From an uncultured virus (IMG/VR IMGVR_UViG_3300038443_001324) (taxonomy: Duplodnaviria > Heunggongvirae > Uroviricota > Caudoviricetes): DNA of 64,000 nucleotides. A model generated the notes under the pieces. The model searched no databases. It was not told the origin of the DNA and saw only the letters and a program-made list of their open reading frames with translations. Below are positions 1 to 64,000 of the stretch, in pieces. Location: the IMG/VR virus record IMGVR_UViG_3300038443_001324; one strand, 5' to 3'. Position numbers and translations under genes: made by a program. Position 1 is the stretch's first letter, and each line of letters starts with the position of its first letter.

Positions 1-203
1 GCACGGTGCTGCTCACCGACGAGCACCGCCTTTCGTGGCCGAGCTATACGCGCCCGGCCGGCATGAGCGAACCGAAGTACGTCGAAGAAAAGACCTGGCG
101 CATGCGGCTCACGGTGAGCAAGCCGCAAGCAGCGAAGGCCCCGAAGAAGAAGAAAGCCGCCGCACCCGTCGCGGCCCCTCAATTCGAAGAAGCGAGCGTC
201 TAA
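1..203 (+). CDS. 5'-truncated ORF, possibly the C-terminus of a YqaJ-like exonuclease
   Basis: Open from the window edge and ends 3 nt before RecT. Exonuclease-RecT pairing is typical, but no catalytic motif is visible. Confidence 0.35.
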   Translation, partial: TVLLTDEHRLSWPSYTRPAGMSEPKYVEEKTWRMRLTVSKPQAAKAPKKKKAAAPVAAPQFEEASV

Positions 204-206
204 ACC

Positions 207-1343
207 ATGAGCGAAACCACCACGATCGAGGCACCCCCGCTTAACGTGGCCCCGGAAGGGGCTGAGAGCGGGGCCGTATTGCCCCCGCATACGCCCAACA
301 AGGCGCTGGCCTCGATGCCGCGCGCCGGCGCCAATCCGATCGCGGCCATCATCCCGCAGACGATGGACGAAGCGTACCGGATGGCCAAGGTGATCGCGAT
401 CGCCGGCTGGGCGCCCAAGTCGTACCTGATCGATCAGAACAACGCGAGCCTTGGGTTCTCGCCCGAGAAGATCATGATCGCGATTATGCAGGGCCTCGAG
501 GTGGGGCTCTCGCCGATGGCCTCAGTGCAGTCCATTGCCGTGATAAACGGTATGCCGAGCTTATGGGGGGATGGTGCGCTTGCGGTCGTGCGCGCCTCGG
601 GGTTGATCGAGGATTTCAAGGAAGAGAGGCTCGTCGACGCCGCCGGTAAGTTCCGAGGCTACCGCTGCACGGCGCTGCGCGTGGGCGAGCCCGAGCCGGC
701 AATGCAAGAGTTCACGATGGATGACGCCAAGCTGGCCAAGCTCGACCAGAAGGCGGGCCCGTGGCAGAACTACCCCCAGCGCATGTGCCAAATGCGCGCG
801 CGGGCGTGGGTGCTGCGCGACAAGTTCACCGATTCGCTGAAAGGTTTCAAAATCGCCGAAGAAGCACTCGACATGGTCATCGATATGGGAGAGGCCGACG
901 AGGTGGCGCCCCGCAAGCGTCGGCAGATCAGTAGCTCGGCCCGTGCACAAACGCTCGATCAATTTGCCGGAGCTGCAACAAATTCCGGGCTTGAAGCCGC
1001 CCCGGAGAAGCAAAAGCCGACCAAAAATGATCAAGCGCCGGATACAATCGCGCCAAGCGCAGGGAATAAAAGCGCCGGGACAGATCAGATCGGGAACGGG
1101 GGCTTCACCATGCCAGCTGCGGCAGCAAAGCAGTTTCGGGAGCAAGGCAAATGGATGCCTGCTTACTCTTGGCTTTCGGCTACCCTACCAACGATTAGCG
1201 ATCCCACGGTGCGCCAAGAGTTTGTAAGCACGTTCGCGGACTACTTCCAGACGGCCCGCTCGCACAGCGCTGCTTACGAAAAAACTGTCGACAAACTGCT
1301 GAAAGAAAACGGAGTGACGCTTGACCCGACCGACGAAACCTGA
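207..1343 (+). CDS. recT: RecT-family ssDNA annealing protein
   Basis: Motifs GLEVGLSPMASVQSIAVING, AKLAKL..K.GPWQNYPQRM, RAWVLRD.F.D.L.G. Confidence 0.8.
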   Translation: MSETTTIEAPPLNVAPEGAESGAVLPPHTPNKALASMPRAGANPIAAIIPQTMDEAYRMAKVIAIAGWAPKSYLIDQNNASLGFSPEKIMIAIMQGLEVGLSPMASVQSIAVINGMPSLWGDGALAVVRASGLIEDFKEERLVDAAGKFRGYRCTALRVGEPEPAMQEFTMDDAKLAKLDQKAGPWQNYPQRMCQMRARAWVLRDKFTDSLKGFKIAEEALDMVIDMGEADEVAPRKRRQISSSARAQTLDQFAGAATNSGLEAAPEKQKPTKNDQAPDTIAPSAGNKSAGTDQIGNGGFTMPAAAAKQFREQGKWMPAYSWLSATLPTISDPTVRQEFVSTFADYFQTARSHSAAYEKTVDKLLKENGVTLDPTDET

Positions 1344-1776
1344 ACCGATCAGCGACTTGGCGGCGAAGCTGGGCGCGCGCTTTCAGGCCGCCCGCAACCG
1401 CTACGGCTCGAAAGTCACGCTCACAGAGCTCTCCAAAAAGCTCGGCGTGAGTGTGAACACGCTGCGATGGCATGAGGCCGGCGCGCGAATGCTCCGAGCC
1501 GATCAGATCCACGAGGCCGCCGGGATCATGGGCATCCCGCCCGGCGAGCTGCTCACTGTGCTCGATGAGGACGTCGCGCGCGGCGAACGCTTCGCGATGT
1601 ACCGCATCAAGAACGGCATCAAGCTCGAGGCACTATGCCGCGAGATCCGCGCAACGCCGCAGGAAATCCGGTGGCATGAAATGGGTGTCGCCATGCTCGA
1701 GCGAGATCAACTGCGCCGCGCCGCAGTGTGCCTGAAAGCGCCTCTCGCGGAGCTGGCGGCACCCGATAGCGAGTAA
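1321..1776 (+). CDS. Transcriptional regulator with two XRE-type HTH domains
   Basis: Two HTH-like units: LTELSKKLGVSVNTLRWHEAG and LEALCREIRATPQEIRWHEMG; TTG start overlaps RecT. Confidence 0.7.
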   Translation: MTRPTKPEPISDLAAKLGARFQAARNRYGSKVTLTELSKKLGVSVNTLRWHEAGARMLRADQIHEAAGIMGIPPGELLTVLDEDVARGERFAMYRIKNGIKLEALCREIRATPQEIRWHEMGVAMLERDQLRRAAVCLKAPLAELAAPDSE

Positions 1777-1778
1777 CG

Positions 1779-2099
1779 ATGCACGAGCAGTTATCGCTAT
1801 CGCTAGGGAAGCCGCGCGGCGCTGGCCGACGCCGCCCCAATACGCCTAATGCACGCTGGCTCGACGATGCCCGCGCACTGGCGAGGCGGATATGCCTGGA
1901 AAAGATCGTCGTCACGATCGAGGATATCCGCGAGCGTTGCCCGCTGCCGAAGGATCTGCCTGAAAGCCTTTACGGCAAGGTGTTCCAGGGCCAAACCTTT
2001 GAGGCGATCGGCCGCATGGTTTCGCCTCGCCCCAGCGCGAAGGGCCGAACGGTGCTTGTGTACACGCTGCGCTTTGCCGCCACGCGCATCGATTCGTAG
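1779..2099 (+). CDS. Hypothetical protein
   Basis: ORF starts 2 nt after the HTH gene and ends before a terminator. Confidence 0.6.
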   Translation: MHEQLSLSLGKPRGAGRRRPNTPNARWLDDARALARRICLEKIVVTIEDIRERCPLPKDLPESLYGKVFQGQTFEAIGRMVSPRPSAKGRTVLVYTLRFAATRIDS

Positions 2100-2102
2100 G
2101 AC

Positions 2103-2131
2103 AAAAAAAAGCCCGCAACGCGGCGGGCTTT
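2103..2131. terminator. Intrinsic terminator between convergent units
   Basis: A8-GCCCGC-aacgcg-GCGGGC-TTT. Confidence 0.75.
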
Positions 2132-2185
2132 AAAGAAAAAAAGTGCTGAAAGAAGGGGAGAGCCCCTGCTTCACGCGGAAGCATA

Positions 2186-2734
2186 TCACGGTGTTACGCC
2201 GGACGTGGTGCCCTTTCGTTCATCCATCAAAATCTGTTGCGCTTCCCGCAACTGGTCTGCTACTGCGTCGGCGTCGTCGGCGATAGATTCAAAAGCAATT
2301 CCGTACGTTGGCGAAAGTTCGACGCGTGCGGTTGCATAACCGAGGCCGGAACCGGCGGAAGCACCGGGCACTGCGCGGCCACCACCGCCGGCGGGGCAGG
2401 CAACTTTGGCGTCGACGTACATGCGCTGCTTGCCAGCGCGCAGCTGATCGATAGTAGCGTCCCGGCGAATGATTTCATCATGCCTTTCCTGTTGGAGCTG
2501 CGCGTCGTGCGCAGCGAATTGGGCTTCCCAATACTGCTGCGCCTTCTGTGCAGCCTGCGCGGCCGCCTGCTGCACAGCGTTGCTCTCGTTGGCTAGATCG
2601 AGCTTGTACTGCGTGTTTTGCTGGCTCACGCGCGCGAGCTCGCCTTCGAAATGATCGGCCGTGAACCACCACCCGGCGCCGGCGCCAAGCGCGAGCGCCG
2701 CCGCAAGAATAGCTAGTTTGAAATAGCCGTTCAC
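2186..2734 (-). CDS. Rz: Rz-like inner-membrane spanin
   Basis: N-terminal TM helix, coiled coil, LRAGKQRMYV motif; contains an embedded lipoprotein ORF. Confidence 0.85.
   Translation of the reverse strand: MNGYFKLAILAAALALGAGAGWWFTADHFEGELARVSQQNTQYKLDLANESNAVQQAAAQAAQKAQQYWEAQFAAHDAQLQQERHDEIIRRDATIDQLRAGKQRMYVDAKVACPAGGGGRAVPGASAGSGLGYATARVELSPTYGIAFESIADDADAVADQLREAQQILMDERKGTTSGVTP
2260..2481 (-). CDS. Rz1: Rz1-like outer-membrane spanin (lipoprotein), embedded in Rz
   Basis: Signal peptide with lipobox-like SSAC, Pro-rich segment CPVLPPVP, nested in an alternative frame of Rz. Confidence 0.8.
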   Translation of the reverse strand: MMKSFAGTLLSISCALASSACTSTPKLPAPPAVVAAQCPVLPPVPASVMQPHASNFRQRTELLLNLSPTTPTQ

Positions 2735-2743
2735 GGCTCCCCC

Positions 2744-3280
2744 TTACGCTGCCTGCCGCAGCTCACACAGCACGTTCACGAGCTCGTCGGCCTTGGCGAA
2801 GAGCGCCTCGAGCGTGTCGTCGTTCACGAGGTTGCGATCGAATGGCAGATCGCGCTGCGAGCGGCCCTCGGAGATCGAGGGGCGATCGATGCGGATCACC
2901 ACGGCGCCGAGCTCGCGCGCCTTGACGATCTCGTTGGCGAACCGGATATCGTCGGTAACGATGCGATCGCCCGCCACCTCGCGAACGAAGCGCGGATACT
3001 GGTTGGCCCAGACGTCCGAGTGCACGCTGCGGCGCCCCCAATCGTAGCCAAGCGCGCTTTTCAACGCGGTAGGCGTGAGGCCGCCGAAATCCTTGAGCGG
3101 CGCGTTTTTGGCGTCTCCTTCGAAATCCTCGTCTCCCAGCGCAAAGCCGGCCTCGAGCATTCGGTGCACGGGTTCCATCATGCGCACGCGCGCGAAACCG
3201 TGCTTTTCGATCAGGTGCTTGGCGATGGCGATCTTGCCCGACGCCGGCTCGCCCGTGAGCGCAATAATCAGCTTTTGCAT
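2744..3280 (-). CDS. Deoxynucleoside monophosphate kinase-like protein
   Basis: IALTGEPASGK P-loop, LG.DWGR, IVTDDIRFANE. Confidence 0.75.
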   Translation of the reverse strand: MQKLIIALTGEPASGKIAIAKHLIEKHGFARVRMMEPVHRMLEAGFALGDEDFEGDAKNAPLKDFGGLTPTALKSALGYDWGRRSVHSDVWANQYPRFVREVAGDRIVTDDIRFANEIVKARELGAVVIRIDRPSISEGRSQRDLPFDRNLVNDDTLEALFAKADELVNVLCELRQAA

Positions 3281-3307
3281 TGTTGTTTGGGGCTCGCGTA
3301 GCTGCGG

Positions 3308-3631
3308 TCAGGCGTTTGCGGTAGCTGCCGGCTCGCAGCTGGCGGGCTGAGCGGCGGCCGTTTGCAGGGTATTCGCGGCCTTAAACGCATCGATCTGCTG
3401 CTGCAGATCGGCAAGCGCCTGCGCGTTGGCTGCGAGTTGCTCTTGCTGCGCGGCGAGCTGCTGGCCTGCCTGCTGCAGCGCTGCGCCGAGATCCGCGTTT
3501 TGCGCTTCGGCTACGGCGCACTGGTTGAGCGCTTGATCGCGCTGCCGTTGCAACGCTTGAAGCAAGCCGCTGGGGCTAACTTGCGGCTGCGCTTGTTGAC
3601 CCTGCGAATTTTGCGAGGTTGACGAGTCCAT
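3308..3631 (-). CDS. Gln/Ala-rich coiled-coil protein
   Basis: Likely start MDSSTSQ at 3631; heptad pattern; LQRQRDQALN resembles the 6864-7067 protein. Confidence 0.6.
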   Translation of the reverse strand: MDSSTSQNSQGQQAQPQVSPSGLLQALQRQRDQALNQCAVAEAQNADLGAALQQAGQQLAAQQEQLAANAQALADLQQQIDAFKAANTLQTAAAQPASCEPAATANA

Positions 3632-3805
3632 AATTGTGATAACCGGTCCGATGTAGTTATTAAGGGGGTGATGCTCGGCACACATTCTATGTGCGGAATG
3701 CAACATTGTGAAGAAAAAATCGGAAGTAAAGAGATGTTGCATTTTTTTGCAAGCAATAAATGCCGGGGGCCGCTCAAGAGCTGGCCGACCGGCATGTCGC
3801 ATTGC

Positions 3806-4276
3806 TTACGCGGCTGCTCGCTTCATGGCCGCGAGAACGCGCTTGATGGCCACTGCCAGCGCGTTCGGATCCAGGCGCCAGCTCTGTTCGAAGCCGAGCA
3901 TCGCGCCCACTGCCTCGCTGCAAAATTCCTCGTTCGGCTTGTGATGGATGAAACCGCACACGAAGTGGGCGTCGCCCCAGCTGTCGTATTTATCACCGTC
4001 GTGCTGGTTGAACCATGCGATCGCCGCGGCCTCGTCGAACACGTCGCCGAGCTCGAGCACGTCCCACTGCGTGGCATCGCCAAAGTTGATCGAGCCGGCG
4101 GCGGCCGCGCGCACACCGCCATCCAGAAACGTCGACGAAAGCGATCGGCCATCGGATAGCACCAGCTCGACGTGCGCATACTCCCCCGCCATCCACTCAT
4201 GCACGCCGATATCGAACAGGGCCGAGAGGCCTGGCTTGGTCCCTTTGAAAAACGCTGCTTTCATTGCAAACCTCAA
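3806..4276 (-). CDS. Permuted papain-like (NlpC/P60 superfamily) protein
   Basis: His precedes Cys: YAHVELV ... KYD ... FCSEAV. Confidence 0.6.
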   Translation of the reverse strand: MRFAMKAAFFKGTKPGLSALFDIGVHEWMAGEYAHVELVLSDGRSLSSTFLDGGVRAAAAGSINFGDATQWDVLELGDVFDEAAAIAWFNQHDGDKYDSWGDAHFVCGFIHHKPNEEFCSEAVGAMLGFEQSWRLDPNALAVAIKRVLAAMKRAAA

Positions 4277-4812
4277 TCGAGCGTCGCGGCCACCTGGTTG
4301 ATGCTCGCGACGATGCTGTTGTAGGTAGCCTGCGCTGTCGGTGCGTCAGGCGCGTTGATCACCTCGTATTTGCGCATCCGAAGGGCGCCGAGCTGCTCGA
4401 GCGCGTTTTGAAGGTTTGATGCTTGGGCAAGGATGGTGTCGGCCGCGTCCTGGTAGCCCTTAGCCGCCGACGCCGCATAGGACGTGATCCACACGCCCGG
4501 GTCGCCCTGGTAGCCCGCGGTCTTGAACGCCTGCGCGGCAGCCAGGCGCGCCTCGTACTCGGCCTGGAAGCGGGTCCACTGTGAATAAATGTTGGCCACG
4601 AGGGCGTCGATCTCCGCGGCGAGCTGGTTCTGCGTCGGCGGTGGCTTCGCCGGAGCGCTGGACGGGGGCGTTGGCGTATTGCCGGCCTCAACCCACGCCA
4701 AATAGTCGGCCGAGAAAGGGTCGTTTGGAGAGCCGGAAATCAAGGCGCCGTCCGATCGGATAACGGCGATCGAGCCAGCGCGAACGAGCTGATAGGTGTA
4801 TGCAGTCGTCAT
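4273..4812 (-). CDS. Tail fibre-associated/assembly protein
   Basis: IRSDGA.I...P...DYLAWVEAGNTP motif; directly downstream of the tail fibre. Confidence 0.55.
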   Translation of the reverse strand: MTTAYTYQLVRAGSIAVIRSDGALISGSPNDPFSADYLAWVEAGNTPTPPSSAPAKPPPTQNQLAAEIDALVANIYSQWTRFQAEYEARLAAAQAFKTAGYQGDPGVWITSYAASAAKGYQDAADTILAQASNLQNALEQLGALRMRKYEVINAPDAPTAQATYNSIVASINQVAATLD

Positions 4813-6854
4813 TGCGTCATCCCGTGCGCGGCGAGCAGCGCCTCAAGTTGTTTAACGCGTGTGCTCAACTCTTTGATGGCTGCAAGCGCAAGCACTGGCA
4901 GTCGATCGTATTGCACGCCGAGATAGCCGTTGCGCTCGGTTACGATCTCGGGACGCACTTTTTTGACGTCCCCCGCGATCACCGCAAGCTGCACCGGCGA
5001 ATCATTGGGCAGCCCCAAAGCCTCGGCATGATCGTCGTCGATCTTCCAGGTGTGCAGCACCGTTCGGATTGACTCGACGGCTTCAAGCGCGTTGGGGACG
5101 TCACCGCGAATATTTTTGAGCTTCTCGTCGGAATTGGCCGTCCATGCAGTCGCGCCCCAAGCCATATACATACCTATGTTGCTCGAGTTATAGACGACCA
5201 GATTGTTGGCGCTGTCTGGGCCAATCTCCCAAAAATTACCCGACGCCGAGTTGCTTAAATGAAGAGGAACCACAGGGGAGGTAAGTGTCACTGGCCCGTA
5301 CGGAGAAGCGACATTGAAGCCGCTCGTGCTACCAAATATATAGGCCGAGCCTGTGCTGCCGAAGTAAAGAACGCCTTCGGCATTGTTTCCAGAATATCCC
5401 TGCGTCCACAGCGAGCCGTTACCACATACCAGATTGCCGGTTGAAGTCACGGTACCGCTGTCGCTGACCGAAAAATTCCATGCAGTACCGGCCTGGTTGA
5501 TCGATCCCCACATGCCCGACGGGTCCGATTGAAGGATCGGCCTATAAGTTGTAGTCCCGTTAGAACTAGTCAGGACAACGGTGCCCGCTACAGTGAGAGT
5601 CCCCGATACTGTCCCGCCCGCCGAAGGCAGATAATTCGCCGGGTTGAAGTTGGTGCTATCCCACGGCGTCGCGGCACCGAACACTGGCCGATAGCCAAAT
5701 GTAACTTGACCATTCGACCGGTTGATCGAGAGCGCGCTATCGATCGAGTTACCCGAATCATCATAGCGGCTTATAAAAAAATTGGAACCTGCATTATTGC
5801 CAGATTCAGCAGCGCTGTCGGCGCCTATAAGCCAGCGCGTATATCCACCTGTGTCGAATTCGACTTGACGCTGCTGCCCTGCATTGGCATTCAGATATAA
5901 AACAGCGGGCGCTGCGCCTGTGTGCACTTGCACATTACCTGTGAATAAAGCTCCGGCGAGCGGCGCATAGTTCGCCGGGTTGAAGTTGTTCGAATCCCAG
6001 GGTGTATAGCCCTGCCACGTGGGTCGCTTGGCAAGCGAAATGCCGCTGATGCCGCCGGCCTGGCCACCTGTCACCATCAGCCAATTGGCCGCGGTGCTGT
6101 AATTGTCGGCCACGAACCGCCCATAGAGCGCTCCACCGCCGAACATGAAGTCTGCTATCCGGTTATTTGCGGTGCGCGTGCTGTCCGTGAGCTGCAGGAA
6201 CGCGCCTGATCCCGACGCCCACGCCGAGACGTTTGTCGCGCTCACACCAGCGCCAGAACCGCCCTTGCTCGACATGTTGCCGGTGAAGGTCGCCCCGGCG
6301 AGCAGCGCGTAATTGCTAGGCGTGAAATTGCCGCTATCCCATGGCGTGTTTCCATTGAAGGTCGGCCGCTGCGCAAACGCGGCGACGTCCGTATCGTAGA
6401 ACGTGACGGGCATCGTACTCGTCGAAAAATCGCCGGAGGCCGCGGTATTGCGAAAAAGCGACATCGCGACGCCGATCGAACGCCACTGGAAGATGCCCTC
6501 GCCGTTGGGCTCCGACGTGTCCCAAAAGGTAATAGACGGCTGGCTTGCCTTTAGGCTCAGATTCCCGGTGAACGTGCCGCCGGCAAAGGACATATATTGG
6601 GCCGCCACGTCCTGCGCGAAGATCGGCGTCTTGTTGAGATCGCACACGAGCTGCCAGGTTGTAAACGGCGTGATCGTCGTGAGCTGATAGAGCTTCAGTA
6701 AATCGTAGCGGTAACAGAACATACCGACGATCAGATTGGTCGTCGGGAAGGCGGTGCCGCTCGAGTTCGACTGCGTGGTTTGGTCGTTATTGAGCAGCAG
6801 CTCGAGCGACGAGGCGATCGTCTGCGTGTCCGGGATAGCGGTGTAGCTTTGCAT
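4809..6854 (-). CDS. Tail fibre with C-terminal intramolecular chaperone (peptidase S74-type)
   Basis: Three RP.F/W.G.TPWDS.NF.P.NY repeats; C-terminal SDEKLKNI ... GVQYDRL.VLALAAIKEL. Confidence 0.85.
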   Translation of the reverse strand: MQSYTAIPDTQTIASSLELLLNNDQTTQSNSSGTAFPTTNLIVGMFCYRYDLLKLYQLTTITPFTTWQLVCDLNKTPIFAQDVAAQYMSFAGGTFTGNLSLKASQPSITFWDTSEPNGEGIFQWRSIGVAMSLFRNTAASGDFSTSTMPVTFYDTDVAAFAQRPTFNGNTPWDSGNFTPSNYALLAGATFTGNMSSKGGSGAGVSATNVSAWASGSGAFLQLTDSTRTANNRIADFMFGGGALYGRFVADNYSTAANWLMVTGGQAGGISGISLAKRPTWQGYTPWDSNNFNPANYAPLAGALFTGNVQVHTGAAPAVLYLNANAGQQRQVEFDTGGYTRWLIGADSAAESGNNAGSNFFISRYDDSGNSIDSALSINRSNGQVTFGYRPVFGAATPWDSTNFNPANYLPSAGGTVSGTLTVAGTVVLTSSNGTTTYRPILQSDPSGMWGSINQAGTAWNFSVSDSGTVTSTGNLVCGNGSLWTQGYSGNNAEGVLYFGSTGSAYIFGSTSGFNVASPYGPVTLTSPVVPLHLSNSASGNFWEIGPDSANNLVVYNSSNIGMYMAWGATAWTANSDEKLKNIRGDVPNALEAVESIRTVLHTWKIDDDHAEALGLPNDSPVQLAVIAGDVKKVRPEIVTERNGYLGVQYDRLPVLALAAIKELSTRVKQLEALLAAHGMTQ

Positions 6855-6863
6855 GAGGGCCCC

Positions 6864-7067
6864 TTACGCGATCGCGACGCCGGCGCGCGCGAGCTGCGCA
6901 TGGGCATCGTCCAGTTGAGATTGCAGCAGGGCATTCGCGCGTGCGGCCGCGGCGAGCTCGATCTGCATTTGTGCGGCACTGGCTTCGGCCGCCGCAGCCG
7001 CATTCAGGGCCTCGGTACGCTGCGCCTGCAGCGCGCGCAGCATCGTCTCGTGCTTCGGATCAGTCAT
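6864..7067 (-). CDS. Small coiled-coil protein
   Basis: 67 aa, Ala/Gln-rich; 4-nt overlap with the radical SAM gene. Confidence 0.6.
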   Translation of the reverse strand: MTDPKHETMLRALQAQRTEALNAAAAAEASAAQMQIELAAAARANALLQSQLDDAHAQLARAGVAIA

Positions 7068-8413
7068 TTTTGAACAGCGATAGGAATGATCTGGCGGCCG
7101 GCGCGAAGGGTGCCAGCCTGGGGGGCGAAGACGTTTTGTCGATGCTCGGGCAGCTCGCCCGTCATCGGCTCGATGCGCTGCAGCTCGCAGCCGGTCATTT
7201 CCTTGATCGCAACCGCGAACAGGGCCACGTTATCGCTGTAGGCGCTCTCGCACGTGGCGTCCCATAGGTCGCCCTCGAGGAACATGCACGAGCCCTTGCA
7301 CAGCTGCAGCACCGGGCAGCTCGAGCAGCGCGAGCGCGTCGACCAGTGCCGCGCAGTGTTTAGACGGATAGATGATATCGCGTCGATATCGCCTATATGG
7401 TGACTTTCGCCATTGGGCGCGATCGCAGAGGTGCTCACGTTCTGACAGGTGAGTACCTCTCCGCGTAGCGTAACGGTGAGCGAATCGTCGGCGTCCGCGC
7501 CGCACTTCTGGCCAAGCGAGCGGGCCGGGCGTGCATAGCGGATCGAGTCGATAAGCCCCACGATCTTCTGTGTCACGTTCGCGAAATTAAGCGCGCGGCC
7601 GCCACTCAATTCCTCATAGGCGCGCCGGCGATAGGCGCCATGTTCTTCGGCCGACTGCAGCGCCATCGACATGCCGCCATGATCGTAGCTATCGATAAAG
7701 CCGCCTTCGCCGATCGGCACGCTCTCGTCGCCTGTGAGCTCAACGAAATAGGCCTGTACCGCGGCGCGAGATTGGTTGCCCCGGTGCATCATCGCGTTGA
7801 ACGAGATCCGGTCGAGCTTGCGTAACTGCCGATACAGCAGCAACGCCGCGTCTTTGGCCATGCTCTTTGCGCCGGCGAATGGATCGGGCCCGCGCACCGC
7901 TTGCCCCGGCCCGTCGTGCGAGATCGCCACGCGGAAGCGGTTTTGCACGAGCCACATGCCGACCATCGGGTTAAGCAGCGAGCCGTTGGTGATGATCGAG
8001 AAGTCGGCGTATGGATGGCGCAGCCGCAACTGCTCAACAAGCGGCTGCAGCGTTTTCATGTAGACGAGCGGCTCGCCGCCCCAAAACTCAATGCGCGCGT
8101 CGTCGGCGATATTTAGCGTTTTCAGGCTCGCGATGAAATCGACCACCGACGAGGGGCCCGTCTGATCGGCGTGCGGCACGAAGCGCTGCGAGCAATACTC
8201 ACAGCTGTAATTGCACGAAAGCCCGAGCTGTATCTTGAGTTTTCGCACCTCGTTGCTCTTGCGGCCCGTCCAGGCGTACGACTCATATTCGCGTCGCTCG
8301 ACGGGCAGCACCGGTCGCCCGAGCGCGTCGGTGAGCGTGCTGGCCTGATTGTTGTAGAGGAACTGGCGAGCGCGGCCGCACTGATCGACGGTGTGCAATA
8401 CGAACCCGGTCAT
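7064..8413 (-). CDS. Radical SAM enzyme with SPASM domain
   Basis: CNYSCEYC (CxxxCxxC), FWGGEPL, ITNGSLL, ISHDGP; C-terminal KCG...TCQ...CSSCPVLQLCKGSC...C. Confidence 0.9.
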   Translation of the reverse strand: MTGFVLHTVDQCGRARQFLYNNQASTLTDALGRPVLPVERREYESYAWTGRKSNEVRKLKIQLGLSCNYSCEYCSQRFVPHADQTGPSSVVDFIASLKTLNIADDARIEFWGGEPLVYMKTLQPLVEQLRLRHPYADFSIITNGSLLNPMVGMWLVQNRFRVAISHDGPGQAVRGPDPFAGAKSMAKDAALLLYRQLRKLDRISFNAMMHRGNQSRAAVQAYFVELTGDESVPIGEGGFIDSYDHGGMSMALQSAEEHGAYRRRAYEELSGGRALNFANVTQKIVGLIDSIRYARPARSLGQKCGADADDSLTVTLRGEVLTCQNVSTSAIAPNGESHHIGDIDAISSIRLNTARHWSTRSRCSSCPVLQLCKGSCMFLEGDLWDATCESAYSDNVALFAVAIKEMTGCELQRIEPMTGELPEHRQNVFAPQAGTLRAGRQIIPIAVQK

Positions 8414-9168
8414 TTGCGCGCCACCTTCAGATAAGCCGCCTGCAGGGCGCGCAGCGCATTCTTGAAGCGCCCCACCTTGCCGATCGCGACGTCGGGCGCC
8501 GTGAGCGTAAGCGCGGATCCTTGCGCCATTTCCTCAGCGAACCCGGCCGCCCACGAAGGCACTTTCACGCCGTTCATCATCGAGATCACGATCGTCGTGA
8601 GCAGATCGAGCTGCAGCTCAAGCGCGGCCAGCGAATCGTTGGTCTTCACCTCTTTGAGCAGCTTGTGCTTGGCCCATTGGCGTTGCAGAAACGGCTCGAT
8701 CGAGGGCATCAGGCGCTTGAGCACCATATCGCCCGATTCGGGCACCGTGTCCACCATCGGCGAGGCATTGCCCGGCTCGATCGTGTGGCAGAAAAAGATC
8801 GCCGCGAAATCGGCGTGATCGGGCGAGATCCCGACAAGCACGATCGGCATAAAGGCGTCGATGCCCTTGCGCACCATGATCGCGGACCAGCTGTCGCGGC
8901 TCTCGTTAAGCTCGCTGGCCCACACGGGCATCCACGCGCCGCTACGCGCCCGCACGAGGTAGAGCACGTCCGGGCCATACTGCACGCGGCTAAGGTCAAA
9001 TTCCCAATCGAGCGCGATTTCCGCGCACTTCATCGTAAAGCCGCGCGCGGTGGCCTCCACGGTTACGACTTGGGCCGCGTTGCCTAGATTGTTCGGGTCA
9101 AGCAGTGATCGATGCACGAGCACGGTCTGCACTCCATTGGAACGAGGGGTAATCGAAGTCGAAGCCAT
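8410..9168 (-). CDS. Hypothetical protein between the Hint tail fibre and the radical SAM gene
   Basis: 252-aa ORF overlapping both neighbours (4 nt and 71 nt). Confidence 0.7.
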   Translation of the reverse strand: MASTSITPRSNGVQTVLVHRSLLDPNNLGNAAQVVTVEATARGFTMKCAEIALDWEFDLSRVQYGPDVLYLVRARSGAWMPVWASELNESRDSWSAIMVRKGIDAFMPIVLVGISPDHADFAAIFFCHTIEPGNASPMVDTVPESGDMVLKRLMPSIEPFLQRQWAKHKLLKEVKTNDSLAALELQLDLLTTIVISMMNGVKVPSWAAGFAEEMAQGSALTLTAPDVAIGKVGRFKNALRALQAAYLKVARK

Positions 9169-10663
9169 TGGCGCCGCCGCTCATGACATAGCCCGCGGCG
9201 ATGATGAGGTGGCAGCCGCCAACGATCGGCAGATAGACGCGGGTATCGCGGGCATACCGGTCGGTTACGTCGACGACCTTTTGGCGCACCCAGCCGCCCA
9301 TGAAATGCGCGAATTCATCGCGCTCGTCGTCGAGCTCGAGCACCGCATCGTTATCGGGAAGGCCTCGCACGACGCCGAGCTCAACGCCGCGCATGAAGCT
9401 CGAGCGATCGACAACCGCCAGGCCCTCGCGGCCTTCCCGGCGCGTCCAGAAAGCGTGATCGTCGGTCCATCGCAGGAACGGATCGTCGGCGAAGCCGAGC
9501 ATTCGGCGATCGCCAAGCTCGGGCGTTTCCACCTCGAGCACCGGCATCGGCCCGAGCGGCGTGAGCACCATGTCGCCAGGGCGGATATGCTCAACCGGCA
9601 GCCACGTGCGGCCATCGGCCAACAGGATTGGCGTGCCGGCCGGGAAACACGTGCAGTTGCAATTGCAATTGCAATTGGTCATCGTTTTGACGAGCTGCAC
9701 CTGCTGCCCGGAGATATTCAAGTAGAACCCGGCCGGCGTCGCTATGTCGCCGGCTAACGCCACCGTCCCGGCTGCATTGAGGTAATAGGCCGAAGCAGAC
9801 AGAAAGCGGCTCTCGAGAAAGCCGTAAGCGCTTGTCCAGATCCGGCCGTCGCTTTGGAGAATGTGCCAGTCGGTGGCCAGCTGCTTGCTGCCATACACGC
9901 GCACCGTCGAGCCTTCGTACATATAAATGCCGCCGCCGTACGTGGTGCTATACCAGCCCGTCGAGCCGTTGCTGCGATACCAGCCGTTGTTATAAATGTC
10001 GTAGGCTGTATCGCCGCTCTTGCCGAGCAGCCCCGAAATAGGAAGGTTCGCGGTCCCCGCGGCGGTTATGTGCCCATAGGCGTCAATCGTGATCACGGGA
10101 ATAGCCGCGCTGCCGCCGAAGGTGCCGGCGACAACGCCCGAGGTGTTGTGCCCGACCGATTGGCCCGAGCCCAGCGTGCCCGTGGCGGTGAGCGGGCCGC
10201 CAGAGATCGCGAGCTTTTTGGCGTCGACATATTGCTTGGTAGTGGGGTGCAGCGCTTGCGTGGGGTCGCCCGATAGAAGGAGCGGCCCGAGCATCGCATC
10301 CCCGGCCTTCTTCAGCGCCAGCGCATCACCCGCGTCGACGTACTGCTTCGGGGTGGCCTGCAAGGGCTGCGTCGGATTACCGGCAAGCATGAGCGGCCCG
10401 AGCATCGTGTCGCCGTTCTTGTTGAACAAGCCCACATTCAAATCGGCGATCAGGGTCCACGTGGTTTGCTGCGCGGTGGCGATGCTGCATTGGTACAGCT
10501 GATTCAGGTCAGTGCGATAGCAAAATTGCCCTTGCACCACGTTCGTCGCCGGGAAGGCGGTACCGGAAAAATTCGATTTGACCGTTTCAGTTCTATCGAC
10601 AATATCCTGCCGGCTCTGCGCGAGTTTGTCGCCGCCGTTTATCTGATTCCATGTCTGCGACAT
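9098..10663 (-). CDS. Tail fibre with (NC)4 motif and C-terminal Hint domain
   Basis: N-terminus homologous to the 4809-6854 fibre; two GD.MLGPL.L.G.PTQ.L..T.KQYVDA repeats; NCNCNCNCT followed by CFPAGTPILLADG; TDDH block B. Confidence 0.85.
   Translation of the reverse strand: MSQTWNQINGGDKLAQSRQDIVDRTETVKSNFSGTAFPATNVVQGQFCYRTDLNQLYQCSIATAQQTTWTLIADLNVGLFNKNGDTMLGPLMLAGNPTQPLQATPKQYVDAGDALALKKAGDAMLGPLLLSGDPTQALHPTTKQYVDAKKLAISGGPLTATGTLGSGQSVGHNTSGVVAGTFGGSAAIPVITIDAYGHITAAGTANLPISGLLGKSGDTAYDIYNNGWYRSNGSTGWYSTTYGGGIYMYEGSTVRVYGSKQLATDWHILQSDGRIWTSAYGFLESRFLSASAYYLNAAGTVALAGDIATPAGFYLNISGQQVQLVKTMTNCNCNCNCTCFPAGTPILLADGRTWLPVEHIRPGDMVLTPLGPMPVLEVETPELGDRRMLGFADDPFLRWTDDHAFWTRREGREGLAVVDRSSFMRGVELGVVRGLPDNDAVLELDDERDEFAHFMGGWVRQKVVDVTDRYARDTRVYLPIVGGCHLIIAAGYVMSGGANGFDFDYPSFQWSADRARASITA
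9653..9676 (-). repeat. 6-nt tandem repeat encoding (Asn-Cys)4
   Basis: Minus strand AAT TGC AAT TGC AAT TGC AAC TGC. Confidence 0.9.
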
Positions 10664-10671
10664 TTACTCTC

Positions 10672-11868
10672 CTAGTAGCCGCTGGCCTTCCACGAGACAA
10701 CCCCCTCGACTGATTGCGAGGTGTTGGCCATGGACAGGCAATTCACGTAAAAGCCGGTTTCGTCGATTTCCGAAATGTCGGGGTAGGCGAGCTGCGTGCC
10801 GCCCACTACCTGCGCCACCACGTCGGGCACTACGTTGAACTTGCGTGCGAACAGCACGCGCTGGCCGCCGGCGGGGATATCGATCGAGCCACTATCGAAC
10901 TGGTCGGGCACGTCGACCTCGAGCACGGCCTGCGAGATCGAGATCGTGTCGGTCGAACTGCGCTGCGAGATCAAGCGCATCCATACGATCGCGTCTTGGT
11001 ACAGGTAGTCGCCGGCGATGAGCTGCTTAAACGGCGCATAGCCGGTCGGCGAATGGGAGTTGACGAAGTTAGCGAAGTCGGTGAGCGTGAGCGGAGTCTG
11101 GCTTACCTCGAGATCTCCCACCACGCCGCCGGCGTTGCGCAGATAGCGATCGCGCGTGTTCCAGAGCTCGGCCAGTTGCTGCGCATAGCTCACCACTTCC
11201 GCGTCCGTGGTTTGCCATGCCTCGGCGATCGCGCGCACCCATTGCATGGTGAGCGCCGCACCTTCTGCGGTGGCCCACGCTTCCTGAACGATTTGCAGCG
11301 CCGTACGGGCGCCCGTCTCGCCGGTCGTAACGCTCTCGAGCGCCGCCGGCGCGATAAGCCGCGGCGCGCCCTCGATCGTGGCCCACGCCTCGGCGATCGA
11401 GCGCAGGTACACCGAGAGCGTGGCCATCGCGTCGGCCATGGTGAAGCCTTCCTCGAAATTTCCCTGCGCGATGCGCCCAGCGCGCGCCTCGAGCGTTTGA
11501 ACGGCCTCGGCGAATGCGCCTTGCGAGAACGCATTAGCGTAGCCTTCGGCCGTCGCAAAGCTCTCGGTCGCGCCATGCACCCAGCTCATGAGATCGAACA
11601 GGGTTTCCGCTGTCGCCCACGATTCAACGGCGAGCGGGGCGATCACACCGGCGCGCAACTCGGCCGAGGTGAAGCCTTCGGCGAACGGCCCTTGCGCGAT
11701 CGCGTTGCCCTCGAGCTCGCCCGTAGAGAACCCCTCGTCGGCCTCGCACGTGATGGCCTGCTCAAAGTAGCCGCTCCACGGCTTGCCCGCGTCCGCGTCG
11801 GACCACGTGCCGGGCGCGTTGGCCCAGGTATAGTCGAGCTGATCGGTGATCGTCGTTGTGACGCCCAT
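10672..11868 (-). CDS. Minor tail protein with ~18-19-aa repeats
   Basis: About 11 E-x-F/W/V-x-T-x-E/D repeats; located in the tail tip module. Confidence 0.65.
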   Translation of the reverse strand: MGVTTTITDQLDYTWANAPGTWSDADAGKPWSGYFEQAITCEADEGFSTGELEGNAIAQGPFAEGFTSAELRAGVIAPLAVESWATAETLFDLMSWVHGATESFATAEGYANAFSQGAFAEAVQTLEARAGRIAQGNFEEGFTMADAMATLSVYLRSIAEAWATIEGAPRLIAPAALESVTTGETGARTALQIVQEAWATAEGAALTMQWVRAIAEAWQTTDAEVVSYAQQLAELWNTRDRYLRNAGGVVGDLEVSQTPLTLTDFANFVNSHSPTGYAPFKQLIAGDYLYQDAIVWMRLISQRSSTDTISISQAVLEVDVPDQFDSGSIDIPAGGQRVLFARKFNVVPDVVAQVVGGTQLAYPDISEIDETGFYVNCLSMANTSQSVEGVVSWKASGY

Positions 11869-11882
11869 CGCCGCCGCCCCGC

Positions 11883-12404
11883 TTACGACATGGTGAAGTT
11901 AAAGGTCTGCGTAAGCGTGTCGTTAGCGCCCTTGTTGATGACGGCGAACACGACGCGATCGTAGAGCGTTCCGGCCGCCGCGGCATTGAGCACGCCCGCC
12001 TCAGTGATGGCAGCCGTAGCCACCCCGGGGTTGAAGGTCGTCGAGAACGAAAAAACCTGCGTGTTGGCCGTATGGGCATAATCGGCTGCCTGCCGCGCGG
12101 TTTCGGCCAGGAGCGCCGTTTGCCCCGCGGCCGCGGCCGTGGTGCCGGTGCCCACGGCGATATAACCCATGCAGGCCGGGCGCGCGGCCGAATTGCCGAT
12201 CGCATCAGCCATGAAGTCGAAGCCGCCGGCGACTATGATGTTGTCCTTCGCGTGCACGAAGATATCGCCATTGCCTTTCTTGAGAATCGCCCGCATCGAG
12301 CCTTTGACCTTGACCGGCTCGGCGTGGCCAAGCAGGGCGCGATCGAGCATACGCAGGTATTCCGCCAACTCAGCGTCGCCGCTGATCTTCACAATCTTTT
12401 CCAT
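11883..12404 (-). CDS. Minor tail/baseplate protein
   Basis: Likely start MEKIVK; motifs YIAVGTG and ITEAGVLNA are typical of tail structural proteins. Confidence 0.65.
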   Translation of the reverse strand: MEKIVKISGDAELAEYLRMLDRALLGHAEPVKVKGSMRAILKKGNGDIFVHAKDNIIVAGGFDFMADAIGNSAARPACMGYIAVGTGTTAAAAGQTALLAETARQAADYAHTANTQVFSFSTTFNPGVATAAITEAGVLNAAAAGTLYDRVVFAVINKGANDTLTQTFNFTMS

Positions 12405-12414
12405 TCGGGCTCCG

Positions 12415-15400
12415 TCAGGCGTGCAACGCCAATGTCGAGAACGTGCCGGCCGGTGCGAAATTGCCCTGCGCGTACACGGGAGTCGGATAACGCCGCGTCG
12501 CGCCATAGAGCGCGCGCTGCGTGCTTGATTGCGAAATGGCAAATACGAGGTTGTCGCCTTGCTCGAGCGGCACAGAGATATCCAAGCGCTGCCCAGCCTG
12601 ATCGACGAGCGCAAAGGTGCCCGTGATTCGGTCGAAGAACAGCAATAGGAAATCCGCAGGGCCGGTGAGTCGCACGAGCGCGGCGTCGTCGCTCGCATTC
12701 ACCTGATCAGGACTGAAGTCGAAAGTGAGGCTGAAGATAGCGGGCACGTCCACGGCCCACGAAACGCGGGTCGTATCGGTAACGTCTAGCCCTTCGCTAA
12801 ACCAGCCAGGCCCGTACGTGACGCCCACCTGTTCCGCGGGCTGCGTGCCTTTGAGGCCGACAAGCGAATTACTCAGACGCCATCCCTCGACGTCGCTTGC
12901 ATCGAGGGTTCCGGTCGAGGTTGAGATGTACGCGGCCACCTGCGCACCATCAGCGTCCCCGAGAATACCTTGCCACGTGGGGGAGTCCGGCGCATCCCAC
13001 GCGAAGTCTGCATTGTCCCACGTGAGGCCGTCCTGCGTTACCGAATTTGCTACCAGCGTCATCCAGTTGCGCGCGTAGAACGCATTGGAGAGGCTGATTT
13101 CCTCGTAGTAATCGCCGGCCGGCCGGTTGCCGCCGTTGGCATCCTTCGCGATTTCGGCAAACTCGCCGTCCACCGTGAGATCGAGCTTGATGCCCGGAAA
13201 GCCCGCCCCCACGAAGTCGCGGGTGTACACCATATTGCGGCTGGGCAACGGCTGCGCGAGGATTGTCGCATACCGGGCATCGATCGAATACAAGCCGGCG
13301 GGCGAGAGCGACTTGATCCAAAACGTAACGTTGCCCGAGCTGCTCACGGGCCACTTGACCGTCGCCGTGTCGCCGGCAAAGCGCCCGACCACCTGGCCAA
13401 GCGCCCACGCACTGCCGCACCGGATTTCGTACTCGAAGCCGGCGTCGGCTATCTTCGTCCACTTGAACATGAACGAATCTTGTTGCGGGTACGCATCGAA
13501 GTAGGGCACATCGTCGGGCGCGATCGCCTGCACGCTCACCACTTGAGCATTGCGGCTCTCGTTGCCCAGCACGTCCACGGCTTTGATCATCACCGTGTGC
13601 ACATTCGCATCATCGAACTGCAGAAAGAACGAGGTGCCCTTCATCACCGCCGATAGAACGGTGCCCTCGGCCCAGCTATCACCCTCTTTGAGCGTGTAGC
13701 CGGCAAGGTCGATATCGGGGTTCTGATTCCACGACAGCTGCGCGCCAAGCGAGGTCGAAACGCCGCCGAACCCGGTCACATCATTGGGGGGCGATGTTTT
13801 GCCGACCACCTGGTAGCCGGTCACCTCAACCCAATCCGAGGTGGTGCCATTGGCCGATACCGCGCGCACGCGGATATCGTAGAGCTGCAGCTCGATCACC
13901 GGCGAGATATAGCAATTCGGGTCGCCGATAGTCGTTTCGGGCGCATCTGTCCACCGAGCGCCTCCCGAGAGGCGGTATTGCGTTTCATAGCCCACCGCCG
14001 GCACAAAGCCGCCGCTTTGCGGCTGCATCGTAATGAGAATGCGATCCTGCAGGGTGCCGTCCGAGAGCCGCATGATCACGGTTTCGTCCGACCGGATGGT
14101 AGCGATTGCCGGCGTCGCCGGAGGCTGCTGCCGAATCGGCGTCTGTACCGTTATGTAGTCATCAAACGAGGGGATCGAGAGCGAGTCGGCCGTCCAAATG
14201 CCCGGCTGCGCATCGAGCATCGTGATCGTGGCGGTAAGGTTCGAGCTCGGTGTGATCGCCTTAATGATCATCGGGGCGCTCTCGCGCTCCGACTCCCCGA
14301 ACATATACAGATCGTCAGTATCCGGTGCGATGCCCGATCCGCTTTCGATCGGGTTGGCTAGCGAAACGATAGCCGACACGCCCACCGTGCTCACGAGTGA
14401 AAACGTGTTGCTCGAGCCGTCCGCGAGCCGCACGCGCATCGCGTAGGAATGGCCGCCATCCATTTGTACCGGCCCGTCGAGCTCGTAACCGGTGATGTTG
14501 CCGCCGGCATCATAGATCGGGCGCTTGATCTTGCCCGCGGCCAAGCCTATCGATACAACGTCATACGAAAACCGTACGAGGTCGCCGAGCGTGCAGCGCA
14601 GGTGCTCGATATCCATCGTAACGGTGTGCGTTTCGGGGCGCAGCTTGGCCGCGGCGAGGAAATAGCGCCCCTCGCGCCAGCACTGCGCCGAGCGCGTAAT
14701 GCCGTCGAAACTAAGCGTTTCGTAAATGGTGGCGTTCGACTGATCGTAGCCATCATCGAATACGAGGATCTCGTCGTCGGCGTAATCCTTTTCTTCGTTT
14801 TGAAACGAGATCCGAAGCGCGTGCGGCAGATCCGCGAAGAGCTTCGCGCCTTGATAGCCCGACGAGTTCGCGGGCGTGATGTGCTGCACCGGCACCGTCT
14901 GCGGCAGATCCACGAAGATAGAGTACTTGCCGTCGCGCATCGTGAAGCTCGCGCGACACGAGTTCGAGATCTGCTGCAGCGCTGCAAAGATCGAGCCGCC
15001 TTGTAGCACCGCATTGTATTGCCAGCGCGGCTTTCCGGGGTCGTTCACGGCCACCGCGTCGCAGGCCTGCGCCCACGCAAGTAGCGCCGGGTGATCAATC
15101 CGCTGCGGCGAGATCTGCGGGTCATCGAGGGCGCGGTAAAGTAGCACGAGCAGATAGGCCCATGCAGGATTTTGCGACAGCTGCCAGCTATATTGCCCGA
15201 TCGCGTAACTCGAATCCCATACCGGCAGGTAAGAGGTGGCGACGCAGTTGATCGTGTCAGGCGTGCCGTTTAGCTGCGCGGTGGCCTTGATGCGCACGGC
15301 GATGAGCGCGACGCCCTTTTGCACCACGGGCGCCTGGTACTTGATGCTGCGCAGCGCGGTCCAATAGATCGTGTCGGCATCGTGCGAGGGGTCGCGCATG

Positions 15401-16554
15401 GCCACGTTGCGGCGAACGCGCACCTCCCACTGCCCGGCCTGGGGGAAAATCACGTGCCCCGAGCGGATCGCCGTCGACGTAGTTTGATCGGTGATTTCGA
15501 TTGTTCCAGGCGTGCCAAGGCCATCGTCAGCGCTGTTCACCCAATTGGGCGTGATCCAATTGGGTGTCCCCACGAGCCGATACTGCACATCGGCGCCCAC
15601 GCTTTGCTGAGACTGCGAGCCGTCATCGTTGAAGTGTGCCAAGCCGCGCAGGCACGAGACGTCGATCGAGGCCTCGCTCGTGTTGTCATCGGTATAACGC
15701 GAGATCCAATCGGCGTCGGGATCAGCCGACCGATTCATCTGCACCTGAAAGTCTTGCTCGTGGATATCGGTCGTGTAGAGCGTCGTGGGCTGATCGGTGA
15801 GCCAGCCTTCGCGCGTTTCCACCTGAACGCCCGCAAACACGCCGATCGGGGTGTCCCCAATGCGGATATCGGAAATGTTGAGCGGGCCATAACCTACGCA
15901 CAGCAGCAGCCGAATGTACTGATCGTCGCCCTGGTTTTCCGAGTAGGGGTGAGCGGCCAGCATCGGATAGATGCGGCGCTTGCCCAGCACGCGCGGAATG
16001 TAGGCGTAGGGCTGCAGCGAGTTGCTGGCGCCATTGAGTGTATAGCGCGACGAGCCGGCGCCGTTGACGTCGCTCTTCGGGGGCGGAAATAGAGCGTTGA
16101 CGATCATCGCCCCGACAAGCGATATGCCCGCCGCGATTACCGCGCCCGCTACGCCGGCCCCGATGCCGCCGCCTTGGATGCCCAGCGCCGCGATACCGTT
16201 CGCCGCATAATACTGCTGCGCCACGATCGCCACGATGGCCACAACTACCATCAAGATCGCGGCGAGCGGGTTTTTGTGGCCGCCGCCGCCGCCCTGCGGT
16301 ACAGCGCGCAGGTACACCGTCTTGCCCCTGCGTGCGCGCACGGTTGCCCATAGGCGCCGCGGCACCTCGCGGTCCTCGATGAACACGCGCAGATACGGCA
16401 GGAACTTCTCGGGTACGTTCGCACGATCGACGATCTGCTGCATCGTGAGACCTTCCTGCGCCTCGAGGTGCTGAAACGCCGAGGCGAACGGGTTGGCCTG
16501 CATCACAACAGCCGTTACCGGCTTGAGCGCCGGCAGGATTTGGACGTCGCTCAT
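12415..16554 (-). CDS. Tail tip/host-specificity protein (TipJ-like) with gpI-like N-terminus and FnIII-like domains
   Basis: VPQGGGGG, IPRVLG.RRIYP, NPAW, YDIRVRAVS, PPNDVTGF; 1379 aa downstream of NlpC. Confidence 0.85.
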   Translation of the reverse strand: MSDVQILPALKPVTAVVMQANPFASAFQHLEAQEGLTMQQIVDRANVPEKFLPYLRVFIEDREVPRRLWATVRARRGKTVYLRAVPQGGGGGHKNPLAAILMVVVAIVAIVAQQYYAANGIAALGIQGGGIGAGVAGAVIAAGISLVGAMIVNALFPPPKSDVNGAGSSRYTLNGASNSLQPYAYIPRVLGKRRIYPMLAAHPYSENQGDDQYIRLLLCVGYGPLNISDIRIGDTPIGVFAGVQVETREGWLTDQPTTLYTTDIHEQDFQVQMNRSADPDADWISRYTDDNTSEASIDVSCLRGLAHFNDDGSQSQQSVGADVQYRLVGTPNWITPNWVNSADDGLGTPGTIEITDQTTSTAIRSGHVIFPQAGQWEVRVRRNVAMRDPSHDADTIYWTALRSIKYQAPVVQKGVALIAVRIKATAQLNGTPDTINCVATSYLPVWDSSYAIGQYSWQLSQNPAWAYLLVLLYRALDDPQISPQRIDHPALLAWAQACDAVAVNDPGKPRWQYNAVLQGGSIFAALQQISNSCRASFTMRDGKYSIFVDLPQTVPVQHITPANSSGYQGAKLFADLPHALRISFQNEEKDYADDEILVFDDGYDQSNATIYETLSFDGITRSAQCWREGRYFLAAAKLRPETHTVTMDIEHLRCTLGDLVRFSYDVVSIGLAAGKIKRPIYDAGGNITGYELDGPVQMDGGHSYAMRVRLADGSSNTFSLVSTVGVSAIVSLANPIESGSGIAPDTDDLYMFGESERESAPMIIKAITPSSNLTATITMLDAQPGIWTADSLSIPSFDDYITVQTPIRQQPPATPAIATIRSDETVIMRLSDGTLQDRILITMQPQSGGFVPAVGYETQYRLSGGARWTDAPETTIGDPNCYISPVIELQLYDIRVRAVSANGTTSDWVEVTGYQVVGKTSPPNDVTGFGGVSTSLGAQLSWNQNPDIDLAGYTLKEGDSWAEGTVLSAVMKGTSFFLQFDDANVHTVMIKAVDVLGNESRNAQVVSVQAIAPDDVPYFDAYPQQDSFMFKWTKIADAGFEYEIRCGSAWALGQVVGRFAGDTATVKWPVSSSGNVTFWIKSLSPAGLYSIDARYATILAQPLPSRNMVYTRDFVGAGFPGIKLDLTVDGEFAEIAKDANGGNRPAGDYYEEISLSNAFYARNWMTLVANSVTQDGLTWDNADFAWDAPDSPTWQGILGDADGAQVAAYISTSTGTLDASDVEGWRLSNSLVGLKGTQPAEQVGVTYGPGWFSEGLDVTDTTRVSWAVDVPAIFSLTFDFSPDQVNASDDAALVRLTGPADFLLLFFDRITGTFALVDQAGQRLDISVPLEQGDNLVFAISQSSTQRALYGATRRYPTPVYAQGNFAPAGTFSTLALHA

Positions 16555-16970
16555 TGCGCTCCCGTGTAACGATAGATACCGAGCACCCGGCGCTTCCAGT
16601 GCATAGCGGTGTATTGCTCGATGACCGAATTACATCCGCGCTCTACGTGCAGCATCCACTGCGGGCACACCACGACGCCCACGTGCATCGGCGCACCCAT
16701 CACGCGCAGCAAGAGCCCGTCGCCGGCGCGGGCATCCTCCGGTGCCACCGGAGTGAAAAGAGCGGCGTGGCGGGCCGCGTCGCGGGCGACAGCGGCATCA
16801 TCACCACCCGGGGCCCACGCAAGGCCCCCGTAGGTTGGCAGCTCGATACCAAATTGCTCGCGTGAAACGAGCTGAAAGAGCCCCCAGCAATCGCACCCTT
16901 CACGCGAGCGGCCGCCGCACGCGAAGGGGATATCGGTGAACTTGGCCACCCAATCAGGAATATTCCGCAT
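16551..16970 (-). CDS. NlpC/P60 tail tip assembly protein
   Basis: GRSREGCDCWGL ... HVGV ... MLH. Confidence 0.85.
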   Translation of the reverse strand: MRNIPDWVAKFTDIPFACGGRSREGCDCWGLFQLVSREQFGIELPTYGGLAWAPGGDDAAVARDAARHAALFTPVAPEDARAGDGLLLRVMGAPMHVGVVVCPQWMLHVERGCNSVIEQYTAMHWKRRVLGIYRYTGAQ

Positions 16971-17437
16971 CAGAACATCCCCGGGAAGCGCGCCGGCGTC
17001 ATCTGCAGCGCGATCGGCTCGACGAGAATGTCTTCCCACTGCAGCGAGCCTTTGATCGTCGTGGCGTCATATGTGACGTTGCGCAGCACCATGTCGTAAA
17101 AAGCGATCTCAACGGTATCCGGATCGCTCGCGAGGATCACCTCGAGCGTGATCGTTGCCGGCACGTCCATCGCCCGTACCGCGTCGACGATGACGCGGCT
17201 CACATTGTCGACCGAGAGCGTGGCCGCGCCCGGCGCGTCCTGATCCTCGTTCGGCAGATCGATATCGAACGGCAGGCCGATGTACGTGGTGCCGCGGCTC
17301 ACGATATCGACGGTGTTGTTCACGAGGTAGATGGGCGTCGAAAGCGACGGGTGTGAAATCGTGAGCAGCATGAGCCACACTTCGGCGGTGGCTGTTTCCT
17401 GTAGCGATTGGATCGCCTTGAATGAGAGATTACGCAT
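16970..17437 (-). CDS. DUF1833-like minor tail protein
   Basis: LTISHP...YLVNNT.D, PFDIDLP, TPARFPGMF; synteny. Confidence 0.75.
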   Translation of the reverse strand: MRNLSFKAIQSLQETATAEVWLMLLTISHPSLSTPIYLVNNTVDIVSRGTTYIGLPFDIDLPNEDQDAPGAATLSVDNVSRVIVDAVRAMDVPATITLEVILASDPDTVEIAFYDMVLRNVTYDATTIKGSLQWEDILVEPIALQMTPARFPGMF

Positions 17438-17440
17438 CGG

Positions 17441-17809
17441 CTAGTCGTTGTACGAGATCAGCATCACGTTAAGCGTCCACACCTGATAGGTGCCCCCTTG
17501 CGAGGTCGCCTGCGGTACCGGCTTGGTAAAGCGAAAGGTGCAGGCCTGGCGCGTGTACGGGTGCACCCAATCGAACGGCTGCGAGCCGGTGGCCAGCACG
17601 TTCTTGTAAAAGTCGGTGAATGTGGCCACCTGGCCCGCGTCCATCTGGACCCCGAAAGTCATCTTCTGAAAAGGCGCAGTAAAGCGCGGCCGCGCCTTGG
17701 GCAAGCCGGCGTCGACGCTCGATTCGATATTGTTGTCGGGCATGTTCTCTTGATAGCCCTGCTCGAGCACGTACTGCGGCAGGGTGATAGGCCAAACAGG
17801 GTTAGCCAT
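17441..17809 (-). CDS. Distal tail protein
   Basis: WPITLP, G.PKARPR, FDWVHP; directly after the tape measure gene. Confidence 0.7.
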   Translation of the reverse strand: MANPVWPITLPQYVLEQGYQENMPDNNIESSVDAGLPKARPRFTAPFQKMTFGVQMDAGQVATFTDFYKNVLATGSQPFDWVHPYTRQACTFRFTKPVPQATSQGGTYQVWTLNVMLISYND

Positions 17810-17812
17810 GGC

Positions 17813-20800
17813 TTACCTCTTCGTGAGCGGCCGCGTGGCCTGGAAATTGTTCTTCATCGAGGCGTCGTACTCGCCCGAATTCATGCCGGCTTTCACCGTG
17901 TCGCGGATGAGCACCTGAATGAATTTTTTGCCGCTCGAGTCGGTCCCTCCCGAGGTCTGCACGGGTTGAGAGCCCTGCGCGGTGCGCTGATCGACGATGG
18001 TGATATTGGGCCCGGTGTCCGCGGGCTGGCCGCCGCCATAGGCGCGCACCCCAAGCGAGCCGTCCGCGCCGCGCTTGAGCGGCAAAATCCCCTCGGGGCC
18101 TGCCTCGCCGGCGACGCCGCCGCCGCTTGCGAACGCGAAAAATGTGGGCTTGTTTAGCACCTGGCCGCTGTAGGCCGACAGGCTTGGCGAGTCGTACGCG
18201 CCACCTTTGGCGTTGGCCGTGAAGCCATAGCTAAGATTGGCCGTACCCAGCCCCGAGCTGTAGCTAGACACATCCATCCCGGCGCTCGTGCCGCTGCCAA
18301 GCGACGAAAGAGAACCGGCGCTACCCCCCATCAAATCGATGAACTGCTTGAGCAGCCCCTCGCCGTATTGCGAGGCGAGCGCTTCGAAGGGCTTGATAAT
18401 GTCATCTTGGATGATGGTGTTAGCCACATCCTGCGCGAGCGACGAGATGCCGTTAAGCAGCGCCTTCGTCTTGCTGCCGCTCGTGGTGATTATCGTGTCG
18501 AACGTTTTCATCAGGTCGGTACCGATCACCTTCACCACGTCGCCGAACGACTTTTGCAGATCGACGCCCAGCTGCTTTTGCTGGTTCATCTGCTGCGTTT
18601 GCTTGGCAAGCTCGGCCGTGATCTTGATCTGCGTTTGGTAGTACTCATTCGACGGCTGCACGCCTTCCTGCTCGAGCTCGAACTTTTTTTGCAGTACGGC
18701 CAGTTGCACGTCCATGTCTGCGCCGCCGTTCTTCACGATCTCGGCCTTTTGCGTCTCGAGATCGAGCTGGCGCTGCATCTCGGCTGTCTGCTCGGCGAGC
18801 TTCTCGTTTTGCTCGAGTTGCGGCTTATTCATCGTGGCCGCTACGAGAGCGTTTTGGTCGACGCCTGGCGCCGTGGTGCGCCGGATCTGATCGGCGGCAA
18901 ACTGCGATCGCACTGCCTGCAGGGAATTGGGATTGCCCGCCGACGCGATTTCGTCTTGGAGCTCTTTCTGCTGCCGAAGAGCGTCGGCGAGCTGCTCGCG
19001 CACGCGCGTTTGTTCCTGTGCCTGCCAGGTGTTGAACTCGATATCACCGGTACCGGGGTTCGACGCGTTGCGCGTGCGGCGCTGCATTTGCTGCTGCGCG
19101 AGCGATACGGCATACGAGCCTTGCGAGGCCACTGCGAGCCCGGCCGCCGCGCTGCGATAGGCGTTCAGCGAATTGAAGCGCGCCGTCGCGTCGTTCACCT
19201 CGTTTTGCGCCTGCTTCACTGCGAGCAGCGAATCGCGGTAGTTCTTAACGGCCTGGTTGGCTTCATCAGTGTGCGCCGCGGGGCCGGTACCGAAGGTTTC
19301 TGTGCGCCAGTTTTCTGCGTCGACGCTTGAATCGATCTGCGCGCGCCGCGCGGGGCCCGCGCCGATGCCGCCCATGCGTTGCAGCTCGAGCTCGGCCGAG
19401 AGCGTTGCCTTGGATTTGCGGTCGATTGTGTCGCCGATCTGTTGCTGCGTGAAAAGGTTGTCGGCCATGCCGGGCGGCAGCGGCGGCAATCCCTTCGCGG
19501 TCTGATCGTCGTTGAGCTTGCGCGCGCTCGCGGCGATCTTCGCATCGGCAATGCCATACGTGCCGCGGTCGGCCGTCGCATCATCGATCGCCTGCTGCAT
19601 CTTCTGCGCGGCTGGCGCCGCGTCTTCCATTTCCTTCTTGATGCGCGCGATCGCGTCCGTGAGCTTGGTGACGTTCGCTTCCCACGTGGGCTCGTCTTTA
19701 AAGCTCGTGAAGCCCTTGTTCATATCGTCAAGGGCTTTCTGAGCCTGGCCCAGTTCCTTCGTGAGCTCGCCCAGCTTCTTCGTGTACGGATCCTTATCGG
19801 CGATCGTGTTGAGCGCGGCATTGACTTCCGCGTCGCCCTTGCCGTACAGCTTGTCTTTGGCGTTGGCGTTGTTCAGTGTGCTTTGAGCTGCCGTCGCCTT
19901 CTCGAGCTCGGCGGTGAGCTGCTTGATCTGCGCGAGGCGCTGCACGCTCACCATGCCCGCGCCCGGGTCGGCCTTCTCGGCCGCCTTCAGCTCGTTGATC
20001 TGCGCGGTGAGCGATTTAACGCTGTTATCGCTCTTGAGCGACGAACTCAAGCGCTGCACGCCAGCATCGAGGTCGTTGATGCCGGCCTGGATCATGGTCG
20101 TGGCACCCGTTACCTTGCCGAGCTCGGCCGCCGCCACCGCCGCGTCGTTCTTCAGACGCGTGAAGGCCATATCGACCGTAGTGGGCAGCTCCTTAAACTT
20201 GGCGTTCGCATCGTCGGCGCCGTTCAGGATCCCCGAAAACACGGCTTGCGCGGTGACATCGCCGTTGCGCTCATGCGACTGAATCGAACCGGGTGTCCAG
20301 CCGTTGCCGCGCTCGATAGCCTGCCCGATCGTGGGCGTTTCGTGCACGATCTCGCGCAGCACGCGGCCATCGATATTGCCCTGCGCGAGCCCCATGGTGA
20401 GATCCATGAGGCCGCGCTCGGTCTGGTAGGGCGTAGCGCCCCCTTCCTTGCTCAGTTGCACGAGCGTGCGCGTGAACTTGAGCACCTCGTCGTTGGTCGC
20501 GCCGATCTCTTCGCGGATCCGGTCGAACCGCGTGAAGGTGTCGGCAAACGATTCGACCGAGATCCCAGCGGCATCGGCCGTTTTCACCAGATCGCCAAAG
20601 ATAGCATTCGCCTCGGCCTGCGAGCCGGTGGCCAGCTTCAGGCGCGCATTGAGCATGGACATTTCGTCCTGGTAATGCGCAAGGCCCGCCTGCATACCGA
20701 CGAACGCGGCGCCGGCGGCCGCCGCGGCAACGCCGATGCCGCCGAGTACGGCCGCGGCGCCGGCGCCGGTGCCCTCGAGCGCTTCGAAGCCCTCGCCGGC

Positions 20801-21475
20801 GAGCCCAAGCGCGCTATTGAGCGAGCGGCCGCCACCGCCGCCGCCAGCTTCGACGCCCAGGACGCCGGCGAGCTCGCGCACGGTGCCGCTTACCTTGCCG
20901 ATCACCCCTTGGGCGATGCCAAACTTGCTGGCTGATTCGCTGGCCGCGTCGGCCGAGCGCTTGGTTGCAGCGGCCGCGCTCGAGTGCGCCGAGGCGAGCG
21001 ACAGCACAGCCTTCTCGAAACTCGCGAATTGCTGGGATAGGGTGCCGGTGGCCGCCAGGTGCTTCTGGCTTATCGACAGCGCTTGATTCTGGACGTCGAG
21101 CAGTGCGCGCAGATCTGCCGCGGTTTGCTTGGACGCGGCATCTAGCGGCTTCATGGCGGCCACCATGGCGGCCAGATCTGCCGCCATCTTGCGCGTGCTG
21201 TCGTCGAGCGGCTTGAGCGCCGCGAGCATCGTATTGAGCTCACCCGTGGCTTGCTTGGCCGAGTCGCCGGCGGCCTTCGTGGCGGTGCTTTGCGCGCCCG
21301 TTGCCTGCGTGTTGGCTTTGAGCTGCGTGTTGAGCTGGTTGACGCCCGCCGAGAGCTTGTCGAGCACGTTGCCCAGCTTTGAGATCTCGGTACCGGCCGA
21401 GGCGGCGTCGGCCTTGGCCTTGGCAAGACCCGACGTATCTACGTCAAACCCAAGCGGGACAATATCGTCGGCCAT
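17813..21475 (-). CDS. Tape measure protein
   Basis: 1220 aa, Ala-rich helical; ANAKGG and GEAGPEGILPL at the C-terminus. Confidence 0.92.
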   Translation of the reverse strand: MADDIVPLGFDVDTSGLAKAKADAASAGTEISKLGNVLDKLSAGVNQLNTQLKANTQATGAQSTATKAAGDSAKQATGELNTMLAALKPLDDSTRKMAADLAAMVAAMKPLDAASKQTAADLRALLDVQNQALSISQKHLAATGTLSQQFASFEKAVLSLASAHSSAAAATKRSADAASESASKFGIAQGVIGKVSGTVRELAGVLGVEAGGGGGGRSLNSALGLAGEGFEALEGTGAGAAAVLGGIGVAAAAAGAAFVGMQAGLAHYQDEMSMLNARLKLATGSQAEANAIFGDLVKTADAAGISVESFADTFTRFDRIREEIGATNDEVLKFTRTLVQLSKEGGATPYQTERGLMDLTMGLAQGNIDGRVLREIVHETPTIGQAIERGNGWTPGSIQSHERNGDVTAQAVFSGILNGADDANAKFKELPTTVDMAFTRLKNDAAVAAAELGKVTGATTMIQAGINDLDAGVQRLSSSLKSDNSVKSLTAQINELKAAEKADPGAGMVSVQRLAQIKQLTAELEKATAAQSTLNNANAKDKLYGKGDAEVNAALNTIADKDPYTKKLGELTKELGQAQKALDDMNKGFTSFKDEPTWEANVTKLTDAIARIKKEMEDAAPAAQKMQQAIDDATADRGTYGIADAKIAASARKLNDDQTAKGLPPLPPGMADNLFTQQQIGDTIDRKSKATLSAELELQRMGGIGAGPARRAQIDSSVDAENWRTETFGTGPAAHTDEANQAVKNYRDSLLAVKQAQNEVNDATARFNSLNAYRSAAAGLAVASQGSYAVSLAQQQMQRRTRNASNPGTGDIEFNTWQAQEQTRVREQLADALRQQKELQDEIASAGNPNSLQAVRSQFAADQIRRTTAPGVDQNALVAATMNKPQLEQNEKLAEQTAEMQRQLDLETQKAEIVKNGGADMDVQLAVLQKKFELEQEGVQPSNEYYQTQIKITAELAKQTQQMNQQKQLGVDLQKSFGDVVKVIGTDLMKTFDTIITTSGSKTKALLNGISSLAQDVANTIIQDDIIKPFEALASQYGEGLLKQFIDLMGGSAGSLSSLGSGTSAGMDVSSYSSGLGTANLSYGFTANAKGGAYDSPSLSAYSGQVLNKPTFFAFASGGGVAGEAGPEGILPLKRGADGSLGVRAYGGGQPADTGPNITIVDQRTAQGSQPVQTSGGTDSSGKKFIQVLIRDTVKAGMNSGEYDASMKNNFQATRPLTKR

Positions 21476-21488
21476 CGATCACACCCTG

Positions 21489-21833
21489 TTACGTGACTGT
21501 TTCCGGCGCTTCGTGCGCCGATTGGAGAAAGGCGTCGTCAACCTTGCGCAGTGCATCCACTTCCCACGGCAAAAGCCGGCTGCACATCACTCGCTGCCAC
21601 GCATCGATCTCCGCATACGTGATAGGGCCGGGGCCGAATCCGCCCGCGCGCGTGTTGTGCATTTCCAAAAAGGCCCGCCATATCAGACGGGCCCCCTCGG
21701 GTAAGTCCGGCGGCTTGCCAGCCACCTGCTCGAGCGGCTTGCCGAGCTGGCGTGCAACGGACGCCATATGCTCGGATACGGCCGCGTCGCCAGCTCGCTT
21801 GCTACCGATGAACTGGTGCCGCGCGAAGGCCAT
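21489..21833 (-). CDS. Tail assembly chaperone, frameshift extension (gpT-like)
   Basis: GFGPGPITYAEIDAW motif; frame is open back to the slippery site. Confidence 0.75.
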   Translation of the reverse strand: MAFARHQFIGSKRAGDAAVSEHMASVARQLGKPLEQVAGKPPDLPEGARLIWRAFLEMHNTRAGGFGPGPITYAEIDAWQRVMCSRLLPWEVDALRKVDDAFLQSAHEAPETVT

Positions 21834-22261
21834 CAGGCCGTCGACGACGCCTTCAAAAAATTTGCTCGCTTTGAGATGAACGCGTCGACCTGATCGCGGA
21901 TCACTGGATAGGCATACAGGGCCTTCACGTTCTCAGGCGTGAACGGCACCGAATCGCCCTTCTGGTCGTGCACGTTCTCCCAGCTCTTCGTGAGCGCGGC
22001 GATGACCTCGATCGTGAAGCGGTTGGGCTCTTCCTTGAGCTCGACGCCGGTTTCCTTGGCCTTTTGTGCTTCGGTCAGGCGTGCGCGCGTGATTTCGTCG
22101 ATCGTTGCGCGGTACTTTGCGCTATCTGGGCCGAGCACGATCACGGCAACGGGCTTGCCCTTGCTGGCCATCACCTCGCCGCGCGCGTTGCGCAGCTCGA
22201 GGCGCACGCCCTGCTCGGAGAGAGGAACGGTGTCGATCGATGCTTCAAAGTCGAATTTCAT
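21833..22261 (-). CDS. Tail assembly chaperone (gpG-like)
   Basis: Start MKFDF; ends QVDAFISKRANFL; lies between tail tube and tape measure. Confidence 0.75.
   Translation of the reverse strand: MKFDFEASIDTVPLSEQGVRLELRNARGEVMASKGKPVAVIVLGPDSAKYRATIDEITRARLTEAQKAKETGVELKEEPNRFTIEVIAALTKSWENVHDQKGDSVPFTPENVKALYAYPVIRDQVDAFISKRANFLKASSTA
21855..21863 (-). other. Programmed -1 frameshift slippery site
   Basis: GCA AAT TTT TTG; the -1 frame reads FFEGVVDGLMAFAR into the next ORF. Confidence 0.7.
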
Positions 22262-22293
22262 GGCGGTGTTTGCGGGTAGTGAAGGGTTGAGGG

Positions 22294-22626
22294 TTACTGC
22301 TGCGCTTGCAGCCGGCGAAAGAGGGCGTAACCCTCGAGCTCCCACAACTTGTCGCGCGCGGCCGGCTCGGCGTTTTCCATCGCGATTCGCTTGCCCATCT
22401 CTTCGTCGAAGTTGGCGGCCGACACGCACGCAGATTTGCCGGTCGCCAAGTGAAAGCGCCCGTCTAGGAAAGCATGCGCGAATGTGGTGGTCGAGCCGTT
22501 GGGGCGCACGTCGAACGTGTACACAACGCGCTTCATGAGGTCGTCGATCATCGACGGCGTGATGCGGGCTGCGGTGAGGCCCTTGTCCTGAATTTCCTGC
22601 TCGGTAGCGAGATCGTTTTTGTGCAT
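22294..22626 (-). CDS. Phage Gp49/Gp66-family protein
   Basis: G.SACVS.ANFDEEMG.RIA ... LWELEGY. Confidence 0.75.
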   Translation of the reverse strand: MHKNDLATEQEIQDKGLTAARITPSMIDDLMKRVVYTFDVRPNGSTTTFAHAFLDGRFHLATGKSACVSAANFDEEMGKRIAMENAEPAARDKLWELEGYALFRRLQAQQ

Positions 22627-22696
22627 GGCCTGGATAGATCGAATTGAGAGAGAGAAGAGGCCGGCCTATACGAGCACCGGCCCGGGTGCGTGCTCT

Positions 22697-23920
22697 TTAC
22701 GCGTTGCTGCGCTGAATCACCATCGTCGCGCCGTCGAGATCCGGGCTCGTGGTCGAGTTGGCCAGCAGCGCCGTGAACGGCAGTTGGACGACGACGCCGC
22801 CATCGCCGGCTACCGTCTTCGTGGCGCCGGTGAACTTGATGCGGTGAAAGCCGAAGCACAGGAAATCGGGCGCGCTGCCGTCTGCGGGGGGCGCGGCGTC
22901 GAGCTGCACCACGACGTCCGTTTCCTGCTCACCGAGGAACGCTGCGAGAAGCGACTGATCCTGCAAGTACGCCGAGAGCGTGCCCGTAACCTCGGTTCGG
23001 CCGTAGTAGATATTGGGCGCGATCACCGATCCCACGACTGCCGGCGCCGTGCACGAATGGGCCACTGTGAAGTCGAGCGCCGTAACGACGCCTTGCGCCA
23101 CGCCGCCGATTGAAACCGAGCCCGATGGGCCCGCCAGAATGCCGGTGGTGGGCGCGGCGGTCGGGGCGATGAAGTACGGCGACGAGGCGCCCGACAGCAC
23201 TTGGCCGTCCTGGCCCATGAAATCGAGGTCGACGGTGGCCATGCCGTTCACCGGCAGCTTGAACTGCCCTTTGTCGACACGGCATCCCGTGAAGATCTCG
23301 GACACGCCGATATCGGGGTTGGCCTGCTCGATCGTGTACGAGTCCTGCTCGGTGCCCACGGCGAGCTTTTGACCGACTACAGCCACCGCGAACGAGACTT
23401 CCGCGGGCATATCGATCGGCGCCGGGAAGACGGTGATCGCCGCCGCCGTAGCGTTCGTGATACGGAAATTCTTGTTGTTGTTGGCCCCGTATGGATCGGG
23501 CAGGTTCGTGAAGCGCACCACGTCGCCGCGCTTGAACCCCTTGTCGAGCCACGAGCCCGAGGCGTTCGTAAAGGTGCTGTTGGCGTTGCTGGCCGTGATG
23601 CTCGTAAAGTCGCCCGGCGCAGCCGTTACGCCGGCGGCCCAGCGGCCGCGCAGCAGCGATTCGATCAGATCGTCGAACGAGGCCGTCGAAAGCTCGCACG
23701 CAACCGTGCCGCCCACCTTATGCAGCCCATGGCGCAGATCTGCGATCTGTTGGTCTGTGCGTACCTCATTGGACGCAAAGGTGTCTTTCGACGTGGCGAG
23801 GGTCGATTGAACGCGACGCAGCAGCTTACCGGACGCTGCCGCGGCTGCCGTGCCGAACGCGGCTTCACGCGCGTACGCAATCGATACTGTTACTGCCTGT
23901 TGGGTGATTTTGGTAGTCAT
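22697..23920 (-). CDS. Tail tube (major tail) protein
   Basis: SNEVR.D.Q..D.R.G motif; synteny. Confidence 0.8.
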   Translation of the reverse strand: MTTKITQQAVTVSIAYAREAAFGTAAAAASGKLLRRVQSTLATSKDTFASNEVRTDQQIADLRHGLHKVGGTVACELSTASFDDLIESLLRGRWAAGVTAAPGDFTSITASNANSTFTNASGSWLDKGFKRGDVVRFTNLPDPYGANNNKNFRITNATAAAITVFPAPIDMPAEVSFAVAVVGQKLAVGTEQDSYTIEQANPDIGVSEIFTGCRVDKGQFKLPVNGMATVDLDFMGQDGQVLSGASSPYFIAPTAAPTTGILAGPSGSVSIGGVAQGVVTALDFTVAHSCTAPAVVGSVIAPNIYYGRTEVTGTLSAYLQDQSLLAAFLGEQETDVVVQLDAAPPADGSAPDFLCFGFHRIKFTGATKTVAGDGGVVVQLPFTALLANSTTSPDLDGATMVIQRSNA

Positions 23921-23935
23921 CGGAACCCCTTGTGA

Positions 23936-24604
23936 TCAGATTCGCGCGGTGTGACCGACGATGGTCACAAGCACCGGAACGCCTATATAGTCAGCCGCCG
24001 GCAGTAGCGGCTTGCGCTCTGCGGCCATCACGGTGCCCGACGAGGATCCATACACAAGCTGGGTTCCGGGCTCGAAGAGATCCAGCATTGTCCCGGCCAT
24101 GAGCTCGGCGCCAAACGCGCCGAATTCGGTCGGGTAGTTCACAACGAAATTTGCGCTCGAGGTGTGGGCTTGCATACCGCCTTTGCCAAGCCCGCGCGCC
24201 ACTGAAGAGATCGGCCGGAACGCTTCGGAAACGAAAGGGCGCCCGTCCGTAGGGGAGAAAGTTACGTCTTCCCACGCCATGCCGCTCGGCAATCCGCAGG
24301 TGAACGTTACGGGCGTAATCATGCCAGAAGGTGCGGCGCTCGTGAGCGGCTGCTCAAGCGTAAGCGTGAGATCGTCCACGGCGCGCACAATCGCCAGGCC
24401 GTCGCCGGCGTCTGCGCCGAATCCTGCGATCTCCACCTCGTCGCCGGGTGTGAAGTGATCGTCGACAAAACTGCCGTTCTCGCGCGTGTACGTGGCGCCG
24501 CTCACGCTCGCGGCGATCGCGCCGCTCGAGCACTTCATGAGCGTGAGTAGCAACGAGCGCACGGCCGCGCGCATTTCGGTATGGAAGAGGGCAGCGCCGC
24601 TCAT
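23936..24604 (-). CDS. Tail terminator-like protein with an inserted beta domain
   Basis: AWEDVTFSP.DG.P motif; upstream of the tail tube gene. Confidence 0.6.
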   Translation of the reverse strand: MSGAALFHTEMRAAVRSLLLTLMKCSSGAIAASVSGATYTRENGSFVDDHFTPGDEVEIAGFGADAGDGLAIVRAVDDLTLTLEQPLTSAAPSGMITPVTFTCGLPSGMAWEDVTFSPTDGRPFVSEAFRPISSVARGLGKGGMQAHTSSANFVVNYPTEFGAFGAELMAGTMLDLFEPGTQLVYGSSSGTVMAAERKPLLPAADYIGVPVLVTIVGHTARI

Positions 24605-25050
24605 AAGGGGGTCTCCGTGAATTCCACGTCATCGAGCTCGAGCTCGCGGCCCACGAGGCGCGCACGCACAGGCGTCCATTGGCGATATGCAGCGCGCCAG
24701 CGCGCGCACTTGTACTCGTAATCGAACCGCGTGCCCTGGTCGTGTTCGTGGTGGCAGGCAAAACACGCGGGCAGCGTGAAGCGATCGCGCGCCTTCAGCG
24801 CGCCGCCCTTGCCGTGCGCGGCCTCGTTCGAATGCGCCGGCACAACCGTGTCGATGCGCCCACAGCACACACCGGGGTAGCACAGGTAACACGGCTGGCC
24901 CGCGCAGGCGTTGCGCAGCTTCGCGTCGCTATAGCCTTCGGGGCGCTTGGGCTTGCTCGAGCGCTTCGGCCGCGAGCTGCTCGAGCTCGAGCGCGCGATC
25001 GCGCCACCGGAGCGCAAAGGTGTCTTGCGAGCGAGCGGGGTGCGACGCAT
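24601..25050 (-). CDS. DUF1364/YbcO-like Zn-binding nuclease-fold protein
   Basis: GQPCYL..PGVC...TVVPAHSN...GKG..LKA.D....ACFACH. Confidence 0.7.
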   Translation of the reverse strand: MRRTPLARKTPLRSGGAIARSSSSSSRPKRSSKPKRPEGYSDAKLRNACAGQPCYLCYPGVCCGRIDTVVPAHSNEAAHGKGGALKARDRFTLPACFACHHEHDQGTRFDYEYKCARWRAAYRQWTPVRARLVGRELELDDVEFTETPL

Positions 25051-25496
25051 CACAGTTTTAGATCCTTCGCCGTGTTCGATACCACTTGCGGCCATGTGAG
25101 CAGCGTGTCGCGCACGTAGAAGCGGCCCGCCTGGTTGTAGACCCGGCCAAGCGAATCGGGGCCCACGAAGCCATACTCGAGGCGCCGCGCGTACGCGCAG
25201 CCGTTGCGCATACGGAACACGTCGCCGAGCTTCATCTCGGCCACCGTGAGAGAGATAGCTGCTGCGGCCAGCGCGCCGGCGACGTCGTGCTCAACCGTGT
25301 CGGGATCGGCCACTTTCGCCTCGCCGATCGCCGGCTGCCAGTTGCCGCGCAAAAAGCCCGTATCGACGGGCGTTTGCTCAACGACAGCGCGCGAAATGTT
25401 CTGTATCGACTGGCGGGCTAGCCCCTCGAGCTGCGTGCCCGCCTTGTCGGCCCATTTGCCCATGGCCATGCGGAATTTCTCGCCAGCGCTGGCCAT
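25050..25496 (-). CDS. HK97 gp10-like tail completion protein
   Basis: TPVDTGFLRGNW, YARRLEYG. Confidence 0.8.
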   Translation of the reverse strand: MASAGEKFRMAMGKWADKAGTQLEGLARQSIQNISRAVVEQTPVDTGFLRGNWQPAIGEAKVADPDTVEHDVAGALAAAAISLTVAEMKLGDVFRMRNGCAYARRLEYGFVGPDSLGRVYNQAGRFYVRDTLLTWPQVVSNTAKDLKL

Positions 25497-25876
25497 CACT
25501 TCGCCCCATATGCCAGGGTGTAGATCGCGCCATCGGCGGCCGGGTCGTAGGTGGTCGTCCAGACGATCCGGTACCGCGTGCCGCCCCACACGGCGTAATC
25601 GGTTTCCATCGGTATCAAATCCTGGTTTCCCTTCTGCGCAATATGAAACTCGATCTCGAGCTTTTCGCGCAGCGATTGCGGAACGAGCGACTGCTGTTTG
25701 CCAGGGGGGAGCGCCACACAGGGAAAATCGCGGGTGATCACTTGCGCGGGCGCAGCGCGCCGCGTAACGGGGTCGATCGCGCCCGTGGACGGGGCCTCGC
25801 GGCTCACCGTGAGAACGCCGCCCGCCTTCTTGATCAGGCGTAGCGCAGTCGCGGCCTGCCGGTCGTAGATGCCCAT
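25496..25876 (-). CDS. Head closure protein
   Basis: YDRQAATALRLIKK.G; synteny. Confidence 0.6.
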   Translation of the reverse strand: MGIYDRQAATALRLIKKAGGVLTVSREAPSTGAIDPVTRRAAPAQVITRDFPCVALPPGKQQSLVPQSLREKLEIEFHIAQKGNQDLIPMETDYAVWGGTRYRIVWTTTYDPAADGAIYTLAYGAK

Positions 25877-25884
25877 GGCTTACC

Positions 25885-26502
25885 TCACTCGAGTGGACTG
25901 GCCCAATCGCAGCCGGGGTCCGCGTACGGATCGCGCTGCATATCGTTGTGGAAGTACGTCGGCCGAGCGGGGTTCTGATCATCTACGCCGCCCATCACGG
26001 GACTGGCAATCAGGTAGTCCATGTCGCGCACGTACTGCTCGAGAAAGCCCATGGCTTGCTGGTAGACCTTCTGCGCGGGCGCGTTCGGGTCGTACGTGGT
26101 GCTGATCGGGCCAATCTGCTCATGCTGGATCAGGCCGCCGCGCTCGAGATCCTGGAAGAGCTCGACGTCGGCGATCGCCTTATAGGCGAGCTCGGCGCAG
26201 GCCTTGGCCACGCGCAGCGGCACGCCGGTAACGGCCATCGAGCTCCAATCGAGCAGGTTGGCCCGCGGGAACTCGAGCGACTGCGTGGCCGTGACCTTGG
26301 TGCCCTTGTAGCGAAACGCGGTGTCGATCCAGTTGGTGGCCGCGCGCAGCCGCGTTTCGAGAAAAGCATCCTCGACGCTCGCGTCGATTGCGTAATTGAG
26401 GTTTGCGCAGTAGGTGCGCAGATCTGCGACAGCAATGTAGCTATCGGCGCCGGGCAGGCCCGTGCCGTCTTCTACTACCAGCGAAGCGTCAAAGATGCTC
26501 AT
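25885..26502 (-). CDS. Head-tail adaptor (DnaT-like domain family)
   Basis: LVVEDGTG...ADSY, Q.LEFPR, ACAELA. Confidence 0.75.
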   Translation of the reverse strand: MSIFDASLVVEDGTGLPGADSYIAVADLRTYCANLNYAIDASVEDAFLETRLRAATNWIDTAFRYKGTKVTATQSLEFPRANLLDWSSMAVTGVPLRVAKACAELAYKAIADVELFQDLERGGLIQHEQIGPISTTYDPNAPAQKVYQQAMGFLEQYVRDMDYLIASPVMGGVDDQNPARPTYFHNDMQRDPYADPGCDWASPLE

Positions 26503-26511
26503 GGGCGGCCC

Positions 26512-26976
26512 TTACTCGGTTGCAGCGGGCGCGAGCTTGAGAGCTTCGGCCTTCGTGTGCGGCCCGCTGATCTGCTTTTCGCCTTCCATCACGAAATACC
26601 TCCCGAAGCCGCGATGCACGCATACGCGCACCGGCGGCTCGGCGTCGGCGCTGTCTTCCTGATCGCCGACTGCGGCGCCTTCCGGTTCGGCCGGCTGCAG
26701 CTGCGCTTTGCGCAGGGGCTTTTCGAGCGAGGCGGGCGTGCAGATCACAACCGGGTTTCCCTCGTCATCGACACGCGGGATCATGAAGCGGCCCTCGTAG
26801 AGCTGGCGCAGCTTGCGATCGTCGATCCCATCGGTGCGATCGATCACGTCGCCGGCAGCGAACTCTTTGCCGAGATAGGTGAGCGGCTTGAGCAGCACGA
26901 ACTGAAAGAGCGGCGAGAACGGGATGCGCTCAAAGCGTGAGCGGGTAGCGGTGTTGGTGGCGATTGCCATAGTCAT
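26512..26976 (-). CDS. Hypothetical head-associated protein
   Basis: ORF between capsid and adaptor genes; start uncertain. Confidence 0.55.
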   Translation of the reverse strand: MTMAIATNTATRSRFERIPFSPLFQFVLLKPLTYLGKEFAAGDVIDRTDGIDDRKLRQLYEGRFMIPRVDDEGNPVVICTPASLEKPLRKAQLQPAEPEGAAVGDQEDSADAEPPVRVCVHRGFGRYFVMEGEKQISGPHTKAEALKLAPAATE

Positions 26977-27060
26977 TTCCGGGGATGCTTGGAGAAAAGG
27001 CGGCGCGGCAGTCATGCCCGCGCCGCCTTCGATGGCCCTGCGTTACGGCTACAGGGGCGC

Positions 27061-28044
27061 TTAGGTGATGTCGTTCCAGAACCAGCCGAGATCTGCCGAC
27101 ACGAGCTTGCAAGTGAAGCTCATGTCAATCTCGACGCGGTCGGCGCCGATCTGTTCCATGCGGAACGAACGGATACGGCCGCCATCCGCGCCCGAGCCGA
27201 GCAGGCCCGTCCAGCTGAAGGTGTAGCCAGCGGTCGGCGTCATCAGGCCCGGCGTCGGCGTGCTGTAGCACAGCAGCGCGCAATTGCCACCGATGAACTG
27301 GTGATTTGCCGGCTGGCCTTCTTGCGCGATGTTCTCGATCGCGTTCATCACAAGGATGCGCCGCACCTTGAACAGCTTGGCCAGATCTTCGTCGCTCGGA
27401 TCGGCCGGCCCCGGTGCCGTCTGACCGTACTTGATACGGTCGATGATCTCGGGGTGATCGAGCAGCGTGTCGTACGTGGCGCGGCCGAGCACGAGCGTGT
27501 TGGGCTCGAAGCCCGTCGACTGGCGAATCGTGCGCTTGGCAACGCGCACGTTCTCGATCGGCGTGGAGCCGCTATCGCTCCATTTGAGCACCTGGCCGGC
27601 AGCCGGGTTTGCAGCGACGCCCGCGTAATCGTTCGTCCACACGCCCGACTTCAGGTATTGCGCGGTGAATAGCTTCTCTTTCTTGATGAGCGCCTTCTGC
27701 GTGACGAACACCGTCGCCTCGCGGTCGGGGTTGAGCACATCGTCGGCGTTCGCGCGCAATTCATCGGGCACGTCGCGGTGAAACGAGTAGCGCGGGGCGT
27801 AGTACGTGGGCGTGTTGTCCACGTCATAGCCGCTACCGGCCGATTCGGTGGCCGGCGCACGCTCTTGCATCTCGTCGCGGTTGAACGAGCCGCGATCGTA
27901 GGTGTAGTAGCGATCGCTCTGCTTTGCGACCGGAATGTTCGGGAACACCTGCGATGCCACGAACGCCGAGGCGTCCTGAATGTAGGCAATCGAGATGTTG
28001 GTGAGCGGGGTATTGACGTGGACGTCACCCGGTGTCGGATTCAT
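27061..28044 (-). CDS. Major capsid protein
   Basis: LTNISIAY...FP.IPV.KQSDRYY, PNTLVLG; strong AGGAGA RBS. Confidence 0.88.
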   Translation of the reverse strand: MNPTPGDVHVNTPLTNISIAYIQDASAFVASQVFPNIPVAKQSDRYYTYDRGSFNRDEMQERAPATESAGSGYDVDNTPTYYAPRYSFHRDVPDELRANADDVLNPDREATVFVTQKALIKKEKLFTAQYLKSGVWTNDYAGVAANPAAGQVLKWSDSGSTPIENVRVAKRTIRQSTGFEPNTLVLGRATYDTLLDHPEIIDRIKYGQTAPGPADPSDEDLAKLFKVRRILVMNAIENIAQEGQPANHQFIGGNCALLCYSTPTPGLMTPTAGYTFSWTGLLGSGADGGRIRSFRMEQIGADRVEIDMSFTCKLVSADLGWFWNDIT

Positions 28045-28087
28045 CTATCTGCTCTCCTAAAGTTGCGAAAGGGTGAAACCCCGCCCG

Positions 28088-28459
28088 TTAAGCCTTGGCG
28101 CCGGCGTTGCGCAACAGCACGGGTACGATATCGCCCGGGTTGCCCGCAACCAGCGTCTCAGCAAGGATGTAGTTGCCCGCCGCGGCAGCGATCGCGGCGC
28201 CCGTGGCGTCGGACGTGATGAGCACGCCGGCATTGAGGGGCGCCGCGCCGATCACCACGCGCGGCGCGCCCTCGTAGGCCACCGTGGCGATGTTCCCGGC
28301 CAGCGGGTTGTTACGCAGCACTCCCATGGCTTGGCCGCCAGCCACGCTCACCGGGGCAATCAGGCCGGCCGCGTTCTGCGCGACGAAGCGGTTTTTTGCG
28401 CTCGTGCAATCGACAGCCGCCGTGCGCGAGAGCGACTTGATGTTCTGTTCAAAGCTCAT
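28088..28459 (-). CDS. Capsid decoration/cement protein
   Basis: Small Gly/Ala-rich beta protein (ITSDATGAA) upstream of the capsid gene. Confidence 0.7.
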   Translation of the reverse strand: MSFEQNIKSLSRTAAVDCTSAKNRFVAQNAAGLIAPVSVAGGQAMGVLRNNPLAGNIATVAYEGAPRVVIGAAPLNAGVLITSDATGAAIAAAAGNYILAETLVAGNPGDIVPVLLRNAGAKA

Positions 28460-28533
28460 GAGATCTCCGTGTGAGCCGTTACGAGATCGACGCCCGCAAG
28501 GGGCGCCGAGCCGGTTTCAACAGGGCGCGGTGA

Positions 28534-29565
28534 TTACCCGCGACGCTTCGCGACGTAGGCGTTGTAAAGCTCGGGGTGGTCTTTCATGGCCTGCTCGTAC
28601 GCCTTCGCGTGCGAGATGCCCTTGGACTTGGCGATCTCGTCGGCCTTGGCATTGAGCTGCGCTTCGGGGTCGTCGGCATTGGCCGCCGCGCCGGCGCTCA
28701 CGCCTGCCGAGCGGTACAGGCCGCCCTCACGCGCTTGCGCGCCCGCTGCCTTGAGCACGCCCTCGAGCTTGTCGGCGTCCTCCGCCGTGGTTTTTCCCTT
28801 GCGCACACGGGCGAGAAGCGGGCCGATGGCTTCGGGCTCGGGCGTGCCGATCTCGCGCGCCTTGGCGATCGCCTCGAGGTTGTCTTGTTGCTCGCGCATC
28901 TTCTCAACCGACTCGAGCGCCTGTTTGGTGGCCGCGCGATCGGCCAAGATGCGATTGCGCGCACCGGCCGGCAGGCTCTTCAAGAATTCCTCGTCTTCTT
29001 GCTCGGGCGTGAGCGACGTGGTGCGGCCCTTCTGCACCGCCTCGAGATCGGCCTTTTGCTTCGTAACCGTTGTTTCGAGCTCGGCGACACGCGCTTCAGC
29101 CGTATCGGCGCGCTGCTTGAGCACGACGTTATCGGCTTCGGCTTTCTCGAGAGCGGTGGACAATTCCTTCAGGTCCATGAAAATCTCCGTGATGGAAGCC
29201 GCAGCCAATGCGGCTGCGTTGGGATCAGCAGCGGGGCTCGCTGCAAGAGCTTTAGCGACCAGCTCGGTCGCAAAATCGGGGAGGTGTTGCAGCATTGCGA
29301 TGCGGATCTTGGAAACCGCATCGCCCGCCGGCGCTGGGCCAGCATTGGCAGAGGACGTGGCGGGATCGCCTTGGATCGCGCCGGGATTCGTGGGGTTGCC
29401 GGTGAGCGAACCGGTTTTTTTCTTCGGCTTGCCGTGCTCGTCGAGCTCGTTGCCGTGCTCGTCGACGTTGCGGCGCTTGATCACAACGATATCGGCGCCT
29501 TCGTTGGCGCCTTCATCGACGAGCGAGAGCTCATGCAGCCGCAGGGCAGTGAGGCGCTTAGGCAT
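28534..29565 (-). CDS. Scaffolding protein with an N-terminal protease-like segment
   Basis: LHELSLVDEGAN at the N-terminus, coiled coils, AYEQAMKDHPELY at the C-terminus. Confidence 0.75.
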   Translation of the reverse strand: MPKRLTALRLHELSLVDEGANEGADIVVIKRRNVDEHGNELDEHGKPKKKTGSLTGNPTNPGAIQGDPATSSANAGPAPAGDAVSKIRIAMLQHLPDFATELVAKALAASPAADPNAAALAAASITEIFMDLKELSTALEKAEADNVVLKQRADTAEARVAELETTVTKQKADLEAVQKGRTTSLTPEQEDEEFLKSLPAGARNRILADRAATKQALESVEKMREQQDNLEAIAKAREIGTPEPEAIGPLLARVRKGKTTAEDADKLEGVLKAAGAQAREGGLYRSAGVSAGAAANADDPEAQLNAKADEIAKSKGISHAKAYEQAMKDHPELYNAYVAKRRG

Positions 29566-29962
29566 GGTTTTCGATCTCCACACGCCGGCCAACACCGCCG
29601 ATGCTGAATTGCTTCAGCTCGCCATCGCGGATGCGCTTTTGCACCGTTTCGTCGTTCACGCGCATCCCGACGAACCAGCCGCGGCGCGAGTCGGCCATGC
29701 CGAGCGCTTTGGCGATATCGTCGTCGATGATCAGCGATTCCACGACCTCGCCGATCTGCGAGCCGCCGTGCATGGCTTTGCCGACGCGAACATCGGAAAT
29801 GAAATCGTGGGCGGCCCGGCGCAGATCGTCGATATCGATCACATCGCCCTGCCAATCCTCGATAGGCTTGCCGTCTTGTGAAACGACAGACGCCCAGCCG
29901 CGCACGTAGCTGCCAGCGCTATTAGCCTTCGAAAAGGCGAAGGTGATGCCGATCTGTTCCAA
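29558..29962 (-). CDS. XkdF-like prohead serine protease
   Basis: GWASV...D.QGD.I...MHGG...GEVVES...GWFVG...FSIGG. Confidence 0.8.
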   Translation of the reverse strand: MEQIGITFAFSKANSAGSYVRGWASVVSQDGKPIEDWQGDVIDIDDLRRAAHDFISDVRVGKAMHGGSQIGEVVESLIIDDDIAKALGMADSRRGWFVGMRVNDETVQKRIRDGELKQFSIGGVGRRVEIENHA

Positions 29963-30132
29963 GGGAACCCTTCGGGGAAATGAGCCGCGGGATGCAGCGC
30001 GCCGTTAGGTGCCGTGGTGGCCGGGGGCGCTGCTGGCTTATCTCAGTGGTGGTCCGAAGGGGGAAAGCGAAGAATGCCGCGTATCTTAGCTGCGATCTGC
30101 CGCATTGTGCAACAGAACGCGATCCAAACGTA

Positions 30133-30525
30133 TCAATGAATCAGGGCGATACGCACCGTGAAGAGATCGGTATAGCGATCGGCGAGAGCCTTAAACGCGT
30201 TTTCGGCGCCAGCAGTATCACTCGAGAGCGCGAGATCCTTGAGCACGCTATACACCTCGAGCGTGAGGATGGCGCAGGCACCGCGCAGCACGGCCTCGGC
30301 GTCGCGTAGATCCGCCGGCAAGTGCATGTAAAGCTGCTCGTGCGCTTGCTCGGCGATGCGGTGCGCGTCGGCGCGGGAGTTGAGCGCTTCGGCCAACTGG
30401 TTGCTCGATTCGAGATCGCACGCCTGCGCGACCGGGCCGCTCATGGCGCCGCCCATCACCGCGCCATAGCGCTCGTTGATGCCGTTGATATGCACCTTGA
30501 CGTAGTTGTCGATCGACTCTTTCAT
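30133..30525 (-). CDS. Hypothetical helical protein, paralog of 30522-31070
   Basis: EAVL...ILTLEVYSVL...YTDLF. Confidence 0.65.
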   Translation of the reverse strand: MKESIDNYVKVHINGINERYGAVMGGAMSGPVAQACDLESSNQLAEALNSRADAHRIAEQAHEQLYMHLPADLRDAEAVLRGACAILTLEVYSVLKDLALSSDTAGAENAFKALADRYTDLFTVRIALIH

Positions 30526-31070
30526 GCCTGCACGTCCTGCTTCTGATAGGTTTCGCCGTCCACCACGGGCAGCCCGACGAAGAGGTTGGTGAAGTCGCCC
30601 GCGACGCCCTCGAGCGAGCCGGTAGCGTTCTGCTCGTCGCCATCGGCGGCAAGCTGCTGCAGCACACCGTACACCTCGAGCACGAGGATCGAGACGGCTT
30701 GCAGCACTGCCTCGTCGTCATCGGTGGTCGCTTGCTCTGTGATCGCGTCGGCGAGTACTTCGCGGATGGCGTTGCCCAGGCCGTGCGGGTTCCAATTCCC
30801 GACCGTTTCGTATGCCTCTACCTTACCCGCGAGGATGTTGGCAAGCTGCGTGATCGCCGCAGTATCGCCGGCGACGGCCGCGCCTTGCTCCATCTCGCCA
30901 TCGGCCACGGCGCCGGCGCGCTGCATCACGCCGCTCACGAGCTCGCGAACGAGCCTGTCGACCACTTCGGGATCACCCAGGTACGGCTTGCCACTATTGG
31001 CCTTGCCAACTGCGATATGGAGGCCCGACGAGCCGGGCTTGGTGGTGGTGTCCATGGTGAAGGCCATCAT
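30522..31070 (-). CDS. Hypothetical acidic helical protein
   Basis: EAVL...ILVLEVYGVL...FTNLF; 4-nt overlaps with both neighbours. Confidence 0.7.
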   Translation of the reverse strand: MMAFTMDTTTKPGSSGLHIAVGKANSGKPYLGDPEVVDRLVRELVSGVMQRAGAVADGEMEQGAAVAGDTAAITQLANILAGKVEAYETVGNWNPHGLGNAIREVLADAITEQATTDDDEAVLQAVSILVLEVYGVLQQLAADGDEQNATGSLEGVAGDFTNLFVGLPVVDGETYQKQDVQA

Positions 31071-34000
31071 TTTTCCTTGTCGCTCGAGTGCGTGGGCAGC
31101 ACGATCGCGTGCACGATATGCGCCGGGCCGTTGCCAAATCCATCCTTGTCGCCACCGGCTGGCGCCGTTTCGACCTTCTGTATGTGCAGCCGAGTATTGG
31201 CCGGCAAAAGGATCTCTTTCTCGCCGCTAAAGTGCGAAATCGAGCCCTTGGTGCCGCTCGATCCTTGACCGACATACAGCCCCTTCACGCCGGGCCCGAC
31301 CGTGAGCTTCAGGTGCACATTGCCGCCCCACACTTTCGGGCTGATCGACGTGGACATGATAGCGGGTTCCTGCAGCACCTTGCCGGTGCTGTTGAGGATC
31401 TGATGCAGATCTTCGCCGCTCACGCTGATCTTGCGCGAGAGCACAGTGCCGGGGGCGATTTCGTGGCCCACCGTATGAATGGCTGCGTTGGCAGACTTGG
31501 CCGTTTCGTTCGGCGCGCCCTTCCAAAGCGAGCTGTTGATCTCGTGATAGCCCGAGCCGGTATAGCTTTTCACCGCCTCTTGCTGCGTTGAGGGGAGCTT
31601 GGAAAACGCCGCTTTTGCCTGCGCGGCATAGGTCGACGTCGAGAGCTTGCCATTGGCCTCGGTAATATGGGGCATCTCGAGTGGCTGGCCGAGCTTGCCC
31701 GGTGCGCCGAGCTCGATGTACTTACCGACATTCTTGATTCCCGAGCCGGCCGTCGCGCCCTTGTGCGTCGGGTACATCGCGTCGAGCGCCTTGAGCGGGT
31801 GCCCATCGGTGAAGCGGAACGTCTTGGGCGGGTTCAGCTGCGCGTCGATCTCGTTTTTCATCTGCAGCGCGTAGCCCTTCACGTGCTGCGATGGGTGCGC
31901 GAGCGGCGAAACATCGGTCTTTTCGCCCGTTGTCTTGTTGATCAGCGGCAGCTTGAGCGCGTCGATCGCCTCGGGCTTGCCCGTCTTGGCCGCCTCGTAG
32001 ATCGAATGCGTGGCCCAATGGTTAGCCTGGTTCACCGCCTCATTGCTCGAGGGGCCGGGCTTGCCGGTTGCGCCCCACGACAGGAAGTTTGGCGGGGACG
32101 TGAGCTTGCCCGGATCGAATACGGGCGCCTTCTTCGCGGGCTTGACCGGCGCTGCGGGCTCGGGGCTCTTGTGCGCGGCGAGCTGCTCGCCCACTTCGGC
32201 CGGCTTGCTCGAGCCGAGCGCGGCCAGTAAATCGGCCTGGTATGCGGCCGCCTTCTTCCCGAAGGTGTTGGATCCGAACGAATGTGCCTTGATGGCATCG
32301 ATCGCGGCCTGCTGCTCGATCTTCCCATCGGCATACGCCTGCGCGTGCGCGTGCATGTCGTCGACCTTCTTGAGCAGCCCTAGATTGGGGTTCGCGGCGC
32401 TCGATAGCTTGTCGGGCTTGGCCGGTACCGCAATCGGGGCCTTGGCGGCCGCGGCGTGCGCGGCGGCCGCCTCGACGTGCGTTTCTGCTTTGGGCGTGGC
32501 CGAGCTGTTCTTCGCGGCTAGATCTGCCTTGATCGCATCACCGTAGGCGTGGATCTTTTTGCCATAGACCGTGTTGGTCGGCACGTTATTGAGCGTGAGC
32601 TCGACGGCCGCCTTGTTGCCGGCCGCGTGCGCTGCCTCGAGCTCGTCGGCGATCGCGTTGTAGTGCTTTCCACCGGCGCTCGATGCAAAAAACGCGGGTT
32701 TCTGGACAGACTGCGTTTCGATATCGTTTTGATGGTGAGAGGATGCGGGATCACTGGAATGGTGATTGTTTTCGGGAGCGCCCACCTTCGCGGCGAGATC
32801 CTGCTGGCGTGCAAGCAGCTTGGCGGTGAGCGCGGCCTTATGGGCAGCGTCGCCCGGGCCGTAGGTGTTCACGAGCTTGCCGATCGTGCGCGGCGAGAGC
32901 GCGAGTACTCCTTTGGCGCTCTCGGCGATATCACTATGCGTCATGCCGCCATAGACCGAGGCGGCCGAGGCGTTCTTCGTCGCATCGCGCATCGTGTCGA
33001 GCTCGCCCACCTCGGTACCGAACGCAGCGCCTTTCTTGCCGCCGGTAGCGCGGTATTCAAGCGCGCCGCCCGGATCGATGTGCAGCGCATGGCCGCCGTG
33101 CATCACCGTGTTGTCGTGCGCAAGGCCGATGGAATCCCAATTAGCAAGCCAGGCATGCGCGGCGAAATCCTTCTGTGCGGCCTTCACGTGCGAGGCGTCG
33201 CCGGCGTCGAGCTTCTGCGCGCCGTCTACCCACTTCGAGGCCACGCCGAGGCCGCCTTTATGAGCACCTCCCAGCTCGACGAGTTGCATGTCGGCCGTCT
33301 TGGCGCCCGCGGCGTTGAGCAGGTGCGAGGCGAGCACCTCGCTTTTGGCCATGTCATCGTCGCCGTAGCTCTTCACGAGCCACTTTTGCCCATGCGGGTC
33401 GGTGTAAAGCGCGCCATCGCTTGAGCCGCCGGGCTTGCTGCCCACCTTCTTCCACTCCGATAGCTTCGCAGGCCCGGCTAGCTTGGTGGCGCTGGCCACC
33501 GCCTGCGTCTTCGACTCTTTCTCGGCGAGCAGCTCTTTGCCGTACTGGTGCGCCTGCGCTGCCCACTTGTCGTGCGAGTTGAGCTGCGCCTTGCCCCCAT
33601 GCATGGCAACCTTGGCCGATAGCTTGTCGACGGCCGCCTGCACATGCTTCCAGTCGCCGGCGGCCGCCGCCTTGTGCATCCCCTGGGCGATCTTCTGATA
33701 CGTGGGGTTCGTGGCCGAGCCGATTTTTGGCGGCTCGGTGAAGCCGTCTGCGCCGGCCGCCTTGAACTGGCCGCCGAGCGGTGAGCCTTTGGGCCAGCGC
33801 GCCTGATTCGGGTTGTATCCCTTCTGGACCGGGTGCGGCGTTTCCCAATCGAAGTCGGCCGCAATGCCCTTGTCGACCGGCTTGTTGAGATACTGCTGCA
33901 GCTGCTCGCGCGGCACGAGCCGCATCGCTTGCGTTTCCCAGCCCATGTCTTTCGGCGTGCCACCCACGCGCTCGGCCGTGTACATGCGTGCGCGGCTTGT

Positions 34001-34666
34001 ATCGCGGTCGTAATCGCCCAGCACGCCCGTGATACGCACCTTCAGGCCCGTTTCCTCATAGGCCTCTTTGATGGCGTTCTGCTGCATCGTGAGGCCCATC
34101 TCGGCGCCGCCCTTGGGGAACGTGTGCTGATAGCCGCCGTACTGGTTCGTGGGCTTGGTGAGCCACACTCGGCCATCTGGCTCATGGATGATCACGCCGG
34201 CGGCCGAGTACTTCGTCGGGTGCTGCGCGAACGGCGCGTCGTGCTCGAGCGCGGGGTTGGTGCCCTCGACCTTCTTCCATCCCTCGTGATCGGTTGGCGC
34301 ATCGTGCCAGGGCGTGAGCGGCACGCCATTGATCGCATCGGGGGTCTTGCCGCCTGGCGTGAATGTGGCCGTCTTGCCCGGGTTGTGCCACGTGCTCGAG
34401 CTGCTCGCGGGCGTGGGCGAATGAACGACTACGGCATTGCCGAGATCGTCGTGCTGGGGGTGCAAGATAGCGCCCTTGGGCAGCACGCCGTGCGCGGTTT
34501 TGGTGGATCCATGGAACAGATCGCCGCTTGCATCGTCGCCGGCGCCCTTGGGCGCGAACTGGCCGCCCTTGGGCGTGCCTTTGGGCCAGCGGGCCACATT
34601 CAGCGATTTATCAATCTTCTCGTAAAGCAGCCGCGCATCGAGCAGCGGCAGATCGGAACGGCGCAT
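31067..34666 (-). CDS. Polyvalent head-module protein: Nudix + kinase-like + VIP2/Alt-like ADP-ribosyltransferase
   Basis: Nudix box KGGAEMGLTMQQNAIKEAYEETG; kinase-like GGSSDG...LVK...EVLAS...WD...DN...IDPG; ART motifs YTGSGYHEIN, LSRK, MSTS, GEKEILL. Confidence 0.85.
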   Translation of the reverse strand: MRRSDLPLLDARLLYEKIDKSLNVARWPKGTPKGGQFAPKGAGDDASGDLFHGSTKTAHGVLPKGAILHPQHDDLGNAVVVHSPTPASSSSTWHNPGKTATFTPGGKTPDAINGVPLTPWHDAPTDHEGWKKVEGTNPALEHDAPFAQHPTKYSAAGVIIHEPDGRVWLTKPTNQYGGYQHTFPKGGAEMGLTMQQNAIKEAYEETGLKVRITGVLGDYDRDTSRARMYTAERVGGTPKDMGWETQAMRLVPREQLQQYLNKPVDKGIAADFDWETPHPVQKGYNPNQARWPKGSPLGGQFKAAGADGFTEPPKIGSATNPTYQKIAQGMHKAAAAGDWKHVQAAVDKLSAKVAMHGGKAQLNSHDKWAAQAHQYGKELLAEKESKTQAVASATKLAGPAKLSEWKKVGSKPGGSSDGALYTDPHGQKWLVKSYGDDDMAKSEVLASHLLNAAGAKTADMQLVELGGAHKGGLGVASKWVDGAQKLDAGDASHVKAAQKDFAAHAWLANWDSIGLAHDNTVMHGGHALHIDPGGALEYRATGGKKGAAFGTEVGELDTMRDATKNASAASVYGGMTHSDIAESAKGVLALSPRTIGKLVNTYGPGDAAHKAALTAKLLARQQDLAAKVGAPENNHHSSDPASSHHQNDIETQSVQKPAFFASSAGGKHYNAIADELEAAHAAGNKAAVELTLNNVPTNTVYGKKIHAYGDAIKADLAAKNSSATPKAETHVEAAAAHAAAAKAPIAVPAKPDKLSSAANPNLGLLKKVDDMHAHAQAYADGKIEQQAAIDAIKAHSFGSNTFGKKAAAYQADLLAALGSSKPAEVGEQLAAHKSPEPAAPVKPAKKAPVFDPGKLTSPPNFLSWGATGKPGPSSNEAVNQANHWATHSIYEAAKTGKPEAIDALKLPLINKTTGEKTDVSPLAHPSQHVKGYALQMKNEIDAQLNPPKTFRFTDGHPLKALDAMYPTHKGATAGSGIKNVGKYIELGAPGKLGQPLEMPHITEANGKLSTSTYAAQAKAAFSKLPSTQQEAVKSYTGSGYHEINSSLWKGAPNETAKSANAAIHTVGHEIAPGTVLSRKISVSGEDLHQILNSTGKVLQEPAIMSTSISPKVWGGNVHLKLTVGPGVKGLYVGQGSSGTKGSISHFSGEKEILLPANTRLHIQKVETAPAGGDKDGFGNGPAHIVHAIVLPTHSSDKEK

Positions 34667-34786
34667 GACACCCCTCGTCGCAATGGGAAGCACGACGCAG
34701 GCGCGTCGCGGCGGGCATCGACAAGGGGGCGAACGAAGGGAGGGAGCGGGGAGCGCGCGGGCATGGCGCCGCGCGCGGGTGTGAGT

Positions 34787-35029
34787 TTAACGTTTCTTCT
34801 CGTCTTCGAGCTTGTGCTTTATGGCGAGCGCGATGAATGCGGCGCGGCTCATGCCCAGCTCGGCCGCGCGCTCGTCGGCCTGCGCGAGCAGGGTGGGGCG
34901 CACGCCGATGCTGATCACCGTCTTTTTCTCTCGAATCGGCTTGTCCGGACGGTAATCTGGCGCAGCCTGCACGAAGCGCTCGAGGGCCTTTTCCTTGTCT
35001 GCGATGTTGGGGCGCTTTGGGATAGCCAT
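34787..35029 (-). CDS. Ribbon-helix-helix protein (ParG/CopG-like partner of ParA)
   Basis: ISIGVRPTLLAQADERAAELGMSRAAFI; coupled to ParA. Confidence 0.75.
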   Translation of the reverse strand: MAIPKRPNIADKEKALERFVQAAPDYRPDKPIREKKTVISIGVRPTLLAQADERAAELGMSRAAFIALAIKHKLEDEKKR

Positions 35030-35730
35030 TACGCAGCCTCCACCGGACGGACGTCAAATTCGCCCGTGCGCAACATGCTCACGAGCGTGTTGATCTCGTT
35101 GATAGCCGATTGCACCGAGGCCTTCGAGGTGGCCAGCTCGGCCACATAGCGGCCGGTCGTGCTCGCGGTCGGGATCACCTTGCGATCGCCGATCATGAGC
35201 TGCAGCGGCTTCATGTAAGGGAATTCGGCCACCGAGGCGATCGCTTCCTCGTTGTCGCCCCCGGAAGAATCGGCCTCATTGAGCAGGGCATAGACGTCCA
35301 GGTCATCGCGCACCCCGAGCACATCGAGCATGAGGGCGTCGAACTTGGCCAGCGCCCACGTATCGAACCCGCGCGGCTTGAAAGGCACGATCAGGGCGTC
35401 GGCGAGAGTGAGCGCGGCGCGCAGCGCGCCGTTATCATTGCCGCCGACGTCGATGATCGTGAAATCGTAGCGGGCCGATTGGCGCCGCACCTGCGTGCGC
35501 AGCACGTCTGCCTTGTGATAGCAGGCGGCGTCGATATGCCCCTCGCCGCGTTGCGCGCGCATGGTGATCGCATCGAGCCCGCTTGACTGCTCGTCGCCGT
35601 CGACGAACCATACAGAGCTGGCGGGCGCGCCCGGGTAGGCAGGTAGGGAAAGGCCTATTGCGGCCTGGACGGCGAGCGTGGATTTGCCCACGCCGCCCTT
35701 GGAGTTGCCAAAGACGTAGATTTTCGACAT
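35029..35730 (-). CDS. parA: ParA-family partition ATPase (short type Ib-like)
   Basis: Deviant Walker A KGGVGKST, VDGDEQ, IIDVGG; start MSKIY. Confidence 0.9.
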   Translation of the reverse strand: MSKIYVFGNSKGGVGKSTLAVQAAIGLSLPAYPGAPASSVWFVDGDEQSSGLDAITMRAQRGEGHIDAACYHKADVLRTQVRRQSARYDFTIIDVGGNDNGALRAALTLADALIVPFKPRGFDTWALAKFDALMLDVLGVRDDLDVYALLNEADSSGGDNEEAIASVAEFPYMKPLQLMIGDRKVIPTASTTGRYVAELATSKASVQSAINEINTLVSMLRTGEFDVRPVEAA

Positions 35731-35784
35731 GGTGATCCTCTCTGAAGGTGCCGCGGGCGAGGTCGCTGAATTGATATCGACGCG

Positions 35785-35813
35785 ATGGTATATCGCCCGC
35801 GTCAGTCCATCAA
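35785..35813 (-). promoter_or_regulatory. Putative sigma70 promoter of the parA cassette
   Basis: TTGATG-17 nt-TACCAT on the minus strand. Confidence 0.5.
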
Positions 35814-36931
35814 GAATCTTCATCCTCGAGCTGCTGGGGCTCGTATTGCTGGATCCACTCGGTGCATCGGCAAGAGGGGTGCAGCGGGCCGTGCATCGCA
35901 TCGCCCAGCGGCGTCTTAAAGGGCTCGTCGAACTTCACGCCGCGACCCGGGTTCATGCGCGGGACCGGCGCGCACCACTGGCATAGCCGCTCGTCATGCG
36001 TAACGATCCATGAGCGGCGCACGAGCTCCTGATTTACCTTGCCGGTTGCGATCGCCTGCACCCAGGCCTGCCTCGCGCCGGCGTTGAGCGCCCGCATCGA
36101 CTCCGTGCGCGCGATGGTCTGCGCCCGATATTTCAGGTACTTGCGCGAGTAGGCGTCGACCATTTTGTCGATATCGGCCTGCGAGAGCGGCTTGCCGCTT
36201 TGCACGGCGCCCTGCAGCTTGCGGTCGTAGCGGAAATCGCGCAGCCGGCGACGCATGATGCCGTCCTGCGGATTGCCGTTTTCGTTTGGCTTGAACACCT
36301 GCGAGCCGTTCACGCGGTCGATCTTGTTGCCCAGCCCCCAGCCGGCCGCGCCGGTCGTATGGATCGCCTCGAGCTGGCGCCGGAAGTTGATCACCGCCTG
36401 CGCCTGCTTATCGGTGAGCCCGATGATCTGCTGCACGTCGACGGCCGCCTGCTTGGGGTTGGCGCCGCGGATCAGTGAATCGTTGAGCACCTGGCGCACG
36501 CCCGCCTTGGTGTTGTCGTTGATCTGGCGAATCAGTGCGAGCTGATAGCGCTGCATGAAATTGACCACCGCCGGGTTGTGCTCGTCGAATGTGAAGCGCA
36601 CTTCGGCCATCGGCACCGCGATCGAGTGCGAGGTGAGCACGGCGCCGGCGATCGTCGCCGCGGCGAGCTCTTTACCCACCGGGCCGGCCGCAATCGAGTA
36701 CTCGTCAAGGTGCAGCAGGTTCGTTACTGCCTCGGCATCGCCCGACTCGAGCGCAGCGGTGAGCTGGTCGATATCGATATCACGCTGATACGCGAGCGCG
36801 TCGAGGATAGCCTGCTGCAGCTCGGGCTCGAACTGGCTGGCCAGTTGCTCAAGCTTTTCCGCATCGTCCGGGGTCACCCGCTTTGCGAAGTCGGTATACC
36901 GCACATAACGCCCATCAGCTATTAGTGTCAT
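35810..36931 (-). CDS. MuF/SPP1 gp7-like minor head protein
   Basis: RAQTIARTE, W....DERLC..C, PLHPSCRC. Confidence 0.88.
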   Translation of the reverse strand: MTLIADGRYVRYTDFAKRVTPDDAEKLEQLASQFEPELQQAILDALAYQRDIDIDQLTAALESGDAEAVTNLLHLDEYSIAAGPVGKELAAATIAGAVLTSHSIAVPMAEVRFTFDEHNPAVVNFMQRYQLALIRQINDNTKAGVRQVLNDSLIRGANPKQAAVDVQQIIGLTDKQAQAVINFRRQLEAIHTTGAAGWGLGNKIDRVNGSQVFKPNENGNPQDGIMRRRLRDFRYDRKLQGAVQSGKPLSQADIDKMVDAYSRKYLKYRAQTIARTESMRALNAGARQAWVQAIATGKVNQELVRRSWIVTHDERLCQWCAPVPRMNPGRGVKFDEPFKTPLGDAMHGPLHPSCRCTEWIQQYEPQQLEDEDS

Positions 36932-36949
36932 AGCGTTGATATTCTCGTG

Positions 36950-36995
36950 TTGACATTGGCGCACTATGCGCCATATGATTGTCACCGAAGTGATA
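36950..36995 (+). promoter_or_regulatory. Sigma70 promoter with operator box A and box B
   Basis: TTGACA-18 nt-TATGAT; TGGCGCA-cta-TGCGCCA in the spacer; TGTCAC-cgaa-GTGATA downstream. Confidence 0.75.
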
Positions 36996-37013
36996 CAAAG
37001 ACGGGGGAAAACG

Positions 37014-37400
37014 ATGGCGGATGAATCCTACACTAAGCCACCCAAGGCGGGCGATCAGCTTGAGCTATCGCTCGGGCTCGAGTGCACGATGGGGCCAGCA
37101 GGCACCGGCGGGGGAACGATGACGCTCGTTCACGAGCTGTGCACGGCCCGCATCACGAAAGAGGGCAAAGCGCTCGGCGAGGTTTGCGGCATGATCGGCG
37201 GCGGCATTCAGCTCCACGATGAACGCGACGGCTCTGTGTGGCACCTCACCGCGCTCGATATCTTCAGGGCTTACGACAAGGCCCGCGCATTCCAGGTGTT
37301 TGAGCGCGCGCGGGCAGCAATTCAGGGGGGGGAGCCCAATGAGCAAGCGCAGCAGGGAAAAGCGCGCAACGCCGCGCGGCGCGTACGAGCCGGCAGATAA
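37014..37400 (+). CDS. Hypothetical early protein
   Basis: GGGGGA RBS; first gene after the promoter. Confidence 0.6.
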   Translation: MADESYTKPPKAGDQLELSLGLECTMGPAGTGGGTMTLVHELCTARITKEGKALGEVCGMIGGGIQLHDERDGSVWHLTALDIFRAYDKARAFQVFERARAAIQGGEPNEQAQQGKARNAARRVRAGR

Positions 37401-37492
37401 CGAATCGCTCGAGCGGGCCTTCGCGCAGCTCGCCGGCGAACATGAGCCGGCCGATGCGCCGGCGTACCCTTTCGATCCCGAAGACGAAGAAA

Positions 37493-37759
37493 ATGGCTGA
37501 AATCACCCCCTACTGGACACCCGACGAGCTCGAGCCTGCCTATACCGAGCTGCGCGATGAAGAGCTCATTGCTACAAAGATCGGCGGCGAATCGGGCCTC
37601 GATGCGCTGTACGAGCTCGAGCTGCGTGGCGTTACGCCCGAGAACCTGGCCAAGTTGCGCGAAGAGATCCGCGCCGGGCTCACCGTGCTCGAGCGCGTTG
37701 CCAAGCGCCGCGGGGTAGAGCTGCCCCATGTCGGCCGCGAACAGAGGACGGTGCAATGA
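37493..37759 (+). CDS. Hypothetical protein
   Basis: Part of an overlapping rightward gene string. Confidence 0.55.
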   Translation: MAEITPYWTPDELEPAYTELRDEELIATKIGGESGLDALYELELRGVTPENLAKLREEIRAGLTVLERVAKRRGVELPHVGREQRTVQ

Positions 37760-37968
37760 CGAGCTTTGAGGTGTATCCAATCAACAGCAACGGCAAGCGC
37801 ACCGGCCCGTCAGTATGGGTTCGCGCCGCGAGCCGCGAGCGCGCCGAGGACGCCGGCAAGATATGGATGCGCATGCTCGGCCGCAAGAAGCCACGACTCG
37901 TGCGCGCCGATATCTATCGGCCCGAGCTCGACTACACCGTGAGCATGTACGTGAGGAAAAATCCATGA
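37756..37968 (+). CDS. Hypothetical protein
   Basis: ATGA overlaps at both ends. Confidence 0.55.
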   Translation: MTSFEVYPINSNGKRTGPSVWVRAASRERAEDAGKIWMRMLGRKKPRLVRADIYRPELDYTVSMYVRKNP

Positions 37969-38399
37969 TCACAAACCCGCTCAAGCGGCTGCAGCTCACC
38001 GTTGCTGCGCTCAAAAACAGCACGATCGCGGCCGATCGCCACGCCGTCGAGATCTTCGCAGAGATGCAAAAGAACGCCGATCTCTTCGAACACCTGCTCG
38101 AGTGCGCCAAGGCGGCCGGCTTTGCCAGCATCACCGAGGCGATCGCCGCGGCCAAGGCTGCGCGCGATCCGTGGACGCCAATCGCCAAAGGCCTGCCGAT
38201 TGAACCCGGCTGGTATCTGGCCATGCTCGCACCCGACAACGATTGGGGCCTCATGAGCAACACGCCGTTGCAGGTGGAGTTCGACGCGTACACGAGCAAG
38301 CCGAAGGCTTTCACGTGCTTCTACGACTACCACGCCGACGAGGACATTACCGCGGCCGTGCTCGCGTGGATGCCGATGCCGCGAGGGCCGCAGCCATGA
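37965..38399 (+). CDS. DUF551-like protein
   Basis: W.PI...LP...G.YL ... V.AWMPMP. Confidence 0.5.
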   Translation: MITNPLKRLQLTVAALKNSTIAADRHAVEIFAEMQKNADLFEHLLECAKAAGFASITEAIAAAKAARDPWTPIAKGLPIEPGWYLAMLAPDNDWGLMSNTPLQVEFDAYTSKPKAFTCFYDYHADEDITAAVLAWMPMPRGPQP

Positions 38400-38710
38400 G
38401 CGACGACGAAATCGTGAGCATCTTTTTTCCGGCGGGCGGCATTATCGGCCCTTCGGCCAGAGCTGTAGCGCTCAAAACGGCCCATACGCTTTTGAAGGCT
38501 GCGAGGCTGCGCTGGATCCCGGTCGCCGAGAGCCTGCCAGAAGAGCGCGAGCAGCCGTATCAGGTGATCGTTGCCTGCGTGAAAACGCACGGCGAGGACA
38601 CCATGTACGCCGGCCGCGGTATGCGCCGCTTCATGCAGGATTGGGTCGTGCGCCGCTGGCCGCAGAACTTCACGCATTGGATGGAGGCGCCGCCGTGGCC
38701 CGAATCCTGA
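38396..38710 (+). CDS. DUF551-like protein
   Basis: WIPVAESLPE ... FTHWM..P. Confidence 0.55.
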   Translation: MSDDEIVSIFFPAGGIIGPSARAVALKTAHTLLKAARLRWIPVAESLPEEREQPYQVIVACVKTHGEDTMYAGRGMRRFMQDWVVRRWPQNFTHWMEAPPWPES

Positions 38711-38823
38711 TCGCGCTACTGTGCCTCTCGCTGCAGGGCTGCTATGGCTTCGCGCGCGAGTACATCGCCACGCACCCGGGCGGGCATCCCGTTCCTACTG
38801 ACTGCTGCTGCGAGAGGTAAACA

Positions 38824-39318
38824 ATGGACGAATCGATCGCATCACTCATGCTATCGGGCGAGCTGTGCGAGCAGTGCTCGGCGCCCATCGGCGAGCCGGT
38901 TGGATACCCGCGCCTGTGCGAAGACTGCGCGAGCGGCGATCACATCGACGATATGGCTGCGGACAAGCGGCGCCGCGCGGATAACCGCGAGCACGGCTTC
39001 AATGCGCTCGCCGACTCGGGCTATGTGTTCGAAGTGAAAAACGGCGCCGCGCACCTGATCGTCGAAACCGAGGCCGGCAAGATTGATTTCTGGCCCGGCA
39101 CTCGTAAATGGATCGTGCGCGCAACGCGCCAGAAGGGCTACGGCGTGGAAGCGCTTAAAGCGGCATTCAAGCCGGCCGGCCAGGCCGCCGCGCGCCCGAT
39201 TTACCCCGTTGCCGCCGAGGTAACGGATCACTATTCGATCGTGTGGAAGCCCCACATGAGCGACTTCACTATCGCGGCCTACGAAGCGGCCGGCTACACC
39301 GTTACGGGGAAACCATGA
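38824..39318 (+). CDS. Hypothetical protein with a Zn-finger-like N-terminus
   Basis: CEQC...CEDC; IDFWPGT.KW; GAGG RBS. Confidence 0.65.
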   Translation: MDESIASLMLSGELCEQCSAPIGEPVGYPRLCEDCASGDHIDDMAADKRRRADNREHGFNALADSGYVFEVKNGAAHLIVETEAGKIDFWPGTRKWIVRATRQKGYGVEALKAAFKPAGQAAARPIYPVAAEVTDHYSIVWKPHMSDFTIAAYEAAGYTVTGKP

Positions 39319-40256
39319 GCAGCAAAACACACAAGGATTTCGTCGCGCGCGAACAGATCGAGCAGTGGGCTCGCACCGCCGGCATTGATTGCGATGAACG
39401 CGGCCTCGAGCTGCTCGGCACTTTCGCAGTACTCGCCCGCGGGGCGCTTCGTGAGGCTGATGCCGCGCAGCCGCGCGCACTGAGCGCCGCCGATATCGCG
39501 AAGGGCGCGCTGCGCATTGAGTGGCGCGACACTGAATCCCAAGCGCGGCGCGTGGCAGAGCACGCCGAGGATCTGCTCGCCGAGCACGCCCCTGGGAACG
39601 AGAACACGGTGTCCGGGTGGGTGTATAACGCGATCGCCGTCAATCTGAAAGCGCTCCACGCGATCTGCCTCGAGCACGGCTGCTCGCAGGGCGAAACGGT
39701 GGCCGACTGGCTTCGCGAGCAGCTTGGCGAAATCGACGCGCTGCGCAAGGCATCGGGCAACGACGTCGAGCAGCACATGCAGGCTATCGACAAGGTTATG
39801 TCTGTGAAGCTCTACGCTCCCGAGCGTGGCGCGATAGAGCGCGCGCTGATGGCGAGCTTTTCCGCGGGGCAAAATTCGCAGGTAAATCGGAATGTGATGC
39901 TGCGCGACGAGCTCGCCAAAGAGCGCGCGCGCATCGATCACATCGAGGCGCATTGGTTCGACAAGCACGGCGCCGATCCGGCCAAGGGCGAGCCCGAGGG
40001 TTTCGAGTGGGCGTTCGCTGCCGAGTGGGAGTATGTCGGCACGCAGAGCCTGCGCACGGCGATCGACAACGAGATCGAGCTGGCCAAGGCAAACCCGCGC
40101 GACGATACGCCGGTAGGCGAGCCGGTTGTGACGGCCGCAGATCTGGCCAAGGTGGCGCACCTGCCAACGACCGAGTTTGAAGTGTGCGGATTCTGCGCAC
40201 AGCCAAACACCTGCAGCGAAGCCGGTTCGTGCGCGCGCAAGGTGGGTGATCTGTGA
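39315..40256 (+). CDS. Hypothetical protein
   Basis: ATGA overlap; 313 aa. Confidence 0.65.
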   Translation: MSSKTHKDFVAREQIEQWARTAGIDCDERGLELLGTFAVLARGALREADAAQPRALSAADIAKGALRIEWRDTESQARRVAEHAEDLLAEHAPGNENTVSGWVYNAIAVNLKALHAICLEHGCSQGETVADWLREQLGEIDALRKASGNDVEQHMQAIDKVMSVKLYAPERGAIERALMASFSAGQNSQVNRNVMLRDELAKERARIDHIEAHWFDKHGADPAKGEPEGFEWAFAAEWEYVGTQSLRTAIDNEIELAKANPRDDTPVGEPVVTAADLAKVAHLPTTEFEVCGFCAQPNTCSEAGSCARKVGDL

Positions 40257-40882
40257 TCGCGCCGAGCCTCGAGCACGTAATCGATGCCACAAATGCGCGT
40301 GCCGCGCGCGTCGAAGAGCGCTGTAACTACGTGGTGACGGGCTTTGTGCTCACGCATCACTCGCTGGGCAAAAAGGCCGTGGTGGATATGGCGAGCGTGC
40401 GCTGGTTCCCGAACGTGGACGAGTTCATGCACATGATGACCGGCCGCAAGATCACGCCGGGGCCCGGCCTGCAGCCGACGCAATGGGGCGTCGACGAGAT
40501 CGCGCCGGCCGCGCCGGCGATCGCGCCAGCGCCTGCAGCTGCTGCGCCGACGCGGCCGGTGCTCACTGCGCCGCCATCGGCCAGGCTGCTCGAGAGCACC
40601 GAGGACGCGCTCGGCCAGCTCGCGCACGAGCTCGGATGCGTCTATGACGTCTCGGTACCGCATAACGCGGGCTGGTTTGTGCCGGGCAAGCCCACGGCGT
40701 GCGCCAGCGCGTACGACGCCATACGCGGGCTCGTCGCCAGCCTGAAGGCCGGCGGCACGGTGTACGAGCCGAAGCCGGCCGCGCCGGCGATCGCCGAGCC
40801 TGTGCTCGAGCTGGTGCCCGTCGAGGTGCCGAAGCGCAAGCCCGCGCCGGCACCCGCGATCGAGCAGGGGGCGCTTTTCTGA
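40253..40882 (+). CDS. Hypothetical protein
   Basis: GTGA overlap; Pro/Ala-rich. Confidence 0.6.
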   Translation: MIAPSLEHVIDATNARAARVEERCNYVVTGFVLTHHSLGKKAVVDMASVRWFPNVDEFMHMMTGRKITPGPGLQPTQWGVDEIAPAAPAIAPAPAAAAPTRPVLTAPPSARLLESTEDALGQLAHELGCVYDVSVPHNAGWFVPGKPTACASAYDAIRGLVASLKAGGTVYEPKPAAPAIAEPVLELVPVEVPKRKPAPAPAIEQGALF

Positions 40883-41310
40883 TGCCACAACAGCAACAGC
40901 GTTGCGTCTATTGCAACGAGCCGGCGACGCTGCTGTGCGATTTCATACTCGGCTGGGGGATCGGCGAGCTCGTGCGCGATCGCCGCGGGCCTGCGTGGAA
41001 TGCGATCGACACGACGCGGCCGCCGCACACATGCGATATGCCGATGTGCCTCGCCCACGCCGAGCACCGCGGCACGATGCACGTTCGCATGAGCCGCAGC
41101 AAGAACGGGCGTCGCGGCTTCTTCGATACGTTCGATCACTGCCTCGAGCACGCTGGCCAAAGCGACACCGGCGCACCCGTGATACCCGACGACGAAGCCG
41201 AGCGCCTGCGCCGCGCTGTGCACGCCCTTGCTCAACGTCGCGCGATGCGTGAGCGGGGAGTACTCCCGGCGCCGCCGCGCAGCTCGGCCGGCCAACTGGA
41301 TCTTTTCTAA
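40882..41310 (+). CDS. Hypothetical Cys/His-rich protein
   Basis: CVYC..PATLLCD, TCD.P.C..H, D.C..H. Confidence 0.6.
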   Translation: MPQQQQRCVYCNEPATLLCDFILGWGIGELVRDRRGPAWNAIDTTRPPHTCDMPMCLAHAEHRGTMHVRMSRSKNGRRGFFDTFDHCLEHAGQSDTGAPVIPDDEAERLRRAVHALAQRRAMRERGVLPAPPRSSAGQLDLF

Positions 41311-41345
41311 CCGCCGGCGCCGCCGGCAATACACAGGAGCAACAC

Positions 41346-41660
41346 GTGACAGAAGCAATCAAAAGCCCGCTTATCCCCGCAGCCGAAGCCCGCGCGCACG
41401 CGCAAGCCGTGCAGGAATACGAGCCGCAGGACGTAATCAGCAACATCGCCACGTACGTCGAGGCAGCAAAAAACCAGGGCCATCACTCGACGCTCTTCCC
41501 GATCGCGGGCCATATGTTCACGGGCGATCAGGACGACGAAAGCACCTGGCCGGCGTGGCTTGCAACGGTGGCCAAGGCGCTGCGCGACGCGGGCTATGCG
41601 GCCAGCGTCACGCACGGCGGGGGTGCGATCGCGATCTCGTGGGCCGATCAGCCGGCGTAA
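41346..41660 (+). CDS. Hypothetical protein
   Basis: AGGAG RBS with GTG start. Confidence 0.6.
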   Translation: MTEAIKSPLIPAAEARAHAQAVQEYEPQDVISNIATYVEAAKNQGHHSTLFPIAGHMFTGDQDDESTWPAWLATVAKALRDAGYAASVTHGGGAIAISWADQPA

Positions 41661-42070
41661 TTGCAGGGCAGCGAGGGATCGGCAAGCACCGCTCGCACGC
41701 TCCGGTCCTCTTCCTCGCGCGTGCCCCGGTTCAGATTTGCCGTTATGCCGACGCGGACCTGCGTGCCGCCAGCGGCAGGCGTGAGGCGCAAACGGCCGAT
41801 CTCGGTGCGCACCGTGGGGTAGAGATCGCCATGCAAATACAGATCGATGACGAGCTCTTGTGGATCCGGCAACGCATCGCCTTGCGGCTCGATGGTGTCA
41901 ACGAGATACCCGCACTGCCTCGAGCGCTCCATCACCGCGCGATACACCTGCATCGGGGCACGGCTAACCGTGAGCTGCGTCCACATGAGATCGCTTTCTT
42001 TCACCGTGGCTGGGAAGGGCGCACATGCGGCGAGCAGTGCCGGAAGCAAGGCAAGCGCGAAGCGTTTCAT
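41648..42070 (-). CDS. Lipoprotein (candidate superinfection exclusion)
   Basis: MKRFALALLPALLAAC lipobox. Confidence 0.65.
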   Translation of the reverse strand: MKRFALALLPALLAACAPFPATVKESDLMWTQLTVSRAPMQVYRAVMERSRQCGYLVDTIEPQGDALPDPQELVIDLYLHGDLYPTVRTEIGRLRLTPAAGGTQVRVGITANLNRGTREEEDRSVRAVLADPSLPCNYAG

Positions 42071-42103
42071 CGAGCGTCTCGTCTGGAAGAAGTACCGCGA
42101 ATA

Positions 42104-42154
42104 TAGCGCATCATGCGCCAGCTCTCGGACAAACGGCGCGCTATGCGCCATAAT
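42104..42154. promoter_or_regulatory. Two box A operators between the divergent lipoprotein and HTH genes
   Basis: TAGCGCA-tca-TGCGCCA (42104) and CGGCGCG-cta-TGCGCCA (42134), then CATAAT. Confidence 0.65.
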
Positions 42155-42160
42155 GGGAGC

Positions 42161-42388
42161 ATGGACACGACAGAATTTTGCGATCGCGCTAGTGCCGTGC
42201 TCGGCGGCCGCGGCTGGAAACGGCGGCTCTCAGAGATCACCGGCAAAGACTATTCAACGGTAAAGCGGTGGGCCGATGGCTCGCTCGAGGTGCCGCCGTA
42301 CGCATCAATTTTGATTCAACTGCTCGAGGCGGTACCGGAATCCCGGCTACCCGACGAGCTGCTGCAGATCCTCGCCCCGCGCCGATAG
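42161..42388 (+). CDS. Small HTH regulator (candidate repressor)
   Basis: WKRRLSEITGKDYSTVKRW...VP. Confidence 0.7.
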   Translation: MDTTEFCDRASAVLGGRGWKRRLSEITGKDYSTVKRWADGSLEVPPYASILIQLLEAVPESRLPDELLQILAPRR

Positions 42389-42410
42389 ACGCAGGCAGCA
42401 GGAAAGAGCG

Positions 42411-42438
42411 GGCCGGCCCATCGAACCGGCCTTTTTTT
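42411..42438 (+). terminator. Intrinsic terminator
   Basis: GGCCGG...CCGGCC-T7. Confidence 0.6.
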
Positions 42439-42459
42439 CATCCATTGGAGCACTGAAGA

Positions 42460-43389
42460 ATGCCCGATACGCAAGACAACACGGCCGCGAGCAGCGGCCA
42501 GCAGCTCACGAACACCGGGAGCGAAACGATCACCACGAAAGACATAGGCGACCTCAATCTCCTGCTGGGAAACACGACGCCGGCGGGCACGAACACGCAA
42601 GAACCGGATTCGTCGAGCACCTCGTCGACGGCCGCCCTGTCTGGTTCCGCTGAAGGCAAGCAGGGAAACGGTGCGAGCGGTGCGCAATCTGCGACGGATG
42701 GCAGCACCACTGCGCTGAATTCGGATGCTTCGTCATCGATCCAGACGAGCCAAGAGAGCAGCTCGGCACCTGGTACTGACGCGGGAAACGCGGGGGCCGC
42801 TTCTGCATCTGCTGCCGAAGCAGGGGCGGCCACCTCGAGCGGTGCCCAATCGGGCGAGAGCTCGAGCAGCACGCAGCAGACAGCCAATGGATCGGAATCG
42901 ACCTCGCAAGCGGCCGCGATCGCACAGTCTACTGGCGACGCGATCCAATCGGGCGCGTCCTCGCAAGCGGATTTGCCGGCTTCATCGCTCACCGAACCGA
43001 CGTCGCCAGCTGGGGACTCGCCCCAGGATGGCGCGACGAGTAACGCGGGGCTCGCGCCGGCGGTGATGGATAGCGAAGCGGCGTCGGCTGCGCGTGCGGC
43101 CGCGCTCGCCACGCCCGACACTGATCTCGGCAACCACCCGGCGGCCGAGCATATCGATGCGATCGTTGAACAAACGGTCGCAGCGAAGGCGATAGGCTTG
43201 CCGGCCGAGTTGGCCGAGTATGTTGAGGTGAAAGCGCGCATGATCCGCATAGCGATCGCCAACGAAGAGGCGGCCGCGCATCGCCACTTCGACGAGCTGC
43301 TCACCACAATCGAATCGATCGCGCACGTGCCCGAGCACATCATCACGTTCGTGCGCACGAAGGTCACTTACTTGCGCTCGATTCTCTAA
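42460..43389 (+). CDS. Ser/Ala/Gln/Thr low-complexity protein with a helical C-terminus
   Basis: 309-aa ORF flanked by terminators. Confidence 0.6.
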   Translation: MPDTQDNTAASSGQQLTNTGSETITTKDIGDLNLLLGNTTPAGTNTQEPDSSSTSSTAALSGSAEGKQGNGASGAQSATDGSTTALNSDASSSIQTSQESSSAPGTDAGNAGAASASAAEAGAATSSGAQSGESSSSTQQTANGSESTSQAAAIAQSTGDAIQSGASSQADLPASSLTEPTSPAGDSPQDGATSNAGLAPAVMDSEAASAARAAALATPDTDLGNHPAAEHIDAIVEQTVAAKAIGLPAELAEYVEVKARMIRIAIANEEAAAHRHFDELLTTIESIAHVPEHIITFVRTKVTYLRSIL

Positions 43390-43411
43390 GCCGCTCGCCG
43401 GCGCCGTAACG

Positions 43412-43439
43412 AAAAAGCCCGCTTCGCGCGGGCTTTTTT
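43412..43439. terminator. Bidirectional intrinsic terminator
   Basis: AAAAAGCCCGC-ttcgc-GCGGGCTTTTTT. Confidence 0.8.
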
Positions 43440-43526
43440 GTGCTCAAACTGCCAGTTTGCGAGTTGGTGCAAGTTGGTACTTTGCGCAAACTGGCAATTT
43501 ACCGCTTTACACCAGGTGTAAAGGCG

Positions 43527-43748
43527 TCATCTATAGCCGTGCGAGTCGAGCACCTGCTGCATGTTCGAGCCTTCCCACGAGCCCGGTCGCGTGTTCGTCA
43601 TCACTAGATCCTGAGCGAGCATGTCGAACAGACGGGCCACGGTGAGCATGCCGTGCGTGGTGGCGTCTGGATCGTTCATATTGGCGGCATCCACCACCAT
43701 GAGCAGATGCCCATAGGCCTCGTCGCTGACTTCGATCTCGATCTTCAT
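43527..43748 (-). CDS. Hypothetical protein
   Basis: MKIEIEVSDEAY ... RPGSWEG. Confidence 0.55.
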   Translation of the reverse strand: MKIEIEVSDEAYGHLLMVVDAANMNDPDATTHGMLTVARLFDMLAQDLVMTNTRPGSWEGSNMQQVLDSHGYR

Positions 43749-43753
43749 GACAC

Positions 43754-43975
43754 TCACTTCCATACGTGCGAGAGCACGCCCGTGGCGAGCACGATGCCGA
43801 AGGCGACCGCGTACAGCTTGTTGGAGAGCCGGCCCTCGAGCAGCTCGAGATCCTGTTTCGTGGCGAGCTGCTCGAGCGCGGCATCGTTGATGCCTTCGGC
43901 GAGCGCTTCGGCCGCTTCTTTAGTCATGCCGCCTTTGGCCTGCATGTGGCGGGCAAATCTGAGGGTATCGATCAT
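43754..43975 (-). CDS. DUF1640/CCDC90-like coiled-coil membrane protein
   Basis: DTLRFA..M..GG...AAEA...LATKQDL; C-terminal TM; GGAG RBS. Confidence 0.7.
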   Translation of the reverse strand: MIDTLRFARHMQAKGGMTKEAAEALAEGINDAALEQLATKQDLELLEGRLSNKLYAVAFGIVLATGVLSHVWK

Positions 43976-44355
43976 GTGCACTTTTCTCCGTTCTTCTGTG
44001 ATTGTAGGCGCGCCATCGGCGCGCACGGACAGAATAGCGCATAGCGCGCCTTTTGTCGTTGTAGAACCCGGATAGGTGCCGATTTGGCTGCACCGCATTG
44101 TTGCAACGGGCGCAATGATCGAAGTGTAAAAAGGCGCATAGTGCGCCAAGTACTTGATTTGCTGGGATTTGCTTCTGAATTAAGCGAACGCCTAATTTGA
44201 CATAATGAGCATTATCACCCGCAGAGTGTGCCCTGCGCTGGCCGCGCGCGGCGGCCAAGGGGGTAGAGGCTGCATTCGCCACATGCAAATGCATTGCCCC
44301 GTTCAACCCACACGGCGGATGCCGCTCGTGCTTGCTACAGGTAAGACACTACCAC

Positions 44356-44393
44356 AAAGAAAAGGCCGCACCGAGCGGGGTCTCAGTGCGGCC
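44356..44393 (-). terminator. Intrinsic terminator
   Basis: GGCCGCAC...GTGCGGCC hairpin preceded by an A-rich run on the plus strand. Confidence 0.55.
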
Positions 44394-44495
44394 AGGGTGC
44401 TACCTTGGGACGTGCGCGCCGCGAGGACGAGGGCCACCATCGCGACGCAGGAATGATCATATCAGATCGATATCGAAAAGCCATCATCATTCAGG

Positions 44496-44528
44496 AAAAA
44501 AAAAGCCCGGGGGCACACGCCTCGGGCT
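44496..44528 (-). terminator. Intrinsic terminator after the portal operon
   Basis: A9-GCCCGGGG...CCTCGGGC. Confidence 0.7.
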
Positions 44529-44627
44529 AAATTGGACCGGTGCTTTCGGTAAAGCCGCGAGCCCCGCGGTATGGCCGAATGCGGGACGGACTATAGCGTC
44601 GCCACCCTGGCCCCACAAGTCTTTTCG

Positions 44628-44951
44628 CTAACCGCTCATTGGTACGATCGGCGTCTTCGGATCGGCCAGGATAAACGGCTTGAGCACTGCCAGATCGCCC
44701 TTGAACACCTCGAAATCGACAGCCAGATTGGCGTGATAGCCCTCGAGCGGCACGGGCGCCGCGAATTCGCCCTCTTTCGCCTTGGCCTTTTCTTTGTCCG
44801 TGGGCGGCCGGCGCAGCGTATCGAGCATGGTGAGCTGCACGCCCGCGCACGGCATCGAGTGGCCGCCCTCGATCTGCTGCAGCACGCCGGCATTGATCAG
44901 GCCCGCGTGCATTTCCTTGTATGAGCTGGCGCGTAGGTAGAGCTTGCGCAT
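44628..44951 (-). CDS. Hypothetical protein
   Basis: Starts 2 nt after the portal stop. Confidence 0.6.
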   Translation of the reverse strand: MRKLYLRASSYKEMHAGLINAGVLQQIEGGHSMPCAGVQLTMLDTLRRPPTDKEKAKAKEGEFAAPVPLEGYHANLAVDFEVFKGDLAVLKPFILADPKTPIVPMSG

Positions 44952-44953
44952 GG

Positions 44954-46687
44954 TTACTTACTCCCGTTCGGTTTGCGGCCCGTTGCGGCCTTGGCGCCCC
45001 CGGCCGAGGGTTTGGATGCGGCGACCGACGCTGCGCCGCTTCTCGCTTGCTGCATGGCCGTTGTCGCCGGCGGCGTTACCGGCGCTTTGCCGCCGGCCCC
45101 GGGCATACCGGGCGCTTTGGGGCTGGGCACGCCAGCCTGCGACATGGCGACGGCCGTTGCGGCCGCGTTGGCCGCTTCCTGCGGATCCGGCGCGCCCCAG
45201 CCGAGCCCATCTTCGGCCGCCGGCGGCAAGCCCGCCTCTTCGCGGATATGGTTCTCGAGATCGGGATCCGGGAAGAGCTGCGCGCCAGCTGCCGCGAGCG
45301 CCGTGAGCATGGCGGCAAGGCCCTGCAGATCCTTGGCCGCGACGTCGCCGTGCGCGAGCGTGGGCATCGTTTCGACGCTTTTGCCGTTGAGTTTCCACAG
45401 CCTAGGCATGAGAAAGCGATTGATCGTGTCGCAGATCCGCTCGAGAAACGTCTTGATCGCCTGCGCGAAGATATCTGATTTGTTTTGCGAGAGCGCGTGG
45501 GAGCCGCCGCGGCCTTGCTGGCCGAGCATGATGAAGTCGGCGAGCACGGTGGCCGTGATGCGGTTGTCGTATCGATCGATGATCTTCGTGGTATCGATCG
45601 CGCGCGATCCGCCGCTCGAGATCAGCTTGAAGTCGAACAGCAAATTGCCGTGCTGGTCGCGATCGCTCGGGATCACGACGCCCATTTGCTTGTCTTTCCG
45701 CACGTTCGTGACGAGCCTCTTCCAATCGGAGGCGACCTTCTTCTGCTGCGTGTCGGCGTTCACGTCCATGTAAGAGCCCGGGATCATGGCCACCGGTAAG
45801 CCCGCGAGATCTCGCTCGATGCCGATGCCCTCAATCTCTTCCAGACGCTTTTTGAAGTACCACGGCCGATAGGCGTTACGCAGGATCGAGCGCCCCTCGG
45901 GGTTGTTTCGCTCGTTGCGCGTACGAAAGAGCACCATTTTCGTGATGGGGATATACACCATCGGGCCCGCGATCGGCTGCTGCCATACGCCCTGGATGCC
46001 GCCGTCGACGGGATCGAATTGCCAGCGCACGATCGACGATTGCGCGCGCAGTGACAGGTTGCGGATACCCACCTTGCCGTCTGTGTATTGGCTTCGCTCG
46101 CTTGGGTCGGTGGAATCGGGCCCGTTGCGCTTCTTCCAAATGATTTCCATCGGCGCATAGCCGTAGGTGAACATCGACGCGATCTCGGTGAGCACGTCCG
46201 ACATGGGCGAGCTCATATCGCTAAACACCTCTTCGGCAAACTGCTTGTCTGCCTTGGCCTGGGGGCTCTCGTCGGCAGCCTGCCAATTGAACGGCGTGCC
46301 GGTGATCAGCATCTCGATCGCGAACAGGATGGCACCGATCACCGGATCGTTATCGGCCATTTCCTTGTACGTGGCCGCGCCGCGAACGCCCTTCAGTTCC
46401 TTGAGGAATTCTTCGACAACGAAGCCGCCATACTGGCGCAGGCCCGTCGAGCCGATGATGTTTGGATCGTAGTCGACGGTGCCCGCGTCGCCATGCGGGC
46501 CACCTACGGCGCCGAGCGCTGTGCCGGCGGCGATCGCGCCGGCAGCTGCAGGCGACACCGCGAGCGGGCCGTTGCCGAGCGCGGTTTCTGCCGCGGATGC
46601 GATCGCCGCCGGCGTCGCGTTGCTGCTCGAGCTCGAGGCGGTGCGCGCGCCGCGCTTGCTCGGTGTGCTGCCGTTCGTTTTAGCCAT
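44954..46687 (-). CDS. Portal protein (DUF935/Mu gp29-like)
   Basis: NPEGRSILRNAY..W..K...E.IGIERDLAG.P; downstream of TerL. Confidence 0.9.
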   Translation of the reverse strand: MAKTNGSTPSKRGARTASSSSSNATPAAIASAAETALGNGPLAVSPAAAGAIAAGTALGAVGGPHGDAGTVDYDPNIIGSTGLRQYGGFVVEEFLKELKGVRGAATYKEMADNDPVIGAILFAIEMLITGTPFNWQAADESPQAKADKQFAEEVFSDMSSPMSDVLTEIASMFTYGYAPMEIIWKKRNGPDSTDPSERSQYTDGKVGIRNLSLRAQSSIVRWQFDPVDGGIQGVWQQPIAGPMVYIPITKMVLFRTRNERNNPEGRSILRNAYRPWYFKKRLEEIEGIGIERDLAGLPVAMIPGSYMDVNADTQQKKVASDWKRLVTNVRKDKQMGVVIPSDRDQHGNLLFDFKLISSGGSRAIDTTKIIDRYDNRITATVLADFIMLGQQGRGGSHALSQNKSDIFAQAIKTFLERICDTINRFLMPRLWKLNGKSVETMPTLAHGDVAAKDLQGLAAMLTALAAAGAQLFPDPDLENHIREEAGLPPAAEDGLGWGAPDPQEAANAAATAVAMSQAGVPSPKAPGMPGAGGKAPVTPPATTAMQQARSGAASVAASKPSAGGAKAATGRKPNGSK

Positions 46688-47996
46688 AGTTATCGTCCTC
46701 GACGTACTCATCGTCGTCGTACGGGTTATTGCTCATGTCGGGCGTGAAGGGCGAGATCCGCGGGAGATCGGCCGGGCCGCCCGCGCCAAACAGAGCTGGG
46801 GAAATGCGTCTGAGTTGCTCAACAGCCAGCGCAAGGGCCATCACGCAGTCATCGTGAAACCCGACCGGGGCGCTATAGCGCACGCCGGTGCGGGTGTATT
46901 GAAACTCGAAGTTGTCGAGCTCTTCGCGTATGGGCCCATCGGGGAAGGTAACGGCGCGGCTTTGAATCGCCACCGCGAGGCCTTCCATTAGTCGCTGTTT
47001 GCTTGCCGAGGAAAAGACGTAGCCGCTGATCGAGGACGGCCGCTTTGCTTGAAGGCGTTCGACGATGGGATCGCCGACGCCGGTGGAGTCTATCAGCGTG
47101 GGGGTGTTGCCCACAATGTCGAGGATATGCCTTTCCGTTTCGCCCCAGCTCTTTTGCCAGCGATCGAAACCGCACACGCGCTGCTGCCGATCGAGGCCAA
47201 CGAGCACCGACCAGTCTTGTTTTTTGGCCAAATCCTGGCCAGCTGCCACCATGCGCTCATCCGATAGCGGGCCGACGCAGTTGGCAATGTGCTTAAGGCC
47301 GAACGGATTGCCGCCATCGTCGGACGGCTCGGCAAGGTAGAGCTCGCGAAATACGTCCTCGGGCAGCAGGCGCTTGGCGTCTTCCACTTCCTCGAGCTTG
47401 AGCACACCGCCCTCGACGGCGTCGTATGCCGTCATCTTGTAGTGCGCCATGCGCGGCTCGCCAGCGGCGGCCATGCGCGAGAGCTTGTAAAACCAGTTCT
47501 TTTGCCCCTTCACGTTGCCGATGCAGCGCACCGGGCCATTGGTGGCCGTGAGTGTCGAGCGGATAGCCCACCATGCCTCTTCGCGCATCCGCGAGGCCTC
47601 GTCGAGCACCGCGGCATAGACGTCGTCGCCATACAGGTTGTCTGGCTTCTCGGCCGACTTGAATTCGATGACGGCGCCGTTGAGCAGCGTGATCTGCAAA
47701 TCTTGGTTATTCGCGTGATAGAGCTGCTTTGGGCACGCACGCTTAAGGCGCAGAAACGCGATTTTCGCCTGCCTATAGACAGGCGCCACCCACCAGTAAT
47801 TTCGCCCTGGCTTGCCGTAGATCGCTGCCTGTTCGAAGAGCCAGCAAATGCAACCATGCGTCTTGCCGGCCTTCGTCGAGGCCTCGATCATCGAGTAGCG
47901 CGCAGGGTTCCCGTGCAGATCGAGCGGGTTAAAGATCGCCCGCAGTTGCTTGGGGTAAAGCCAGGGCCGTACAAATTCGATCTGACGCGCGCTCAA
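46680..47996 (-). CDS. terL: Terminase large subunit
   Basis: STKAGKT Walker A, VLDEA Walker B, GQDLA, IDSTGVG, HDDCVMALALA. Confidence 0.93.
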   Translation of the reverse strand: MSARQIEFVRPWLYPKQLRAIFNPLDLHGNPARYSMIEASTKAGKTHGCICWLFEQAAIYGKPGRNYWWVAPVYRQAKIAFLRLKRACPKQLYHANNQDLQITLLNGAVIEFKSAEKPDNLYGDDVYAAVLDEASRMREEAWWAIRSTLTATNGPVRCIGNVKGQKNWFYKLSRMAAAGEPRMAHYKMTAYDAVEGGVLKLEEVEDAKRLLPEDVFRELYLAEPSDDGGNPFGLKHIANCVGPLSDERMVAAGQDLAKKQDWSVLVGLDRQQRVCGFDRWQKSWGETERHILDIVGNTPTLIDSTGVGDPIVERLQAKRPSSISGYVFSSASKQRLMEGLAVAIQSRAVTFPDGPIREELDNFEFQYTRTGVRYSAPVGFHDDCVMALALAVEQLRRISPALFGAGGPADLPRISPFTPDMSNNPYDDDEYVEDDNYG

Positions 47997-48453
47997 AGGA
48001 ACCCCAGCGAGCGAAGTGTGCAGTCGATCAATACGATGCCTGCGGCAACGAGCAATACGAATTCAGCCCAGCCCTTCATGGTGAGTCAGTTCGTGGTGTA
48101 AATGCCGCGACGCACGGGGCGCTGACGCTTTACGCGCCCAAGCGGCCCGAGCTCTTGGTTAGCCTGCGCGCGCGAACCGTTGACCTTCGCTTGTGGGTTA
48201 CGGTGCTGCTCTTTGACAGCGCTGTTTTTGGCGAATGCGCCAAAGCCTTTGCGGGTGCTCATGGTTTCATTCCTCGAGGTTGCGAAAGAGATGGTCGAGC
48301 AGCTCAACCAACAAGCCGAGCAGCCAAGAGACAACGAGCCCGCCGGCGGCGAGTATCGCGATCAGCGCGTGCACGTGGTCCGAGTGCCAGTAGACGCGGG
48401 CAATGGCGCACAGCAGCACCACGGCCACGCAGGTAAAGCGGTTCATAGGCGCC

Positions 48454-48825
48454 TCATAGCTTGCGCGGGTTGGAGTGTTCGCAAAAGCTGCAGCGGCGCT
48501 TACCAGGGCCAATGCGGCGGCCGCACCCTTCGCATCCAATGCGATCGTTCGGCGCGCGCACGGCAATGTGCACTCGATCGACGGGCAGGTTGAGCGGCCG
48601 CTCAAACAGGCTCGAGCACCATGCGAAGCGCTCGACAAGCGGTGCGTCGATGATCTCGAAGCGCACCCGGTTCTTTCGCAGCACTTGCTCGAGCGTGGTG
48701 CCGGCCGCGTGCGCCTTCTCACCGAGCGCACACGCGAGCTCGGCCGACACGCGCAGCACGAGCAGCGGCTCTTCCCCCTCGACGGCCACCACGGCCACGC
48801 TTTGCACTTCGGCGCGATCACTCAT
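48454..48825 (-). CDS. Hypothetical protein
   Basis: ATGA overlap with the MTase; C-terminal CEGC..CSFC. Confidence 0.55.
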   Translation of the reverse strand: MSDRAEVQSVAVVAVEGEEPLLVLRVSAELACALGEKAHAAGTTLEQVLRKNRVRFEIIDAPLVERFAWCSSLFERPLNLPVDRVHIAVRAPNDRIGCEGCGRRIGPGKRRCSFCEHSNPRKL

Positions 48826-49571
48826 GCGGCCTTCCCTTCCAAAAGTTGCGCGTTCTCGCGAGCGATACGATCTGCGGCGATCGCGAAGTACGAGGCCTCA
48901 AGCTCGATGCCTACGAAGCGCCGGCCAGCGCGCAGCGCGGCGACGCCCGTGCTGCCCGAACCCATGCAGTTGTCGAGCACGAGATCGCCCTCGTTCGTGT
49001 AGGTGCGCACCAGGTATTCAATCAGCGCGACAGGCTTTTGCGTTGGGTGCAAGTTGCTGCGCTGCTTGTCGCTAGCGAACCTCAGGACGCTGCGCGGGTA
49101 TCGCTCGGTTGAGTCGTATAGAAGTGCCGTGAACGCCTGACGCCCATACGTCCGCGTTATATCTTTCGTCTTCACCGACGACTTTCGGGCGTGGCCGAAC
49201 GTCTTCTGCGGGTTGTAAGTCGGCTGGCGTTCGTAAAAGACCAGCACATTTTCGTGCGCCTTCATAGGTGCGCGCTTTGCATTCAGATGTCCAGTCGCAT
49301 GCGTCTTTTCCCAAACCCACTCATACCGCAGGTTCTTTAGGTTCGACGCGCCGAGCACTTTGTCGAATGGCGTCTGAGCAGTAAGCACCACCGCGCCTTT
49401 GCAGACGCGGTCGTATTGCTTCCATAGCGCGGCAAGATCGAGCGGACAGTCCCATTTGTTGCGCGTGGTTCCATACGGCAGATCACATAGAACCAGATCG
49501 ACACTCTGATCGGGCAGCGCGGCCATGCGCTCTATGCATTCGCCGTGATGCAGGACGTAGCGATCGCTCAT
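48822..49571 (-). CDS. DNA methyltransferase (N6-A/N4-C, beta class)
   Basis: DLPY, HPTQKP, LDNCMGSGSTG. Confidence 0.9.
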   Translation of the reverse strand: MSDRYVLHHGECIERMAALPDQSVDLVLCDLPYGTTRNKWDCPLDLAALWKQYDRVCKGAVVLTAQTPFDKVLGASNLKNLRYEWVWEKTHATGHLNAKRAPMKAHENVLVFYERQPTYNPQKTFGHARKSSVKTKDITRTYGRQAFTALLYDSTERYPRSVLRFASDKQRSNLHPTQKPVALIEYLVRTYTNEGDLVLDNCMGSGSTGVAALRAGRRFVGIELEASYFAIAADRIARENAQLLEGKAA

Positions 49572-50236
49572 TGCTCGCCGTCCTCTTTCGGTTTGCCCGG
49601 TGCCTCGCCCATCGTGAGCGTGAAGCGAATCGGCGCATCAGATGGCAGGCCCGCAGGCTTGTCGCCCTCTTCCCCGCCCTGCCCTTGGCCGCCCCGCACC
49701 TCAAAGGTGGCGCTCATGCCGGGGCTCTTCTCGCTAAAGCCCATGCGCGTCTTTGCCCAAAAGATGCCGGCAGTCACGGCCGCCTTCTCACCGCCGCTCG
49801 TGGCGATCTTCAGCAGGTTGCCGGCCACGCGCAGATTGACCATGTCGGCGCCGTGCGCCAGCTCGTCGGCAAAGTGGGCTTTCATGGTGTTGAGCGCGAG
49901 CCCGTGCGGCGCGTTCACGCAGAAACGGATCTGCTCGTCGGTGTAGCCGCAGGCCTTCGCGAGCGACACGAGCAGGCGATCGCCCGGCGTGGGCACGTAG
50001 CGCTTGCGGCTCTCGCGCATCACCGGCGAGATCGACTCGCGCGGCGCGCGTGAAGCTGCAGCGCTTGACGTTGAAGCGGCGCGTTTTGAAGTGCGTTTTG
50101 AAGTTGAATCAGCTGCAGCAGCTTTTGAAGCCGAAGCCTTTTTAGCAGCTGTCAATTTCTCGCTCTTCACGCGCGTGGAAGCCGAACCCCGCTCTGTTCT
50201 GGCAGATGAAGGGTTCGGCTGCTTTTTCGCAACCAT
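49568..50236 (-). CDS. terS: Terminase small subunit
   Basis: HFADEL..G...V...L...A..G...VTA.IFW.KTRMG; start MVAKK. Confidence 0.75.
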   Translation of the reverse strand: MVAKKQPNPSSARTERGSASTRVKSEKLTAAKKASASKAAAADSTSKRTSKRAASTSSAAASRAPRESISPVMRESRKRYVPTPGDRLLVSLAKACGYTDEQIRFCVNAPHGLALNTMKAHFADELAHGADMVNLRVAGNLLKIATSGGEKAAVTAGIFWAKTRMGFSEKSPGMSATFEVRGGQGQGGEEGDKPAGLPSDAPIRFTLTMGEAPGKPKEDGEQ

Positions 50237-50242
50237 AGTTTT

Positions 50243-50294
50243 TATTGAAACGGTGATGAAATTGGTTGACGTGTGGCGCGTGATGCGCCATAGT
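50243..50294. promoter_or_regulatory. Divergent control region with box A and a degenerate box B
   Basis: TTGACG-17 nt-CATAGT with TGGCGCG-tga-TGCGCCA in the spacer. Confidence 0.65.
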
Positions 50295-50345
50295 CTAGGC
50301 ACTCGCCCCGAAGTGTGGGCGGCATGTGAAGAGGGAGAAACTGCG

Positions 50346-50756
50346 ATGCAAATGCAAGTGTACGGCAATGAATTGCAAAATGGAGCGCATGGCGCGCCGT
50401 TCGTGCTCAATGACGCTGTGATGACGTCCATCATGAAGCACGCTCTAGCCGAGAACCCCACCCCCACTCCCACCGCGCGCAAGGGTTCAATGCTCGCCGA
50501 GGCCCAAGCGGCCGTACTGCGCGGTGAAGCTCCGGCCCCTCTCGCGTTCAAGAGCGCGGCAAACCCCTCCTACCAAAAGCACGCAGACGCGCTGTATCAG
50601 TTGGCGTGCGAAGGCGCACTCGATGCGCTCACCGGTTACGCGCTCTCAGGCACCAATACCTACGCCCGCGCATTGCGCAAGTACCGCGATCTGCTCGTTA
50701 CTGCTGTGCAAGGCGCGTTCAATGCGGGCGCTCTCCCTCCGGGGCATAACGCATAG
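50346..50756 (+). CDS. Small protein resembling the helical repeats of the polyvalent protein
   Basis: GGAG RBS; SAANPSYQK...G...NTY...Y...LL. Confidence 0.6.
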   Translation: MQMQVYGNELQNGAHGAPFVLNDAVMTSIMKHALAENPTPTPTARKGSMLAEAQAAVLRGEAPAPLAFKSAANPSYQKHADALYQLACEGALDALTGYALSGTNTYARALRKYRDLLVTAVQGAFNAGALPPGHNA

Positions 50757-50831
50757 GAGTGCGGGAGCGCCGTAGCTGTAGCTGTGGATAGGCGGTAATG
50801 ATTCTCATTCGTTTATAGGGGCATTTCACCC

Positions 50832-51434
50832 ATGAATCGATATCAAGTAGATAGCAAGCCGGCCTCGAAAAGCCATCTCGAACTCGAAAACGAGTGCAAC
50901 CGCTTTAATGTGGCCATCCGCATCGGCGATCTGGTGGCATACCGCGAAGTTTTGCGCGATGACTGCCCGGTGCAGGTGTTCGCCACGCGCAGCCCGGCGC
51001 AGGTATTGAGCGGCCATAGCGCGGTCGTGTGGCTCACCGGCAAAAGCGGCTGCGTGTTGATTTCGCACTGCCGCAAGGCCACACGGGCAGACGTCGAAGC
51101 ACATGAGCGCGCGATGCAAGAGGCCGCCGAGCGGGCCTCGAAAGATGCGGCCGAGGCGGCGCATATCCGTGCGACGCCCTATTACGTTCGCCCCGCAGCG
51201 TTCAAGCAACTGCGCGAGGGCAACGCGGCTTTGTGCCGACTGGCCGGAACGCTCGATCCCGATCAGATCCGCCTGTACGAGCAGGGATTCGTCGATGCAC
51301 TTGTGAAGAGCGTGCGCGAGCTGATGCGCCTCGCCACGCGCAACGATGTGCCAGAAGCCGAGCAGATCGCGATCGCCGAGCGCGCGCAAGACCTGCTTGA
51401 TCGATTCGAGAACGACGAGCCGGTGCCGTTTTGA
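50832..51434 (+). CDS. Hypothetical protein
   Basis: TRSPAQVLSGHSAVVWL motif; 200 aa. Confidence 0.65.
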   Translation: MNRYQVDSKPASKSHLELENECNRFNVAIRIGDLVAYREVLRDDCPVQVFATRSPAQVLSGHSAVVWLTGKSGCVLISHCRKATRADVEAHERAMQEAAERASKDAAEAAHIRATPYYVRPAAFKQLREGNAALCRLAGTLDPDQIRLYEQGFVDALVKSVRELMRLATRNDVPEAEQIAIAERAQDLLDRFENDEPVPF

Positions 51435-51441
51435 GGTGGCC

Positions 51442-51633
51442 ATGAAAGAGCAACAGATTCAAGCACTGCGCGAGCAGTACGCAGGGCAAGTGCTAGCGGC
51501 CTTTTGCGCGAACCCGGCTGTTTTCGCGGAGAACGGCCGCACTGGATGGGGCCTGGTGAACTGCACGCATGAACAGCTCGTCGAGCTGGCCGATGTGCTG
51601 GCCCACAAGCTCGCGCGCAAGGTGGTCCGGTGA
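51442..51633 (+). CDS. Hypothetical protein
   Basis: GAGG RBS. Confidence 0.5.
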   Translation: MKEQQIQALREQYAGQVLAAFCANPAVFAENGRTGWGLVNCTHEQLVELADVLAHKLARKVVR

Positions 51634-52067
51634 GGGAAAAAGGCAAGCGCGATGCGCAACGCGACAAGGCGCTCGAGCTGATCCGCCTCGCTGCATTGCA
51701 TGGGCAAGAGCACGTCGCCACGCGGCTTTTCGTGCACTTGCGCGTGTCGCGGCGGGAATTTAACGAGCACCTGGCACTCGGGCGCTCACAACGCGAAGGG
51801 GGCTTTATGGCTTTAGGAGAAAACCAAAAGCGCGTGCTTTGCGCGCTGCGCCGGCGCCCGACCGGCTGGTATCGGGGGTGCTCGATGGTGGTGCCGGGCG
51901 TGAGCGTGCCGAAAGTGATGGGCACGCTCGAGCGGCTCGGCATGGTGGCTGCGGCGCCGGCGTTCGTTCCCAACCGCGGCACACAGGACGTCTACACACT
52001 CACCGAGGCTGGTATGCGCATCGCGAATGCGGTTGCCGAGGCGAGAGAAAAGGCGTGCGCGGCATGA
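51630..52067 (+). CDS. Hypothetical protein, possible winged-helix C-terminus
   Basis: LERLGMV...YTLTEAG. Confidence 0.5.
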   Translation: MREKGKRDAQRDKALELIRLAALHGQEHVATRLFVHLRVSRREFNEHLALGRSQREGGFMALGENQKRVLCALRRRPTGWYRGCSMVVPGVSVPKVMGTLERLGMVAAAPAFVPNRGTQDVYTLTEAGMRIANAVAEAREKACAA

Positions 52068-52288
52068 GCGAGTTGCTCGCCATATGGGTCGTGTATAAGC
52101 GGCCCGCCGATTACCCGGGGCACTTCGTGGCGCGCAAGTGGCTTGTCACGCCGGAAGGATTGACCGCCACGATGGAAGCCGTGTTTGCGCCCACGCTCGG
52201 GCAAGTGCGCGCGAAGTTGCCCCCGGACCTTTACTGCTCGCCGCGCCAACCTGGCGACGAACCGCAGATCATTGAATCGTGGTTTTAA
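52064..52288 (+). CDS. Hypothetical protein
   Basis: WVVY..P.DYP..FVARKW...IIESWF. Confidence 0.55.
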   Translation: MSELLAIWVVYKRPADYPGHFVARKWLVTPEGLTATMEAVFAPTLGQVRAKLPPDLYCSPRQPGDEPQIIESWF

Positions 52289-52311
52289 AACAACATCTGA
52301 CCTATATCAAA

Positions 52312-54420
52312 ATGCCATCAAATCACCCGAAAGAAACCGTTGAACAGATCGTCTATATCCCCCTGAATGAGCTGCATATCTCGCCGCTCAACCAGCGGCG
52401 TAACGACACCTCAAGCGTCGCCGAGCTGCGCGCGCTAATCCGCTCGCAGGGGCTGCTGCAGAATCTGATCGTGGTGCCCGAAGCAGACGGCGGCTGGGGC
52501 GTCGTGGGCGGCGGCCGCCGTATGCGCGCAATGCAGGAAGAGGCGAGCGATGGGCACTTTGCGGCCGACCATCCGGTGCCGTGCATCATCGCCACGCCAG
52601 CCACGGCGCCCGCCATGAGCCTTGCGGAAAACAGCGGCCGCGAGCCGATGAACCCGGCGCAGGAATTTCGCGCGTTCGCCGAGCTGCACAAGCAGGGCAA
52701 GCCCGTCGAGGATATCGCGGCGCAATTTGGCGTCTCGCCGATCGTGGTGCGCCGGCGCCTGGCGCTCTCGAATGTTCACCCGACGCTGATCAAAGCGTAC
52801 GAAGCGGGCGAAATGAACCTCGAAACGCTGCAGGCTTTCACGCTGGCCAGCTCCCATAAGCAGCAGCTCGCGGCATGGCAGTCGGTGCCGCAGTATCAGC
52901 GCGGCGCGCACTGGATCCGCCAGGCGCTTACGAAGGGGCAAAAAGACGCGCGGCACGACCGGGCCAGCCAATTCGTGGGGCTTGCCGCGTATGAGGCCGC
53001 CGGGGGCGCGGTGGTGCGCGACCTCTTTGGCGGGGAAAACAGCGGCTATATCGGCGATGCCATGCTGATGCAAAAGCTCGCCGCGGAAAAGCTCGAGGCC
53101 GAAGCAGACAAGGTGCGCGCCGAGGGCTGGGCGTTCGTGGACGTGCACCCCGAGCTCGAATGGAAGCATACCGATCGATTCGGGCGCAGTAAGCCGGCCA
53201 CGCGCGAGCTCACCGCCGACGAGCAGGCCGAAATCAGCGCGCTCGAGGCCGAGATCGAAACGCTCAACGCGCAGCTGCACGACGACGAGGAAGAGTTCAC
53301 CGATGGCGACGCGGAAACGATCGAGGACGAAATTGGCCGCCGGCAAGCGCGCATCGAAACGATCCGCGCCGCGACGTCGACCTATACCGATCGCCAGAAG
53401 AAAAAGGCCGGCGTAGTGATGGGCATCGGCCACGGCGGCCGCCTCGAGATCCACCGCGGCATGATCCGGCCCGTCGATCCGAAAGAGGCGAAGAAAAAGG
53501 AACTGGCCAAGGCCAAAGCGGCAGCTGAAGCGGCCGGCGAGGCGGCGCCTATGGGCCTAAGCGAAGCGCTTACGCGCAAGCTCACGGCCCACCGCAGCGC
53601 GGCGCTCGCAGCGCACCTGCTCGAGTGCCCGCGCGTGGCGCTCGATCTGCTCGCGGCGAACATGGCCATGCAGGTGCTCTATAACGGCGGCTACTACGGC
53701 GCGGCCGGCGTGCACGTCCAGGCGCATAAACAGATGGGAACGCTAATCTCGGCCGGCCCTGACGTCGAAGAGAGCAAAGCCTATAAGGCGATCGACGAGC
53801 AACGCGATGCCCTGCTCGATCTGCTGCCCGAGGATCCGAAGACGCTTTTCGTGTGGCTGGGCGAGCAGAACATCATGACCGTGGTCGAGATCCTGTGTTT
53901 CTGCACGGCCGCGACGCTCAATGCCGTGGTGGGCAACCAGCACAGCAAGCCGCTCGAGCAGCTCGAGGGCACGATTGGGTTGAATATGGCCGATTGGTGG
54001 CAGCCCACGCGCAAGTCGTTCCTCGATCAAGTGCCCAAGCAGGTGATCCTGGACGCGCTCAAAGAAGTGGGCTTCGATGACGCGGCGATCGCCACGGCCG
54101 AGAAGCTTAAAAAGTCCGATCTCGCAGCCTACGCCGAGGAAGCGCTCGCCGACTCGGGCTGGGTGCCGGCGCCGATCCGCGGGAAGGCCTCGCCGATCGT
54201 TGCCGAGGCGCGCAAGCCGAAGGCGAAGGCCGCAACGCGCAAGCCCGTGACGAGCTCCGCGAAAAAGCCCGTGACGAACTCGGCAAAGCCCCCGGTCAAA
54301 AGCTCGATGCGCAAGCGCAAGGGTGAAATGGAGAACGCGCCGCCTGAAAAGGGCTCGATGGCCGATCAGTTTCACAAGCTGAATCCGGCCGCCGCGTGGC
54401 CCTTCCCAATCAACAAGTGA
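52312..54420 (+). CDS. parB: Large plasmid-type ParB/Spo0J-family protein
   Basis: GLLQNLIV, GGRRMRA, SLAEN..R, HTH, FVGL.AYEAAGG..RDLF, MADWWQPT. Confidence 0.85.
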   Translation: MPSNHPKETVEQIVYIPLNELHISPLNQRRNDTSSVAELRALIRSQGLLQNLIVVPEADGGWGVVGGGRRMRAMQEEASDGHFAADHPVPCIIATPATAPAMSLAENSGREPMNPAQEFRAFAELHKQGKPVEDIAAQFGVSPIVVRRRLALSNVHPTLIKAYEAGEMNLETLQAFTLASSHKQQLAAWQSVPQYQRGAHWIRQALTKGQKDARHDRASQFVGLAAYEAAGGAVVRDLFGGENSGYIGDAMLMQKLAAEKLEAEADKVRAEGWAFVDVHPELEWKHTDRFGRSKPATRELTADEQAEISALEAEIETLNAQLHDDEEEFTDGDAETIEDEIGRRQARIETIRAATSTYTDRQKKKAGVVMGIGHGGRLEIHRGMIRPVDPKEAKKKELAKAKAAAEAAGEAAPMGLSEALTRKLTAHRSAALAAHLLECPRVALDLLAANMAMQVLYNGGYYGAAGVHVQAHKQMGTLISAGPDVEESKAYKAIDEQRDALLDLLPEDPKTLFVWLGEQNIMTVVEILCFCTAATLNAVVGNQHSKPLEQLEGTIGLNMADWWQPTRKSFLDQVPKQVILDALKEVGFDDAAIATAEKLKKSDLAAYAEEALADSGWVPAPIRGKASPIVAEARKPKAKAATRKPVTSSAKKPVTNSAKPPVKSSMRKRKGEMENAPPEKGSMADQFHKLNPAAAWPFPINK

Positions 54421-54474
54421 CGCACTGCGCTCCGTCATCGGAGCGCCAGCGAACCGATATCGAAACGACACTAA

Positions 54475-55044
54475 ATGAACATCGATAAAACGGAATATCA
54501 GCCAACCATCGAGCAGCTCACGCAGATTCATTCGCGCTTTGCTTTCGAGGCCGTGCAGACGTTCAACGAGCACGGCGAGCACCGCCCGACGCTGATCGTG
54601 GCCACGGTGCACCCGGACGGCTCGTGCAGGCACATGCAGATGCCCGATTTCGCTGTGCTGCCCTACTTCTCGGCCGATTCGCACGCGCAGCAGCGGCAAA
54701 ACGTGGCGCTGCTCGCCGCGAAGATCCGCAGCATTTTGCTGCCCGGCCCCGTTCGCGAAAACATGGCTAGGCTCGCGCCGGCGCCGAATGTGGTCATCCA
54801 GATCAATGAGGCGTGGTCTGCCTCTACCGATGACCCGGATCGCGGCAAGCTACCCGAGAGGCTGGAAGACGCCCCCGGCCGCGTCGAAGTCATCGCGATC
54901 CAGCTGCACACGCCCCGCGGCACGCATATCGGCTACAGCCCGATCCACGATAACCCAAGGCGCGCGGAAGTCGGCACGCTGTACACGGAGCGCATGATCG
55001 GCGGCAACAATGCGATGCCCGACGCTGACAGGGTGTTGCACTGA
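54475..55044 (+). CDS. Hypothetical protein
   Basis: 189-aa ORF in the rightward string. Confidence 0.6.
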   Translation: MNIDKTEYQPTIEQLTQIHSRFAFEAVQTFNEHGEHRPTLIVATVHPDGSCRHMQMPDFAVLPYFSADSHAQQRQNVALLAAKIRSILLPGPVRENMARLAPAPNVVIQINEAWSASTDDPDRGKLPERLEDAPGRVEVIAIQLHTPRGTHIGYSPIHDNPRRAEVGTLYTERMIGGNNAMPDADRVLH

Positions 55045-55229
55045 TGGTCGCCATTCGCAAGTGCATGAAATGCGGCGGCAGCGGGCACGTGCTCGAGGCG
55101 ATCGCCGGCGCGCTCGAGCCGGTGAAGTGCCCACGCTGTGGCGGCGATGGCCGCATGGTGCTTAATCCGCCGCGATCGCGAGCCGTTAACGAGCCACAGG
55201 AACCCAAAAAGCAGCCGAGGCTGCTATGA
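55044..55229 (+). CDS. Small DnaJ-type zinc-finger protein
   Basis: CMKCGGSG and CPRCGGDG. Confidence 0.6.
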   Translation: MVAIRKCMKCGGSGHVLEAIAGALEPVKCPRCGGDGRMVLNPPRSRAVNEPQEPKKQPRLL

Positions 55230-55687
55230 GGGTCGGTCGCCCTGTAAAGCCGATGCCGCAGCCCGTTTGCCCGTATTGCGATCAGAAGGCCAAGCTGCTG
55301 CGCGCCGGCGAGCCCGGCTACCCCTACGAAGCGCGGCATCCGGACGAAGTTCGCGATTATGGCCCGATGTGGACGTGCGCGCCCTGCCAGGCGTGGGTCG
55401 GTGTACACGCCAACAGCCGCCGGCATGTGCCGCTCGGGCGCCTGGCCAACGCCGAGCTGCGCCAGTGGAAAAGCAACGTGCACGCGGTTTTTGACCCGCT
55501 CTGGCAGGCCAAGGTGCGGCGAGACGGCTGCAACAAATTCGAAGCGCGCAACGCCGGGTACAAGTGGCTGGCCGGGGAGCTTGGCATCGACGTGAAGGAA
55601 TGCCATGTCGGCATGTTCGATATCGAACGATGCCAGCGTGCGATCGAAATTATCACGTCCGTGACAAAAAGGCCGCGCAAAACGTAA
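55226..55687 (+). CDS. DUF3268-like zinc-finger protein
   Basis: CPYC...C..C.AWVGVH...PLGRLANAELR...H..FDPLW...HVGMF. Confidence 0.75.
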   Translation: MRVGRPVKPMPQPVCPYCDQKAKLLRAGEPGYPYEARHPDEVRDYGPMWTCAPCQAWVGVHANSRRHVPLGRLANAELRQWKSNVHAVFDPLWQAKVRRDGCNKFEARNAGYKWLAGELGIDVKECHVGMFDIERCQRAIEIITSVTKRPRKT

Positions 55688-55908
55688 AAGACTTGCTATA
55701 GTCACTCCATCTTTTCGATATCGATTTGATGGAGTGCAAACCGTGTTCCGCCACTATTCCAACGCTGATTCCGAAGAAGATCCGATCCTCCCGCGATATC
55801 CGCGGCTGTGCCGAGAGTGCCGGCTCTCGTTTGGCCACTCCATGGGCTGCCCCGAGGCAGACGATCTGGCCGAAAGCGATATCGAAACGCTATCGGATAA
55901 CATGCAAA

Positions 55909-56112
55909 ATGATTGATTTACAGCGACACCGCTTCCAATGCGAGGTACGCGCTCTGCTTAAACTACGGTACGAGAAGGGAGAGCAAGCGCGCGACCAGTA
56001 CATCGCAGAGGTACGCAAGAAACGCGGCGCGCAAGCAGTCGATGAACTGGTTTCAGCAGCGGTCGAGCAGTGGCGGCTCGGCAATCGGGGGCGCCCTAAT
56101 GATTGGCGCTAA
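55909..56112 (+). CDS. Hypothetical protein
   Basis: R..CEVR...RG...QW..GNRG. Confidence 0.55.
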   Translation: MIDLQRHRFQCEVRALLKLRYEKGEQARDQYIAEVRKKRGAQAVDELVSAAVEQWRLGNRGRPNDWR

Positions 56113-56116
56113 TAAA

Positions 56117-56195
56117 TGTAACCCGGGTGATTATTTTTCTTGCCTGTAGCGCGTGATGCGCCTATAGTCGGCTAGGATTTGTCACCCGGGAGATA
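56117..56195 (+). promoter_or_regulatory. Sigma70 promoter with box A flanked by two box B sites
   Basis: TTGCCT-17 nt-TATAGT; TAGCGCG-tga-TGCGCCT; TGTAAC-ccgg-GTGATT and TGTCAC-ccgg-GAGATA. Confidence 0.65.
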
Positions 56196-56200
56196 AAAAA

Positions 56201-56482
56201 ATGTCCAGTGTATGGCTCACACTCGCATCGGATCCGAAGAACCCGCAAAAGCTAGCCGGCAGGCTCGGCCAACGGGAAGCAACGCGCTATATGCGCGGCC
56301 GCACCATCGAATACGTGAAAGCCGGTGCAGGCGCCGGCCTCGCCCACGAGGTGAAACTGTGTGGCGACACGGTGCTGCTGTTCTGCAATGGCAAGCTGGA
56401 CGGCTCCCTGCACGTGGAGCATCTGTCCCCGCCGACGCTGCCGGGCAAGGGCGACAATTGGGTATCCAAGGCGACACAGTGA
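56201..56482 (+). CDS. Hypothetical protein
   Basis: GGAG RBS after the promoter. Confidence 0.6.
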   Translation: MSSVWLTLASDPKNPQKLAGRLGQREATRYMRGRTIEYVKAGAGAGLAHEVKLCGDTVLLFCNGKLDGSLHVEHLSPPTLPGKGDNWVSKATQ

Positions 56483-56697
56483 TGATCCAGCCACCGCCGC
56501 GAGACCCGCGCACGCGCTATAACGATGCGATTCGGCGGCTGCAACGCCACGCGATCGATCGCATCGAAGCAGCGAACAATTCCGCCCGCACGCTTCCTCG
56601 CCTGCGCGCTGAGATTACCGCCGCGCTCGAAGAGCTCGAGGAACTCACGAACGAGGCCGAGGCGCGCTATCGCAAGGCGCTGCGCAGCCGAAACTGA
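56479..56697 (+). CDS. Hypothetical helical protein
   Basis: GTGA overlap; ends at the terminator. Confidence 0.5.
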   Translation: MMIQPPPRDPRTRYNDAIRRLQRHAIDRIEAANNSARTLPRLRAEITAALEELEELTNEAEARYRKALRSRN

Positions 56698-56716
56698 CGC
56701 TATTCATCCCACCAGC

Positions 56717-56743
56717 AAAAAGCCCGCGTTGCGCGGGCTTTTT
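56717..56743. terminator. Bidirectional intrinsic terminator
   Basis: AAAAAGCCCGCG-ttg-CGCGGGCTTTTT. Confidence 0.85.
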
Positions 56744-56766
56744 CATGTCGTTTCAATATCGATTCG

Positions 56767-57270
56767 CTACCAAGCAGCGGCCGCGCCCGTTACCGTGCCG
56801 CCGTTGAGCACATAGGCCGCCTTGAGGAAGTCGAGCGGCTGCGTGTGCTGCCCGTACGAATTGCCCGGCAAGCTGGCCCATATGTGCGCGCAGTTGGTGA
56901 TCACCGTGGCGATATCGCCCGCTTGCGCGGCCCCGTACGCGCGGCTTTCCTTGATCTGCTGAATGGCGTACCGGTCCTGCGAAAGCGGCCCGAAGTCTGG
57001 CAGCTCGAGCTGCGCCTTATAGGCTGGCCACCAGTGCGACATGATTTGGTAGCGGCCCGCCGCATCGGAGTTACACGCGGGCACGTATATCCGCGGATGG
57101 TCGGCGTAGCTGGCGAACGAGTGGATCGCGTTCGGCGTCGAGCCTACCAGCACGTTATAGCCGTTATCAGACCCGTTGAGCACGGCCTGCAGCAGCTCGC
57201 TCGTGGCGATCATGTCGAGCGCGGCGCACACATTCAGGCCGCCGGCGGCGCTAGGGCTAATTACCGGCAT
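56767..57270 (-). CDS. Endolysin (lambda R-like lytic transglycosylase)
   Basis: LDMIA.SE, GYNVLVG, AAGRYQ, DF.P.SQD, WASLPG..YGQ. Confidence 0.9.
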   Translation of the reverse strand: MPVISPSAAGGLNVCAALDMIATSELLQAVLNGSDNGYNVLVGSTPNAIHSFASYADHPRIYVPACNSDAAGRYQIMSHWWPAYKAQLELPDFGPLSQDRYAIQQIKESRAYGAAQAGDIATVITNCAHIWASLPGNSYGQHTQPLDFLKAAYVLNGGTVTGAAAAW

Positions 57271-57529
57271 TGGACGCGCCTCCCGTTGCGGGTTGGCCCG
57301 CGCTCTCGCCAAACTGCACGACGCGCGCGAGGATCACGAGTACAAAAGCGGCGATCGCCACGTAGTGCGCGGTGCCGTGCGGCAGCGCGTCTTTGAGATC
57401 CTGCGGCATCCGCGACCATTCATCCTCGAGCGCGTGCCCGAGCTCGAGCATCGCGATCATGGCGCCAGCAACGCGCACGCTGCCCAAGCGGTGCGCCGCC
57501 TGCCAATTGGGTATTAGACGGAGTTTCAT
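57257..57529 (-). CDS. Holin-like membrane protein
   Basis: Two hydrophobic segments; MKL.LI.NW....R..SVR; adjacent to the endolysin. Confidence 0.7.
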   Translation of the reverse strand: MKLRLIPNWQAAHRLGSVRVAGAMIAMLELGHALEDEWSRMPQDLKDALPHGTAHYVAIAAFVLVILARVVQFGESAGQPATGGASNAGN

Positions 57530-57870
57530 GCGGTTCCCTTAATCGAGGCGATCCAGTGCTTGAAGCTGTAGAGAGCGAAGGCCCCAAGGCCTAGAAGAAC
57601 GGCCCACGTGCTCGACTTCAAAACGTGGACGAGAAGCGCTTGGCGGATGCGCTTGCGCTCGGCAAGCGCCTGCATGACTTCCTCGTGATAGCGGCGGTGG
57701 CCTTCGACGTCTGCGTCGGGGAATGCTTTGAGCAGCTGATCAATTTTTCGGCCCTGATCGGCGAGCTGCTCGTTTTGCTTGGCGAGGGTTTCGTCTGTCG
57801 CGCTGTGGCGCGACTCGAGATCGCCGCGCAAGGCATTGATCGCCGCGACGACGGCTTCTTGTTCGGGCAT
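57526..57870 (-). CDS. Membrane protein, possible holin/antiholin
   Basis: AFP..D.EGHRRYHE motif, C-terminal TM; in the lysis cassette. Confidence 0.55.
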   Translation of the reverse strand: MPEQEAVVAAINALRGDLESRHSATDETLAKQNEQLADQGRKIDQLLKAFPDADVEGHRRYHEEVMQALAERKRIRQALLVHVLKSSTWAVLLGLGAFALYSFKHWIASIKGTA

Positions 57871-57947
57871 GGGGGCTCCGGTACGCGCGCCGGCGAGCGG
57901 CCGGCGCTGATAGCAAGCGGGCGCTGTGGAAGCGCCCGTCGACGTAC

Positions 57948-59315
57948 TTAAGCGGTGGCCTTAGCGCGCGAGCGCTTCGGTTTCGGAGCTGGGGGGGCAG
58001 AAGAGGTAAGGACGGCGTCGGGCTTTCGCTCGGCGAGGATCTCGGTGAAGGTGCGGCCGTCCCTTTCGAGGATTGCATTTTGCCCGGTGAAGGCCTGCCA
58101 GCGCAACACGATCGCGTCGACGAACTTCGGGTCGAGCTCCATGAGGTAGGCCGTGCGCCCCGTCTGCTCGCAGCCGATCATCGTCGAGCCGGATCCTCCG
58201 AACAGATCTAGCACGGCGTCGCCCGCCTTGCTGCTGTTCTCGATCGCGCGGCGCACGAGCTCGACAGGCTTTTGCGTGGGGTGCACATAATCGCGTTCGC
58301 GGTCGACGTTCCACACGGTCGATTGATCGCGGCCGCCATACCAGGCCGCGCGGCCGCCACTCGAGTAAATGCACGGCTCATGCTTGGCGCGGTAGTCGCC
58401 AAAGCCCCCGCCCATTTGGTTTTTCACCCAAATGATGTGCGACGAGAGCTTGCGCTCGACCATGTTGAGCGCCTTGATGAACTCGGCCGTTGTCATGTCG
58501 GCGTGCCATACGTACCACGGCGCCGCGGGCTTGAGAGCGGGCACGGCGCTCGAGAACGCTTCGTACAGGAAGTCGACGAGGCCATCGCCCTCGAGCTTGT
58601 CGTTCTTGATGCCTTCCCATTCCTTATGTCCACCCTTGTATGCCACGCCGTAGGGCGGATCTGTGTGCAGCAGATCGGCGCGCGTGCCAGCCATCAAGCG
58701 GTCCACTTCATCGGTCATCGTTGAATCGCCGCACAAGAGGCGGTGCCGCCCGAGTATCCAGAGATCACCCGCCATCGAGACGGGATCGTTCGGGATATTG
58801 GGCACCTGATCCTCGTCGATTTTGCCGGCCACCGTCTCGGGCGCGAGGATCTCGGCGAGCTGCTCGCCAAAGCCAAGCAGATCGAGCTCGAAGCCGAGCT
58901 CGGCGAGCGCGTCGAGCTCGAGCTTGAGCAGGTTGTAATCCCAGCCGGCGAGGGTGGCGAGCTGGTTGTCGGCGATCACATAGGCGCGCTGCTCGACGGG
59001 AGAGAGGTGCGAGAGATCGATGGTCGGCACGCGCGAACCATCGCACATGCGAATGCTTTGGCCGGCCTTGAACATGTCGAGCGCACCGATGATGCGCCCA
59101 TGGCCCGCGATGATGCCTTTGTTGCCGTCGAGTAGGACGGGGTTCGTGAAGCCGAATTCTTCGAAGCTGCGTTTAATCGCAGCGATTTGATCGGCGCTAT
59201 GCGTGCGCGAATTGCTCGCGTACGGCTCGAGCTCGGCCGCCTCGCGGTAGACGATCTGCAGGCCTGCGAAGGCCGGGTCGCTGCCCGCAATGATCGGCTC
59301 GTTCTTTTTTGCCAT
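57948..59315 (-). CDS. ParB-N domain fused to a DNA methyltransferase
   Basis: PY..NSRTH...FGF..PV...IIAGHGR; HRLLCGDS, DPPY, HPTQKP, LDLFGGSGST. Confidence 0.9.
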   Translation of the reverse strand: MAKKNEPIIAGSDPAFAGLQIVYREAAELEPYASNSRTHSADQIAAIKRSFEEFGFTNPVLLDGNKGIIAGHGRIIGALDMFKAGQSIRMCDGSRVPTIDLSHLSPVEQRAYVIADNQLATLAGWDYNLLKLELDALAELGFELDLLGFGEQLAEILAPETVAGKIDEDQVPNIPNDPVSMAGDLWILGRHRLLCGDSTMTDEVDRLMAGTRADLLHTDPPYGVAYKGGHKEWEGIKNDKLEGDGLVDFLYEAFSSAVPALKPAAPWYVWHADMTTAEFIKALNMVERKLSSHIIWVKNQMGGGFGDYRAKHEPCIYSSGGRAAWYGGRDQSTVWNVDRERDYVHPTQKPVELVRRAIENSSKAGDAVLDLFGGSGSTMIGCEQTGRTAYLMELDPKFVDAIVLRWQAFTGQNAILERDGRTFTEILAERKPDAVLTSSAPPAPKPKRSRAKATA

Positions 59316-59751
59316 TCAATTTCTCGCCATTGTGATAGTAACGGCGAGATATTAGCGCATTGCGCGCCATTTGCAGCACGCGAGCATGGCGCAAGCGAAG
59401 CATGGCCACGAGCGGAGCGAAAAAGCGCACAGGATCGGCCGGCGCGCCGGCGAGCTCGAGCTGCTCAGTGAGCGCCTCGACGCGGCGATGGCAGCGCGTG
59501 CAAAGCACCATTCGGTTTCGCGCACGGTTATCGCGCGTGAGCCGGTAGGGAATCAGGTGGTGATTTTCGAGGTTGCGGGTGTACTGGCAACCGGGCAATA
59601 GGAGGGAGCAGAACGGCTGGCGCATCCGATCGGCCGACGAAATCGCCTTCCAACCAGGTCCGCGATCCCGAGGGTCGCCCCTCGAAATCGCGTACGCACC
59701 CGGCACAACTCTGATTACTCCGAGGGCTTGTGATCGCATTGGATCGGCCAT
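59197..59751 (-). CDS. HNH endonuclease-like protein (boundaries uncertain, possibly degenerate)
   Basis: RGPGWK...QPFC...HHLIP...N...N...LCTRCH. Confidence 0.5.
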   Translation of the reverse strand: MADPMRSQALGVIRVVPGAYAISRGDPRDRGPGWKAISSADRMRQPFCSLLLPGCQYTRNLENHHLIPYRLTRDNRARNRMVLCTRCHRRVEALTEQLELAGAPADPVRFFAPLVAMLRLRHARVLQMARNALISRRYYHNGEKLNGKKERADHCGQRPGLRRPADRLPRGGRARAVREQFAHA

Positions 59752-59858
59752 CGAGCACTGAAGAGCCGCCAGTGTAACGTTTTCGCGTGGCCGTGGGACG
59801 AATGATTCGCACCTAAAACACCACTAATCGCGCTTTTTGCTAAAAAAGAGTTGCAATT

Positions 59859-59874
59859 TATCACGCCGGTGATA
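59859..59874. promoter_or_regulatory. Box B palindrome at a divergent control region
   Basis: TATCAC-gccg-GTGATA just downstream of TTGCAA. Confidence 0.6.
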
Positions 59875-59950
59875 GTGTCTCGACCACGGCATCGTTAGAT
59901 GCTGTAACAACGGCGCGAAAAGCGCACCACAAAATATCAAGAGGAAAAAA

Positions 59951-60298
59951 GTGCAGACCATCGAACACACCGCAGTAGCGCGCCGGCTTGTGCGCGCCAG
60001 CGCACGCAGTGTCCCGCAGCGCGAAAGAGCGCCAGCGCGCGCGGCTATCCATGCCCTCGCGGGCCTTATGGCCTTCACAGAACGGGAGTGGTTCATTGCA
60101 GTTTTCTCGTTCGCTGCCGGTGTGATCGTTGTCATTTTGTTTCTTGGAGACGCTTACTATGCTGCCCCTCACGCTCAAGACGTTGCTCAATCCCGCGGCG
60201 CGATCGCTTCAACCCAAGGCCCCGGCCGCACGGGCACCGAGCGCTTCGGCTACGCCCATCGCCCGCGCTTCCATCAAACCGCCTATGAACGCAGCTGA
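59951..60298 (+). CDS. Hypothetical membrane protein
   Basis: GAGGA RBS; TM segment WFIAVFSFAAGVIVVILFL. Confidence 0.5.
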   Translation: MQTIEHTAVARRLVRASARSVPQRERAPARAAIHALAGLMAFTEREWFIAVFSFAAGVIVVILFLGDAYYAAPHAQDVAQSRGAIASTQGPGRTGTERFGYAHRPRFHQTAYERS

Positions 60299-60596
60299 AC
60301 GCGCCTTCTACGCGAATCCGGCGATGGAGAAGCGCCGGCGCGACATGATCGCAATGCTGGGCGATCGCTGGATGGGCCACGGCCGTCATGCGCCGCCCAA
60401 GGGCGATTACACGCAGCTGCCGCCTGAGAAGCAGGCCGAGCTCAAAGGATGGATCTGTGCGGCCGAGCACCTCGAGCAGACGGCCGACGCGATCGGCGGC
60501 AATGCGGGCGATGCGTTCCGTGCGTCAGCTACTCGGCTGCGCGTGCGGGCCCGTGATCTGTTCGCGCATGGGATCGGCGGCACACATGCGCAATAG
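60285..60596 (+). CDS. Hypothetical protein
   Basis: Overlapping gene string. Confidence 0.5.
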   Translation: MNAAERAFYANPAMEKRRRDMIAMLGDRWMGHGRHAPPKGDYTQLPPEKQAELKGWICAAEHLEQTADAIGGNAGDAFRASATRLRVRARDLFAHGIGGTHAQ

Positions 60597-61107
60597 CAGG
60601 CTCGCAATCGCTACGCGCGCCCAGCACCAGCGGCGCGCGCAGATCGAGCGGCAGGCACGCGCGCTTGCCTATACCGAGATGCGCGCCCGCGCGAAAGCCC
60701 AAAAGCGCCCGATGCCCGATAGCCAAATCGTCGAGATTGCGCTCGCTGCGCACATGGCGATTGCATCGATGAGCGGCAGCTGCGCCGATGACGATCACTG
60801 GCACGTGCTCGCGTGCGCGATGAATTACACGCTCGTGCTGTGCGAGCTTGGCATCGGCGCCGACGATATCGAGATTGCACAGCACGCGCTCGGCGCGCTC
60901 GTCTCGGCTCAGGACCGACGCGAGCGCCTCGGTCGTTGGGGTTTCACCGGCGACGAGCTCACCGATATCCGCGTCGCTGTTGAGCTGCACACGCGCCAGC
61001 TGGAAACGGCCACGCGCGAGCAGTTGACCACCGCACAAACCACCATTCATAGGCGCCTCGCAGCGGGCGATCACTACAAGCGACAACCCGAACAAGAGGC
61101 AGCATGA
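60586..61107 (+). CDS. Hypothetical protein
   Basis: L..A.N...LCE.GIG ... R..R.GRWG..GDEL. Confidence 0.6.
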   Translation: MRNSRLAIATRAQHQRRAQIERQARALAYTEMRARAKAQKRPMPDSQIVEIALAAHMAIASMSGSCADDDHWHVLACAMNYTLVLCELGIGADDIEIAQHALGALVSAQDRRERLGRWGFTGDELTDIRVAVELHTRQLETATREQLTTAQTTIHRRLAAGDHYKRQPEQEAA

Positions 61108-61817
61108 GCAAGTACCGCCCTAGCCCCGCTGTATATCTCGGCAATACCCTGTTTGCGACGATTCTCGGCGCGCCACACACCGAGTTGCTCGACCTCGAAA
61201 TCGCTACTGAGCACGATATCGAAGTCGAGCTCGTGCACCGCACGCTCGACCGCTACGTGTCGAGCGAGTGGCTCACGGTAACGCTCAAGCCCAACCCCAT
61301 GCGGCCCACGCAAATGCTGCGGCTGTATGCGGTTTCGCAGGGCTACCACGAGCGCAAGCTGCAGCCGCCGGAAGCGCCAAGGCGGCAGGCAGAAGCGCCG
61401 CTCAGGGCGCCCAAGCGCGATCGCGCAGCGACCGTCGATGCGGTGTTGCCCCCAATGTTGAAAGCTACCCCTTCAGAAGCCGTCCCTTCAGAGCCGCCCC
61501 TTGTCGAACCTCCCCCGCCCGTAATCGCGCCTGCGGCCAAGCCCGCGGCGAACTCAGAGGAAATCAAAATGCCCCGTGGTGTTTACCAGCGCAACAAGAG
61601 CGCGACGCAAGACAAAAACGGCAGCGCCTTCTCGTGCGCGATGTTTGACGATGACCGGCTGCTGATTCGCGCTGGCGGGAAATCGATCGAGCTCGAGCCG
61701 GGCGATACCGAGCGCCTCGCAGCGTATTTGCGGCGCATTGGGCGTCTGCATGACTTCGCCCTCACCGAGCTTGCGTCGACCGGCGTGGATATCGATCGCG
61801 CGCACCAGCCCGCATGA
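61104..61817 (+). CDS. Hypothetical protein
   Basis: ATGA overlap; GAGG RBS. Confidence 0.55.
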   Translation: MSKYRPSPAVYLGNTLFATILGAPHTELLDLEIATEHDIEVELVHRTLDRYVSSEWLTVTLKPNPMRPTQMLRLYAVSQGYHERKLQPPEAPRRQAEAPLRAPKRDRAATVDAVLPPMLKATPSEAVPSEPPLVEPPPPVIAPAAKPAANSEEIKMPRGVYQRNKSATQDKNGSAFSCAMFDDDRLLIRAGGKSIELEPGDTERLAAYLRRIGRLHDFALTELASTGVDIDRAHQPA

Positions 61818-61965
61818 AATCGAAATTGAAACGCCATCGCTCCGATATCTTTTTGATCGTGCTTTGCCTAGCCACGCTCACATACTCCTATACGCGCGCG
61901 CCCAGCGCACGGCCGGCTACGGTATGCCGTGGCGATCGGTGAGCTTTTGCAGGAGGTAAACGAGG

Positions 61966-62154
61966 ATGCGATGCCCGGATTGCAACAGTAAGACGCGCGT
62001 GCTCGAGTCGCTGGCCGCCGGCCCCCGCGGCGAGGTGCGCCGCCGGCGCGCCTGCGTGGCCAAAGAATGCGGCAAGCGATTCAGCACGCTCGAGGTGCCC
62101 ATCACCGGGCACACGCCGACGAACCCCCTAGAGATTGCGAAGCAACCGCGCTAG
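61966..62154 (+). CDS. NrdR/Ogr-like zinc-ribbon protein
   Basis: MRCPDC...TRVLES...RRRRAC...CGKRFSTLE; AGGAGG RBS. Confidence 0.7.
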   Translation: MRCPDCNSKTRVLESLAAGPRGEVRRRRACVAKECGKRFSTLEVPITGHTPTNPLEIAKQPR

Positions 62155-62289
62155 TCATTACGAAGCGCATACCTACGTCGTGTTTTTTATCACAGGCGTA
62201 ACAAAATACTTGCATAAGGCGTGGGACGGACGATATGGTCTGCCCACGCCTTTCGTTTTGGGGCGCGTCGAAAACAAAGGGAACTTACA

Positions 62290-62613
62290 ATGACCAACCG
62301 CATACCCCTTGCGGCCTTCGTGGTGCTGCTCGTGGCGGCTTCGGCCCGCGCTGACGAAACCACAATCATCAACGCAAAGCCGGGGCAAGAAATTGTTATT
62401 CAGATCAAGCGCGATGAAACAGAGCAAGCCGCAGATCTCGTGCAGGACATTCTGAATGAAAACTTTGCGGCGGCACTCAGCCACGGCGCAACGCTGCACA
62501 ATCAGCTCATGTACAACGGCAGCGTCTACCCGGGCCCGCAAAATGGCACCGTACTGGACACTGCGCCGTTGACCGACATGGAAAACCGCGACGTCATGAA
62601 GCGCACGCACTGA
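62290..62613 (+). CDS. Putative exported protein
   Basis: Signal peptide [21 protein letters not shown]. Confidence 0.55.
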
Positions 62614-62648
62614 TACCCCCTTCATCTCCACCATTACAAGGAAAAACC

Positions 62649-63254
62649 ATGTGGATCATGCTTAACAACGCGTTTCTCTCGATCGTGGACAAGGCCAGCC
62701 GGCCCGATCACTTGATGGTGCGCGCTCGCCGAAAGGGTGATATCGAGGCCGTTTTCCCGGGTTATATCGCCCTGATCAACGTCGGCACCGACTATGCCTT
62801 TCGCGCCGAGATCCCGCGCAGCCTTGTTGCCATGACGATCGCCACGCAGATCACCGGCATCGATTACGCGAACTTCAAAGGCAGCGTGAAGGATGACGCG
62901 CGCCACGATGCCTACATGGGTGTATGGAATGTGATGATGGACTACCAGCGCGGCTACTACGATCGGCGCACGCGCGCCGCTTTTCAGCGCCGCAGCCCGC
63001 GGCCGGCAGCAATCCAGTACGACGAGTTGGCCGCCCCCGAGGTGAAAGCGAGCAGCACCGGCGCCACGGCACCGGACGCGCTCTACGAAAAAGCCGTCGA
63101 GGTTGTGAAATCGAGCGGCCGTGCGTCTATCTCGCTCGTGCAGCGGCACCTACGCATCGGCTACGGCCGTGCGGCCGGGCTGCTCGAGCAGATGGAGAAA
63201 GCAGGGGTCGTATCGCCAATGCGAGCGAACGGGGCGCGCGAAGTGCTCGCGTGA
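62649..63254 (+). CDS. Phage protein with a C-terminal FtsK-gamma winged-helix domain
   Basis: D.LY..AV.......RASIS.VQR.LRIGY.RAA.L.E.ME..GVVS. Confidence 0.8.
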
Positions 63255-63566
63255 AACACACTTGATCGAAATAGAGCCCCGCTATAGCGCAATGCCGGCG
63301 GGGATTTTCGCTGGATTATGCGCGATTGTTTCACGGATTTTTAGCCGCCTCGCGCCGGCATCGTTGCCCCTCAAGCCAACCCGTTCCGCCTTTACGCGCA
63401 AATCGGGGGCGACGTGTCAAACGATACGATTCTGTAACGTTCCCCCGCCACAACAATCCTGAACGGTTTACAGGCCCTACAGCGGGCCCGCGCGAATTTA
63501 TGCTGCCATGGCATTCGGCTCACCCAGCCAAGGGCGGGGCGGGCCGATTCGCCCCATAGATGCCGA

Positions 63567-64000
63567 TTAACTCCCGCCACCTAGCCCGTGAGTTTGCGAC
63601 TTCAAATTAGCGAGGGTGGCTTTGAACGCATCCGAGGGGGCGCTTTTTGGCGGTGCTTCTGCGCGCGGAACGGTCGCCGGCACTGGCATCGGGGGCTCTG
63701 CCACGTAGCCAAAGAGCTTGCGCAGGTGATCGGCGTAGCCGTGCGCGTTATCGCGCATTGCCTTGTCGAGCTCGGCTTGGCGCCACGGCCCCTCACCAGC
63801 GGCCAAGATAACGCGCAGCCTAAAGGCGTGATGCGTTTCGTTGTGCCCACGGCCAGCGATGCCGAGCGAGGCCGCCTTCGAATCGTAGCCGGGGGCGCTC
63901 TTCCACCAATCGAGCGGCACGTCTGAGGCCTCGGGGATTTCTTCATCCTCCCAGCGGCCAGCGGTGAGCCAGCCTTCGGCCATCTTGATCTTTTCGCGCT
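63567..64000 (-). CDS. 5'-truncated putative replication initiator (C-terminus)
   Basis: Open to the window edge; WL..GRWEDE motif typical of phage replication proteins. Confidence 0.5.
   Translation of the reverse strand, partial: REKIKMAEGWLTAGRWEDEEIPEASDVPLDWWKSAPGYDSKAASLGIAGRGHNETHHAFRLRVILAAGEGPWRQAELDKAMRDNAHGYADHLRKLFGYVAEPPMPVPATVPRAEAPPKSAPSDAFKATLANLKSQTHGLGGGS

Follow-up and report, generated by a model that had tools for sequence, protein, structure and literature searches.

The window, which is the whole 64,000-nucleotide stretch of viral DNA analysed here, encodes a tail fibre with an Asn-Cys ladder and, in the same gene string, a radical SAM/SPASM enzyme. Across related loci, the enzyme and the ladder are linked in both directions, and the linkage is near-obligate. 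The evidence tips modestly towards reading the whole as a phage tail-fibre maturation cassette.

Gene organization of the tail-fibre module

The tail-fibre precursor is encoded on the minus strand (9098..10663) by an ORF of 521 aa that comprises an N-terminal anchor, a shaft/tip region, the Asn-Cys ladder and a Hint domain. It matches phrog_16641, 'tail fiber protein' (E 2.4e-11). Attachment to the tail is through the N-terminus, which puts the ladder at the distal, host-facing end. At the boundary between ladder and Hint domain the sequence reads ...TNCNCNCNCT followed directly by CFPAGT. The ladder, NCNCNCNC, occupies aa 330-337 (nt 9676-9653) and is followed by Thr338, with Cys339 opening CFPAGT at nt 9649. 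Ladder and Thr338 together (9650..9676, minus strand) form the predicted new C-terminus after Hint cleavage, and the ladder peptide of the fibre tail, ...NCNCNCNCT, contains four Cys thiols. An earlier note on this DNA had described an (Asn-Cys)4 stretch plus Thr immediately before a Hint domain in the second fibre, and the feature is found as described. Among the 615 stop-to-stop segments of at least 60 aa in the whole window, the fibre is the only one that contains the ladder pattern, and the ladder exceeds chance expectation. In a tail alignment of 23 fibres, N52, C53, C55, C57 and C59 are invariant.

Another fibre, fibre 1 (681 aa; 4809..6854, minus strand), has the same N-terminal anchor, with 45% identity to aa 1-74 of the ladder fibre (E 3e-15). 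It ends in a Peptidase_S74 chaperone domain, carries no ladder and provides an internal contrast to the ladder fibre.

The fibre, a 252-aa protein, the radical SAM enzyme and a small coiled-coil gene form an overlapping string on the minus strand, again as first noted. The junctions on either side of the enzyme gene overlap as ATGA start/stop. The 252-aa protein (family c9; 8410..9168, minus strand) belongs to no known family and has an N-terminal beta domain and a C-terminal helical bundle. Nothing in Pfam, NCBIfam or PHROG matches it, and comparison of its AF2 model (pLDDT 82) with the PDB gave no match. It has 14 homologs in the protein database and lies directly upstream of the enzyme in 19 of 83 loci (L001-L083). 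A database copy (P0121; 99% identical, 95% query coverage) is 240 aa long, a length that fits a GTG at 9132, which may be the real start. The 67-aa coiled-coil gene (6864..7067, minus strand), whose start overlaps the enzyme's stop, was found by tblastn in only two of the 83 loci and forms a blastp cluster of seven members. Downstream of the enzyme, the genes differ in other lineages, and the 67-aa gene is an unproven candidate member of the system.

Further tail-module genes lie upstream, all on the minus strand. A conserved 398-aa protein (c5; 10672..11868) directly precedes the fibre, and in 45 of 83 loci one of its homologs lies upstream of such a ladder fibre. A conserved protein of about 150 aa (c6; 11883..12404) is contained in a 271-aa ORF (11883-12698), of which aa 127-271 share 58-62% identity with the c6 proteins of eight loci. 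Beyond it is a gpJ-like central tail fibre or tip attachment protein (12415..16554; Pfam FNIII-A_GpJ, 69 bits). An ORF check of positions 6500-11000 yielded no credible Cys-rich precursor, in agreement with the earlier observation that no separate short precursor peptide is evident.

Co-occurrence of the enzyme and the ladder

The earlier note had set a neighbourhood search for (NC)n fibres beside homologs of the enzyme as a test of its proposal. Among 80 viral loci with a homolog, the 64 with at least 2500 nt upstream were counted. In 58 of these, a fibre encoded on the same strand carries an (Asn/Asp-Cys)n ladder, which is either at the ORF end, with at most 6 aa after it (49/64), or followed by a Hint domain (9/64). 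In bacterial genomes, 53 loci have at least 3500 nt upstream; 49 of them contain a same-strand ladder fibre, with a terminal ladder in 44. The other five ladders are more than 6 aa from the stop; two are followed by Hint and three end 8-35 aa before the stop. Counted by enzyme cluster, a ladder is present in 54 of 58 clusters at 90% identity and in 19 of 20 at 70%. In control segments, the pattern occurs in 0/3318 and 4/3484 on the minus strand and in 0/1151 downstream on the plus strand.

The converse test used a DNA pattern for NCNCNC[ND]C, and 80 loci were taken with their flanks. The enzyme is on the same strand downstream of all 43 C-terminal ladders that have at least 3000 nt downstream, and it accompanies the one Hint-capped ladder (1/1). 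It is present with none of five internal ladder matches and with 1 of 19 matches outside an ORF. By pattern, the ladder is missing in 6 of 64 viral and 4 of 53 genome loci. Of the six viral loci, five are variant or truncated, which leaves L024 and the four genome loci unaccounted for. The linkage is near-universal in both directions. Together with the absence of a credible separate precursor in the interval searched, this pattern of co-occurrence favours the fibre itself as the best substrate candidate, as originally suggested, and the ladder is very probably what the enzyme acts on.

Features of the enzyme

The enzyme (449 aa; 7064..8413, minus strand) matches phrog_1802 at E 1.1e-56. Its CxxxCxxC motif (C67, C71, C74; 8192..8215, minus strand), the predicted site of the radical SAM [4Fe-4S] cluster, is invariant across 15 aligned homologs. 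SPASM domains carry a seven-Cys motif for two auxiliary clusters, CX9-15GX4C ... CX2CX5CX3C ... C. The complete motif is present here (C304...G318x4C323, C363x2C366x5C372x3C376, C388; 7250..7504, minus strand), and it is invariant in the same alignment. Judged from these 3+7 invariant Cys, the enzyme would carry one SAM cluster and two auxiliary [4Fe-4S] clusters. The SPASM model TIGR04085 scores 32 bits over aa 304-378 (cut-off 27), Fer4_12 scores 22.4 bits (cut-off 22) and Pfam Radical_SAM scores 24.2 bits, which is under its cut-off of 29.5. By CxxxCxxC the protein belongs to the radical SAM enzymes and by the seven-Cys motif to the SPASM group, which bears out the earlier reading of both motifs.

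The top NCBIfam matches are PapB, QhpD and other peptide maturases, all far under their cut-offs. The best match, PapB (NF047865; E 5.4e-17), reaches 62 bits against a cut-off of 340. QhpD (TIGR03906) reaches 56.5 bits against 453, anSME (TIGR03942) 35 against 349.45 and the CrpC-type model TIGR04463 29.6 against 525, and by score the enzyme falls outside each of these families. No NxxcB model or sequence is among the best 25 of 44 matched NCBIfam families. The PDB sequence neighbours are 8vpo, CteB (5wgg) and anSME, with CteB aligning to aa 53-380, SPASM domain included. The alignments to 8vpo and 5wgg begin at chain residues 86-87, and the N-terminal domains of these structures are unmatched by the phage enzyme. 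No RRE-like domain was found in it by Pfam, NCBIfam or PDB sequence searches; about 60 aa precede the core. The residue that follows CxxxCxxC is Ser75, and the thioether synthase CteB has Phe112 at the equivalent position, according to the available part of its description (PMC10288494).

The predicted autoprocessing domain

The fibre ends in a Hint (bacterial intein-like) autoprocessing domain (aa 339-521; 9101..9649, minus strand), in which Cys339 is Cys1 and T400-D-D-H403 is the TxxH block. In a single-sequence Pfam search, the match to Hint_2 is weak (E 0.004). A profile of nine Hint sequences matches the intein-type chain 8w20_A (E 5e-7) and PI-SceI, and eight of the nine members match Pfam Hom_end_hint (best E 2.5e-7). 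Cys1 and the TxxH residues (domain C1, T62 and H65, equal to C339, T400 and H403) are invariant in the nine sequences, which come from two lineages. The AF2 model of aa 339-500 (pLDDT 75-91) resembles BIL2 (6tmm; Z 17.0, rmsd 2.7 Å, 149 residues), the C. thermocellum BIL (2lwy; Z 14.1) and hedgehog (1at0; Z 13.0) in structural comparison (VIA). All 28 chains at Z of at least 8 are inteins, BIL, Vint or hedgehog Hint, and Foldseek gave 22 matches at E<=0.001 (best 3.3e-7). The invariant residues, the profile matches and the BIL2-like fold of the model uphold the Hint call on the fibre C-terminus.

The ladder directly precedes Cys1 in 18 of 18 database homologs of the Hint region, and Hint-capped ladders are present in several lineages (L004-L011, L066/L154, L240, L260 and L271). 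In relatives without Hint, the fibre itself ends in this ladder. The ladder is thus either at the true C-terminus or just before Hint, so Hint cleavage would give the free tail that Hint-less relatives encode directly. This comparison of sequences favours the earlier idea that cleavage would expose a C-terminal ladder, and self-cleavage of the predicted domain is very likely. The domain resembles BIL/Hint domains in its Cys1 and TxxH and in its fold, and differs from them in being fused to a tail-fibre end and always preceded by a ladder. Splicing is not expected, as the domain has no C-terminal His-Asn plus nucleophile. Peptidase_S74, an intramolecular chaperone found on tail fibres and endosialidases and used by fibre 1, likewise cleaves itself off the C-terminus and leaves a mature tip behind; its fold and mechanism are unrelated to Hint and it has no coupled modifying enzyme.

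Hedgehog-type Hint domains transfer the acyl group to a nucleophile. The fold match to 1at0 and the residue before Cys1, which is kept as Thr, Ser or Cys, would also suit a thioester that ligates the fibre C-terminus to another nucleophile (a neighbouring chain, a tail protein or a small molecule), with the enzyme acting later or independently. Ligation cannot, however, be the core function, because most viral and bacterial-genome systems are Hint-less and their ladder is already a free end. The Hint-less state is what plain cleavage would produce, and ligation is very unlikely.

Ladder composition and candidate reactions

The X positions of (XC)n ladders are occupied mainly by Asn (221 of 319), Asp (49) and Ala (24). 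Of 278 isolated Cys residues at most 150 aa before a ladder, 96% directly follow Asn; Asn is at -3 in only 11%, which is equal to background. By comparison, the six residues that most often precede Cys in 756 other proteins from these loci do not include Asn. The earlier note had drawn on an NxxC-type link between Asn and Cys. The pairing of the two residues is retained in these data, but on these counts the conserved unit is adjacent Asn-Cys and not the NxxC spacing, which occurs in the ladder by construction.

The composition bears on a different role for the ladder, as a metal- or Fe-S-binding motif on the trimer axis, with the enzyme needed indirectly or modifying another part of the tail. 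T4-type fibres carry His-x-His iron sites, to which the ladder may be compared. The alternating X-C-X-C order puts all Cys on one strand face, the Cys are invariant while X varies, and many tails end in extra Cys (CC, CGC or CGCC). A metal site leaves unexplained both the two-way linkage to the enzyme (43/43 versus 0/5) and the Asn that precedes nearly all isolated fibre-tip Cys, and it is improbable as the whole account. Metal binding and modification are compatible with each other. A metal-binding role is also what the authors of the CrpA study propose for their Cys-rich protein, in the available part of that source (PMC13692751).

A Cys-to-Asn/Asp thioether has about an even chance of being the product. 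In its favour, the enzyme has thioether and peptide maturases (PapB, QhpD and CteB) as its best neighbours in NCBIfam and the PDB. Against it, the enzyme's scores fall far short of all the curated family cut-offs, and the closest solved relative, 8vpo, is a cyclopropyl synthase that makes a C-C bond, as far as the available part of its description goes; the sequence therefore does not fix the chemistry. Ser75 in place of Phe112 of CteB also counts against a thioether. Points against the cassette reading as a whole are that no RRE-like domain was found, that a peptide-acting enzyme may act poorly on a fibre already folded as a trimer, and that an alternating Cys ladder on the trimer axis could be the metal site considered above.

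An alternative is that the enzyme performs another reaction, such as anSME-like oxidation of Cys to formylglycine or thioaldehyde, epimerization or C-C coupling, which would give reactive or unusual tip residues. In sequence comparison, anSME and CteB are equally close to the enzyme (E 6.5e-10 versus 5.5e-11), JWF's first annotation named the homolog 'anaerobic sulfatase-maturating enzyme', and the C-C chemistry of 8vpo points the same way. Genes resembling 2OG oxygenases are present in most Hint-less cassettes as well, which makes oxidative tailoring part of the theme. The anSME equivalog model, however, stays far below its cut-off. The sulfatase substrate motif, C/S-x-P/A-x-R, is absent from the fibre tail, and the fact that X is limited to Asn, Asp and Ala is easier to reconcile with X as an acceptor than with a Cys-only chemistry. 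These reactions are rather unlikely as the explanation.

Relation to characterized systems

In the streptococcal radical SAM RiPP system NxxcB/NxxcA, a SPASM-type enzyme links the Cys thiol to the Asn beta-carbon and accepts Ala, Gln and Asp, according to the available part of the source (PMC9389541). These acceptors are those at the X positions of the phage ladder. The systems differ in that NxxcA, in the same part of the source, is a short leader-bearing peptide in a quorum-regulated operon, whereas the phage candidate is a 338-aa virion protein, and in the adjacent Asn-Cys pair in place of NxxC. The ranthipeptide maturases PapB/PapA and CteB/SCIFF are alike in making several Cys thioethers in Cys-rich repeats. 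They differ from the phage enzyme in the N-terminal RRE, which was not found in it, and at Ser75; the phage substrate is a structural protein without a leader.

The SPASM enzymes QhpD and CrpC install thioethers on whole proteins, QhpC and CrpA, in the available part of PMC13692751. As described there, they share with the phage system a SPASM radical SAM gene beside a Cys-rich protein substrate and a RiPP-like protein modification; QhpC, an enzyme subunit, and CrpA, an archaeal protein whose role is unknown, are cellular substrates. The available text of that study never uses the word 'phage'. A RiPP in the strict sense has a short precursor, organized as leader and core, from which a peptide product is released. 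The phage system is not of this kind, in that its candidate substrate is a 338-aa structural fibre with an N-terminal tail anchor and no small Cys-rich ORF is credible in the interval searched. The literature search found no description of such a fibre and radical SAM maturation system, as the earlier note had also indicated.

Proposed maturation pathway and implications

In the proposed pathway, the fibre would be made as a 521-aa precursor with a C-terminal Hint domain. An N-to-S acyl shift at Thr338-Cys339 and resolution of the thioester would release the 338-aa fibre, with ...TNCNCNCNCT as its end. The enzyme would act on the ladder, presumably in this order, and its most likely reaction would be abstraction of H from an Asn/Asp carbon and coupling to a Cys thiol bound at an auxiliary cluster. 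This would leave the tip stiffened or locked by non-reducible thioether bridges, and the 252-aa protein may serve as an accessory, as adaptor or chaperone of the substrate.

A more specific version is tentative and, in full, rather doubtful. It holds that these phages apply peptide-antibiotic chemistry to their own virion, with each tip Cys stapled to the preceding Asn or across the three trimer chains. The Hint domain would serve as a cap or follower that offers the tail to the enzyme and then removes itself, and the 2OG oxygenases would tailor the tip further in many lineages.

If this version is correct, a non-reducible thioether ladder would be present at the receptor-binding end, and Hint would leave behind the free end with which the fibres of other lineages are made from the start. 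Since the enzyme is found with such ladders in almost all related phages, chemical alteration of the host-binding fibre tips by these viruses is probable.

Gene order and tail fibres

The window covers most of a siphovirus-type genome, including a tape-measure-like gene of 1220 aa, and has a uniform G+C content (0.59-0.67). The genes described next are all encoded on the minus strand. A gpJ-like gene (12415-16554; Pfam FNIII-A_GpJ, 69 bits) is followed by a protein of about 150 aa of the gene family c6 (inside ORF 11883-12698), a 398-aa protein (10672-11868), the 521-aa fibre 2 (9098-10663), a 252-aa protein, c9 (8410-9168), the 449-aa radical SAM (rSAM) enzyme (7064-8413) and a 67-aa coiled-coil gene (6864-7067). 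ATGA overlaps are present at both the 252-aa/rSAM and the rSAM/67-aa junctions. The module ends with the 681-aa fibre 1, which has a C-terminal Peptidase_S74 domain (4809-6854), and a tail-fibre assembly protein (4273-4812; phrog_8258). Just past it, also on the minus strand, are a 156-aa protein (3806-4276; phrog_1128, 'enoyl-CoA hydratase/carnithine racemase-like', E 2e-20) and a deoxynucleoside monophosphate kinase (2744-3280; phrog_139, E 6e-29).

Fibres 1 and 2 have their first 74 residues in common (45% identity, E 3e-15). This points to attachment by the same N-terminal anchor, so that, from general fibre architecture, the C-termini are probably the distal ends. On this anchor, one phage carries two different C-terminal domains of self-cleaving type, Peptidase_S74 in fibre 1 and Hint in fibre 2. 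The Asn-Cys run of fibre 2, referred to here as the ladder, occupies aa 330-337 (nt 9676-9653) and is followed by Thr338 and by the Hint domain from Cys339 (...QLVKTMT-NCNCNCNC-T/CFPAGT..., the slash marking the junction; ladder peptide ...TNCNCNCNCT). Of the two window fibres, only the Hint fibre has a ladder. Fibre 1, with the same anchor, an S74 domain and no ladder, is the only internal contrast in the window. When the N-terminal anchor was used as a query for fibre homologs without the enzyme, no useful relatives were found. A search of 50,697 phage records with the tip region of fibre 2 matched only the Achromobacter phages JWF and 2-1.

The possibility of a distinct small precursor peptide was considered and rejected. 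Every Cys-rich short frame in 6500-11000 is an out-of-frame overlap of a long gene, which agrees with the earlier note, where no separate short precursor was evident.

Ladders beside the enzyme

The cultured Achromobacter phages JWF and 2-1 contain the same gene string (gpJ, small protein, Hint fibre, 240-aa protein, rSAM, coiled-coil gene), and their fibres read ...NCNCDCNCNCS/CFPAGT and ...NCNCDCNCS/CFPAGT, respectively. In Ralstonia phage RSP15, a myovirus annotated under Ackermannviridae with an enzyme of 47% identity, a 'side tail fiber fragment' (5377-6249 of locus L002) two genes upstream of the rSAM gene ends in ...SNTNCQCGN, which amounts to a ladder in minimal form, with two Cys. A gene of the c4 family and another gene of no family lie between the fragment and the rSAM gene.

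In IMG/VR, 459 stretches contain a relative of the enzyme; 80 loci were kept, and 64 of these have at least 2500 nt upstream. A same-strand ORF ends in a ladder, with 6 aa or fewer after it, in 49 of the 64 (for example ...YNCNCDCNCC or ...NFNCNCNCNCDCYC, each followed by a stop), and in a further 9 the ladder is followed by a Hint domain. The strict ladder pattern fails in 6/64. Two of these have ladder variants before the stop (L015, ...TNCACACEC; L032, ...ACNCAGGACDCG), and in three (L039, L046, L065) the retrieved DNA starts at the usual next gene after the fibre, which places the fibre itself beyond its edge. The last, L024, has no ladder by the strict pattern, and neither a variant nor a cut-off fibre accounts for it. 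The remaining 16 of the 80 loci, with less than 2500 nt upstream, have no ladder. In L015, L033 and L068, the fibre ORF terminates in a coiled coil (...LRKEIDLLKGH) and the ladder is carried by a small ORF of its own (106-134 aa) that comes next, an arrangement that would suit a tip made as a distinct subunit.

In a one-genome-per-species set of bacteria, 112 stretches contain a relative of the enzyme and 80 were kept, mostly from freshwater and soil Burkholderiales (Limnohabitans, Polynucleobacter, Burkholderia, Paraburkholderia, Polaromonas and Rhodoferax). Among the 53 loci with at least 3500 nt upstream, the ladder is terminal in 44, more than 6 aa from the stop in 5 (2 then Hint; 3 ending 8-35 aa before the stop) and absent from 4 (L091, L151, L156, L157). 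The earlier note proposed that the enzyme modifies an Asn-Cys fibre tail exposed by Hint cleavage, with the fibre itself as the best substrate candidate. The gene neighbourhoods support the linkage this implies: rSAM homologs have ladder fibres upstream in 58/64 viral and 49/53 bacterial loci, with or without Hint.

As controls, the ladder pattern is found in 0/3318 and 4/3484 minus-strand segments and in 0/1151 downstream plus-strand segments. Within the window it is found in 1/615 segments, which is the fibre. When loci are grouped by enzyme cluster, 54/58 clusters at 90% identity and 19/20 at 70% identity have a ladder. The single miss at 70% is L155, where a small ORF directly upstream carries ladder-like NC runs. 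In L155 and L159 (Paraburkholderia and Polynucleobacter genomes), an ORF of 139-156 aa rich in such runs (...NCNCACTYNC...YNCDCNCDCNCNCG) is 31-498 nt upstream of the start of an rSAM gene whose product is 42-45% identical. This ORF resembles a free-standing precursor more than it does a fibre.

Enzymes beside the ladder

A degenerate DNA pattern for NCNCNC[ND]C is present in at least 120 IMG/VR stretches, of which 80 with flanks were examined; an rSAM match was a match to A1, the profile of rSAM homologs, at E<=1e-5. Among the matches listed, a same-strand rSAM gene accompanies 43/43 ladders that are read in frame within 13 aa of the stop of their ORF and have at least 3000 nt downstream, the one Hint-capped ladder (1/1), and 0/5 internal matches that are neither terminal nor followed by Hint and have at least 3000 nt downstream. 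With less than 3000 nt downstream, again among the matches listed, the counts are 4/8 for terminal ladders and 2/4 for internal matches. Where the pattern is not in frame in any ORF of at least 50 aa, an rSAM gene is present on either strand in 1/19 of the matches listed.

Some ladder-linked enzymes score only 45-140 bits against the A1 profile; thus more than one SPASM lineage accompanies ladders. In L167, L174, L178, L186 and L242, ladders appear in other contexts (...CNCNCNCDCSDDSGGG, ...ACNCNCNCNCTRGIL) with two to four rSAM-like ORFs, which score only 45-240 bits against the profile. These ORFs are putative further enzyme lineages tied to ladders.

Ladder composition and the Asn-Cys pair

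Ladder statistics are based on 68 unique tails from enzyme-found loci, leaving out tails of the window's type (...ACT/C). The (XC)n run has 3-7 repeats, with a mode of 4. At position 1, X is Asn in 68/68 tails. Asn remains the most common residue at position 2 (N 61, D 5, A 2), position 3 (N 47, D 14, A 7) and position 4 (N 33, D 18, A 11, Q 2, G 1), and the 319 X residues overall include 221 N, 49 D and 24 A. The residue set matches the acceptor set of NxxcB as described in the available text of PMC9389541, a match that is suggestive only; NxxcB couples a Cys thiol to the Asn beta-carbon and also accepts Ala, Gln or Asp in place of Asn.

In 98 unique fibres (L004-L163), the stretch of up to 150 aa before the ladder contains 278 Cys, and 96% of these are directly preceded by Asn (for example ...GNTGNCSPV...SNCGSA...). 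At -3 of the same Cys, Asn is present in 11%, against a background of 10.5%. Elsewhere in these loci (2631 Cys in 756 other proteins), the residues that most often precede Cys are S, A, L, T, G and R, with Asn outside the top six. The conserved unit is therefore the adjacent Asn-Cys pair and not the ladder alone. Such a unit would suit a chemistry or a structure based on residues next to each other. Within this enzyme class there is a precedent for the coupling of neighbours: TqqB links adjacent Thr and Gln, according to the available text of PMC9389541. The window's own lineage has 0-1 extra Asn-preceded Cys, so the ladder would be the whole target there.

The Hint domain

The single-sequence Pfam match of the Hint domain is weak (Hint_2, E 0.004). 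C1, F2, P3, T6 and the TxxH block (T62..H65) are conserved across nine aligned Hint regions that represent two lineages. The profile of these regions matches the intein-type chain 8w20_A (E 5e-7) and PI-SceI, and Hom_end_hint is matched by 8/9 members (best E 2.5e-7). The AF2 model of the fibre is confident only for aa 339-500 (pLDDT 75-91); the shaft is below 50, as expected for a single chain of a trimer. The confident part is most similar to the bacterial intein-like (BIL) structure BIL2 6tmm (Z 17.0, rmsd 2.7 A over 149 residues), followed by BIL 2lwy (Z 14.1) and hedgehog 1at0 (Z 13.0). All 28 chains at Z>=8 belong to the Hint superfamily, and Foldseek concurs (22 matches at E<=0.001). 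The conserved Cys1 and TxxH block and the BIL2 fold bear out the earlier assignment of a Hint domain at CFPAGT. The terminal His-Asn and following nucleophile are absent from the domain, and its motifs would allow N-terminal cleavage, not splicing.

The ladder is directly before Cys1 in 18/18 database homologs of the Hint region, mostly as NCNCNCAC-T/CFPAGT. Hint-capped ladders are also present in other fibre lineages (L066/L154, ...NCDCNCNCGTC/CFPLDT; L240, L260, L271). Tails with and without Hint align with their ladders in the same columns, and that is where the proteins lacking Hint end. The simplest reading is that the predicted Hint cleavage would regenerate a free ladder end like the one already written into the fibre gene in most lineages.

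The radical SAM enzyme

In an alignment of 15 homologs (48-68% identity), C67x3C71x2C74 and seven further Cys in SPASM spacing are invariant, and the enzyme is above the cut-off of TIGR04085 (SPASM; 32 bits vs 27). The CxxxCxxC motif and SPASM Cys array read from the sequence earlier are thus confirmed. The enzyme is assigned to phrog_1802 (E 1.1e-56). At E<=1e-10 it has 3022 homologs among 8000 candidates scored and, with 459 viral contigs and 112 bacterial loci, the cassette is widespread.

The top NCBIfam matches are peptide or protein maturases (PapB, 5.4e-17; QhpD, 1.9e-15; geopeptide, CcpM and others). Among solved structures, the closest by sequence are 8vpo (4.6e-16), CteB 5wgg (5.5e-11) and anSME (6.5e-10). 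The modification of the ladder would most likely consist of thioethers to Asn/Asp carbons; a less likely alternative is that the ladder is a metal-binding site. Some features call for caution. The enzyme is far from every curated family, and the cut-offs of all the maturase families matched are far above its score. Its nearest solved relative, 8vpo, is a cyclopropyl synthase that forms C-C bonds (PMC10878394, available text). In catalytic-site proximity profiling as set out in the available text of PMC10288494, position 1 alone maps with confidence, and there the phage enzyme has Ser75 in place of CteB Phe112. In addition, an RRE, the leader-binding N-terminal domain of PapB/CteB type, was not detected in the enzyme. 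Modelling a complex of the enzyme, the 60-aa tail of the fibre, SAM and three 4Fe-4S clusters gave a score of 0.01 against a mark of 0.32; this run, made without controls, carries no weight on either side of the question of binding.

Accessory genes

The 252-aa protein c9 has 14 database homologs and is directly upstream of the rSAM gene in 19/83 loci (L001-L083). It matches no family in Pfam, NCBIfam or PHROG. In its AF2 model (pLDDT 82), a beta domain (aa 15-125) precedes a helical bundle (aa 146-250). Fold searches found no convincing neighbour (Foldseek best E 0.065; VIA best Z 6.2, helical half only), and the ESM Atlas gave no usable match. The c9 alignment has no invariant His or Cys column, and C127 is nearly invariant. 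Our guess is that c9 is a non-catalytic adaptor or chaperone.

In most Hint-less cassettes, other genes take the place of c9 between fibre and enzyme. Of the 62 viral loci that extend 3500 nt or more upstream, c4 (about 285 aa, no family) is present in 36, c2 (one to three genes of about 205 aa) in 34 and c16 in 7. The c2 proteins have an invariant R, H, H, and 1/3 members scanned reaches the 2OG-FeII_Oxy_5 cut-off (27.7 bits vs 27); c16 is above that of 2OG-FeII_Oxy_3 (29.4 bits vs 27). One to three 2OG-Fe(II)-oxygenase-like genes (c2, c16) together with c4 are typical of Hint-less cassettes (for example L026:5382-6008 and L022:3903-5785), and the window's lineage has neither. A relationship of c9 to c4 or c2 was rejected (profile comparison probabilities of 0.2% and 0.15%, respectively), and c9 co-occurs with c2 in L015 and L028. 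The 67-aa coiled-coil gene is restricted to the window's close lineage and is not counted as part of the system.

Proposed pathway and significance

In the proposed pathway, a precursor fibre would be made and trimerise, and the Hint domain would cut itself off at Thr338/Cys339. Either before or after this cleavage, the SPASM enzyme, assisted by the 252-aa protein, would cross-link or otherwise alter the Asn-Cys ladder. SPASM enzymes that act on whole proteins have precedents in QhpD on QhpC and CrpC on CrpA (PMC13692751, available text, in which the word 'phage' is absent). SPASM maturation of a Cys-rich substrate is known; a virion fibre substrate with a self-cleaving cap would be new. The literature searched, which did not include the original JWF genome paper, contains nothing that ties a radical SAM enzyme to a phage fibre and no description of enzymatic post-translational cross-linking of a virion receptor-binding protein. 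The words 'radical' and 'Hint' are absent from the available text of the phage papers searched that cite JWF.

The presence of the cassette in two cultured Achromobacter phages, JWF and 2-1, makes the proposal directly testable. If confirmed, it would provide a possible Asn-Cys stapling tag for protein engineering, with a self-cleaving cap built in. For RiPP enzymology, the gain would be a large group of SPASM enzymes that modify proteins and have a very simple repeat as their motif; for phage biology, it would be a new principle by which fibre tips are built or tuned.
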